Assembly: GCA_910589105.1 (NCBI GenBank) | Contig: CAJUST010000011.1 | Location: 1-64,000 of the forward strand | Length of the DNA: 64,000 nt | Direction: 5' to 3' | From: an uncultured Lachnospiraceae bacterium | Lineage (GTDB): Bacteria > Bacillota > Clostridia > Lachnospirales > Lachnospiraceae | Shown: positions 1-64,000 of the stretch, piece after piece | Position numbering within the stretch: position 1 is the first letter of the stretch | Layout: each line of letters opens with the position of its first letter | The notes under the pieces: generated by a model | The model's input: only the letters and a program-made list of their open reading frames with translations | What the model was told of the DNA's origin: nothing | The model's database searches: none | Made by a program: the position numbers and the translations under genes

Positions 1-8164: not shown

Positions 8165-9529
8165 ATGGAAGCGCAGACAGAGAACAAGATGGGGACGATG
8201 CCGGTTAATAAACTGTTAGTTAATATTTCTCTGCCGATGGTAATATCCATGCTGGTTCAGGCATTGTATAATATTGTGGACAGTATATTTGTCGCGCAGA
8301 TTGATGAATATGCGCTGACGGCAGTTTCTCTGGCGTTCCCACTTCAAAATTTTATGATAGCGGTCGCGGCGGGGACGGGAGTCGGGGTAAACGCGCTCCT
8401 TTCGAAACGGCTGGGCGAAAAGCGGTTTGAGGAAGTGGACAAAGCGGCAGGCAATTCCGTTATACTGGCGGGGGCAAATTATCTGCTGTTTTTGCTGATC
8501 GGCGTATGCTTTTCCGGTCTGTATTTTGAACTACAGACAGATATACCGGAAATTATAGCGTATGGAAAGACGTATCTTTTGATTTGTACGGCGGCAAGTT
8601 TTGGATTGTATGGGCAGTTTTGTTTTGAACGTCTTTTACAGGCGACGGGGCGGACGGTCTGCACGATGATTACGCAGACGACGGGCGCAGTGATTAACCT
8701 GATTTTTGACCCGATATTGATTTTTGGGCTGTTTGGCTTCCCGAAAATGGGAATTGCAGGCGCGGCGGCGGCGACTGTGTTCGGGCAGATCGTGGCGATG
8801 GTATTTGGTTTTTATTACAACCAGAAAAAAAATACGGAAATCCATCTTACGCTTTCAAAAATCCGTCCGGACAAACAGACGCTGTTGCAGATTTATGAAG
8901 TTGCGGTTCCGGCGATTTTAATGCAGTCGATTGGTTCCGTTATGACATTTTTTATGAACAAGATATTGCTTGGGTTTACTTCAACGGCGGCGGCTGTGTT
9001 CGGCGTATTCTTTAAATTGCAGAGTTTTATCTTTATGCCTGTGTTTGGGTTAAATAACGGGTTAATCCCGATTGTGGCGTATAATTACGGAGCCGGATAT
9101 AAAGACAGGATTATGAAGGTGATGAAAAGCAGCATGATAGCGGCGGTTGTGTTGATGATTGCAGGGTTTTTGACGGCGGAAGTAATGCCGAAACAGCTTT
9201 TAATGCTTTTTAATGCATCGGGCCAGATGATTGAAATCGGCGTTCCGGCGCTTCGGATTTTAAGCGCATGCTATCTCTTTGCCGGCGTTTCCATTGTGGC
9301 GAGCGGGGTGTTTCAGGGATTGGGGAAAAGCGTATACAGTCTGGTATTGTCGGTTATACGCCAGCTTGTGATTTTGCTTCCGGCGGCATATCTGCTTTCC
9401 CTGACGGGAATATTAGAGGCGGTCTGGCTTTCGTTCCCGCTCGCGGAGCTTGCGGCTTTGGCGGTCACATGCGTTTATTTGAAGAAGGTGAATAAAAATT
9501 TGGAGTCTATGATAGCGGCGAGAAAGTAG
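8165..9529 (+). CDS. MATE family efflux transporter
   Basis: The N-terminus MPVNKLLVNISLPMVISMLVQALYNIVDSIFVAQIDEYALTAVSLAFP is typical of MATE proteins. About 12 TM helices at 454 aa. Confidence 0.8.
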   Translation: MEAQTENKMGTMPVNKLLVNISLPMVISMLVQALYNIVDSIFVAQIDEYALTAVSLAFPLQNFMIAVAAGTGVGVNALLSKRLGEKRFEEVDKAAGNSVILAGANYLLFLLIGVCFSGLYFELQTDIPEIIAYGKTYLLICTAASFGLYGQFCFERLLQATGRTVCTMITQTTGAVINLIFDPILIFGLFGFPKMGIAGAAAATVFGQIVAMVFGFYYNQKKNTEIHLTLSKIRPDKQTLLQIYEVAVPAILMQSIGSVMTFFMNKILLGFTSTAAAVFGVFFKLQSFIFMPVFGLNNGLIPIVAYNYGAGYKDRIMKVMKSSMIAAVVLMIAGFLTAEVMPKQLLMLFNASGQMIEIGVPALRILSACYLFAGVSIVASGVFQGLGKSVYSLVLSVIRQLVILLPAAYLLSLTGILEAVWLSFPLAELAALAVTCVYLKKVNKNLESMIAARK

Positions 9530-9538
9530 GGAGGATCT

Positions 9539-10099
9539 ATGGCGGCGTTCAGAAATGAAACGGATACTCTGCTTGCGGAAAGTTTGAAAGAACTTGCGTT
9601 AAATAATCCGATTGAAAAAATCACGGTAAAAGAAATCACGGACAAAGCGGGCGTAATACGCCCGACGTTTTACAATCATTTTCAGGATAAATATGAGCTT
9701 TTGGAGTGGATTATATGGACGGATCTGCTAGAGCCAATCCGTCCATTAATTGAGAACCAGATGATGGACGAGGCGCTTTTGCTGTTATTTATGAATATAG
9801 AAAAGGAGAAAAAGTTCTATATAAAAGCGGCAAAGTTAGAAGGGCAAAATTCATTCGAACTCATTGCCAGAAGCTGTGTGAAGGGGATTTTGCTGGAAAT
9901 TATTGAGAAAAATCCGAAGGATAAAATCATGAAATTCCAGTGGCTTACGCCGGAGCGGATTGCGGAATATTATGCGCAGTCAATCTGTTCTGTGGCGCTT
10001 GTCTGGATTAAAAGCGGGCTTGCGGTTTCGGCGAAGGAACTGGCTGAAATTTATGACTACATAATGAAACATTCCATTGAGGAAGTATTATTAGGGTAG
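9539..10099 (+). CDS. TetR/AcrR family transcriptional regulator
   Basis: RBS gggagg. The N-terminal HTH KITVKEITDKAGVIRPTFYNHFQDKYEL is a classic TetR_N. The gene sits between efflux pumps. Confidence 0.75.
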   Translation: MAAFRNETDTLLAESLKELALNNPIEKITVKEITDKAGVIRPTFYNHFQDKYELLEWIIWTDLLEPIRPLIENQMMDEALLLLFMNIEKEKKFYIKAAKLEGQNSFELIARSCVKGILLEIIEKNPKDKIMKFQWLTPERIAEYYAQSICSVALVWIKSGLAVSAKELAEIYDYIMKHSIEEVLLG

Positions 10100-10262
10100 T
10101 TTAAACTCCATACAATGTAAATGCGGTGTTCTGAAAAAAACGACAAATCACTTTATCTGTATAAAAAGGAAAACAAAACGAAAAGATTGAATCTGTTCAG
10201 GTTCAGTCTTTTTTTTTATACTAACGATAAAACAGATCTGACACATAGAGAGGAGAGGGACG

Positions 10263-12350
10263 ATGATAAAATTTGGAAAAAAAGTGGTTCAACTGCGAAA
10301 ATTGATTTTAACCGCAAGTTTTCTGCTTCTGATTCCCGCCGTGATTGGATATTTAAGCACGAGAATCAATTATGATATACTTTCTTATCTTCCGAAAGAC
10401 ATTGAAACGATGGAGGGACAGGAGATTTTGCTTGAGGAGTTTGGCACGGGCGCGTTTTCCGTCTGCGTTGTGAAGGGATTGGAGGACAAAGACATACAAA
10501 CGCTCGAGGGCGAATTAAAAGAAGTGGGCCATGTCAAAGATGTGATTTGGTATGGAAGCATAGCGGATTTATCTGTGCCGATGGATATTCTTCCGGATGA
10601 ACTTGCGGAGACGTTAAAAAACGCAGATACAAAAAGTTCCCTTTTAATTCTTACATTCGACACGTCAATGTCTTCGGACGAAACGCTTGATGCGATTGAA
10701 GAAATTAGAGAATTAACAGGCAAAAAGTGTCTGTTAAGTGGAATGTCGGCAGTTGTCACGGACATAAAAAAAATCTGCAACAGTGAGGCGGTTATGTATG
10801 TGGTGATTGCCGCGTTATTGTCGGCGCTGGCGTTGGCGCTGACGATGGACTCTTATTTGATTCCCGCTATTTTCCTGCTCAGCATTGGAATGGCGATTGT
10901 CTATAACCTTGGCACGAACCGGATTGCCGGAGAAATTTCCTTTATTACGCAGGCGCTTGCGGCAGTCTTACAGCTTGCAGTGACGATGGATTATTCCATT
11001 TTCCTGTGGCACAGTTATGAAGAAAACCAAGAGCGTTATCCGGACGATAAAAACCGCGCGATGGCGCATGCAATTTCCCAGACGGTCACTTCTGTTGTCG
11101 GAAGTTCCATTACGACGATTGCGGGATTTTTAGCTATGTGCTTTATGACATTTACCCTTGGCATGGATTTAGGCATTGTGATGGCAAAGGGAGTAGTCTT
11201 TGGGGTGATAGGCTGTGTGACAATTCTTCCGGCGATGATCCTTGCAATGGATAAATGGCTGGAAAAAACAAAGCATAAGCCACTGATGCCTGACCTTGGG
11301 AGAATCGGCGGTTTTGTGGCAAAGCATTATCCGGTTTTTATTGTCCTGTTTTTGGCGGGAATCGGGCCGATGTATTATGCGCAGGGGCACAACGAAGTGT
11401 ACTATGATTTAGTGGGGACGCTGCCGAAAGAGTTGGGAAGCGTAGAAGCGGGGGACGCTTTAGAACATGAATTTGGCATGGGAGCGGCGCACGTTATTTT
11501 AGCGGACAGTGAATTGCCGAAAAGCGAAGCGTTTCAAATGGAAAAAGAGTTAAAAGAAGTGGACGGCGTGAAACTTGCATTGGGGTTAGATGCGCTGACA
11601 GGGCCCTTAACGCCCGCCGAATTTGTCCCAGACAGGATAAAAGAGAAATTAAACAATGGGACATACCAGATGATTTATGTTTTGTCTGAATATAAAACAG
11701 GGACGGACGAGGTCAACGCGCAGTGCGATGCCATTCGGGAAGTCATTAAAAAGTATGACGAAACCGCTATGTTAATTGGAGAAGCCCCATGTACGCAGGA
11801 TTTAATTACCATTACTGATCGGGATTTTAAAATAGTCAATGCGGCGTCGATTGTCCTGATTTTCCTGATTATAGCCATTGTCCTAAAATCTGCGTCCCTT
11901 CCGGTGATACTGGTGCTGGTGATTGAGTTTGCAATTTTTATCAATATGGGAATCCCGTATTTTACGAACACGGTTCTTCCGTTTATCGCTTCGATTGTAA
12001 TCGGGACAATTCAGCTTGGCGCAACGGTAGATTATGCGATTTTAATGACGAATAAATATAAACGGGAACGCAGCCGCGGCGCGGGAAAAAGGGAAGCCGT
12101 TATTACGGCGTTAAACAGCTCTTTACAATCTGTCGCCGTCAGCGCGTTAAGTTTCTTTGCCGCCACATTTGGCGTGGCGCTTTATTCAAGCATAGACATG
12201 ATTAGTTCGCTTTGTATGCTTTTGGCGAGGGGCGCGGTGATAAGCCTGCTCGTCGTAGCGTTTCTGCTTCCGGCAATGTTTTTGATGTTAGATAAATGTA
12301 TCGTGAAAACAAGCATCGGCTTTTTGCCTAAAATAAAGAATAAAAATTAG
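10263..12350 (+). CDS. MMPL family (RND superfamily) membrane transporter
   Basis: 695 aa with two blocks of about 6 TM helices, each preceded by an extracytoplasmic domain. RBS gagaggagaggg. Confidence 0.75.
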   Translation: MIKFGKKVVQLRKLILTASFLLLIPAVIGYLSTRINYDILSYLPKDIETMEGQEILLEEFGTGAFSVCVVKGLEDKDIQTLEGELKEVGHVKDVIWYGSIADLSVPMDILPDELAETLKNADTKSSLLILTFDTSMSSDETLDAIEEIRELTGKKCLLSGMSAVVTDIKKICNSEAVMYVVIAALLSALALALTMDSYLIPAIFLLSIGMAIVYNLGTNRIAGEISFITQALAAVLQLAVTMDYSIFLWHSYEENQERYPDDKNRAMAHAISQTVTSVVGSSITTIAGFLAMCFMTFTLGMDLGIVMAKGVVFGVIGCVTILPAMILAMDKWLEKTKHKPLMPDLGRIGGFVAKHYPVFIVLFLAGIGPMYYAQGHNEVYYDLVGTLPKELGSVEAGDALEHEFGMGAAHVILADSELPKSEAFQMEKELKEVDGVKLALGLDALTGPLTPAEFVPDRIKEKLNNGTYQMIYVLSEYKTGTDEVNAQCDAIREVIKKYDETAMLIGEAPCTQDLITITDRDFKIVNAASIVLIFLIIAIVLKSASLPVILVLVIEFAIFINMGIPYFTNTVLPFIASIVIGTIQLGATVDYAILMTNKYKRERSRGAGKREAVITALNSSLQSVAVSALSFFAATFGVALYSSIDMISSLCMLLARGAVISLLVVAFLLPAMFLMLDKCIVKTSIGFLPKIKNKN

Positions 12351-12361
12351 GAGGAATTATT

Positions 12362-14872
12362 ATGAAGTTTAAAAAATTAAAAGAACGGTTCAAACACAAA
12401 TATGTAATCCGCATGACGGCAGGCGTATTGACGGTGGCGCTTTTGACAGGCGGCACTGGCATATGCGGCGTTTATGCCGCAAAAAGCGGGGAAGCTAAGA
12501 CAGAGAGCGTTTCAAAGGAAATGGAACTGGGAGATTTCCTTTCCCGAAAGGAGGAAAGTGAAAAAACGCCTATTGGGAAAGAAGAAACCGTCTATATCCT
12601 TGCTGATGCAAATGGAAACGCAGAATCGGCGATTGTCAGCGAATGGCTGAAAAATCCGGAAAAATTAGATGCGCTTTCGGACGTTTCGGAATTAAAAGAC
12701 ATAGAAAACGTAAAAGGCAGGGAGACATTTGAGAAAAAAGGCAACGTCCTTGAATGGCAGGCAGATGGAAACGATATTTACTATCAGGGCGTGACGACAA
12801 AAGAAGCTCCGGTTACCGTCAATGTATCCTATTATTTGGACGGGAAAAAAATTTCCCCGAAAGATTTGGCGGGAAAAAGCGGAAACGTAAAAATACGTTT
12901 TGACTATACAAACCATGAGAAAGACGGAGATTACTATGTGCCGTTTGCGGCTGTGTCGGGTATGCTTTTAAAAGATAATTTTACAAATGTGGAAGTAAAA
13001 AATGGAAAAGTCATATCAAACGGGGATACAATGATTGTGGTTGGCATGGCGGCGCCGGGCTTAAAGGAAAGCTTGAACTTAAAGAATGGCGATTTAGAAA
13101 AAGACATATCCATTCCGGATTATGTGGAAGTAAATGCTGACGTAAAGGATTTTTCTTTAGATATGACAATGACGGTTGTGGCGCAGCCTTCGGAATTTGC
13201 CGGAGATTATACGTTTGATTTGACGGAAATGGACGAAAAAATGGAAGATTTAACGTCTGCCACGGAACAGTTAAGAGACGGTTCAGAGAAACTTTCTGAC
13301 GGGATTGGCGAATTAGATGAGAAAATGGGTGAATTTGCGGGAGGGGTTGATTCCTTGAAAAACGGGGTTGCGGCATATACGGACGGCGCCGGACAGTTAG
13401 CGAACGGAATCAGCGCATTGAAAGGAGAAACAGGCCTGTTAGTCAGCGGCGTAGCTGATTTGACGGCGAGCATCCATACGTTAAACAATGGCATGAAAAC
13501 GCTTGATAATGCCCTAAACGCCCCAATGGGAAACAGCGAAAAAGAGGCGGCCATGGCGCAGGCAAAAACAGCGGCGGCGCAGGCAGTGGAAACGCAGTTT
13601 GCAGATGACGCGAACCCGCAAAGTTACAATAATATCAAATCGCAGGCATCGCAGGCATTTTATGCATCCGTTGCAAGCGACTCTGTAAAACAGACGGCGG
13701 CGGCGCAGGCGAAAGATCAGGCAGTGGCGGGGATACAGTCGCAAAAGCCGGTCATTGCGGAACAGGCAAAGGATCAGGCAGTGGCGGGAATACAGACACA
13801 AAAGCCGGTTATTGCGGCGCAGGCGAAGGATCAGGCAATGGCAGGGATAAATGGAAAGCTCGACGAGATTGCGGCGCAGGCGAAGGATCAGGCAGCAGCC
13901 GCAGTTGCAGGCGCGGTTTCGGAGGAAACGAAAGCGCAGTTGAAGGCGGCGTTTCAGGCGGCAGGCTTTGTTCAGGCGGCGCAGGCGAACGGGATTACCG
14001 TAGAACAGGCAATGGCGGACGCGTCGATTGCGGCGGCTGTTGCACAGGCGGCGGAAACACAGCTTTCGGCATTTATCGGGACAGTTCAGACAGCGGCAGG
14101 CGCAGTGGCGGATCAGACAGCCAGAAGCGTAGCGTCAAACGTGGCGGGAAGCGTGGCGGAACAGGCGGCAGGCAGCGTAGCGGAACAAGTGGCAGGCAGT
14201 GTGGCGGCGCAAGTGGCAGGCAGTGTGGCGGAACAGACGGCGGGAAGCGTAGCGGAACAGACCGCGCCTAAAGTGGTAGTAAGCGTAGCGGAACAGGCAA
14301 AAGAAACGGTTGGGACATCTGTAGCGGACAGCGTAAAGCAAGGCGCAAAAACGGCGGCAGGGCAGGCGGCGGCAATGGCGGCAGTCGAAGGCGCGCAGTC
14401 TGCGAAAAAGCAGATTGCCGGAAACATTGAAAAAAAGGATAAAGAGTCAGGATATAGTCTGGTTTCCGGAATGTCGGCATTAGATGAAGCGGTGAACGGA
14501 ATGTCGGATAAATTGCCGAAACTGACGTCGGGAATTGACCAGCTATACAATGGAAGCCAGACGCTTGCTTCCAAAAATACGGAATTAAATAATGGCGTTT
14601 CAAAATTAAAAGACGGCGTAAGCCAGTTCTCAGACGGAACCCGTCAATTAAAAGATGGATCGGTTGAACTAAAAGACGGAATAGTGAAGTTTGACGAAGA
14701 AGGAATTGAAAAGCTGGTAAACGCTTATCAGGGCGACGTTAAAGAATTTACGGAACGGATTCAGAATGTTTTGGATTTAGGCGGCTCCTATGAATCGTTT
14801 GGCGGAAAAGCAAAAGATACGGCGGGAAGCGTGAAATTTATCATTCGAACAGGCGAAATCAAAGCGGAATAA
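12362..14872 (+). CDS. YhgE/Pip-like secreted protein with X-X-X-Leu-X-X-Gly heptad repeats and internal Ala/Gln-rich tandem repeats
   Basis: RBS ttaggagg and a signal peptide. Heptad-type repeats are present (LSDGIGELDEKMGEFAGGVDSLKNGVAAYTDGAGQLANGISALKGETGLLVSGVADLTASIHTLNNG, and again near the C-terminus). Internal repeats are 19 aa x4 (QAKDQAVAGIQSQKPVIAE...) and 8 aa x5 (AGSVAEQx). The gene is immediately downstream of the MMPL gene with an 11-nt gap. Confidence 0.6.
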   Translation: MKFKKLKERFKHKYVIRMTAGVLTVALLTGGTGICGVYAAKSGEAKTESVSKEMELGDFLSRKEESEKTPIGKEETVYILADANGNAESAIVSEWLKNPEKLDALSDVSELKDIENVKGRETFEKKGNVLEWQADGNDIYYQGVTTKEAPVTVNVSYYLDGKKISPKDLAGKSGNVKIRFDYTNHEKDGDYYVPFAAVSGMLLKDNFTNVEVKNGKVISNGDTMIVVGMAAPGLKESLNLKNGDLEKDISIPDYVEVNADVKDFSLDMTMTVVAQPSEFAGDYTFDLTEMDEKMEDLTSATEQLRDGSEKLSDGIGELDEKMGEFAGGVDSLKNGVAAYTDGAGQLANGISALKGETGLLVSGVADLTASIHTLNNGMKTLDNALNAPMGNSEKEAAMAQAKTAAAQAVETQFADDANPQSYNNIKSQASQAFYASVASDSVKQTAAAQAKDQAVAGIQSQKPVIAEQAKDQAVAGIQTQKPVIAAQAKDQAMAGINGKLDEIAAQAKDQAAAAVAGAVSEETKAQLKAAFQAAGFVQAAQANGITVEQAMADASIAAAVAQAAETQLSAFIGTVQTAAGAVADQTARSVASNVAGSVAEQAAGSVAEQVAGSVAAQVAGSVAEQTAGSVAEQTAPKVVVSVAEQAKETVGTSVADSVKQGAKTAAGQAAAMAAVEGAQSAKKQIAGNIEKKDKESGYSLVSGMSALDEAVNGMSDKLPKLTSGIDQLYNGSQTLASKNTELNNGVSKLKDGVSQFSDGTRQLKDGSVELKDGIVKFDEEGIEKLVNAYQGDVKEFTERIQNVLDLGGSYESFGGKAKDTAGSVKFIIRTGEIKAE

Positions 14873-14887
14873 GGGGAAAGCAAAGAG

Positions 14888-14926
14888 GCGGTTTTGCAGA
14901 TGGAAATCTGGCAAGGCCGCTTTTTT
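14888..14926 (+). terminator. Rho-independent terminator
   Basis: Stem gcggttttgc / gcaaggccgc (10 bp with 2 G.U pairs), 13-nt loop, then TTTTTT. Confidence 0.6.
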
Positions 14927-15026
14927 AGGAGCGTTATTCTGAAAATGCAAGTGACGTTTGCTTTACACATTTTTCAATCCCTGCTATAGTAGATCCATAA
15001 AAGCGCAAAGGAAGGCAACCGGAAAC

Positions 15027-16361
15027 ATGGAAAAAAATCAAACCTCTGGCAGTGTGTTTCAAACAATTTTACAATTCTCGATTCCCTATTTATTTTCCTA
15101 TTTTCTTCAAACCCTGTATGGAATGGCAGATTTATATATGGTAGGCAGGTATAGCGGCGTAAACCACATCACAGCGGTTTCTATCGGCAGTCAGGTGATG
15201 CATATGCTGACTGTGATGATTGTCGGACTTGCGATGGGGGCGACTGTGACAATCGCAAAAGCGGTTGGGGCGAAGAAGGAAAAGGAAGCTTCTTTAGCCA
15301 TTGGAAACACTGCCGTGTTGTTTTTAGGGCTTTCTATTGGGTTTACGGCAGCGCTGCTTTTTTTGGTAAAACCGATCACAGCCATTATGGCAACTCCGAC
15401 AGAAGCGGTTTTGGGAACGGCGTCGTATCTTACCATATGCTTCCTTGGGATTCCATTTATCACGGCGTATAATATCATCAGTTCCATATTCCGCGGCCTT
15501 GGGGATTCAAAGAGCCCGATGTATTTCGTGGCGGCTGCGTGTGCGTCAAATATTTTATTGGATTATATTTTTATCCGTTATTTTTCCCTTGGCGCAACTG
15601 GAGCGGCGCTTGGCACTGTTATATCCCAGACTCTTAGCGTTGTGTTTGCCCTTTTTGTGATTCTAAAGCATTCAGCCGGAATCAAACTGCAAAAAGCAGA
15701 TTTTAAGCCATCTCCTATAACCTTAAAACGGATCTTAAAGATAGGCGTTCCCGTAGCCTTGCAGGACACTTTTATACAAGTTGCATTTATTGTCATTACA
15801 ATTATAGCAAACCGCAGGGGGCTTGTAGATGCGGCGGCAGTCGGAATTGTGGAAAAAATCATAGGCGTAGTGTTTTTGGTTCCGTCCACTATGCTTTCTG
15901 CCGTTTCTGCTTTGTCAGCGCAGAACATAGGGGCAAAAAAGGAAGGGCGCGCAAGACTGACGCTTCGGTATGCCATTTTTATCACGGTCGGTTTCGGGAT
16001 TGCCATGTCTGTTTTTGTCCAGTCTGCATATGGGCAGTTGGTTGGGATTTTTACGGAAGATTCAGACGTGATTTTATCCGGCGGGCAGTATTTGCGCAGT
16101 TATATCTGGGATTGTGTATTTGCGGGCATACATTTTAGTTTCAGCGGATATTTTTATGCGTATGGGAAATCCGGCATTTCATTTCTGCATAATATCTTGT
16201 CGATTGTCTTAATCCGCATTCCGGGAGCTTATTTTGCATCGGAGTATTTTGCCGCCAGCCTTTTTCCGATGGGGCTTGCCGCGCCTGCGGGGTCGTTGTT
16301 GTCTGTGGCAGTCTGCGCAGCCGCATACCTGAAAATCAGAAACAGTGAGGAAAAAACTTGA
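15027..16361 (+). CDS. MATE family efflux transporter (second copy)
   Basis: MEKNQTSGSVFQTILQFSIPYLFSYFLQTLYGMADLYMVGRY is a MATE N-terminus. The start at 15027 has the RBS aaaggaagg. The ORF track begins at 14958. Confidence 0.75.
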   Translation: MEKNQTSGSVFQTILQFSIPYLFSYFLQTLYGMADLYMVGRYSGVNHITAVSIGSQVMHMLTVMIVGLAMGATVTIAKAVGAKKEKEASLAIGNTAVLFLGLSIGFTAALLFLVKPITAIMATPTEAVLGTASYLTICFLGIPFITAYNIISSIFRGLGDSKSPMYFVAAACASNILLDYIFIRYFSLGATGAALGTVISQTLSVVFALFVILKHSAGIKLQKADFKPSPITLKRILKIGVPVALQDTFIQVAFIVITIIANRRGLVDAAAVGIVEKIIGVVFLVPSTMLSAVSALSAQNIGAKKEGRARLTLRYAIFITVGFGIAMSVFVQSAYGQLVGIFTEDSDVILSGGQYLRSYIWDCVFAGIHFSFSGYFYAYGKSGISFLHNILSIVLIRIPGAYFASEYFAASLFPMGLAAPAGSLLSVAVCAAAYLKIRNSEEKT

Positions 16362-16425
16362 CGAACCAAAATAGCGCAGTCTATAATAACTTCATTAAAC
16401 TATGACACAGAAAGGAAATAAACCC

Positions 16426-17868
16426 ATGTCAAAAGAAAAGAAATTAGTGGAAGCCATTACCTCGATGGAGGAAGATTTTGCGCAATGGTATACCGATGTT
16501 GTAAAAAAGGCAGAATTAATTGATTATTCTTCCATAAAAGGATGCATGATTTTAAAGCCGGACGGATACGCCATCTGGGAAAATATCCAGAAAGAATTGG
16601 ACAGGCGTTTCAAAGAGACGGGAGTGGAGAATGTCTATCTGCCGATGTTTATACCGGAAAGCCTGTTAAATAAAGAAAAAGAACATGTAGAAGGCTTTGC
16701 GCCGGAAGTGGCATGGGTAACCCACGGGGGGTTAAACCCGCTTCAGGAGCGTCTCTGCGTCCGTCCTACGTCAGAGACTTTGTTCTGCGATTTTTATAAA
16801 AATGTGATACAGTCCTATCGGGATTTGCCCAAAAATTACAATCAGTGGTGCTCTGTGGTGCGTTGGGAAAAAGAGACGCGGCCGTTCCTGCGGTCGAGGG
16901 AGTTTTTATGGCAGGAAGGCCATACGGCCCATGCGACGGCTGAAGAAGCAGAGGAGCGGACCGTTCAGATGCTAAACGTCTATGCGGATTTTTGTGAAGA
17001 AGTTTTGGCAATGCCGGTGATACGCGGCAAAAAGACGGAAAAGGAAAAGTTTGCCGGGGCAGAGGCGACGTATACAATAGAGGCGCTGATGCACGACGGC
17101 AAGGCATTGCAGTCCGGCACAAGCCATAATTTCGGGGACGGATTTGCAAAGGCGTTTGGCATTCAGTACACAGACAAAGACAACCGCCTGCAATACGCGC
17201 ATCAGACGTCTTGGGGCGTTACGACCCGTTTGATTGGGGCGGTGATTATGGTGCATGGGGACGATTTTGGGCTTGCGCTTCCGCCTGAAATTGCGCCAAC
17301 TCAAGTTATGGTGATTCCGATCCAGCAACGCAAAGAAGGCGTATTGGAAATGGCCCGTAAGTTAAAAGAAACTTTATCGAAAGCGGGAATCCGTGTAAAA
17401 ATAGACGAAACAGATAAAAGCCCGGGCTATAAGTTTTCTGAACAGGAGATGCGTGGAATCCCGCTCCGTGTGGAGATTGGGCCAAAAGACATGGAAGCGG
17501 GACAGTGCATTTTGACGCGTCGGGATACAAGGGAAAAGACGGCCGTTCCATTTGATCAGCTTGGCGAAACGGCAAAAGAATTGCTCGCTTCCATACAAAA
17601 AAGTATGTTTGAACGCGCAAAATCACACAGGGATGCGCATATTTACGATGCCCATAATTATGAAGAATTTACGGAAACGATTCAACAGAAAGCGGGATTT
17701 ATCCGCGGAATGTGGTGTGGGAATCAGGATTGTGAAGATAAAATAAAAGAAGACTTTGCGGCGACGGCGCGTTGTATGCCGTTTCATGATCAGGAAGAAA
17801 TTTCACAGGTATGCGTCTGCTGTGGCAAGCCTGCGAAGAAATTAGTCTATTGGGGAAAAGCATATTAA
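16426..17868 (+). CDS. proS: Proline--tRNA ligase, archaeal/eukaryotic-type (class IIa, type 3)
   Basis: [52 protein letters not shown] is the characteristic N-terminus of the short archaeal-type ProRS. The C-terminus carries a zinc-binding CxxC...CxxC motif (CGNQDCEDK...CVCCGK). RBS aaaggaaa. Confidence 0.85.
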
Positions 17869-17880
17869 ATTCAGGACGGA

Positions 17881-19209
17881 GTGGATACGATGGAACTGAC
17901 ACTGCCGGATAAGGTGAGCTATATTTTAGACACACTCCATTCAGCGGGTTTTGAAGGCTATGCGGTCGGCGGATGCATACGCGACAGTTTGTTAGGCAAA
18001 GAGCCGAAAGACTGGGATATTACGACGTCTGCCACGCCAAAAGAAGTGAAATCCCTTTTTCCGCATACGGTCGATACGGGGATTTCACATGGGACGGTGA
18101 CCGTTTTGTTAGAGCGGGAAGGATTTGAAGTGACGACTTACCGCATCGACGGAAAATACGAAGACTCCCGCCACCCAAAGGAAGTGACGTTTACGCCAAA
18201 CCTTTTGGAAGATTTAAAGCGGCGGGATTTTACAATTAACGCTATGGCATATAATCAGAAAGACGGCCTTGTGGATGCGTTTGACGGAGTGGGAGATTTA
18301 CGGCGGGGCTTGATCCGGTGCGTAGGAGATGCAAAACAAAGGTTCAAAGAAGATGCGCTCCGCTTGATGCGGGCTGTCCGCTTTGCGGCGCAGCTTGGAT
18401 TTTCCATAGAGCGGGAAACGTATGCGGCAATTTGTGAAATGGCGGGGGACTTACGGCGCATCAGTGTGGAAAGGATTGCGGCGGAGCTTGTAGGGCTGTT
18501 GGTTTCAGATTATCCGGAAAAAATACGCGCATTGTATGAGTCAGGCATTACAAGCGTCATATTGCCGGAATTTGACGCGATGATGCAGACGGAACAAAAG
18601 AACCCGCATCATCTCTATACGGTGGGGGAGCATACCATTGCCGCTTTAAGTTTCGTGGAAAAGGATAAGATCTTAAGGCTGGCTGTTTTACTGCATGACG
18701 TGGCGAAGCCGCTCTGTGAAACTGTGGACGAAGAAGGCGTTTCCCATTTTCATGGCCATCCGGAGTTAGGCGGGGAGATGGCGAAACGGATACTGCGCCG
18801 TCTGAAATTTGACAACTGTTCAATTCAAAGCATTTGCCGCCTTGTGTCGGCGCATGACGACAATCCGCCTTTAACGGAAAGAAGCGTCCGGCGTGTCATT
18901 ATGCGGATTGGGACAGATGCGTTTCCGGCGCTGTTTGCGTTAAAACGGGCGGACATTCTGGCGCAGAGCAATTATCAGAGACAGGAAAAACTAGAGTATT
19001 TGGACGGCTTTCAAATGTATTACAGAAAGATAATCGAAGCGAAAGACTGTTTAACGTTAAAAGAACTTGCAGTAAGCGGAAGCGACTTAATTCAGGCGGG
19101 CATGGCGGAAGGGCCGGCATTAGGGGAAACCTTAAAGGAACTTTTGGAACTTGTTATAGACGACCCAAAGAAGAATACGAAAGAATATCTTTTGGAGCAA
19201 GTCAAATAG
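17881..19209 (+). CDS. cca: CCA tRNA nucleotidyltransferase (poly(A) polymerase head domain + HD domain)
   Basis: GYAVGGCIRDSLLGKEPKDWDITTSATPKEV is the nucleotidyltransferase motif. An HD motif (LLHDVAKP) follows downstream. The start is GTG at 17881 or ATG at 17890. Confidence 0.85.
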   Translation: MDTMELTLPDKVSYILDTLHSAGFEGYAVGGCIRDSLLGKEPKDWDITTSATPKEVKSLFPHTVDTGISHGTVTVLLEREGFEVTTYRIDGKYEDSRHPKEVTFTPNLLEDLKRRDFTINAMAYNQKDGLVDAFDGVGDLRRGLIRCVGDAKQRFKEDALRLMRAVRFAAQLGFSIERETYAAICEMAGDLRRISVERIAAELVGLLVSDYPEKIRALYESGITSVILPEFDAMMQTEQKNPHHLYTVGEHTIAALSFVEKDKILRLAVLLHDVAKPLCETVDEEGVSHFHGHPELGGEMAKRILRRLKFDNCSIQSICRLVSAHDDNPPLTERSVRRVIMRIGTDAFPALFALKRADILAQSNYQRQEKLEYLDGFQMYYRKIIEAKDCLTLKELAVSGSDLIQAGMAEGPALGETLKELLELVIDDPKKNTKEYLLEQVK

Positions 19210-19300
19210 AGCATAAAATCAAAACTCTTTTCATATGTTTAAAAGACACGGATTGTACGGAAATGGTAGATGAAGTGGAATAGAATCATATGGAGGGGTT

Positions 19301-20302
19301 TTGGTGTATAATCGGGAAGAAGAAATTCTGGAACAATATGAAGTGGAAGTCAGAAGCACGGCAAAAGGACGCGGAGCCCTGAACTGTGATACTGACAAAG
19401 GCGCGATGCTTTTACGGGAATTTCGCGGCTCAAAAGAACGGGCGGCTTTTTTATATGATATATTGGAATATTTAAATAAGCAGGGGATTGCCGTAGAGAC
19501 GGCATTTCCTGCAAAAACCGGAGAAATCCTCGTAAAAGATGAGATAAACGATACGTTTTACCTGTTAAAGAACTGGTATCTGGGCAGGGAATGCGACGTG
19601 AAAAACCGGGACGATATTTTAGCCGCTATAAAAAAGCTGGCGCAGTTACATAAACTGACGAAACAATATGAAAAAGAGATTCCGGAATTTTTAAAGGCGG
19701 ATCGATACAGCCTGTTAAATGAATACGAACGCCATAACAGGGAGTTAAATAAGGTTAAAAATTATATCCGCAATAAGAACAAAAAGAATGAATTTGAAAT
19801 GCTGTTTATGAAGGTATATGAAAAGTACCGGACACAGGCAAATGAAGTGACAATACAGCTTAGGAACCAGTTTGGGCGGCTTAGCGAAGACACATTATGC
19901 CAAATGCGGGGGCTTTGCCATGGGGACTATAACCAGCATAATGTAGTGTATTCACAGGGAGAATGGGCGTTAATTAATTTTGAGCAGATGTCTTACGATA
20001 TGCTGGCGCGTGACCTTGCCAATTTTGTCCGTAAAATTCTGGAAAAATACAACTGGAACACAGGGCTTGGCATAGAGCTTATTTCAGCGTATGACAGCGT
20101 AAGGAAGCTTTTGCCGGAGGAATTGGAACAGCTTTATCTGCGGCTTGCGTATCCCAAAAAGTATTGGAAAATCGCCAATCACTACTGTAGTTCCCGAAAA
20201 TCATGGGTTTCTGGGAGAGATATTGAAAAACTGGAAAAAGTAATGGAGCAGGAACCACAGAGAGAACAGTTTTTAAAACTATTGTTTCATTTCACAAATT
20301 AA
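19301..20302 (+). CDS. CotS-family spore coat protein / aminoglycoside-phosphotransferase-like kinase
   Basis: 333 aa, GTG start with RBS ggagggg. The kinase-like core (LCHGDYNQHNVVY) gives a CotS/YtaA-type Brenner motif. Confidence 0.5.
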   Translation: MVYNREEEILEQYEVEVRSTAKGRGALNCDTDKGAMLLREFRGSKERAAFLYDILEYLNKQGIAVETAFPAKTGEILVKDEINDTFYLLKNWYLGRECDVKNRDDILAAIKKLAQLHKLTKQYEKEIPEFLKADRYSLLNEYERHNRELNKVKNYIRNKNKKNEFEMLFMKVYEKYRTQANEVTIQLRNQFGRLSEDTLCQMRGLCHGDYNQHNVVYSQGEWALINFEQMSYDMLARDLANFVRKILEKYNWNTGLGIELISAYDSVRKLLPEELEQLYLRLAYPKKYWKIANHYCSSRKSWVSGRDIEKLEKVMEQEPQREQFLKLLFHFTN

Positions 20303-20319
20303 AAAAAATGTGGTATAAT
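20291..20319 (+). promoter_or_regulatory. Sigma-A-type promoter TTCACA-17-TGgTATAAT (extended -10)
   Basis: Direct consensus match. It sits at the 3' end of the cotS-like gene and drives the downstream lipoprotein gene. Confidence 0.45.
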
Positions 20320-20357
20320 GTTTCGGATAATATGGAATGGATAAATGGAGAGAATCG

Positions 20358-21710
20358 ATGAGGATACGAAAGAATAGTTTTATGATATTGGCGGCAATCT
20401 GTTTTTCCGTGACCGTCTGCGCCTGCGGCAGTTCTTCAGACAGCGGCATAGTTACAAGGCGGAGAGGAACCGGAGCGGACACACAAGCCGTTCTGGAAAC
20501 GGAAACAGCCGATTCTAATGCAGAAGAAACAGCGGAGCTTTATATCTTGACGGGCGTGGATGCCGCGCAAAAAACAGTAGATGTAAAAAAAGCCTCAAAC
20601 GGCAGGGCGGCGCAGTACGCTTACGACACCGGAACGCAGTTTTTGGATAAATATGGAAATACGAAATCTGCGGAATCCTTTTTGTCCGGCGACGCCGTAG
20701 AGCTTCAGATAGAGGAACGAGATCAGCGTCTTACTGCCGTACAGTTGTCGGATCAAGTCTGGGTTCAGGAGAATATTGTGAATTATTCTGTGGATGAGGA
20801 AATCCATGCAGTGACGATTGGGCAGAAGATTTTTTCCTATGAACCGGATATGAAAATATTTTCCGGAGATTCTTCCGTTGAATTTAGAAGTTTAGGGGCA
20901 GAAGATGTGTTACGGGCTGTCGGACAAGATAAAAAAATCCTTTCCCTTGCAGTGACAAAGGGGCATGGGTATCTGGCGCTTTCCAATACAAAGCTGTTTG
21001 AAGGCAGCTTTATCTGCATTGGCGAGAAAATATTTCAGGAAGTTGAAAAGAACATGAAGATTGAAGTCCCGGAAGGCGCCCATCTTGTGACAGTGGCAAA
21101 TAATGGGTATGGCGGGAGCAAGGAAGTCGTTATTGAGAGAAATCAGACGCTTAGCCTAAACCTCGACGAACTAAAAGGAGAAGGGCCGAAACTGTGTAAG
21201 ATTACATTTCGGGTCGGTGTGGAAGGCGCCCTTTTATTTATAGACGGCAAACAGGCCGATTACTCTGCGCCTCTTGAGCTGGCGTACGGGACGCATACGA
21301 TTGCTTTAGAGGCGGAAGGGTATGAAAGGGTAACGAAGAAATTAGTCGTAAATTCGAAAGAGGCGGAAATTGAAATTGCGCTTACGTCGCCTTCAAAAAA
21401 CACATCTTCAGATGAAACCGGCGGAAGCCAGAATAATCAAAACAACAATAATAACCAAAATAATAACAATAATAATCAGAATAACCAAAACAATAACAAT
21501 AATAATCAGAATAACAATAACCAAAACAATAACAATAATAACCAGAACAACAATAACCAGAATAATAACAATGCGGCCCAGCAGCAGGATTATCTGACGA
21601 CATTGTATAATTTATTAACTTCTGCCAATAAAAAGGAAAACGAGAACAGCCAAAACAACAGTAACAGCTCATCATCAGGCAATGGATATGATGATTTGAG
21701 AGATCAATAA
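20358..21710 (+). CDS. Lipoprotein with PEGA domain and C-terminal Asn/Gln low-complexity tract
   Basis: The ATG at 20358 has RBS ggagag and a lipoprotein signal MRIRKNSFMILAAICFSVTVCACGSS. A PEGA-like segment is present (KITFRVGVEGALLFIDGKQADYSAPLELAYGTHTIALEAEGYE). About 50 residues contain only N and Q (NQNNNNNQNNNNNNQNNQ...). Confidence 0.6.
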   Translation: MRIRKNSFMILAAICFSVTVCACGSSSDSGIVTRRRGTGADTQAVLETETADSNAEETAELYILTGVDAAQKTVDVKKASNGRAAQYAYDTGTQFLDKYGNTKSAESFLSGDAVELQIEERDQRLTAVQLSDQVWVQENIVNYSVDEEIHAVTIGQKIFSYEPDMKIFSGDSSVEFRSLGAEDVLRAVGQDKKILSLAVTKGHGYLALSNTKLFEGSFICIGEKIFQEVEKNMKIEVPEGAHLVTVANNGYGGSKEVVIERNQTLSLNLDELKGEGPKLCKITFRVGVEGALLFIDGKQADYSAPLELAYGTHTIALEAEGYERVTKKLVVNSKEAEIEIALTSPSKNTSSDETGGSQNNQNNNNNQNNNNNNQNNQNNNNNNQNNNNQNNNNNNQNNNNQNNNNAAQQQDYLTTLYNLLTSANKKENENSQNNSNSSSSGNGYDDLRDQ

Positions 21711-21731
21711 AATGCAAAGAGGAGGAAGCAG

Positions 21732-23468
21732 ATGAATTACAAAGAAACTTATCAGGAATGGATTACAAATCCGTATTTTGACGAGGAAGTGAAGGCGGAA
21801 TTAAGGGGAATCGCAGAAGACGAGAAAGAAAAGGAAGAAAGATTTTACACGGAACTGGAATTTGGCACAGCAGGGCTCCGCGGCATTATTGGGGCAGGGA
21901 CAAACCGTATGAATGTCTATACGGTTCGGAAAGCGACTCAGGGGCTTGCAAATTATATTAAAAAAGTAAACGCTTCAGATAAAGGCGTGGCAATCGCTTA
22001 CGATTCAAGGCGCATGTCACCGGAATTTGCTGACGAAGCCGCTCTTTGCCTTGCGGCAAACGGCATTAAGGCATATGTGTTTGAATCGCTCCGTCCAACG
22101 CCGGAATTGTCTTATGCAGTCCGTAAATTAAACTGTACGGCAGGCATTAACATTACGGCAAGCCATAATCCGGCAGAATATAACGGCTATAAGGTGTACT
22201 GGGAAGACGGGGCTCAAATTACGCCGCCGCATGATACGGGAATTATGGAGGAAGTAAAAGCCGTTACGGATTACGCATCCGTTTTGACGATGGAGAAAGA
22301 GAAAGCGTTAGAAGAAGGGCTTTATGTCGTAATCGGGGAAGAAATTGACCGTTCTTATATGGAAGAAATTAAAAAGCTTGTTATTCATCAGGAGGCCATT
22401 GACGCTGTGAAAGATGAGTTAAAAATCGTCTATACGCCGCTTCATGGAACCGGAAATATCCCAGTGCGCGCGATTTTAAAGGATTTAGGGTTTCAACATG
22501 TATTTGTCGTAAAAGAGCAGGAACTGCCCGATGGGGATTTCCCAACCGTCGGCTATCCGAATCCGGAAGCGCCTGAAGCGTATGAGCTTGCGCTTGCGCT
22601 TGCAAAAAAAGAAGATGCGGATCTTGTGCTTGCGACTGATCCGGATGCAGACCGTCTCGGCGTTTATGTGAAGGATCAAACGAACGGCGGATACCATATG
22701 CTTACGGGGAACATGTCCGGATGTTTAATTGCGGATTATATTATTGGGCAGACAAAAGCAGTCAAAGGCAGCCTGCCAAAAGACGGCGCATATATCCGCT
22801 CGATTGTGACGACGAATATGGCGGATGCCATTGCAAACTATTATGGAGTGGAGCTGATTGAAGTGCTGACCGGATTTAAGTTTATCGGACAGCAGATTTT
22901 AGAGTTTGAGCGGACAGGAAAAGGGACGTATCTGTTTGGAATGGAAGAAAGCTATGGATGTCTGCCGGGCACATATGCGAGGGACAAAGACGCAGTGGCG
23001 GCGACAATGTTCTTGTGCGAAGCGGCGGCTTTTTATAAAACACAAGGGAAAACCCTTTGGGATGCGATGTCTGATCTTTATGAGAGATACGGCTATTATC
23101 AGGACCATGTCGAATCCATTACGTTAAAGGGAATGGAGGGCTTAGAGAAAATTAAGAATATCTTAAGCTCACTCCGCAAAGATCCTCCGGCTGTAATTGG
23201 AGGGTATGACGCGCTTGCCATCCGTGACTACAGCGAGGGCATAATCACTGATGCGAAGACAAAAGAGACGCGTCCGACCGGACTGCCGAAGTCGAATGTG
23301 TTATATTACGAACTGACAGACGATGCATGGGTATGCGTCCGTCCTTCAGGGACAGAGCCAAAAGTAAAATTTTATATTGGCGTAAAAGGATCATCCATTC
23401 AGGAATCAGAAGAACAGGTAAAAGCATTGGGGGCGGCCATGCTTGAGATGGTAGAAAAGCTGATCTAG
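21732..23468 (+). CDS. Phosphoglucomutase/phosphomannomutase family (alpha-D-phosphohexomutase)
   Basis: RBS agaggagg. The active-site region TASHNPAEYNGYKV (catalytic Ser loop) is present. 578 aa is typical of Firmicute PgcA-type enzymes. Confidence 0.85.
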   Translation: MNYKETYQEWITNPYFDEEVKAELRGIAEDEKEKEERFYTELEFGTAGLRGIIGAGTNRMNVYTVRKATQGLANYIKKVNASDKGVAIAYDSRRMSPEFADEAALCLAANGIKAYVFESLRPTPELSYAVRKLNCTAGINITASHNPAEYNGYKVYWEDGAQITPPHDTGIMEEVKAVTDYASVLTMEKEKALEEGLYVVIGEEIDRSYMEEIKKLVIHQEAIDAVKDELKIVYTPLHGTGNIPVRAILKDLGFQHVFVVKEQELPDGDFPTVGYPNPEAPEAYELALALAKKEDADLVLATDPDADRLGVYVKDQTNGGYHMLTGNMSGCLIADYIIGQTKAVKGSLPKDGAYIRSIVTTNMADAIANYYGVELIEVLTGFKFIGQQILEFERTGKGTYLFGMEESYGCLPGTYARDKDAVAATMFLCEAAAFYKTQGKTLWDAMSDLYERYGYYQDHVESITLKGMEGLEKIKNILSSLRKDPPAVIGGYDALAIRDYSEGIITDAKTKETRPTGLPKSNVLYYELTDDAWVCVRPSGTEPKVKFYIGVKGSSIQESEEQVKALGAAMLEMVEKLI

Positions 23469-23499
23469 TCCGGTAAATCAGAAAAAACAAGACTTTTCC

Positions 23500-23528
23500 T
23501 TGACAAATATAGGTAAAACAAGTATATA
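23500..23528 (+). promoter_or_regulatory. Sigma-A promoter TTGACA-17-TATATA for hup
   Basis: Perfect -35 and a near-consensus -10. The motif atataggtaaaa occurs twice (23508-23521 and 23535-23548). Confidence 0.5.
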
Positions 23529-23584
23529 TATTCATATAGGTAAAAAGAACCTGAATTAATGACAATCCACAGGAGGAATTTTTA

Positions 23585-23860
23585 ATGAACAAGACAGAAT
23601 TAGTTGCAGCTATGGCTGAGCAGACCGGATTATCGAAAAAAGATGCAGAAGCAGCATTGAAGGCATTTACAGATGTTGTAACTGAAGAATTAAAAAAAGG
23701 TGAAAAAATTCAGTTGGTCGGCTTTGGCACGTTTGAAGTATCAGAGCGGGCTGCAAGAATCGGCCGCAATCCGCATACAAAGGAAGAAATATCGATTCCG
23801 GCTTCGAAAGCTCCGAAATTTAAAGCCGGAAAGGCATTAAAAGATATGGTGAACGCATAA
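23585..23860 (+). CDS. hup: DNA-binding protein HU
   Basis: MNKTELVAAMAEQTGLSKKDAEAALKAFTDVVTEELKKGEKIQLVGFGTFEVSERAARIGRNPHTKEEISIPASKAPKFKAGKALKDMV is a full-length HU. Confidence 0.95.
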   Translation: MNKTELVAAMAEQTGLSKKDAEAALKAFTDVVTEELKKGEKIQLVGFGTFEVSERAARIGRNPHTKEEISIPASKAPKFKAGKALKDMVNA

Positions 23861-23882
23861 GTTTGGTTCATTGATAACATTG

Positions 23883-23912
23883 ACAGAGGGCGGCATGCCC
23901 TCTGTATTTTTA
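23883..23912 (+). terminator. Rho-independent terminator after hup
   Basis: Stem acagagggc / gccctctgt, loop ggcat, then ATTTTTAT. Confidence 0.7.
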
Positions 23913-23935
23913 TCTAAGGAATAGGAGAAAGAAAG

Positions 23936-24175
23936 ATGAGACTTGACAAATTTTTAAAAGTATCCCGTTTAATCAAACGCCGCACAGTTGCAAATGAAGC
24001 GTGTGACGCTGGAAGGGTTTCTGTAAACGGCAAGCCGGCGAAAGCTTCCGTAAAGGTGAAAGTTGGGGATATTATAGAAATCGCGTTTGGGCAGAAAACA
24101 GTAAAAGCCGAAGTCCTTTCGCTTTTAGAATCCGTTAGAAAAGAAGATGCAAAAGAAATGTTCCGGTATTTATAA
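23936..24175 (+). CDS. yabO: S4-domain RNA-binding protein (YabO/Hsp15-like)
   Basis: MRLDKFLKVSRLIKRRTVANEACDAGRVSVNGKPAKAS is an S4 domain. It sits upstream of yabP-yabQ-divIC, as in Bacillus. Confidence 0.75.
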   Translation: MRLDKFLKVSRLIKRRTVANEACDAGRVSVNGKPAKASVKVKVGDIIEIAFGQKTVKAEVLSLLESVRKEDAKEMFRYL

Positions 24176-24257
24176 GCAAATGCCCATCCGTGGCATAAAT
24201 GTAAACGCCTCCTAATATAATTAAAAGAACAGACAACCATTCTGGCAGGAGGTAGGT

Positions 24258-24542
24258 ATGGAAGAAAAGACAGGAAATAAATCACACAAGGTTCTGCTTA
24301 ATAACCGTAAGACGGGAAATTTCAGCGGGGTGGTAGACGTGCTTTCTTTTGACGTTGCTGAAATCCTTTTAGAAACGGAACAGGGGATGCTTTTAATTAA
24401 GGGGAATGACCTTCATGTAAACCGCTTAAGTTTAGAAAAAGGGGAAGTGGACATTGAAGGCCGAATTGATTCCTTAGCCTATTCTGAAGTAAAAGATTAC
24501 GGGAAACAGGCAGAATCTTTTTTTGGGCGGTTATTTAAATGA
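24258..24542 (+). CDS. yabP: Sporulation protein YabP
   Basis: HKVLLNNRKTGNFSGVVDVLSFDVAEILLETEQGMLLIKGNDLHVNRLSLEKGEVDIEGRIDSLAYSE matches the YabP family. Confidence 0.85.
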   Translation: MEEKTGNKSHKVLLNNRKTGNFSGVVDVLSFDVAEILLETEQGMLLIKGNDLHVNRLSLEKGEVDIEGRIDSLAYSEVKDYGKQAESFFGRLFK

Positions 24543-24985
24543 GCGGCGCAGTCAGCGAAACGATTGCGGGGGAAGGCAGTTTATTGTTGGCTTCCGTATT
24601 GTTTGGCGCAGGGCTTATGATGCTTTATGACATGCTTCGCATATTCCGTCATCTGTTAAAGCATAAAACAGCGTTTTTGGCGGTAGAGGACGTCATTTAT
24701 TGGCTTATCTGCGCGGTTGGGATTTTTGCCCTGCTTTATGAGGAAAACGGCGGGCTTTTGCGCTGGTTTGTCATAGGAGGCGCCGCGGCTGGGATGCTTT
24801 TGGAAAATAAACTGCTTAGTCCGTTTATTGTCCGTTTTTTTGTGTGGATTTTAAAGAAATGGATTAAACTAATCCGTAAGATAGTTTCAGTTTTTACAAA
24901 GCCGGCAAAAAAAGTTTCCTTATTTTTTAAAAAAGAATTGAAAAAAATCCGAAAAGCGTTTAAGATAGGAATCAGCAAGCAATAA
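24539..24985 (+). CDS. yabQ: Spore cortex biosynthesis membrane protein YabQ
   Basis: The start overlaps the yabP stop (ATGA). A small membrane protein with a basic C-terminus, in the syntenic position. Confidence 0.7.
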   Translation: MSGAVSETIAGEGSLLLASVLFGAGLMMLYDMLRIFRHLLKHKTAFLAVEDVIYWLICAVGIFALLYEENGGLLRWFVIGGAAAGMLLENKLLSPFIVRFFVWILKKWIKLIRKIVSVFTKPAKKVSLFFKKELKKIRKAFKIGISKQ

Positions 24986-25017
24986 AGTAATGCAATAGCA
25001 GTTAAGAGGTAGTTTCT

Positions 25018-25308
25018 ATGCGCAGAAATCGAAAAAAGAATAAGCAGGCGGGACGGGCAAGCATTGCCTATATCGTGATTTTTCTACTGCTCGTGATGTC
25101 AGTCCAGATTTTCAGGGTGTATCAGAAAGACATGGAATATATTGCGAGGGAAGCGGAATTAAGAGCACAGTTAGAGGAGGAGAAAAATCGGGAGAAAAAG
25201 ATTTCTGATTACAAGGAGTACATGGGAAGCAAAGAATACATAGAAGATACAGCCAAAAGTAAATTAGGCCTCGTTTATGAAAATGAGATTATTTTTAAAG
25301 AACGCTAG
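25018..25308 (+). CDS. divIC: Septum formation initiator (DivIC/FtsB family)
   Basis: N-terminal TM anchor followed by a coiled coil (EAELRAQLEEEKNREKK) and C-terminal KSKLGLVYENEII, as in FtsB/DivIC. Confidence 0.8.
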   Translation: MRRNRKKNKQAGRASIAYIVIFLLLVMSVQIFRVYQKDMEYIAREAELRAQLEEEKNREKKISDYKEYMGSKEYIEDTAKSKLGLVYENEIIFKER

Positions 25309-25329
25309 GAGAAGATATTAAAAAGGATA

Positions 25330-25364
25330 AATGCCCTCGAATCTACATTTCGAGGGCATTTTTG
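25330..25364 (+). terminator. Rho-independent terminator after divIC
   Basis: Stem aatgccctcgaa / ttcgagggcatt (12 bp), 7-nt loop, then TTTTGG. Confidence 0.7.
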
Positions 25365-25473
25365 GCGAAAAGTTTTTAGAACGGCCCCGACCGTTTGACA
25401 AACATTTCAAGCGTCCATGCGTATAATGCCACTTAGTTTCAGGAAAAAAATGGAATACAGGAGGATTATAGGT

Positions 25474-27321
25474 ATGGACATGAAACGAACAGGATGGAAA
25501 CAGTTGGCGCTTAGTGTTGCGGGGGCTTTTGTCTGCCGTATATCAGTTATGGGATGTTACCCGCTTGTACCGGCATTTTTTGCGGCCGTCTATTTAGAGG
25601 AACAGGGGCGGTGGCTTTTGTCCGTGGGTATGTTAGCGGGAATGGCGGCATTTCTTCCTATTTCGGTGATTGCAAAGTATGCGATGTCCCTGTTGGTCAT
25701 CACGATCGCTGTGCGTATGTCAGAATGGGTGGAAAAGCGCTGTTATGCCGTTGTTGCGGCGATTGCCGCATCGGGCGGGACGCTTGCGCTCTCGGTGTTT
25801 GGCGGAATATTTGACATTCGCAACAGGGTCACAATGGCGGCGGCGGTATTTGAAGCGTTGTTTATTTTTGGCTTTACGATATTAGCGGCGCGGGGCGCGC
25901 ATTTATTTTTAGAAGAAAAAGAACCTGTTTTTCATACGGGACGCCCCAAAGAGGGGTATCAGGAACAAAGGCTTCGGAATTATGCGAAAAGTTTTGAAGG
26001 TTTGTCAAAGACATTTTTGTCTATGGAGCGGCGGACGGATATGGATGCAGAGGATATGGGGCAGATTCAGCAGGAAATCACCGGACGCATTTGCAGTGGA
26101 TGTGATACCTGCGCAGTCTGCTGGGAGCCTGCAAATGATACGATGTACCGTCTTTTTGGCAGGCTGACGGAAAGCCTTTGGAAAAATGGGGAAGCGGACG
26201 AAGAAACGAAACAGGAATTGGAACGGCGCTGCCATTACGCCGCGCATGTGGAGTGGGAAGCGGCGGCAGTGTTTGAGCAGGCAAGGGCAAATAAAGCATG
26301 GTATAACCGGTTATTGGAGAATCGGGAGGTGATAGCCCAGCAGCTAGATGCAATGGCGTTTATTATGCAGGACTGTGTCCATGAAGCAAAACTTTTAGAT
26401 CAGGAAGAAAAACGCAAAATTTCAGAAATCCGGTACCGCGCAAGGGAACATGGCATTGCGATAGAGGAAATCCATTTGTACCGGAAAAACGACGGGCATA
26501 TTCAGGCTTTTGTAACGGCTCGTTCCCGCTGGGGAAACAGTATTGCGATGAAAGAGCTGACAAAAGCGGTGGCTTTGCCGCTTGATTTGAATATGAAACC
26601 GCATAAGGACACGAAAACATTTATCGGAAAGGATCTGATGGAAGTCGTATTTGAAGAAATGCCGCTGTTTCATGCTGTGCATGGGGTGGCGCGTATGGTA
26701 AAAGACGGGGCGAAAGTTTCGGGCGATAATTTTTCATGTTTGGAAAAAGAGGACGGGGAGCTGGTGCTTTCCCTTTCCGACGGAATGGGGTTTGGCGCGC
26801 GGGCATGTAAAGAGAGCGAACTTGTCGTTGATTTGCTGGAACGGTTTATTGAGGCGGGATTTACGAAAGATACGGCAATCCGTATGTTAAATTCTGCAAT
26901 GGTGATCCATGGGGAGGACGATAATTATTCGACGGTGGATATTTCATCAGTCAACCTCTATACGGGAGAGACGTCTTTTTATAAAATAGGCGCGTCGGCT
27001 ACATTTATCCGCCATAGGGACGGAGGCGTGGAGTGCCTTTTGTCCACGTCGCTTCCGGTCGGCGTTAGTTTTGAAATAGAGATTGAACAGGCGAAAAAGC
27101 GGCTTTGTGACGGGGATTTCCTTGTAATGATTACGGACGGTGTGTTAGAATATCTGCATACGGAAAAACCGGAAGAAACAATGGAAGGGATTATATCGGA
27201 CATAAAGACCAATCACCCGGCGCTTCTGGCAAAAAAGATTTTAGATAAAGTGATGGATTACACAGGCGGCGAGGTAAGGGACGACATGACAGTGCTTGCG
27301 GCGGCGATCTGGGAAAATTGA
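25474..27321 (+). CDS. spoIIE: Stage II sporulation protein E (membrane PP2C phosphatase), compact form
   Basis: The ATG at 25474 has RBS aggagg (ORF track from 25417). An N-terminal polytopic membrane region is followed by a central regulatory region and a C-terminal PP2C domain (GDNFSCLEKEDGELVLSLSDGMGFGARA...MITDGVLE). It sits in the syntenic position before tilS-hpt-ftsH. Confidence 0.8.
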   Translation: MDMKRTGWKQLALSVAGAFVCRISVMGCYPLVPAFFAAVYLEEQGRWLLSVGMLAGMAAFLPISVIAKYAMSLLVITIAVRMSEWVEKRCYAVVAAIAASGGTLALSVFGGIFDIRNRVTMAAAVFEALFIFGFTILAARGAHLFLEEKEPVFHTGRPKEGYQEQRLRNYAKSFEGLSKTFLSMERRTDMDAEDMGQIQQEITGRICSGCDTCAVCWEPANDTMYRLFGRLTESLWKNGEADEETKQELERRCHYAAHVEWEAAAVFEQARANKAWYNRLLENREVIAQQLDAMAFIMQDCVHEAKLLDQEEKRKISEIRYRAREHGIAIEEIHLYRKNDGHIQAFVTARSRWGNSIAMKELTKAVALPLDLNMKPHKDTKTFIGKDLMEVVFEEMPLFHAVHGVARMVKDGAKVSGDNFSCLEKEDGELVLSLSDGMGFGARACKESELVVDLLERFIEAGFTKDTAIRMLNSAMVIHGEDDNYSTVDISSVNLYTGETSFYKIGASATFIRHRDGGVECLLSTSLPVGVSFEIEIEQAKKRLCDGDFLVMITDGVLEYLHTEKPEETMEGIISDIKTNHPALLAKKILDKVMDYTGGEVRDDMTVLAAAIWEN

Positions 27322-27421
27322 AAAAAGAAAATTGGCAAGGGAAAACAGCCAGATGCAAACGCGGGACGGCGGGGGAAAATTGACAAAAGAATGGGACGGT
27401 TAAAAACCGGAAAAGGGAAAA

Positions 27422-28822
27422 GTGATGATTGAACGGGTAAGATCATATATGGAACAGCATCATATGGTGGAAAAAGGAGATCATATCTGTATAGGCGTGT
27501 CGGGCGGGGCGGATTCTGTCTGTTTGTTCCGGATATTAGAGGCGTTGCGCCGCCCAATGGGATTTACAGTATCGGCAGTGCATATTGAACATGGGATTCG
27601 CGGCCGGGAAAGCGTTTTGGATCAGGAATTTGTCCGCAGGCTTTCAGAAGCGTATGATGTGCCGTTTTCTGCCTATGCGTATCCGGTGGAGGAACTTTCA
27701 AAAGCGGAAGGGATTTCCGTGGAGGAGGCGGGAAGGAATGTCAGAAGAAAAGCGTATGCGCGGGAAATGGAGCGTTTTGGCGGACGGGCAAAGACGGCGC
27801 TTGCGCATCATGCCGATGACAATGCGGAAACGCTGTTGTTTCATTTGTGCCGCGGAAGCGGGATAGAAGGCTTAGCGGGAATATACCCTGCGCGGGGAAA
27901 CCTGATCCGTCCGCTCCTTTGCGTTGGCAGAAGGGACGTCGAAGCTTATCTGAAAGAAATCGGGCAGGCATACCGGACGGATGCGACAAATGCGGATACT
28001 GCATACAGCAGGAACCGTATAAGAAACTGTATTATGCCACAGCTTGCAAAAGTAAATAAAAAAGCGGCGGCGCATATCAACCATTTGGCAGAAGATGCAT
28101 TGGAGCTTTCTGCCTATCTGCAAAACGAGTCGCAAAAACTATTGGAAAAATATCGGGAAAAAACGAAAGAGGGGGAAACCAGCCTGACGCTTGCTGGATT
28201 TGATGCGTATCCGTCTGTCCTAAAAAAACAGGTCTTTTTGGAGCTTTTGGCGGAGCTTTCAGGGAGCAGGAAAGATTTGGCGAGGGAACACGCAAACGCG
28301 ATTTTGGATTTGTCTGTTGGCAGGACAGGCAGGCAGATTTCCCTGCCTTACGGGATTGTGGCGAAGAAGGCATATGGGACGCTCCTTTTTTACCAAAGGG
28401 CAAAAAAGCCAGAAGCGGAAGAAAAATTTGAAGCCGTTTCGCTTACGGAATTTCCGTTGGAACGAACCGTATCCGGCGGAAAAATATGCTGCCGTCTAAT
28501 GGAAAAAAATAAAAAAGATGTAAAATTTCCCAAAAATCTGTATACGAAATGGTTTGATTATGATAAGATTAAAATTGGTCTTTGTATACGGACTAGAGAG
28601 GCGGGCGACTATTTTACCATAGATGCCAAAGGGCATAGGCAGAAACTGGGAGATTATCTGGTCAATGAAAAAATGCCAAGGGAGGCGCGCGCGAAACTGC
28701 TGCTTTTAGCGGACGGCTCTCATATTCTATGGGCGATCGGCGGCCGCATGAGCGAACATTATAAAATAACGGAGCATACGAAGCGGATTTTAGAGGTACA
28801 GTATTTGGAGGAATGGACATGA
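27422..28822 (+). CDS. tilS: tRNA(Ile)-lysidine synthetase
   Basis: PP-loop motif ICIGVSGGADSVCLFRIL. Adjacent hpt and ftsH genes, as in the Bacillus operon. Confidence 0.9.
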   Translation: MMIERVRSYMEQHHMVEKGDHICIGVSGGADSVCLFRILEALRRPMGFTVSAVHIEHGIRGRESVLDQEFVRRLSEAYDVPFSAYAYPVEELSKAEGISVEEAGRNVRRKAYAREMERFGGRAKTALAHHADDNAETLLFHLCRGSGIEGLAGIYPARGNLIRPLLCVGRRDVEAYLKEIGQAYRTDATNADTAYSRNRIRNCIMPQLAKVNKKAAAHINHLAEDALELSAYLQNESQKLLEKYREKTKEGETSLTLAGFDAYPSVLKKQVFLELLAELSGSRKDLAREHANAILDLSVGRTGRQISLPYGIVAKKAYGTLLFYQRAKKPEAEEKFEAVSLTEFPLERTVSGGKICCRLMEKNKKDVKFPKNLYTKWFDYDKIKIGLCIRTREAGDYFTIDAKGHRQKLGDYLVNEKMPREARAKLLLLADGSHILWAIGGRMSEHYKITEHTKRILEVQYLEEWT

Positions 28823-29355
28823 GAGAGACAATCCATGTGTTATTATCGGAAGAAGAAGTCAATCAGAGAATTGCGCAGATGGCGGCGGAGATCAGCAAGG
28901 ATTTTGAAGGGCAGCAGACGCATCTGGTTTGTATTTTAAAAGGGAGCATATTTTTCACCTGTGAATTAGCGAAACGGCTGACAATTCCGGTTTCCATAGA
29001 TTTTATGTCAGTGTCGAGTTATGGAATGGATGCGAAATCCAGCGGAGTTGTAAAAGTAAACAAAGATTTAGATGAGGATATTGAAGGATTGAATGTGCTG
29101 GTAGTGGAAGACATTATAGATTCCGGCAGGACTTTGCATTATCTTTTGAGATATTTAAAGAGTAAGAATCCAAAGAGTTTGAAACTCTGCGCATTATTAG
29201 ATAAACCGGAACAGCGTGTAGCGGACGTGGCAGTGGATTATACGGGATTTTGCATACCGGATAAGTTTGTCGTGGGCTACGGGCTTGACTATGCGCAGCG
29301 CTACCGGAACCTGCCGTATATCGGCGTAATTGAATTTGATGAATGCAAGGAATGA
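28813..29355 (+). CDS. hpt: Hypoxanthine phosphoribosyltransferase
   Basis: PRPP-binding motif [14 protein letters not shown]. 180 aa. Confidence 0.9.
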
Positions 29356-29371
29356 AAAAGGAGGTTTCCAG

Positions 29372-31183
29372 TTGAAAAAGCGTAGTTACAGGGGGCTTGG
29401 GTTTTATGCCATGCTTGTCTTTGTTGTGATTCTGGTCTGGCTGATGTTAGATGCAAGGCAGGATGCGGCGCATTCCTACAGCATGAAGTCATTAGAGACT
29501 GCTTTGGAAAATGAATCCGTCGTATTTATAGAGATTGAGCAGAACAGGGAGATCCCGACAGGAACGTTAAGTATCAGGCTGTCAGGAAATGAAATGCGGG
29601 AATTGTATGTTTCCGATGTAAATGAGATACAGGAATTGCTTGCGAAGTATCAATTTAAGAATTATTATGTTTCGGACGTGCCGCCGGAGAGCTGGATTTT
29701 GAATTTGCTTCCGCTTTTAATTGTGCTTGCCGCAATGTTTATTCTGTTTGTCATTATGACAAATCAGGCGGCGGCAGGCGGCGGCGGAAACAAAATGATG
29801 AACTTTGGCAAAAGCCGCGCGAAGATGTCGACAAGTGAGAATACCATGAATTTCGAAAGCGTGGCGGGTCTTAGAGAGGAAAAAGAGGAGCTGGAGGAAT
29901 TGGCGGATTTTTTAAAGGCTCCAAGGAAATATATCCGTCTTGGGGCGAGGATTCCAAAGGGGATTCTTCTGGTGGGACCGCCCGGAACAGGGAAAACGCT
30001 TTTAGCGAAAGCAGTTGCAGGGGAAGCGGGAGTGCCGTTTTTTAGCATTTCCGGTTCCGATTTTGTGGAGATGTTTGTCGGGGTCGGCGCTTCGCGCGTA
30101 AGGGATTTATTTGAAGAAGCGAAGAAAAATTCCCCATGTATTGTATTTATAGATGAAATCGATGCAGTGGCCAGACGCAGGGGAACCGGAATGGGCGGCG
30201 GCCATGACGAAAGGGAGCAGACTTTAAACCAGATGCTTGTGGAGATGGACGGTTTTGGCGTAAACGATGGGATTATCGTTATGGCGGCGACGAACCGGGT
30301 GGATATTTTAGATCCGGCGATTATGCGTCCGGGACGGTTTGACCGTAAAATTCATGTGGGGCGGCCGGATATTGGCGGCAGAGAAGAAATTTTAAAAGTC
30401 CATGCGCAGAACAAGCCGTTAGGAGATGACGTGGATTTGCATCAGATTGCCCAGACGACGGCAGGTTTTACAGGGGCGGATTTGGAAAACCTGTTAAACG
30501 AAGCGGCAATCCATGCGGCAAAAAAAGACCGCGCATACATTATTCAGAGCGATATCCGCAGTTCTTTTGTAAAAGTAGGCATTGGAGCGGAGAAAAAAAG
30601 CCGGATTATCAGTGAAAAAGAAAAGAGGATTACGGCATTCCATGAAGCGGGCCATGCCATTTTATTCCATGTGCTCCCAGATGTGGGACCGGTGGATTCT
30701 GTTTCCATTATACCAACCGGAGCGGGGGCGGCAGGCTATACGATGCCAGTTTCCGAGCATGACGAGATGTTCCATACGAGAGGGCGTATGCTTCAGGAAA
30801 TTGTCGTGGATTTAGGCGGACGCGTTGCGGAAGAATTGATTTTAGACGACATTACCACGGGGGCTTCGCAGGACATCAAACAGGCGACGCAGCTTGCAAA
30901 AGCGATGGTGACGAAGTATGGCATGTCGGAAAATGTCGGTTTAATTAATTATGACAATGAAGATGATCAGGTGTTTATCGGCAGGGATTTGGCCCATGCG
31001 AGAGGATATGGCGAAAGCGTGGCGACAAGAATCGATGCGGAGGTAAAACGGATTATAGATGAATGCTATGCAAAAGCGAGGAAGATTATAAAAGAACATG
31101 AAGATATTTTGAATCGGTGCGCAGGGCTTTTATTAGAGAAGGAAAAGATAAACCGGGAAGAGTTTGAAGCTCTTTTTGAGTAA
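29372..31183 (+). CDS. ftsH: ATP-dependent zinc metalloprotease FtsH
   Basis: Probable TTG start at 29372 with a strong RBS aaaggagg and 7-nt spacing. The ORF-track start at 29330 would overlap hpt. Walker A is GPPGTGKT. The SRH region is present. The HEAGH zinc motif is present. Confidence 0.9.
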
Positions 31184-31443
31184 GAAAGTACAACTATCGT
31201 GTAGTTTGCACAAAAACAGGGGCGCATTTTTGTGAAGTTTGTGCACACTTCTAAGTGATGTGGTGGTATTATAATACCTGTAAGACCCCCAATCTTATAT
31301 GATTTTTGCTACACCCCATAGTAAAAATACCTTCTCTTAAAAAAGACAGCAAAAAGACAGCTGTCTTTTTTATATGTGTGGAAAGGCGTAGGGGCGCGGG
31401 CGATTCCCCTACTTGAATGTGAAAAAGCGGGAGGAAGGAAGTT

Positions 31444-33552
31444 ATGAGATATAAATCTGTAGATGAGATCAATAGAACGCAGCAGTATATTATGAGGATG
31501 CGCCCGATTTTACAGAAGGAAGCTTTATTTTCCGATGGGACAAAGGATTACCGGATTCCGCCGGAGCCAAAGGCGTATGAGACGGTTACTATTCGGTTCC
31601 GCGCGGCGAAAAATAATGTGGATATGGTCTGGGTCTGCACGCCATTGGAACATTATCCTATGCGGGTGACAAAAAGCGATGAGACATACGATTATTATTC
31701 CGTAGAGATTGCGCTGGCAGAAGAAGCGTTTTCCTATTATTTTGAGATTATGTCGGGATTTTTGCGATGCAGGTATGACCGGTATGGCGTGACGCAGGAA
31801 ATCAGGCAGCAGTATTTTTTCCGGATTGTTCCGGGATTTTCTACGCCGGATTGGGCGAAAGGCGCGGTCATGTATCAAATTATGGTGGATCGTTTCTACA
31901 ATGGCGATGAGTCAAATGACGTGCTGGACAATGAATATTTTTATATTCGGACGCTTTCCAAACGGGTTCCCCCAAATCAATGGGAGAAATGTCCGGAAAA
32001 TTTCAGCGTGGGGGAGTTTTACGGCGGTGATTTAGAAGGCGTGCGTAAAAAACTTGATTACCTTGCGTCTCTTGGCGTGGAAGTTCTGTATTTCAATCCG
32101 ATATTTGTGTCTCCTTCCAACCATAAATATGATATTCAGGATTATGACCATATCGACCCGCATTTTGGTGTGATTGTGGAAGATGAGGGAGAGCTTCTTT
32201 CGGACTATGAACATGACAACCGGAAAGCGACGCGTTATTGCTGCCGCGTGGCGAATCAGAAAAACTTAGAAGCAAGCAATAAATTTTTTGCAAAGTTTGT
32301 AAAAGAAGCGCATGAACGCGGCATGAAAATTATTCTGGACGGCGTGTTTAACCATTGCGGCTCGTTTAACTGCTGGATGGACAGAGAAAAGATTTATGCG
32401 GGCCAGACAGGTTTTGAGGTGGGCGCGTATTTATCGAAGGAAAGCCCATACCGCAGTTACTTTGGGTTTAAGGATCAGGAAGACAGCGCGTGGCCGGATA
32501 ATAAAAACTATGAAGGATGGTGGGGGCATGACACGCTTCCGAAGTTAAACTTTGAGGGTTCGAAAGAGCTGTATGACGACATTTTGCGCATTGGCAAAAA
32601 ATGGGTGTCAGAGCCATATTGCGTAGACGGATGGCGGCTGGACGTAGCGGAGGATTTAGGGCACAGTAAAGAATTTAACCACCAGTTCTGGAGGGACTTT
32701 AGGAAAGCGGTAAAAGAAGCGAACCCAAATGCCATAATCTTGGCGGAACACTATGGAGACCCGAAAGACTGGCTGATGGGCGATCAGTGGGATACAATTA
32801 TGAACTATTCCGCTTTTATGGAGCCTTTGACATGGTTTTTAACCGGAATGGAGAAGCATAGCGACGAATACCACCCAGAACGCATTGGCAAAATCAGTGA
32901 TTTTGAAGGCGCGATGCGCCATTATATGGCAAGTTTTCTGACGCCTTCCCTGCTTTGTTCCATGAACCAGTTGTCAAACCATGACCATTCGCGGTTTTTG
33001 ACGAGGACAAACCATAAGGCGGGACGTGTGGAATATTTAGGCGCGGGGGCGGCAAGCGAGGGCATAGAGTACAGCGCGATGCGGGAAGCGGTTGTGATGC
33101 AGATGACATGGCCGGGCGCGCCGACGCTTTATTATGGAGATGAAGCCGGATTATGTGGATTTACGGATCCAGACAACCGCAGGACATATCCGTGGGGGAA
33201 TGAAAATCAGGATTTAATTGATTTGCATCGGGAATTAATCCGTATCCATAAAAATAACGAGGCATTGCGGACAGGCTCTTTTCAATTCTTAAATAGTGAA
33301 GACAAACTTTTATGTTATGCGAGATTTACGATTGACCAGCAGTTTGTGATTCTGATTAACCATGATGACAGGGAAAGGGACTTAGAGGTTTTCACGGTAA
33401 AAGCTGGGATTCCAAGAACGGCAACGCTGTGTCAGGTTTTTGTGACTACGGAAAACGGATATTCCCTGATGCCGATCCGGCATCGTGTGGAAAAAGGCAG
33501 ACTTTCGATTACAATGCAAAAAAAATCAGCGGTGATTTTAGAAAGAATATAG
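31444..33552 (+). CDS. Glycoside hydrolase family 13 (alpha-amylase superfamily; neopullulanase/cyclomaltodextrinase-like)
   Basis: GH13 conserved regions are present: DGVFNHCG (region I), GWRLDVAED (region II, catalytic Asp), ILAEHY (region III, Glu) and NHDHSR (region IV). RBS gggaggaagg. Confidence 0.75.
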   Translation: MRYKSVDEINRTQQYIMRMRPILQKEALFSDGTKDYRIPPEPKAYETVTIRFRAAKNNVDMVWVCTPLEHYPMRVTKSDETYDYYSVEIALAEEAFSYYFEIMSGFLRCRYDRYGVTQEIRQQYFFRIVPGFSTPDWAKGAVMYQIMVDRFYNGDESNDVLDNEYFYIRTLSKRVPPNQWEKCPENFSVGEFYGGDLEGVRKKLDYLASLGVEVLYFNPIFVSPSNHKYDIQDYDHIDPHFGVIVEDEGELLSDYEHDNRKATRYCCRVANQKNLEASNKFFAKFVKEAHERGMKIILDGVFNHCGSFNCWMDREKIYAGQTGFEVGAYLSKESPYRSYFGFKDQEDSAWPDNKNYEGWWGHDTLPKLNFEGSKELYDDILRIGKKWVSEPYCVDGWRLDVAEDLGHSKEFNHQFWRDFRKAVKEANPNAIILAEHYGDPKDWLMGDQWDTIMNYSAFMEPLTWFLTGMEKHSDEYHPERIGKISDFEGAMRHYMASFLTPSLLCSMNQLSNHDHSRFLTRTNHKAGRVEYLGAGAASEGIEYSAMREAVVMQMTWPGAPTLYYGDEAGLCGFTDPDNRRTYPWGNENQDLIDLHRELIRIHKNNEALRTGSFQFLNSEDKLLCYARFTIDQQFVILINHDDRERDLEVFTVKAGIPRTATLCQVFVTTENGYSLMPIRHRVEKGRLSITMQKKSAVILERI

Positions 33553-33636
33553 GCGGACGGTCTTTTCCGTCAGCATTGGTTAGACGCGTGAATGGAAGAT
33601 GAAAAAGGATTGTGGCATGTTTATAAAAAAAAGCGC

Positions 33637-33665
33637 TTGAAAAAGAAAAGCGTTTGTGATATAAT
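33637..33665 (+). promoter_or_regulatory. Sigma-A promoter TTGAAA-17-TGaTATAAT for the tRNA pair
   Basis: Consensus-like -35 and an extended -10. It ends about 36 nt upstream of tRNA-Tyr. Confidence 0.5.
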
Positions 33666-33701
33666 AAATAAATGGTAGGGCATTTTTGGATGCTTTTCTA
33701 T

Positions 33702-33783
33702 GGGCAGATTCCCGAGTGGCCAAAGGGGACAGACTGTAAATCTGCTGCAAATTGCTTCGGTGGTTCGAATCCACCTCTGCCCA
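33702..33783 (+). tRNA. tRNA-Tyr (anticodon GTA), class II with long variable arm
   Basis: Acceptor stem GGGCAGA/TCTGCCC. Anticodon loop CTGTAAA. T-arm GGTTCGAATCC. No CCA is encoded. Confidence 0.8.
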
Positions 33784-33815
33784 TTTGAGATTTTTATTGT
33801 ATCATTGTTTGATTT

Positions 33816-33899
33816 GCCCGCGTGGCGGAACTGGCAGACGCGCAGGACTTAAAATCCTGTTGTAGCGATACAGTACCGGTTCGATTCCGGTCGCGGGCA
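33816..33899 (+). tRNA. tRNA-Leu (anticodon TAA), class II
   Basis: Acceptor stem GCCCGCG/CGCGGGC. Anticodon loop CTTAAAA. Long variable arm. T-arm GGTTCGATTCC. Confidence 0.8.
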
Positions 33900-33911
33900 T
33901 TTTATATTTAG

Positions 33912-33945
33912 AAAGCGGCGTTTTTACGCCGCTTTTTTTGTTTTA
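33912..33945 (+). terminator. Rho-independent terminator after the tRNA pair
   Basis: Stem gcggcgt / acgccgc, loop tttt, then TTTTTTTGTTTT. Confidence 0.65.
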
Positions 33946-34043
33946 AATTAATACAATTTTAGAAAAATGTTTTTTTCTTTGGAAGATTATGTTAAAATAT
34001 ATGACGCAAAATATGAAATATATTGTAGAGAAAGGAAAGAGAC

Positions 34044-37000
34044 ATGAAAAGAATGGTGGCAATGCTGCTTGCCGGATGTCTGGCATTTCAGACATGGATA
34101 GGCAATGCAAAACCGGTGTTTGGGGCGCAGACTGCATCTGGGTCAGTGGATTTTGGCGAAGCGCAGGCTGCATCTGAGTCAGTGGATTCAGGCAAAGCGC
34201 AGAGCGTTCTGGAAGTAGGGGTGCGTTCTTCCGCTCAATTCCCATTTCAGGGTGACGTAACCGTACAAATCGGACGTGGCAGCGAAGTAGTGGAATCAAA
34301 GGATTTAAAATTTGAGGGTTCTAAGGCTTCCTTTGCAGCGGCAAGGTTTGAAGTGTCAGAAGGGGATTACACAGTTACTGTGAAGTCAGTCCAATTTGCG
34401 GACTATACGCAGGATGTGAAAGCGCAAAATGGCTGGAAAACCAAGATTTTAATTTCTCCATCAAGAATTGAGACGGGCAATGAAGCGGCTCCGGGCTGGA
34501 TTCGGGTCGGCGACGTCAATCAAGATGGAGTAATTGACCAAACGGACATTGACGGCATGATGTCGAAAATCCGTGAAGGCTCTATGGAAGCTGCCTTTGA
34601 TCTCAATCAAGATGGGAAAGTGGATATGGCAGATTTGCAGTATATTGTGCAAAGCATAGATGAACATAGGGAGTCCACAGTGGAGAAGCTTGGCATAGTC
34701 CAAACGATCCAACAGGCTGAGGGCGCGACTATGGAAGGAAACGTCAACGACTTTTTAAATGGAACAGGCGCGCTGAAATTAAAGCCTGAAAATGCAAATG
34801 CGCAGATTTCAGCGGAAAATCCTGTTGGGATCAACTTTACATTAGTGGAAGATACAAAAAAAGCGGTAGAGATTCAAGGAATTGTCGTTCATGCTCCGGT
34901 AACAGATGAACAGGGCGTCATTTCCAATGAAATAACGGAAGGGGAAGTGATTTATACAGACGCGGAAGGAAAAGAAACGTCGGTTCCGTTTTCTGCCGCG
35001 GCAAAGCCAAAGCAAAAGAAGAACAGGGCGCTATTTGCTGCAAATGCGTCAAACCGCGCGGCGTCTATTTCGGCAGACGTCGAGGCTGACGGTTCGCTGG
35101 TGTTAGATTTTGGAGGGCAGATTGCAGTAAAGCGGGTAACGATAAAAATTACCGGCACCAAAAAGACAGAGCCTTTGGTGAATATTGCAAAGGTTGATTT
35201 TGTCAACGATATGGAAAATAGGATACCGGCGCCGCAGATGGACATTCCGACGCTTGGAGTTCCACAATCCGTAGATAAAGGATTGATTGTATCTTGGAAC
35301 CCGCAGAAAAATGTGACGGGGTATGAGGTATATATTTCAGGTCCTGTGAAAAACCAAGAAGAACACGAAACACAGATTGTGCGCGTGTCAAATATTACGC
35401 ATACAATATCATCTATCAATGACAAACCGCTTTTAAACTTTGAAAAATATAAAATAAAAGCGCGTTCTGTCAATGGAGACTGGAGCAGTCCATGGTCAAA
35501 TGAAGTAATCGGAGAGCCGAAGCCGACGAAACTTCCGGCGGCGCCTGATAATGTATCTGCGACAGGCGGGTACCGGACGATAGAAGTGTCATGGAAAGAC
35601 ATGGACGACGCAAACGGATACATGGTTTATTATAAAAAGACAAAAGATGCGGATACAGAGTACCGTCCGGTGATCGAAGGATTTACACAGGTAAAAGAAG
35701 GGACCGGAAAAATAAACGCAACGCATTATGTCATTGCAGGCTTAGAGGACGAAGTGGAATATTCCGTCTATGTCGTAGGCTGGAATGACCTTGGCTGGGG
35801 CAGCCCGTCACTGTCAGCATCCGCGCTTACGAAGTTAAATGTCCCGCCACAGCTTCCGAATTATAAACTGTTGAATACTTCAAATGGAGAAGGGGCAGTC
35901 AGCGCCCATATCACAGCAGCGTCATATGGCGGGCATGGCGGCGCAAAGATGGTAGGCAGCGCGTTAGATACAGCGGAAAAAAGCGCGCTTGGCTTAGTGG
36001 ATAATAACTTTGGATCTTATTGGGAAAAAACAGACTGGGACGATGGCGTGGCTTATCCGGCAGACAATAAGGGATTTACAGTGACGCTGGATCAAGATTA
36101 CAAGATGAATTTTATCACATTTGCATCCGCGGACGAAAAAGCAGCGCTTCAATATGCGCGGATTGGGTATTGGAATACAGCGTCTACAGGAAAACAGAAC
36201 GTGGGCGCGCGTCTGTATAGAAAACTTGACTCAAGGAACAATCCATACTATATTATTAAGCTTGATCAGGCAATCACTGCAAATAAAGTAAATATTTGTC
36301 TGGGACGTGACAGTGTTAGGGCATCTATGATGGTAGGTGAAATCCATTTCCATTATTATGATTCGCTGGAAGATGACATTATGGGCTTATATACAGACGA
36401 AATGCACGCTACACTGCGGGCAGACGTAACGGAAAGCGTCATTCAGGCATTAGAAGCCCGTTTAGAGCTTGTAGACGAGGCAAGCGGTGAAAAACATCCG
36501 CTTTACAATGAACTGACTTTAGAATTAAAGACAGCAAGAGAGATTTTAAATTCAAATCTGGCTTGCGCTTATGAAGTGGAAAACCAGATTACGGGAAGCA
36601 AAGATGGGCATCTTGGATTTGGCGGTTTAAATTCATGGCAGCCGGTTGGGAAAACAGTATATGCCGGTGAAAGTCTGCTTGTTTATGTCGGGCATAATAC
36701 AAAGAGAACCGGAGATAAAGCAAGCCTGCAACTTGTGTTTACGCAACAGCACGCAGAAGCGGCAACGCTTTCAAAAGCAGTCAGCTTAAAAGTGGGAAGA
36801 AATGAAATTACAGTTCCCCAGATTGTCAGCAAAGAATTTGAACGCGGCGGACAGTTATATGTAGCATATACTGGAAACAATGCAAACGATAAGTATGCAG
36901 TCCGTATAAGCGGCGGAAGCGATATTCCGGTCTTAAGCGTGTATGGAAAAACACAAGAACAACGCATGGCGGCGATTTCCGCTTATGTAAAAGAGCTTGA

Positions 37001-39275
37001 GCAATATGTCGGAACGATTGAAGCGGGACATGCGGCAAAACATACAGGGACAAAAAATGTAGATTATCCGTATGACCAGCAAAACTGTATTTTAAATACA
37101 ACAGATATTATGATGAGGGAAATGATGTATTCCGTACCTGCAACTCAGGTTTGGGCAGGCATCAAAAACGCAGAAGATAAAGCGGTAAAACTTGACCTTG
37201 CCTTAAAAGCAATGGAAAAAACAATGACGCTGTTTTACCAGCATAAAGGATTAAGTGATAACGCGGGAACCGTAAGAGGAAATAACGCATGGCCGGCGCA
37301 GCACTTGAATATCCGTTATATGAGAATGTTTGCCGGAGCGTTTATGTATGCGTCAGGCAACCACATTGGCGTAGAATGGGGTTCCACATTATTAGCAAGC
37401 GCGCCAAACGACTGGTCAGGATTTGGCTGGGGCGTAGCGCATGAAATTGGGCATGACATCAATCAGGGCGCATATGCGGTTGCGGAAATCACAAACAATT
37501 ACTTTGCGCAGCTATTGACAAAAGTTCCCGGAAAGACAAGATTCACATACAAAAATGTCTACGACAAAGTAACGTCAAATACAATCGGACGCTCTCCGAA
37601 TGTAGCGACGCAACTTGCATTGTACTGGCAGCTCCATATTGCATATGACAATAATAAGGACGACAGACATATTTACGACAACTATGAAGATCAGTTCAAT
37701 AACCTGTTCTTTGCAAGAGTGGACACTTATTCAAGGAATCCAAAAATGGCTCCGCAGGAAGGATTAACGTTAGACGGAGGCTCAGAACAGAACATTATGC
37801 GTCTTGCATGCGCGGCGGCAAATAAAAATATTCTTCCTTTCTTTGTGCGCTGGGGTATGCAGCCAGATGAGAAAACAACTGCATATGCGGCAAAATATGG
37901 AGAGGCGGAAACGAAAGCGCTCTATTATGTCAATGACGATGCAAGAGATTACCGCGTGGATCATCCAAATGAGGAAGGGACAATAAAAGATCAGGATGCC
38001 GTTACTACAGCTACAGTAAATGCAGCCGGAAATCAGGCGGAAATCACGATTGCGACAGATCGCAGCGCAGAGCTTATGCTTGGCTATGAAATCAGCCGCA
38101 GTATGATTTCAAACGGTAAAAAATCCACTCAGGTAATTGGGTTTGCGCCGATTGACACAGCGGACTCTACCGTTTTTGTAGACTCCATTTCATCAATTAA
38201 CAATCGGGTAATGGAATATGAAGTCCGCGCAGTGGATAAATACTTGAATTATTCCAATGTAAAAACGGCTGGTTCAGTAAAGATTCAGACAGACGGCGTA
38301 TTAAATAAATCTGAATGGACAGTGGAGACAACAATGACTTCGGCTGACGATACCGTAATCGAGCCGGACGGAGAAGATCCGGACAGCGGATATGAAGCGG
38401 AAGATCCGGCAGGCGTAGAAGCGAAAAAGGTCAACAGCATTACAAGGATTTTAGACAATGACAGGACAGCGGCTGGAACTTATAACGGAGTAAGCGGCGG
38501 CGCCGCGTCAATTACCATAGATATGCGTAAGACAGAAGAAGTGACGGCATTAAAATATCAGGGTTCTGCAGTTGCTTCGGCGGCAGTTGAAGTCAGCCCA
38601 GATGGTGAGAATTGGACAAAAGTGAAAGAGAACGTTTCTCTTGCCGCAAATGCAGAGCAGACGGTATGGTTTGATTCCGTCAATGAAGAAGACCGCAAGA
38701 ACTGGATTGGCACTTACGATGCGAAATATGTAAGGCTGACGCTGTCGCAGGCAGGCAGTATTTCCATTCAGGAAATCGAAATCTGCGGCCCGACAGGGGA
38801 TAATTTGGAATTTATGGCAACGGAAGAAGGCCAGCCGGCAATCGGCGTATTGAAGGAAGACTTTACATATGGCGAAGAAGCGGCGGACGTAATTCCGGCA
38901 GGCTCATTAATCTTTACCGGGACATATAAAGGAAATCCGGCATATAATATAGTTGCGCTCTATGATGCAAATGGCAATGTAATCGGGGAAAAAGATGGAA
39001 ATGTCTCTGCGGAACAAATAATTTTGGCGGACGTTCCGGAACAAGGAAATCTGGGTGAAACCTCAGACGGAACTTGGGTATATTATGTAAGGCCGGATCA
39101 GTGGAATTTAGAAGCGATAAGGAACACAGGCTTCGTGCGTGGAGAATTATACCGTGTAGACAATGCCCTGACGTTAGAGGGCGAGCGTATTGTCAGTGAT
39201 ACAAAACTGCTTGAGATTCCTCAGGAATTGCCGGATATTACGCTTCAAGGAGGTAAGTATGAAAAATTGGATTAA
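34044..39275 (+). CDS. Dockerin-containing M60-like/enhancin-like zinc metallopeptidase (HEIGH) with FN3 and F5/8 type C (discoidin) domains, 1743 aa, secreted
   Basis: Signal peptide MKRMVAMLLAGCLAFQTWIGNA. Two dockerin Ca-binding repeats are present (GDVNQDGVIDQTDIDGM and DLNQDGKVDMADLQYIV, about 34507-34660). FN3-like segments follow. The zincin motif GWGVAHEIGHD lies at 37439-37456 within a region of about 400 aa. Two discoidin-like domains are present (DNNFGSYWEK..., and the C-terminal ASITIDMRKTEEVTALKYQG...VRLTLSQAGSISIQEIEICG). Confidence 0.55.
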   Translation: MKRMVAMLLAGCLAFQTWIGNAKPVFGAQTASGSVDFGEAQAASESVDSGKAQSVLEVGVRSSAQFPFQGDVTVQIGRGSEVVESKDLKFEGSKASFAAARFEVSEGDYTVTVKSVQFADYTQDVKAQNGWKTKILISPSRIETGNEAAPGWIRVGDVNQDGVIDQTDIDGMMSKIREGSMEAAFDLNQDGKVDMADLQYIVQSIDEHRESTVEKLGIVQTIQQAEGATMEGNVNDFLNGTGALKLKPENANAQISAENPVGINFTLVEDTKKAVEIQGIVVHAPVTDEQGVISNEITEGEVIYTDAEGKETSVPFSAAAKPKQKKNRALFAANASNRAASISADVEADGSLVLDFGGQIAVKRVTIKITGTKKTEPLVNIAKVDFVNDMENRIPAPQMDIPTLGVPQSVDKGLIVSWNPQKNVTGYEVYISGPVKNQEEHETQIVRVSNITHTISSINDKPLLNFEKYKIKARSVNGDWSSPWSNEVIGEPKPTKLPAAPDNVSATGGYRTIEVSWKDMDDANGYMVYYKKTKDADTEYRPVIEGFTQVKEGTGKINATHYVIAGLEDEVEYSVYVVGWNDLGWGSPSLSASALTKLNVPPQLPNYKLLNTSNGEGAVSAHITAASYGGHGGAKMVGSALDTAEKSALGLVDNNFGSYWEKTDWDDGVAYPADNKGFTVTLDQDYKMNFITFASADEKAALQYARIGYWNTASTGKQNVGARLYRKLDSRNNPYYIIKLDQAITANKVNICLGRDSVRASMMVGEIHFHYYDSLEDDIMGLYTDEMHATLRADVTESVIQALEARLELVDEASGEKHPLYNELTLELKTAREILNSNLACAYEVENQITGSKDGHLGFGGLNSWQPVGKTVYAGESLLVYVGHNTKRTGDKASLQLVFTQQHAEAATLSKAVSLKVGRNEITVPQIVSKEFERGGQLYVAYTGNNANDKYAVRISGGSDIPVLSVYGKTQEQRMAAISAYVKELEQYVGTIEAGHAAKHTGTKNVDYPYDQQNCILNTTDIMMREMMYSVPATQVWAGIKNAEDKAVKLDLALKAMEKTMTLFYQHKGLSDNAGTVRGNNAWPAQHLNIRYMRMFAGAFMYASGNHIGVEWGSTLLASAPNDWSGFGWGVAHEIGHDINQGAYAVAEITNNYFAQLLTKVPGKTRFTYKNVYDKVTSNTIGRSPNVATQLALYWQLHIAYDNNKDDRHIYDNYEDQFNNLFFARVDTYSRNPKMAPQEGLTLDGGSEQNIMRLACAAANKNILPFFVRWGMQPDEKTTAYAAKYGEAETKALYYVNDDARDYRVDHPNEEGTIKDQDAVTTATVNAAGNQAEITIATDRSAELMLGYEISRSMISNGKKSTQVIGFAPIDTADSTVFVDSISSINNRVMEYEVRAVDKYLNYSNVKTAGSVKIQTDGVLNKSEWTVETTMTSADDTVIEPDGEDPDSGYEAEDPAGVEAKKVNSITRILDNDRTAAGTYNGVSGGAASITIDMRKTEEVTALKYQGSAVASAAVEVSPDGENWTKVKENVSLAANAEQTVWFDSVNEEDRKNWIGTYDAKYVRLTLSQAGSISIQEIEICGPTGDNLEFMATEEGQPAIGVLKEDFTYGEEAADVIPAGSLIFTGTYKGNPAYNIVALYDANGNVIGEKDGNVSAEQIILADVPEQGNLGETSDGTWVYYVRPDQWNLEAIRNTGFVRGELYRVDNALTLEGERIVSDTKLLEIPQELPDITLQGGKYEKLD

Positions 39276-40425
39276 ATGTATGTTATTGACAATGTTTCTT
39301 ATTGTTGCGGCGCCTTTAGACGCCGCAGCGGCAAGCGACAGCCAAATGCTTACAGTAGATAAAAATGACGTTATCCTGACCGTAAACCTTCCAGAAGGAA
39401 AAACAGATAAGATTACGTCACTCCGTATAAAACTCCATGTTTCGGTTCTTTCAGGAACGATGGAACAGCCATCATTTCAGTTTGAGGAATCATTGAACAG
39501 CCGGATTAAAGATTCTCAGATCCGGCAGTTGGAGGACGGAAGCTACCTTGTGGATTTAATTCTTTCAGGAAAGGAAGATCAGGATATTTTTTCTGGAAAT
39601 GAATCTGTGAAAACAGGAAAATTATCCCTACACCCTTCCAGTCAGGAATATCAGGCAAAAGTGGAGTTTGCATCCGGAACCGAAGGCAGTAATGAGCCGG
39701 TAATTAGATATGTAGATGCAAGCGGTTTGAATGAAATGTCACTTCTTTTGGACAGCCCGCAAAGCGTTTTCGTAAAAAATGAGACGGCAGAGCCGCCAGC
39801 GGAACAGCCGCCTGCCGGTGATCCGTCGGATCAGACGCCTGTGGAGGAGGCTTTTGGCAAAAAGCCGAAACTGAAAGCGTCACCTGTGAAAGGTTCAAAC
39901 AGCATTGTGTTTGAATGGAAGAAAGTCGCGGATGCAGATGGCTATGAAATTTACCAATACAATGCAAAATCAAAAACTTATAAGAGACTGAAAAAAATCA
40001 ACAATCCTTCCGTTACGGCATATTCCAAAAAATTTAAGTATGCCACGTCTTATACGTTTAAGTTTCGGGCGTATAAGAACAAAGAGGACGGCTCTAAGTC
40101 ATATGGGAAATACAGCTCGGCTGTAAAGGTCACAACGTCGCCAAAAAAGGTAACGAAAGTTACTTTAAAAAATACAGAGGCGAAGAAGTCGACCATTTCA
40201 TGGAAAAAAGTATCGAATGCAAAAGGATACCAGATTTACCGGAGTAAGAAAAAAGGCGGAACCTATAAACTGCTTAAAACAATCAAAAAGGGAAAAACGA
40301 CAAAGTGGGCAGTAAACAAGCCGAAAAAAGGCGGGGTATACTATTACAAAGTCAGGGCTTATGTAAAGAATGCGAAGGGAAAACGCATTGACGGTAAGTT
40401 CAGTTCCGTAATATCTTTAAAATAG
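39259..40425 (+). CDS. Secreted protein translationally coupled to the M60 protease gene: N-terminal ~200-aa beta-rich domain (cohesin-like?) plus two Lys-rich FN3-like domains
   Basis: The ATG at 39259 lies 8 nt after aggaggt and overlaps the upstream stop (39273-39275). Signal peptide MKNWIKCMLLTMFLIVAAPLDAAAA. C-terminal repeats VFEWKKVADADGYEIYQY... and ISWKKVSNAKGYQIYRSKK... are FN3-like. Confidence 0.5.
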   Translation: MKNWIKCMLLTMFLIVAAPLDAAAASDSQMLTVDKNDVILTVNLPEGKTDKITSLRIKLHVSVLSGTMEQPSFQFEESLNSRIKDSQIRQLEDGSYLVDLILSGKEDQDIFSGNESVKTGKLSLHPSSQEYQAKVEFASGTEGSNEPVIRYVDASGLNEMSLLLDSPQSVFVKNETAEPPAEQPPAGDPSDQTPVEEAFGKKPKLKASPVKGSNSIVFEWKKVADADGYEIYQYNAKSKTYKRLKKINNPSVTAYSKKFKYATSYTFKFRAYKNKEDGSKSYGKYSSAVKVTTSPKKVTKVTLKNTEAKKSTISWKKVSNAKGYQIYRSKKKGGTYKLLKTIKKGKTTKWAVNKPKKGGVYYYKVRAYVKNAKGKRIDGKFSSVISLK

Positions 40426-40658
40426 TTTTTCGCATAATAAGGAGGCAGTGTTTCGTAAGGGACGCTGCCTTTTTTGTCTGCATTAAATTTTTCGTTAAAT
40501 TGACGTATAGTAAAATTGGCAATAAAAAAATATTGTATAATTTACATAAAAGTATTATAATGAGGTTATTGGTAAACTTAAGATAATAGAATGACTGCGT
40601 TCCATTAGCGAAAGGTATGCCATCAGATTGGATTCTAAAAAGTGAAAGGGGAAGAGGA

Positions 40659-42365
40659 ATGTTAAAATTCAACAATGAAAGAATCGAAAAAAGACTTACG
40701 AAATCATTTGTTATGGTTTCAGCGATTTCGGCAATCGCGGCAGTCGTAGGACTGATTGCAATGCTGGTTCTTGCAAGCAGATATTCTTATGCGTTAAAGA
40801 ATTTTGGATTTGCGCAAGGAGATATCGGACAGGCGTTGTTTGCATTTGCAGATACAAGGTCTTCACTGCGCGCAGCGATTGGCTATGACGACGCGGATGC
40901 AATCCAAAACGTAGTAGAGCAGCATAAAGAAATGAAAGCAACGTTTGAAGAATACTTTGCTAAAGTAGAAAACACGATCGTATCGAAAGACGGCAGGGCG
41001 ACTTATGATGAAATTGTTTCGGAATTGGATGCTTATTGGGAGATGGATACGCAGATTTTAGAGCTTGGAGCGACGACAGACAGGGAACTTTGTAAACAGG
41101 CTCAGGACATTGCGTTAAATGAGTTGGCGGGAAAATACAACAGTATTTATGAAAAATTAGAAGGGCTGTTAACTGTAAAGATAAATGAAGGAAACAGCCT
41201 TTCTACGACCCTTCGTATATTGTCTATTGTATTAGCGGCTTTTATAATTGTAGTGATTGTGTCGGCTATGCTGGTTTCAACAAAGATGGGCAAGGGAATT
41301 GCAAAGGGAATTGCAAAACCATTGGCTGATCTGGGCCAACGCTTAAAAGCTCTCGGCGGTGGAGATTTTTCATCTCCGTTTCCGGAAGTTGAAGCGGACG
41401 ATGAAGTTGCGGACATGGTTCAGGATGCAAGGGATATGTCAGATAAGTTGAATGCGATTATTGATGATCTAGGCCTTCTTTTGGGTGAAATGTCGACAGG
41501 GAATTATGCAGTCAGGACTGCAATACCGGAACAGTACACCGGGGAGTTTGCAAAGATGCTTCAGGCTATGCGGGATTTAAGAAATCAAATGACGGCTACG
41601 CTCCGTTCCATCGGGGAAGCATCTAATCAGGTTTCCGCAGGCTCCGGAAATTTAGCAGAGTCGGCGCAGGGACTTGCAGAAGGAGCAGTAGAGCAGGCAG
41701 GCGCAGTTCAGGAGCTTCAGGCGACGATTATCAGCATTACGGAAGCAATGCAAAGAAGCGCGGAAGATGCAGGGGATTCCTATACCCAGACACAAAAGTG
41801 CGCAGAAGAAGCGGATAACAGCCGGGAAGGCATGAACACAGTTGTAGAAGCAATGAAGAAAATTGACGACACGTCCACGAAAATCGGAAATATTATTTCG
41901 GAAATTGAATCAATCGCTTCCCAGACCAATCTTCTGTCATTGAATGCATCCATTGAAGCGGCAAGAGCAGGCGAGGCAGGCCGCGGCTTTGCAGTTGTGG
42001 CGGATCAGATCCGTCAGCTTGCAGAGCAGAGCGCAAAAGCGGCAGTGGATACAAGAGAGCTGATTGAAGGCTCCCTTCAGGAAATTGAGGGTGGAAACCG
42101 CGCGGTGGAAAGCGCATCTAGCTCGATTGGAATTGTTGTAGACGGGATCAAGCAGATTGCAGACGTTTCTAAGCAGTTAAGCATTATGATCGGAGATCAG
42201 AGTGAGACGATGCGCCAGGCTGAGCAGGGCGTTTCCCAGATTTCGGACGTTGTGCAGAATAACTCAGCGGCGGCTCAGGAGACGTCAGCGACCAGTGAGG
42301 AATTATCGGCTCAGGCGACGACGCTCGACGATTTAGTAGGCCAGTTCACTTTTTTAGATGAATAA
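40659..42365 (+). CDS. Methyl-accepting chemotaxis protein (TM-sensor-TM-HAMP-MCP signal domain)
   Basis: Start 40659 (RBS aaaggggaagagg). Two TM segments bracket a ligand-binding region of about 150 aa, followed by a HAMP domain. The MCP signalling domain follows ([35 protein letters not shown]), ending [23 protein letters not shown]. Confidence 0.85.
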
Positions 42366-42504
42366 CCAATGAAACAAACAATGCGTACATAGAGTTCCTG
42401 TTTCAAGAAATGAGTGAAGGAAAAACGCTGTTCATACTTTTTTGGCTATGGACAGCGTTTTTTGACGAATCTTTTATAAATGAGAGGCTGTAAGGAGCTG
42501 GGAT

Positions 42505-43224
42505 ATGGATAAATTGAAAAATTGGTTTAGGAAGATAAAGTTAGATACAGATAAGAAAAAAAGCAGTGCAGGTGATCAGATGAAGAAATTATTGCTGGCG
42601 GCAGTACTAGTTTTAATTTGCGTTTTTTCAATAAGAAGCTGCGCAGTAAAAGATTATGAGAACAAGGAATTGCAAAATAAGCTGGAAGAAATGGAACGTA
42701 AGCGGGTAGCGGTAGATTTGATTCAGGAAGAAGTAAAAAAGATTTCAGAATATAGCGCATATGAGATTAATTATACGACGATGTTGCATTTTTCTGACCA
42801 AAATGAAATCAAGGGATTTAAAATCCCGCTGACCGGAAATAATTTCATTGCAACGATTGACGGGAAAATGAAAATCGGAATTAATGGGGAAAATGTTTCG
42901 TTTAAGGAAATAACGGATTCGGAAGGGAAAGTGACAAAGATAGAACTGACGGTTCCGCATTCGGAGATTCTGGATAACTATACAATACAGGATTCTTTAG
43001 AAGTTTATGATGAGAAAAATAATATTTTTAATCCGGTAAAAGTATCGGATTATACGAAATTGATCGTTGAGGCAGAGGAGAAAGAGAAGAAAAAAGCGTT
43101 GGAAAGCGATATTATAGAAAAATCAGATGAAGCGGCGCATTATTTGCTGACAACTTATTTTCAGGCGGTATATGGGCAAGAGACAGAAGTAAGGTATCAG
43201 TATCTTGAGGAGAAAGAGGAATAA
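42505..43224 (+). CDS. Membrane-anchored hypothetical protein (DUF4230-like?)
   Basis: RBS aaggag. An N-terminal basic tail and TM anchor (KKLLLAAVLVLICVFSI) are followed by an extracytoplasmic domain of about 190 aa. A terminator follows at 43229-43260 (aaaagggctgtaaaatacagcccttttttat). Confidence 0.35.
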   Translation: MDKLKNWFRKIKLDTDKKKSSAGDQMKKLLLAAVLVLICVFSIRSCAVKDYENKELQNKLEEMERKRVAVDLIQEEVKKISEYSAYEINYTTMLHFSDQNEIKGFKIPLTGNNFIATIDGKMKIGINGENVSFKEITDSEGKVTKIELTVPHSEILDNYTIQDSLEVYDEKNNIFNPVKVSDYTKLIVEAEEKEKKKALESDIIEKSDEAAHYLLTTYFQAVYGQETEVRYQYLEEKEE

Positions 43225-43262
43225 GAAAAAGGGCTGTAAAATACAGCCCTTTTTTATCAAAT

Positions 43263-43436
43263 TTAACTAATCCGGAATCGGCTGATCAAGCTGTTAAGCC
43301 TGAGCGCCTGCGCAGAAAGCTCTTTGGAAACTTCAGCGCTTTCTTTTGCAGATGCAGTATTTGTCTGCGCGACTTCGGAATTTTGAAGAAGTTCATGGAC
43401 TTCAGAAGCTAAGGCAAACGCAGCCATATATTCCTC
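43263..43436 (-). pseudogene. 3'-terminal remnant of a methyl-accepting chemotaxis protein gene (last ~57 codons)
   Basis: The minus-strand translation MAAFALASEVHELLQNSEVAQTNTASAKESAEVSKELSAQALRLNSLISRFRIS* is a canonical MCP C-terminus (EELSAQAxxLNxLIxxFK). The frame is open upstream of the Met, but the rest of the gene is missing. No intact MCP body is present on this strand. Confidence 0.55.
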
Positions 43437-43723
43437 GGCAGTGGAAGTATAGATTTTTGGAGATAAACGCTTTCTCTGTGGAGAAGTTAGTTGAAATATT
43501 TCACTGAATTAGCGGGATAAGCATGTGAACAAATTCCTAACGTTTGCTTGTGAAAGCAGAAAGAAAGTATCTTCTCACACTCGATTATTAATATAGAGCA
43601 GGATTTCTTTTGTGTCTAATATTCTTGCTGAATGTAAGCGGATTATAAGCAGGAAAATCAGGGGAGAGGGAACGTTTGTTTTGCTGTTTGGCAATGTTCT
43701 TTTTAGAAATATATTGGATAAGA

Positions 43724-43751
43724 CATATCAGGGAATGTTCCCGCATACATT
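43724..43751 (+). promoter_or_regulatory. Sigma-E-type sporulation promoter (CATATC-14-CATACATT) upstream of spoIIID
   Basis: The -10 CATACATT matches the B. subtilis sigma-E consensus CATACAnT. The -35 ATATC is close to ATATT with a 14-nt spacer. spoIIID is sigma-E-dependent in Bacillus. Confidence 0.4.
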
Positions 43752-43780
43752 GTAAAAATAAGTATCTCAGGGGAATTTTT

Positions 43781-44035
43781 TTGAAAAGCTATATTGAGGA
43801 AAGAGCTATGGAGATAGCCAAATATATTATTGAGAACAATGCGACAGTAAGGCAGACGGCGAACCAATTTGGGATAAGTAAAAGCACGGTACATAAAGAC
43901 GTCACGGAACGCCTCCCGCAAATCAACCCGTCTCTAGCCCAAAATGCCAGAAAAGTCCTTGATGTAAATAAGTCGGAGCGCCATATCCGTGGCGGATTGG
44001 CGACGAGGGAAAAATATCTGCATCAGCGCATTTAG
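43781..44035 (+). CDS. spoIIID: Stage III sporulation transcriptional regulator SpoIIID
   Basis: LKSYIEERAMEIAKYIIENNATVRQTANQFGISKSTVHKDVTERLPQINPSLAQ aligns with B. subtilis SpoIIID (DYIKERTIKIGKYIVE...FGVSKSTVHKDLTERLPEINP). The likely start is TTG at 43781 with RBS aggggaa. The ATG at 43808 would truncate the conserved N-terminus. Confidence 0.8.
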   Translation: MKSYIEERAMEIAKYIIENNATVRQTANQFGISKSTVHKDVTERLPQINPSLAQNARKVLDVNKSERHIRGGLATREKYLHQRI

Positions 44036-44100
44036 TTTAATGCAATATTGTACGAAAGACGCCGAATGTGTTAAGACAAAAAAGAAAGAAGGCGTAAGAA

Positions 44101-45453
44101 ATGGAAGAAACAGAGAGCAGGCAATATCAAAAAATGACGGAAACGCCTATTTGGAAGCTTGCGCTGCGGTTTGGCCTGCCGACAACGGTAAGTATGCTAA
44201 TTACAAATATCTATAATATGGCAGATACATTTTATGTCAGTAAAATCAGCGTTTCTGCCAGTGGGGCGACGGGAATTGTCTTTGCGTTAATGGCTGTGTT
44301 ACAGGCGTTTGGATTTATGTTTGGCCATGGGGCGGGGAGCAATATCAGCCGTCTGCTTGGCGCGAAAAAAATCGAACGCGCGAAAGTGTTTACATCCACA
44401 AGCGTATTTTTGTCTTTTGCCGCCGGCTTACTGATTGGCGTATTGGGTCTGTTGTTTCCGGATGCGCTTATGCGTATGCTTGGCAGTACGGACACCATAC
44501 TTTCGGACGCAAAAATGTATGGGATATTTATTTTAATATCTGCTCCTGCATTGACGGTTGGATGCGCTTTGAATAACATTTTACGATATGAAGGGGAAGC
44601 CGCATATGCAATGGCGGGACTTTGCGCAGGCGGGATTTTAAATATGCTTTTAGATCCGGTGTTGATTTTCCAATGCCAGATGGGAATTGCCGGAGCAGGA
44701 TTATCGACGGCAGTTTCGCAATATCTGAGCACGGCAATCCTGTTTCTTCCATTTATCCGGAAAAAAACAGTAACGGAGATTCGGTTCCGTTTTATGTCAA
44801 AAGAGCGTGAGGATATTCAAAACATAATCCTTACCGGACTTCCAAGCCTTGCAAGACAGGGCTTAAACAGTGTGTCCACAGCAGTTCTTAATTTACAGGC
44901 GGCAATGTTTGGCGACGCCGCGGTTGCCGCAATGAGCATTGTAGGCAGGTGCGGCAACCTATTGTTTAGTTTTGCGCTTGGGATTGCGCAGGGCTTCCAG
45001 CCGATTTGCGCGTTTAATTATGGGGCGGGCAAACATGACAGGGTGAAAAAATCGGCGTTATTTACCATCTTGTTTGGAATGGGCGTTATGGGCGCGCTTT
45101 GCGCCGTCTGTGATTTATTTGCGGTGGAAATCATACGACTGTTTCGGGAAGAAGAAAGTGTGGTTAAGGCTGGCGCCGATGCATTTCATTGGATGTGCCG
45201 CACTCTGTATTTTCTTCCGATTTCCGCAGTCGGCAGTATGCTGTTTCAGAGCATAGGCAAAAAAGGACGATCATTTTTCATTGCGGCGCTGCAAAGCGGA
45301 TGCATTTCTATTCCATGTATGCTGATATTGCCAAACTTATTTGGAATTGCCGGAATCCAAATGGCGCAGCCGTGCGCATACCTGATTGCAGGGGCGCTTA
45401 CAATACCTGTTCTTTTGCTGTTTTTTAAACAGGAAAGTAAAAAAATTACATAA
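44101..45453 (+). CDS. MATE family efflux transporter (third copy)
   Basis: 450 aa and 12 TM helices. The N-terminal region TPIWKLALRFGLPTTVSMLITNIYNMADTFYVSKI is MATE-like. Confidence 0.75.
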   Translation: MEETESRQYQKMTETPIWKLALRFGLPTTVSMLITNIYNMADTFYVSKISVSASGATGIVFALMAVLQAFGFMFGHGAGSNISRLLGAKKIERAKVFTSTSVFLSFAAGLLIGVLGLLFPDALMRMLGSTDTILSDAKMYGIFILISAPALTVGCALNNILRYEGEAAYAMAGLCAGGILNMLLDPVLIFQCQMGIAGAGLSTAVSQYLSTAILFLPFIRKKTVTEIRFRFMSKEREDIQNIILTGLPSLARQGLNSVSTAVLNLQAAMFGDAAVAAMSIVGRCGNLLFSFALGIAQGFQPICAFNYGAGKHDRVKKSALFTILFGMGVMGALCAVCDLFAVEIIRLFREEESVVKAGADAFHWMCRTLYFLPISAVGSMLFQSIGKKGRSFFIAALQSGCISIPCMLILPNLFGIAGIQMAQPCAYLIAGALTIPVLLLFFKQESKKIT

Positions 45454-45516
45454 TTTTAAAGGGAAAAGGGCACGATAAAGCCGTAATCATTATTTTAAAT
45501 GTGGAGGCTTTTCGTG

Positions 45517-46911
45517 ATGGAGAACACAGATAAAAGACCGTTTGGTTTTCGGGATAAACTCGGATATATGTTTGGGGATTTTGGAAATGATTTTACATTC
45601 ATTTTTGCAAGTACGTTTTTAATGGTTTTTTATACAAAAGTATTAGGCATAGAAGCATCTATGGTCGGCGTGTTGTTTTTAGTGGCAAGGTGTGTCGACG
45701 CATTCACGGATATCGGCATGGGGCGTATTGCAGATGCATCTGGTGAAAATCCAAAAGGCAGGTTTAAAGTCTGGATTCTGCGTATGTGCGGTCCGGTTGC
45801 GATTTCAAGTTTTCTGATGTATCAAAGTTCGTTGGCGGATGCATCCATGGGCGTAAAAGTGACTTATATGTTTGTCACTTATCTGCTTTGGGGTTCGGTT
45901 TTTTATACCTCGATTAATATACCTTATGGTTCCATGGCATCCGTTATTTCGGAAAAATCCAAAGACAGGCAGTCGCTTTCTGTCTACCGATCCTTGGGTT
46001 CGACCTTTGCCGCCGTGGCGATTAGCGTGATTGCGCCTTTGTTTATTTACCGTTTAGACAGCAAAGGGAACCAAGTTGTCGTTGGAGAAATGTTTACGCT
46101 TGTATCCGGTATATTTTCCGTTTTGGCAGTTTTATGTTATTTGCTTTGTTATTTCCTTGTGACGGAACGCGTGTCGGTTGGAAAAAAAGCGGCGAAAGCG
46201 GCGCGGACTTCTGTGGCAAAAACGTTATTGCAGGTTTTTTCTAACCGCGCATTACTTGCCGTAATTTTAATTTCAATTCTGACGCTTTGCGCAACAATTA
46301 TGAGCCAATCCATTAGCACATTTTTATTTGCGGATTATTTTAAAAACACGAAAGCGCTCTCTGTCAATAATTTTTTAGGGCTTCCGGCGGCTTTGATTCT
46401 GGCGGTTGTCTCAGGAAAACTTGTCGAGCGTTTTGGGAGAAAAGAATTAACGGCGGCAGGCTGTATTGTGGCTGCGGCGATCTTTTTTTTAGTTTACTTT
46501 TTAAAACTGACGAATGTATGGGCCTATATTGTTTTAAGTTTTATTGCGGGCGTGGGTGGAATGTATTTGTTTAACATGACGATCTGGGCGATGATAACGG
46601 ACGTGATTGACGATCAGGAAGTGCAGACAATGCAAAGAGACGATGGAACGATCTACGGCGTATATTCGTTTGCAAGAAAAGTCGGACAGGCGCTGGCAGG
46701 CGGCTTGGGCGGATTTGCGCTGTCTGCGATTGGATATGATTCTTTAGCCGCCGCGCAGACAGATCCTGTGCGTTGGGGAATTTACAGCCTTTCCACTTTG
46801 TTTCCGGCAGTGATTTATACGGCTGTGGCTCTTGTATTTCTCGTTTTGTATCCGCTGTCAAAAAAGCGTGTGGAAGAAAATACGAAAGAATTGCAAAGAA
46901 GGCGGGCTTAA
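45517..46911 (+). CDS. MFS transporter, glycoside-pentoside-hexuronide (GPH):cation symporter family
   Basis: The ATG at 45517 has RBS ggagg. MENTDKRPFGFRDKLGYMFGDFGNDFTFIFASTFLMVFYTKVLGI is the GPH N-terminal signature. 12 TM helices. Confidence 0.75.
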   Translation: MENTDKRPFGFRDKLGYMFGDFGNDFTFIFASTFLMVFYTKVLGIEASMVGVLFLVARCVDAFTDIGMGRIADASGENPKGRFKVWILRMCGPVAISSFLMYQSSLADASMGVKVTYMFVTYLLWGSVFYTSINIPYGSMASVISEKSKDRQSLSVYRSLGSTFAAVAISVIAPLFIYRLDSKGNQVVVGEMFTLVSGIFSVLAVLCYLLCYFLVTERVSVGKKAAKAARTSVAKTLLQVFSNRALLAVILISILTLCATIMSQSISTFLFADYFKNTKALSVNNFLGLPAALILAVVSGKLVERFGRKELTAAGCIVAAAIFFLVYFLKLTNVWAYIVLSFIAGVGGMYLFNMTIWAMITDVIDDQEVQTMQRDDGTIYGVYSFARKVGQALAGGLGGFALSAIGYDSLAAAQTDPVRWGIYSLSTLFPAVIYTAVALVFLVLYPLSKKRVEENTKELQRRRA

Positions 46912-47003
46912 GTTCACTCGATCCCAAGCGCCAGATCATAATGGATATCGCCTTTTGGCAAATAAGTGGATAAAAGGGGCAAGCTATCTGCATTAAGCAA
47001 AAC

Positions 47004-47034
47004 CGCAGGTATGCGCAACCCGCGGTTTTATAAT
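47004..47034. terminator. Bidirectional terminator between convergent genes
   Basis: Stem aaaccgc / gcggttt with a 14-nt loop, flanked by A/T runs on both sides. Confidence 0.5.
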
Positions 47035-47045
47035 GCTGCGTAACT

Positions 47046-47822
47046 TTAATCTGGATTTAAGATCTTTTCTAGTTCCCCTAACAGCCGGTCTTTTACCGGT
47101 GGTTTTAAAAAATAACCTGCCGGTTTTAGTTTTAAAACGGCTTCTATATTTGCCCGGTCATTGATGGAGGTCAGGAAAACAACGGGAATGCTTTGTAAAT
47201 CCTCGTCTGCCCGAATCATTTCCAAGGTCATTTTTCCATCACAGACAGGCATTTCATAATCCAGCAAAATTAGATCCGGCCGCTTCTTCCCAATGGAAGT
47301 CATCGCCTGCGCGCCTGAAATTGCCAGAGCGACTTCATAATATTCTTCTAACATTTTTTTCATCGTCCGAAGCTGCGCGCCGTTGTCGTCAACGACTAAA
47401 ATTCTTTTTTTGCTGGAAACCTCTGTCCGTTCTTTGGCGGCTTCCTCTTGCGCGTCTTTTTCATTCATATGCAGTTTTCTGCATACGGCTTCCATAATTA
47501 CGGAATGTTCTACCGGACGGATCAGATTTTCAAACTGATTTCCTTCATAGTATTTGAAGAACGTTTTGCTTTCTTCTTTTGTCCCAATCGTCAGGACCGG
47601 AGTATCCGAATATTCGTTGCTTAGTAAGAAAAAGATAGACGTGTCAATATCATATGCGCCAATCAGGCTGATTAATACGAGATCAGGATTTACAATTTTT
47701 AACATTCCTTCCAAAACGCCGGCATTTTCAGAACAAATTTGCACATGGAAATATTTTGATAAAAATTGATTGGTTTCATTGACCACATTGTTTAATTTTC
47801 CGATTAATAAGATTTTTTTCAT
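47046..47822 (-). CDS. Response regulator with tandem receiver domains (pseudo-receiver + CheY-like REC), no output domain
   Basis: RBS aaaggagg. The C-terminal REC has KKRILVVDDNGAQLRTMKKMLEE...DLILLDYEMPVCDG...K. The N-terminal half is REC-like but degenerate. Confidence 0.7.
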   Translation of the reverse strand: MKKILLIGKLNNVVNETNQFLSKYFHVQICSENAGVLEGMLKIVNPDLVLISLIGAYDIDTSIFFLLSNEYSDTPVLTIGTKEESKTFFKYYEGNQFENLIRPVEHSVIMEAVCRKLHMNEKDAQEEAAKERTEVSSKKRILVVDDNGAQLRTMKKMLEEYYEVALAISGAQAMTSIGKKRPDLILLDYEMPVCDGKMTLEMIRADEDLQSIPVVFLTSINDRANIEAVLKLKPAGYFLKPPVKDRLLGELEKILNPD

Positions 47823-47843
47823 GGCGTCCTCCTTTATAGCCTG

Positions 47844-50800
47844 TTACTTTTGCATCTGCCCGATGAGCAGATCTGCAAGGCGGTCTGCTTCGTCTGCGTC
47901 AAGATTTGTCACTGCTTCGGCAAGTGAGCGGATTGTCTGGCTTAGTTCTTCCGGGCATTCATACTCCCGCAATTCGCCCATCAGCTCATCTGCGCGGTCA
48001 ATGTCCATTTCCAGCATACTCTGCCGTATGAGTTCTGTTAGAGCCTGTAATACGGAATAGTCTTCCACTTCTTTTTTTGCCGTAGCGCCTATGCCAAATA
48101 CTCCATGTAATTTTTGCCCATAACTGCGCCATTCTTCCAAAAAAGCGTCTGTCATAGACTGGATTACTTCTATTTTACCATCTCTTGCCGCAGATTCCAA
48201 TAGTTTCGCAACACCGGAAAGCGGCATGATTCCAATTGTTGCCGCTAAACTTTTCATTGCATGGACTAAAATGCGGTATTGGTTTCGCTGTTCCGGTTCC
48301 CTGATCCGCTGGTATGCCTTTGCCAAATTGTCTGCCGCAAAATCAATTTGTCCATAAAACTCTTTGACTGTAAAAGCAAGCAGTTCTGGGTCTGGCAAAT
48401 GCATCCATGCGTATTGCCAGTCTAAACCGTCGATGTCTGGGAGCGTTTCCAAAAAATCGGAAGGATTGTCTTGCTGTCGGGGTTGTAAAAATGCCGCATC
48501 CGGAGAGCTTTTCGCTTCTTGAACCAATTCTTCCGGCAGCATCCGCTTTATCATTACCTCTAGTTTTTCCGGAGCAATCGGTTTCGACAAAAAATCGTCA
48601 AATCCTTCTGCCAGATATTTTTCTTTTGCGCCTGAAACCGCATTGGCGGTCAATACAACAATAGGCGTATTTTTGCAAGGGGACTCCTTGCGTTCTTTCA
48701 AATGGTGGAGCGTTTCAATGCCGTCCATCTCCGGCATCATATGGTCAAGGAAAATCAAATCGTAGTGATTTTGGAACGCAAGCTCTAAACAGGCCGCGCC
48801 GCCATCGGCGTCCGTCACTTGGATTTGCGTTTCTTTTAACAGACTCCGCAGGACTTTGCGGTTGACGGCATTGTCATCGACTACTAGTATTTTCGCATCT
48901 GGAGCGCAGAATTTTGTATTATAATTGTAATTTTCTGCAATTTGGTGGACTCTGGATTCAAAATCCCCAATCGGCGTATCGTCAACGATTTTCTGTTCTA
49001 GCTCAAAATAGAATTTCGAGCCTTTGCCATATTCGCTTTCCACCTGCAGCCGGCTGCCAAGCAGTTCTAAAAGCTGGATTGTAATATTTATGCCAAGTCC
49101 GGTGCCTTCTATATTGCGGTTTCGGTCTTCTTCAATCCGTTCAAATTCCGCGGAAAGCTTGGGCAGATCCTCTTTTTTAATCCCAATTCCGGTGTCCTCT
49201 ACTTCAAAAGTAAGCGCCGCTGTGTCCTTCTTCCTTTGGTATGAAATCCGAAGCCATACAGAGCCTTCATGCGTATATTTAACGGCATTAGTCAGGATAT
49301 TCGTCAGAACCTGCCGGATACGCACGTCATCGCCAAATAGACGGGCAGGGATTTCGTGGCTGGCTTCCACTTCCACTTTGATGTTTTTCGCTTTTGCCCG
49401 CTGGATTGTCATATTTGCAAGGTCATGAATTAAGCTGCTTACGTCATATTCGACCGGAACAATTTCCATTTTGCCGGATTCTATTTTGGAAAAATCTAAT
49501 ATATCGTTTATCAGAGAAAGAAGCGTCTGACCCGCCATATAAATGTCCATCGCGTATTCTTTAATCTGCGGTTCATTGGATTCCCGCAGAATCATTTCGT
49601 CCATGCCAAGAACGGCATTGATTGGCGTGCGGATTTCATGGGACATATGCGCCAGAAATTTTCCCTTCGCTTCATTTGCCGCTAAAGCTTCATGTCTCGC
49701 CGCATCCGCATCTTGTTTGGCAAGCGCTAACAGTGTGTTCTGATATTCCGCCGCCTTTACTTTTTCCTCTAAAAGAAGGGCTGTTTCTTCTGCCTTTGCG
49801 CGGTATTCTTTTGAAATCTGCAAGGTGTGCATAAGCGCCATCATAATGCAGAACACGACCATGCTGTACTGGCCGGCCGTATTGCCGCGGACCTGATCAA
49901 GCATCTGGTTTAATATTACATTGGCAATTCCGCCCGCCAAAAGCGCAAGCATAGACAAAATACAGAGTAAAGCCTGATACGTTTTGTTTTTGTAATCGTA
50001 CTGAATTAAGCTTACGATGGCGGTTATGCAGACAATGCCTAAAACGGCGGCGGAAATATTCATCATATTTTCCAGTCGCTGTATCCCCAAAAGCTGAAGC
50101 AGTATTTGTATGACGGTATGGAGGACTACAAACCAAAGAAGCGTGAAAAAACGGCGCGGAAACACCGTATGCAAGTTCCGTTCAAAATAGAGTGAAAGAA
50201 ACAGAGGGATTAACAGGGTTAAATACTCCTGCATTTCATACGCTTCCTGTATATTATAAAATATGTTTAACGTGTCTGTGCCAATAAAACAATAAATTCC
50301 GGCGGAAAGACAGGCAAGCCCTAAAAATAGTTCTCCGCGCGCCGGCTGTTTGGTATACAGCCGGATCAGGGCAAGCACAAATAGAATAATCGACATAATG
50401 ACAATTAAAATACAGCATCCAATATCGGCAATGCTGCTTCCGACAACTCCAATGACAACCATATCGCGTGATTCCACTTTGACGTTGTCTAGTGAAACTG
50501 CCATATTTGGCGAAAGAGGCGTAAGCGTAATTAAAATTTCCCCATCAATCAATATATTTGGAAGCTCTACGAAGTTTTCATTGTGTTCTGGCGTCTTTTT
50601 GGGCGTATAATTTTCCTGTTGGCTATTTTGAAAGATAACTTCTCCATTTACTATAATGGATATGTCAGCATTAGTATAAGAAAAGCTTAATGTCTGCCTT
50701 GCATAGTCGAAAGGAACCGTATTTTGTAAGACAATGATGTCTCCGGCGCCTGCCATGCCGGTAAACGGCAAATCCACTTTCTGGCAGTTCTCGTCTGCCA

Positions 50801-51032
50801 ATGTGGTTTTTGCCTGTTCTAAAATTTGGGCGAAACGCGTTGGAATGGCCGGGTTAATTCCGTCACAGTCTGGCAATGCCATCTTCCAGTTTTTATCAAA
50901 GGAAACTTCCAACTGATCCGGAAGTATAGTTGCGCTATCCTCGCTTTGAAATTGAAATAACGCAAGCACCATAAAGGCTAGCGTCAAAAAAACAGAGATT
51001 CCCGCTATTTTTCTTAAATGTAAATGTTTCAT
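47844..51032 (-). CDS. Hybrid sensor histidine kinase: N-terminal extracellular domain + 7TM (7TMR-DISM-like) + HisKA + HATPase + REC + HPt
   Basis: Signal/TM at the N-terminus and about 7 TM helices (res ~200-400). H-box AHMSHEIRTPINAVLGM. HATPase G-boxes. REC with KILVVDDNAVNRKVL...DLIFLDHMMPEMDG. The C-terminal HPt has LVHAMKSLAATIG. The gene is 21 nt upstream of the response regulator gene. Confidence 0.8.
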   Translation of the reverse strand: MKHLHLRKIAGISVFLTLAFMVLALFQFQSEDSATILPDQLEVSFDKNWKMALPDCDGINPAIPTRFAQILEQAKTTLADENCQKVDLPFTGMAGAGDIIVLQNTVPFDYARQTLSFSYTNADISIIVNGEVIFQNSQQENYTPKKTPEHNENFVELPNILIDGEILITLTPLSPNMAVSLDNVKVESRDMVVIGVVGSSIADIGCCILIVIMSIILFVLALIRLYTKQPARGELFLGLACLSAGIYCFIGTDTLNIFYNIQEAYEMQEYLTLLIPLFLSLYFERNLHTVFPRRFFTLLWFVVLHTVIQILLQLLGIQRLENMMNISAAVLGIVCITAIVSLIQYDYKNKTYQALLCILSMLALLAGGIANVILNQMLDQVRGNTAGQYSMVVFCIMMALMHTLQISKEYRAKAEETALLLEEKVKAAEYQNTLLALAKQDADAARHEALAANEAKGKFLAHMSHEIRTPINAVLGMDEMILRESNEPQIKEYAMDIYMAGQTLLSLINDILDFSKIESGKMEIVPVEYDVSSLIHDLANMTIQRAKAKNIKVEVEASHEIPARLFGDDVRIRQVLTNILTNAVKYTHEGSVWLRISYQRKKDTAALTFEVEDTGIGIKKEDLPKLSAEFERIEEDRNRNIEGTGLGINITIQLLELLGSRLQVESEYGKGSKFYFELEQKIVDDTPIGDFESRVHQIAENYNYNTKFCAPDAKILVVDDNAVNRKVLRSLLKETQIQVTDADGGAACLELAFQNHYDLIFLDHMMPEMDGIETLHHLKERKESPCKNTPIVVLTANAVSGAKEKYLAEGFDDFLSKPIAPEKLEVMIKRMLPEELVQEAKSSPDAAFLQPRQQDNPSDFLETLPDIDGLDWQYAWMHLPDPELLAFTVKEFYGQIDFAADNLAKAYQRIREPEQRNQYRILVHAMKSLAATIGIMPLSGVAKLLESAARDGKIEVIQSMTDAFLEEWRSYGQKLHGVFGIGATAKKEVEDYSVLQALTELIRQSMLEMDIDRADELMGELREYECPEELSQTIRSLAEAVTNLDADEADRLADLLIGQMQK

Positions 51033-51310
51033 TCCATTCTCCGCCTTGTTTTGTAAAGATTGATCCTATGATATGTATTAAGCTGTGTTTTCCAATAAGG
51101 TCATTTCTTTTATCTTAGCGCAAGATTTATAAAACGTAAATGAATTTTGAGAATTTCAAAAGCCGCGTCCGCGCCGCAAAAGGATTTACAGGGGGATATA
51201 AAAGAAAGAGATTGATTTTCAAAATTGATTTCTTCTATTTTATGTGATAAACTAATTGCGGAAATTGCATAAAATAATATTGTTAGAAGCTTATTTTAAG
51301 AGGGTTACAC

Positions 51311-53935
51311 ATGAAAGAAAAAAGTAAGGATATGGGTAAAAAGAAAAAAATCTTAAGGGAAGGCTCGGTTGTGGCGATTTTTATGGCGATACTGATCCTT
51401 GCAGTGGCTTTTAGGAATTATTTTTCATTTCTTGAAAAACAGTTATTTGAGGAACGTAGAAGCCATATCGTGGAATTTACGGATAAAGCGGCTGAAATTG
51501 TAGACAGTGTCATTGAATATTCATGGCAGCAGGTGTACGCATGTGAACACGTTATGAAAACACGGAAAATTAATTCCGAGGAGAAACTGCTTGAAGCGCT
51601 TGTGTCGACGGCGGATTTTATAGATTCGCAAAATTCCCTTGTGCTGGCGATAGATCAAAGCGCAAATTACTATGCATCGGATGCTGCAAAAGGAAGATTT
51701 TCGCAAACGGAATTTCTGACGGAGGAATCAGGCGATTCCCAGCAGATTGTGACGGAAATTCCGCATAAAAATGGAAATACATATTTTGTGTGCATGGAAC
51801 GCTTAAAAGAGCCTATTATGTTTACGGCCGGCAAAAAGATTACACATTTGGCAGTTGCAGTGGATATTGACGTAATGAGGGATAGAAGCGCCGTGAAGGG
51901 GTATGGGGATTTGTGCTATACCTATTTGGTGAATGATGATGGCAGAAGGCTTTACAAATATACTTATGCCAATAACTTTATTGAAGGATACAATATTTTA
52001 AATGCTTTAGAGAATGTTGACATTCGAAACGGCGGGACGTATCAGGGATTTGTGCGGGAGTTAGAAAAAGGGGAAAGCCCGGCTCTGGAATTTACGTTTA
52101 TTGATCCAGATGGAAAGAAGCGGAACTGGTTTGTGGCGGGTTCTGCCATTACGTCAAAAAACTGGCATATCCTTCTGTTTGTGCCGACGGAAGTGCTTGG
52201 GGCGAATTCGAATCTGCTTTTAAAGAATACAATCAGATTTTTTGGGATTGTGTCGGTTGTTTTTTTGGCGCTGGCGGCTGTTATTATCGTAATTACTACG
52301 TTGTCAAGGGCGGATAAACGTCTTGTCAGGCAAAAAGACGAGGCAAATCAGCTTCTAAAAACTGCGGTAGAGGAAGCGAACAGCGCAAATCAGGCGAAAA
52401 GCGATTTTCTCTCTCATATGAGCCATGATATCCGGACGCCGATTAACGGCATTATGGGAATGACGGATATTGCGTTAAAAAATATAGGCAATGAAAAGAA
52501 AGTGTTAGACTGCCTAAAGAAAATCAGCGGTTCTTCCCAGCATCTGCTTGGGCTGATCAATGACGTTTTAGATATGAGCCGGATTGAATCAGGCAAGACG
52601 AAATTAAACCATGAGAAATTTGATCTGCGCGTTTGCATTGACAACTGTATTTCGATCATTGGCGGTCAGATGGCGACAAGAGATATGGAAATGGTTCGTA
52701 TGATTGAACCGTTTGAGCATCCGTTTTTAATTGGCGATGAATTGCATTTGCGTCAGATATTTATTAATATTCTGGGAAATTCCGTAAAATTTACGCCAGA
52801 TGGCGGCAAGCTGTATTTTCGGGCAAGGGAAAAGAAGGCGGAAAACGGCAGGGCGCTGTTCCGGTTTGAACTGGCGGATACGGGAATTGGCATGAAAGAA
52901 GACTTTTTGCCGCATATTTTTGATGCGTTTTCACAGGAAGACGGCGGGACGCGCACGACGTATAAAGGCACAGGTCTTGGAATGGCAATTACGAAAAAGT
53001 TTGTGGATTTGATGGACGGACAGATAGAAGTAAAAAGCAAGCTGAATATGGGTACGGAATTTCAGATTGAAGTCTGGATTGATATTGATTCAGAAGCAAA
53101 AGAAGATGAATTGCAGGCGGATTTCCATATTGATTTTACAGGAATGAAGGTTCTTTTGGTAGAGGATATTGAACTGAATATGGAGATTGCCCAGTGTATC
53201 TTAGAAGATGAAGGGGCAGTGGTCACTCCGGTTATGAATGGGCGGGAAGCAGTGGATGCGTTTGAGAAAAACCCGGAAGGGACATTTGACGTTATTATTA
53301 TGGATATTATGATGCCGGTGATGGACGGCATAACCGCGGCGAAAACTATTCGTGGATTAGACCGTCCGGATGCAAAGACGATTCCGATTTTGGCGATGAC
53401 GGCGAATGCGTATGAAGAAGACGTCAGAAAAACGCATGAAGCGGGAATGAATGCGCATTTGTCGAAACCGATTGACGTAGATATGCTGTTTAAGACATTG
53501 GCGGACGTTTACTTCCCGGAAAAGAAAACGCCAAGTTCAAAGGCTCTTTCTGGCATGAAAGTTCTTTTGGCAGACGATGTGGATTTGAATTTGGAAATTG
53601 CGAAAGCGATGTTAGAAGAATGGGACGTAGAAGTGACGACGGCGGAAAATGGGCGGGAAGCAGTGGATTTATTTGAAAAAAGCCCAAAAGGCGGATTTGA
53701 TGCGATACTGATGGATGTGCATATGCCAGTGATGGATGGCATTGCCGCAGTAAAAACGATCCGTTCTATGGAACGCGCGGATGCAGTTACAATACCGATT
53801 TTTGCGATGACGGCGGATATTTATGAGGAGGATATTAAGGCAGTTCATGAAGCCGGAATGAATGGGCATTTAGAGAAACCATTAATTGCGGAAGAAATCA
53901 TACGAAATCTTTCCGCAGTCTATAAACCTTCTTAA
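51311..53935 (+). CDS. Hybrid sensor histidine kinase: TM + periplasmic Cache-like sensor + TM + HisKA + HATPase + two REC domains
   Basis: H-box SHMSHDIRTPINGIMGM. HATPase. Two receivers (KVLLVEDIELNMEIA...DVIIMDIMMPVMDG and KVLLADDVDLNLEIA...DAILMDVHMPVMDG). Confidence 0.8.
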   Translation: MKEKSKDMGKKKKILREGSVVAIFMAILILAVAFRNYFSFLEKQLFEERRSHIVEFTDKAAEIVDSVIEYSWQQVYACEHVMKTRKINSEEKLLEALVSTADFIDSQNSLVLAIDQSANYYASDAAKGRFSQTEFLTEESGDSQQIVTEIPHKNGNTYFVCMERLKEPIMFTAGKKITHLAVAVDIDVMRDRSAVKGYGDLCYTYLVNDDGRRLYKYTYANNFIEGYNILNALENVDIRNGGTYQGFVRELEKGESPALEFTFIDPDGKKRNWFVAGSAITSKNWHILLFVPTEVLGANSNLLLKNTIRFFGIVSVVFLALAAVIIVITTLSRADKRLVRQKDEANQLLKTAVEEANSANQAKSDFLSHMSHDIRTPINGIMGMTDIALKNIGNEKKVLDCLKKISGSSQHLLGLINDVLDMSRIESGKTKLNHEKFDLRVCIDNCISIIGGQMATRDMEMVRMIEPFEHPFLIGDELHLRQIFINILGNSVKFTPDGGKLYFRAREKKAENGRALFRFELADTGIGMKEDFLPHIFDAFSQEDGGTRTTYKGTGLGMAITKKFVDLMDGQIEVKSKLNMGTEFQIEVWIDIDSEAKEDELQADFHIDFTGMKVLLVEDIELNMEIAQCILEDEGAVVTPVMNGREAVDAFEKNPEGTFDVIIMDIMMPVMDGITAAKTIRGLDRPDAKTIPILAMTANAYEEDVRKTHEAGMNAHLSKPIDVDMLFKTLADVYFPEKKTPSSKALSGMKVLLADDVDLNLEIAKAMLEEWDVEVTTAENGREAVDLFEKSPKGGFDAILMDVHMPVMDGIAAVKTIRSMERADAVTIPIFAMTADIYEEDIKAVHEAGMNGHLEKPLIAEEIIRNLSAVYKPS

Positions 53936-53963
53936 AAGCTATAGTTTAAAAGGAGGAGTTAAA

Positions 53964-55760
53964 GTGAAGAAAAAAATTTTAACGCTTTTAACGGGAGTTT
54001 TATGTTTATCGACTTGTTTTGCCGGATGTGGATCTGATCAGGCAAAACAAATTCAGAAAAGTTCTGATAAAACAGAAGATGACGGAGCAAAACGGCAAAC
54101 GCATGAGGCGGTGACGATCAGCAGTTTTAACAAGCTGGTAAAAAAAGAATTTCTCGATGCGTTCCATCAGGTGTACCCAGAGGTGGAATTAGACGTGCAA
54201 AGCTATTCGGGCATGAATGGAAGCAGTTATTCAAGGCTTACTTTAGAAAATGGGGACATTCCGGATATTTATGTAACAACGCAGAATTTTAGTAAAGAAT
54301 CGCAGGAAAAGTATCTTGTGGATTTGTCTAATTATGACTTTATTAACCAGTATTCCAATACGATTTTAGATTCACTTGACGTAAATGGAAGCATTTATTT
54401 GATTCCTTCCGGATACCAGTTGATGGGAATTTATTATAATAAGACGATTCTCGATGAAAATGGCTGGAAGGTTCCAAACAGCTTTCAGGAACTTTCTGCG
54501 CTTGATAAAGAAATTCAGGCGGCGGGCTATCGGACGATGGGGAATGCTATGTCATTGGACGGCTATCCGTTTAACTATTTTTTCAATTTAGGAAATACAC
54601 AATATTTCGGTACGCCTGAAGGAACGGCATGGAAAGCCGGTTTTCCGGACGGAAAAGAGAAAGCGGCAGGAAATGAAGGTTTGAAAATGTGTGTGGAGTA
54701 TTTTAATAAATGGGTGGAGGAAGGCTTTATAAGCGGAGAACATATGCCGCTTGAGCAGTTTATGGAAGGCGGCTGTGTGTTTTATCTCTGTTTGGGTATC
54801 AGTGAATATGAGCATACGGCAGAAAACGGAAAGACGTATCAGTTTGGGACAATGCCATGGTTAAGCGACGATGGAAGCAATAATATGGTGACGAGAAATG
54901 TGTCGGGCTATATGGGGATTCATAAGACGTTGGAAGAAGATGGCAATGAACAGAAATTAGAAGATGCGTTAAAAGTGTTTCAGTTTATATCCACGGCAGA
55001 GGGGCAGCGGGCTTTAATGTCGGGCAGCAGCCAGTATATGTCTTCCTTAAATGAAGCAAGTCTGGAAGAAGACAGCCCGTATCAGGAATTACAGACTTTC
55101 GTAAATGAAGGCCGTACAGTCCCGATGTTATATGTAGGCTGGGAGGATCTGATTATACCAATTGCGCAAGATATTAAATTGCTGATAGAAGGAAAAATAG
55201 ATGCTGGAGAGCTGTCAGGCTATTTTGATGAGACGAACGAAGCGTTGCGGAAGGGATCTTCAGAAGATGTGTACGCGATACTTCAGGAAGAACTGACATT
55301 AGAAGAAACGGCGCGTTTGATTGCTATTGCAGAGGGAATGGCGGTGGATGCGGATTGCGCGATGATTTCCCTGAATCAATACCACGGAGACAATAAATCG
55401 AACAATCAGGGGTTAGGCTGGAAGTTCTATCAGGGAGAACTGACATTAGATTTGATCAATATTGTCTGTCCAAGATCGGATACGATTTCGGTTTTAGAGA
55501 TGACAGGGGCGGAAATTAAAAAAATGCAGCAGGAGGGGTTTGACTTAGACGGAAACGGGAATCCTTACGAATATCTGTTATTTACAAAAGACGGGGAATT
55601 GTCGGATCACACTGTTTATAAACTTGCAGTTTCCACAGGCGAGCTCACGGAGGAAATGCAGAAAAAGGCGAAAGAGACAAAACATTCTCCTAAAGAAGCG
55701 ATTGGGCAATATCTGCGGAAGTTGAAAACTGTCAATTCAGAGAAAATTTGTTGGGATTGA
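53964..55760 (+). CDS. Extracellular solute-binding lipoprotein (ABC-type sugar-binding, family 1) with no adjacent permease genes
   Basis: GTG start at 53964 is 8 nt after aggagg. Lipoprotein signal VKKKILTLLTGVLCLSTCFAGCGS. SBP_bac_1-like length, about 600 aa. It directly follows the hybrid kinase gene. Confidence 0.65.
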   Translation: MKKKILTLLTGVLCLSTCFAGCGSDQAKQIQKSSDKTEDDGAKRQTHEAVTISSFNKLVKKEFLDAFHQVYPEVELDVQSYSGMNGSSYSRLTLENGDIPDIYVTTQNFSKESQEKYLVDLSNYDFINQYSNTILDSLDVNGSIYLIPSGYQLMGIYYNKTILDENGWKVPNSFQELSALDKEIQAAGYRTMGNAMSLDGYPFNYFFNLGNTQYFGTPEGTAWKAGFPDGKEKAAGNEGLKMCVEYFNKWVEEGFISGEHMPLEQFMEGGCVFYLCLGISEYEHTAENGKTYQFGTMPWLSDDGSNNMVTRNVSGYMGIHKTLEEDGNEQKLEDALKVFQFISTAEGQRALMSGSSQYMSSLNEASLEEDSPYQELQTFVNEGRTVPMLYVGWEDLIIPIAQDIKLLIEGKIDAGELSGYFDETNEALRKGSSEDVYAILQEELTLEETARLIAIAEGMAVDADCAMISLNQYHGDNKSNNQGLGWKFYQGELTLDLINIVCPRSDTISVLEMTGAEIKKMQQEGFDLDGNGNPYEYLLFTKDGELSDHTVYKLAVSTGELTEEMQKKAKETKHSPKEAIGQYLRKLKTVNSEKICWD

Positions 55761-55772
55761 AACGATAAAAAG

Positions 55773-55810
55773 AAGAAGAAAGAGGACGCTGTGCATTGCG
55801 TCCTCTTTCT
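55773..55810. terminator. Bidirectional Rho-independent terminator between convergent genes
   Basis: Stem aagaggacgc / gcgtcctctt (10 bp), loop tgtgcatt, flanked by A/T runs. Confidence 0.7.
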
Positions 55811-55815
55811 TGTTG

Positions 55816-64000: not shown

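Follow-up and report, generated by a model that had tools for sequence, protein, structure and literature searches.

A dockerin-bearing M60-like metallopeptidase of gut Lachnospiraceae and its adjoining cryptic-cohesin partner, a putative dedicated surface anchor

M60-like O-glycopeptidases are key enzymes for breaching the mucus barrier and foraging on it, and how commensal Firmicutes position such enzymes is poorly understood. In the locus described here, the M60-like protein carries a dockerin and the gene that follows encodes a protein with a predicted cohesin fold. The reading that we regard as probable is that the two genes form a bicistronic 1:1 cohesin-dockerin cassette tethering an M60 O-glycopeptidase to the cell surface, with CBM32 modules targeting O-glycans and the M60 domain cutting glycoprotein backbones. 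The open reading frame starts with ATG at 34044 and ends at 39275 on the forward strand of the window, the 64-kb stretch of DNA analysed, and encodes a secreted, multimodular protein of 1743 aa, in exact agreement with the coordinates and length given in the preliminary description. The modules named there were recovered as well, with Dockerin_1, fn3, Peptidase_M60 and F5_F8_type_C all scoring above the Pfam gathering cut-offs. Positions of all features are collected in Table 1.

Table 1. Features of the M60 gene, its downstream partner and the preceding intergenic region, numbered along the window
Feature	Position	Strand	Basis or remark
Terminator-like hairpin, 12-bp stem followed by T run, after tRNA-Leu	33910..33937	+	Probable end of upstream transcription unit
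Signal peptide, ~residues 1-28, probable cleavage after VFGA	34044..34127	+	Read from sequence; lipobox-like LAGC at residues 9-12
Beta-sandwich "X-module", ~residues 56-145, directly before dockerin	34209..34478	+	AF2 model
Dockerin, residues 150-212; calcium loops 157-168 and 186-197; helices 166-178 and 195-204	34491..34679	+	Pfam, AF2, family HMM
Cryptic CBM32/discoidin-fold module, residues 214-395	34683..35228	+	Structure; no Pfam match
Two FN3 domains, ~residues 405-600	35256..35843	+	Pfam and profile search
Probable second F5/8-type-C (discoidin) module, ~residues 610-770	35871..36353	+	Orthologue homology only
M60 N-terminal accessory domain, residues 768-986	36345..37001	+	Alignment to same part of ZmpB (5kdj, 7jfs)
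M60 catalytic domain, residues 1021-1354	37104..38105	+	Pfam, PDB homology, orthologue conservation
HEIGH	37440-37454	+	Third zinc ligand E1148
F5/8 type C (CBM32-type) domain, residues 1470-1571	38451..38756	+	Pfam 34.9 bits vs cut-off 28.2
Conserved C-terminal domain, residues 1590-1743	38811..39272	+	Orthologue conservation; no fold assignment; no LPXTG
Shine-Dalgarno AAGGAGG	39247..39253	+	Inside M60 ORF, 5 nt before partner ATG
Partner gene, 388 aa, cohesin-bearing putative surface anchor	39259..40425	+	Gene conservation, family HMMs
Cryptic cohesin-fold domain, partner residues 23-185, pI 4.5	39325..39813	+	Predicted fold
Two very basic FN3 repeats, partner residues 205-388, putative cell-wall-binding tail	39871..40422	+	Sequence; homologous repeats on wall hydrolases

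The catalytic region is matched by Peptidase_M60 (PF13402) over residues 1021-1271, which cover positions 31-275 of the 275 in the profile and score 39.6 bits (cut-off 25.8), and the M6 and M64 families, which had been named as possible alternatives for the HEIGH region, are rejected, M60 being the only zincin family to match. The best PDB matches found by phmmer are the Clostridium perfringens O-glycopeptidases ZmpB (5kdj, 7jfs, 5kdn), ZmpC (6xsz) and ZmpA (6xsx), together with a BcM60 enzyme. The match to 5kdj (E 9e-26) falls into two stretches, an accessory one at 768-986 and a catalytic one at 1094-1354, and a profile built from 47 orthologues raises the match to 7jfs to E 1e-39. The GWGVAHEIGHD motif reported previously is present in the ORF and aligns to GWGVAHELGHN of ZmpB, and all 47 orthologues have H1133, E1134, H1137 and, as third ligand, E1148 without exception. 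Judged by its residues, the region is a gluzincin with HEIGH, a downstream Glu and an intact catalytic motif, for which O-glycopeptidase activity on mucin-type substrates is predicted. The identical protein occurs on 25 contigs, and its 90% cluster includes a protein that NCBI lists as hypothetical, from a MAG of "Eubacterium sp.". Lachnospiraceae or "Eubacterium" genomes supply over 200 relatives of full length with 46-70% identity, a few of them carrying the NCBI name "M60 family metallopeptidase".

A dockerin is defined by two segments of ~22 residues, each with a 12-residue calcium loop of the form D-x-[DN]-x-D-G-x5-D followed by a helix, and this arrangement is found near the N-terminus of the M60 protein, where DVNQDGVIDQTD at residue 157 and DLNQDGKVDMAD at residue 186 form tandem calcium loops, each leading into a helix. 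The pair, already recognised from the letters of the DNA, is matched by Dockerin_1 (PF00404) at residues 156-202 with 29.3 bits against a cut-off of 22.9, and both helices are modelled by AF2 with pLDDT above 90. The earlier label of a "type-I" dockerin is less well founded, as a beta-sandwich precedes the module and the whole resembles an X-module-dockerin dyad. In the AF2 model of residues 55-400 (pLDDT 90.7, pTM 0.85), which covers the beta-sandwich, the dockerin and a jelly-roll at ~214-390, an Ig-like X-module lies directly N-terminal to the dockerin and packs against it in the manner of type II-like X-dockerins, and the high pTM suggests that the three modules pack rigidly. In the model, the dockerin has the look of one half of an XDoc dyad and not of a plain type I module. 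Conservation across the family is asymmetric, with a mean top-residue frequency of 0.68 in the second dockerin helix (A196, L198, Q199, V202, Q203, S204) versus 0.48 in the first, a pattern that, by comparison with XDoc modules in general, fits a single binding mode through helix 3. The family HMM finds the dockerin segment in all 75 M60 ORFs for which the contig includes the N-terminus, and the calcium-loop residues are degenerate in distant orthologues. The PDB matches of the 77-aa dockerin segment (NagH 2jnk/2ozn, CelS 1daq and others) are marginal, at E ~2e-3 and mixed with EF-hand proteins.

Two fn3 stretches span ~410-591 (41.4 bits against a cut-off of 25). The preliminary description placed the zincin core between F5/8-type-C domains; for the C-terminal domain this rests on a direct Pfam match, and for the N-terminal side, where the window protein itself has no Pfam match over ~610-770, the flanking by discoidin domains holds because the aligned segment of the orthologue P0054 matches F5_F8_type_C with 32.2 bits against a cut-off of 28.2. 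The discoidin/CBM32-fold module at 214-395 was overlooked in that earlier reading and is the third of its kind. The M60 protein has three discoidin/CBM32-type modules in total. Comparison of the protein's own modules by hhalign gave no assignment for 610-770 or 1590-1743, a test in which even the two established CBM32-type modules reached only ~1% probability.

Upstream of the M60 gene lie a GH13 amylase, tRNA-Tyr and tRNA-Leu (tRNAs at 33701-33900) and the strong terminator-like hairpin, with sporulation and housekeeping genes further away. Downstream, the ATG of the partner gene at 39259 is 17 nt before the M60 stop, so that the two ORFs overlap, and the M60 gene and the partner are a translationally coupled two-gene operon. 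In five unrelated genomic contexts, the sole conserved neighbour is the gene that follows the M60 gene immediately on the same strand, with a product of 367-515 aa. The five products share 38-50% identity and a common plan: a signal peptide, a conserved acidic N-domain of ~160 aa, a linker that is rich in Pro/Thr/Glu and varies between them, and a tail of two or three FN3 repeats. A cohesin gene somewhere in the genome had been called for as the counterpart of the dockerin, and a cohesin-fold protein is encoded by the very gene that adjoins the M60 gene.

The cohesin is cryptic at the level of sequence. The partner N-domain has no Pfam match even at E <= 10 and no NCBIfam match, and Pfam Cohesin (PF00963) is absent from the 25 families most frequently matched by 45 partner orthologues. 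In the structural model, the N-domain is a nine-stranded flattened beta-sandwich (jelly-roll) with the cohesin fold; in sequence it shares just 6-12% identity with solved cohesins, and the scores of beta-sandwich adhesin domains against it are no more than ~3 Z units below those of cohesins. A word-indexed homologue search with the N-domain alone returned only 2 fragments. The family was recovered with the full-length protein as query and by an exhaustive HMMER scan, and among 1.84 billion representatives it comprises only 54 clusters, nearly all with the same one-cohesin architecture. The FN3 tail of the partner is strongly basic (pI 10.3, 50 K+R versus 8 D+E). Such repeats probably bind anionic cell-wall polymers, because the same basic FN3 repeats occur on peptidoglycan hydrolases, namely M15 and NlpC/P60/CHAP cell-wall hydrolases. 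Searched against PDB sequences, the tail gave weak, generic FN3 matches only, so wall binding remains at the level of inference, and no experimental precedent for wall binding by these repeats was found. A sortase anchor is rejected, since both the M60 protein and the partner are without LPXTG.

The pairing extends far beyond the window. When the M60 alignment was used to scan GTDB, each species being represented by one genome, 80 loci were returned, from mouse (MGBC), rabbit, chicken and human MAGs as well as isolates. Family HMMs built from the alignments made here were searched against all ORFs; of 84 non-redundant loci, 4 end at a contig edge. Among the isolates are Eubacterium plexicaudatum ASF492, Hominisplanchenecus murintestinalis DSM 111139, a Faecalimonas sp. 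and the Lachnospiraceae strains 46-15, 29-84, X68 and MGB1. Every one of the 80 loci not at a contig edge has the downstream partner, with its start at -28 to +418 nt relative to the M60 stop, and the partner N-domain is homologous in 79 of them (jackhmmer E <= 1e-15). The pairing of M60 protein and partner is kept in at least 80 gut bacterial species. The partner at locus L088 is recognisable by eye only.

All 80 partners carry a single cohesin, and the part that follows it varies. In 71 partners it consists of basic FN3 repeats (tail pI 9.1-10.8), one to three in most species, and in the 9 most distant loci, a clade at 42-44% identity, the C-terminus is formed by a hydrophobic helix and, after it, a tail rich in Lys/Arg, a transmembrane anchor assigned by script in 5 of these loci and judged by eye in the other 4. 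One of the nine partners of this clade adds FIVAR repeats. The strongest argument for the partner as a surface anchor is this exchange of the anchoring device on the same cohesin.

Taken together, these features point to a simple mode of display. The first gene encodes a secreted O-glycopeptidase of the M60-like (ZmpB/ZmpC/ZmpA) family with three CBM32-type modules, two FN3 spacers and a rigid N-terminal X-module-dockerin. The product of the second, also secreted, has one cohesin of highly divergent sequence, then a flexible linker rich in Pro/Thr/Glu and a putative anchoring device. The anchor would be, in most species, one to three strongly basic FN3 repeats held on anionic wall polymers and, in the distant clade, a transmembrane helix at the C-terminus whose cytoplasmic tail is polybasic. 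Binding of dockerin to cohesin in the presence of calcium would place one peptidase molecule per anchor at the cell surface, where the CBM32 modules may bind Gal/GalNAc-type O-glycans and the M60 domain may cleave the backbone of mucins or other glycoproteins beside Ser/Thr residues that carry glycans.

Of the alternatives to this docking, the likeliest, though we think it improbable, is that the dockerin-like module is only a structural calcium element or binds some other target, and that the neighbour is a co-expressed, unrelated Ig-like or cohesin-like adhesin or accessory factor. Mirror-tree and partial Mantel comparisons do not discriminate here: they give no dockerin-specific signal of co-evolution, with a partial r of 0.42 for the dockerin versus 0.63 for the CBM32-like module and with all modules correlating with the cohesin.

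A slimmer chance is given to the view that the peptidase is itself a lipoprotein, attached through Cys12 in the lipobox LAGC, in which case the cohesin partner would not be the primary anchor but an adaptor linking the membrane-tethered enzyme with the wall or with some other ligand. Of 116 M60 orthologues, 77 do have the pattern [LVI][ASTVI][GAS]C within their first 30 residues, with the Cys at position 12 in 56, and the signal peptides of orthologues show the lipobox-like form LL[ATS]GC, a motif of a kind present in only 1 of 97 partner proteins. However, between the MKR n-region and the lipobox there are no more than 4-5 uncharged residues, whereas the G+LPP lipobox pattern has 6 or more; the hydrophobic stretch runs on beyond the Cys, a conserved AxA-type site (VxGA) lies near residue 28, and the Cys is absent in the L004 and L006 orthologues.

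It is very improbable that the pair is a component of a larger multi-enzyme complex (a "mucinolysome") for which other parts of the genome would encode more dockerin enzymes and multi-cohesin scaffoldins: comparable systems exist in Limousia (PMC12997984), at locus L069 another ORF, ~6.5 kb away, gives a family dockerin match and one protein of 4656 aa (P0291) gives four weak matches to the cohesin domain, but the partners have one cohesin each, as do nearly all members of the 54-cluster family, Pfam Cohesin is not among the families counted for them, and no other dockerin or cohesin match lies in the window or, L069 excepted, in the 10-kb flanks of the other loci. Several cohesins and several dockerin enzymes would be the mark of such a complex, and the window holds one dockerin ORF, the paired calcium-loop motif being absent from all its other ORFs in a search with a generic regex. 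The cellulosome- or amylosome-style assembly first envisaged is accordingly borne out as to the cohesin partner and not as to the multi-enzyme scaffold, as a single cohesin looks like a dedicated anchor.

In its wider form, the anchoring reading proposes a hitherto unrecognised, sequence-cryptic cohesin family of gut Lachnospiraceae whose sole role is to be a dedicated single-client anchor for the adjacent X-dockerin mucin O-glycopeptidase, a minimal 1:1 "plug and socket" with interchangeable anchors in the form of an FN3 wall-binding tail or a TM helix; we hold this wider form to be about evenly poised between right and wrong. The locus suggests a simple, self-contained solution to the positioning of the enzyme, in which the enzyme and its own cohesin anchor are encoded in one operon. 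Culturable model strains carry the locus, including E. plexicaudatum ASF492 of the Altered Schaedler Flora and H. murintestinalis DSM 111139, and the hypothesis is therefore directly testable. Censuses of cohesin-dockerin systems by Pfam HMMs miss whole cohesin families, and if the dedicated-anchor reading is true, cohesin-dockerin display in host-associated commensals is far commoner than such censuses show, and the basic FN3 repeats represent a new type of module that binds the Gram-positive wall non-covalently. The putative Coh-XDoc pair, compact and orthogonal, also offers itself for protein-display engineering.

Among known systems, the closest to the enzyme are C. perfringens ZmpB, ZmpC and ZmpA (5kdj, 7jfs, 6xsz, 6xsx), which are likewise secreted by a gut Firmicute and combine accessory and catalytic domains, HExxH plus Glu, and CBM32 and FN3 modules. 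The core is only ~25-30% similar to theirs (E 1e-26), and in contrast to them the M60 protein adds an N-terminal X-module-dockerin and always has the cohesin-anchor gene next to it; no paper linking ZmpB with a dockerin was found in the literature searched. The enzyme itself is a new member of a known family. An association of M60-like domains (PF13402) with Dockerin type 1 (PF00404), alongside CBM32 and FN3, was recorded in 2 proteins by Nakjang et al. 2012 (PMC3267712), without a cohesin partner, a gene-pair analysis or a structural or functional treatment of the dockerin.

Cohesin-dockerin complexes of host-glycan-degrading enzymes are established in C. perfringens, where cohesin(X82)-dockerin pairs join mucin and host-glycan glycosidases (NagH-NagJ, NanJ; 2ozn, 2vo8, 2w1n). 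There the cohesins sit on other enzymes and give enzyme-enzyme complexes, whereas here the cohesin sits on a non-catalytic anchor whose single, adjoining client is a peptidase. The type II XDoc of C. thermocellum CipA, seen with SdbA, OlpB or ScaC (5g5d, 3kcp), is at the C-terminus of a scaffoldin, unlike the XDoc at the N-terminus of the enzyme described here, and type II cellulosome anchors use SLH or sortase, in contrast to the basic FN3 tail or TM helix that would hold one enzyme with no scaffoldin. Cryptic cohesins have been described in Ruminococcus in a 2026 preprint, so that the principle of cryptic cohesins has precedent. Four features were not met with in the literature searched: this cryptic cohesin family, its strict adjacency to a single X-dockerin peptidase, a design in which one cohesin is combined with exchangeable anchors, and the occurrence of the family across Lachnospiraceae.

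The extension of cohesin-dockerin assemblies to the degradation of host glycoproteins, put forward in the preliminary description, is supported as a reading, and as an idea it is not new, given Nakjang et al. (PMC3267712), the C. perfringens complexes and the Limousia "mucinolysome" (Akresi et al., Gut Microbes 2026, PMC12997984; bioRxiv 2025). The last displays mucin-degrading enzymes, including dockerin-bearing peptidases, through cohesin-dockerin binding; the main text of that paper leaves the peptidase families unnamed, and its supplementary text does not mention M60. The Limousia system belongs to Acutalibacteraceae and relies on Pfam-detectable multi-cohesin scaffoldins, dozens of dockerin enzymes and a sortase anchor, whereas the locus described here belongs to Lachnospiraceae and pairs a cryptic cohesin with one enzyme in a 1:1 cassette.

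For the M60-like peptidase and the cohesin-bearing protein encoded directly 3′ of its gene, a mirror-tree test compared module divergence with that of the cohesin. The CBM32-like module that adjoins the dockerin (residues 214-395) correlated most strongly (partial correlation 0.63, compared with 0.42 for the dockerin itself). This value may reflect noise, or it may hint at a contribution of the module to the interface. At the N-terminus of the peptidase, the signal peptide includes a lipobox-like LAGC sequence, and by motif count 77 of the 116 orthologues have a similar motif, with the cysteine as residue 12 in 56. The signal peptide has, however, a very short h-region, and C-terminal of the LAGC sequence, near residue 28, lies an AxA-type site.

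In proteins P0240-P0251, peptidoglycan hydrolases of the M15_4, NlpC/P60 and CHAP types are fused to basic FN3-type repeats that share 37-46% identity with the tail of the cohesin-bearing partner; the repeats in tail and hydrolases alike may represent an undescribed wall-targeting module. The giant P0291 (4656 aa), which contains SprB/SdrD repeats, is matched four times by the cohesin domain, each time weakly, has a weak C-terminal Dockerin_1 match (E 0.002), and may be a multi-cohesin relative.

In the genome bearing the peptidase orthologue P0014, ~7 kb separate the M60-cohesin pair from the start of a downstream gene for an endo-alpha-N-acetylgalactosaminidase of family GH101 (2170 aa, with LRR_5 repeats), a finding consistent with a mucin O-glycan theme. 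Elsewhere in the window itself, the MVP_shoulder gene is followed on the same strand by that of a 1390-aa surface protein, and the BspA-type protein has C-terminal Big_2 domains. The two hybrid histidine kinases, both with receiver domains, adjoin the fused solute-binding-protein gene and form with it a sugar-sensing-type regulatory cluster, for which no link to the M60-cohesin pair is evident.

Features in the window and at M60-type loci of other genomes
Feature	Location	Strand	Basis or detail
544-aa protein with MVP_shoulder (major-vault-protein shoulder) domain	window 24-1658	+	Pfam, E 2.5e-21
1390-aa surface protein	window 1673-5845	+	Big_2, Listeria-Bacteroides repeats, CarboxypepD_reg domains
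Lipobox-like LAGC, peptidase residues 9-12	window 34068-34079		inside signal peptide
Two hybrid histidine kinases and fused solute-binding-protein gene	window 47844-51032; 51311-53935; 53886-55760	-; +; +	
1785-aa BspA-type leucine-rich-repeat surface protein	window 55816-61173	-	LRR_5, 468 bits
GH101 gene region, P0014-bearing genome	L002/L003 22117-25220		
Second dockerin-type ORF and enlarged partner	L069 12823-16224 and 6259-8241		family-dockerin HMM
Distant partners with FIVAR repeats and TM helix	L088 14864-16915; L075 15190-16182		

The architecture of the partner varies among loci. At L069 it is enlarged (660 aa), with insertions within the cohesin region, and ~6.5 kb away from the pair an additional ORF with FN3 domains, interrupted by the contig end, matches the family-dockerin HMM (E 4e-10). 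At L088 and L075, the distant partners have FIVAR repeats and a C-terminal TM helix in addition to a cohesin-like N-domain; FIVAR is also present alongside the dockerin of C. perfringens NagH.
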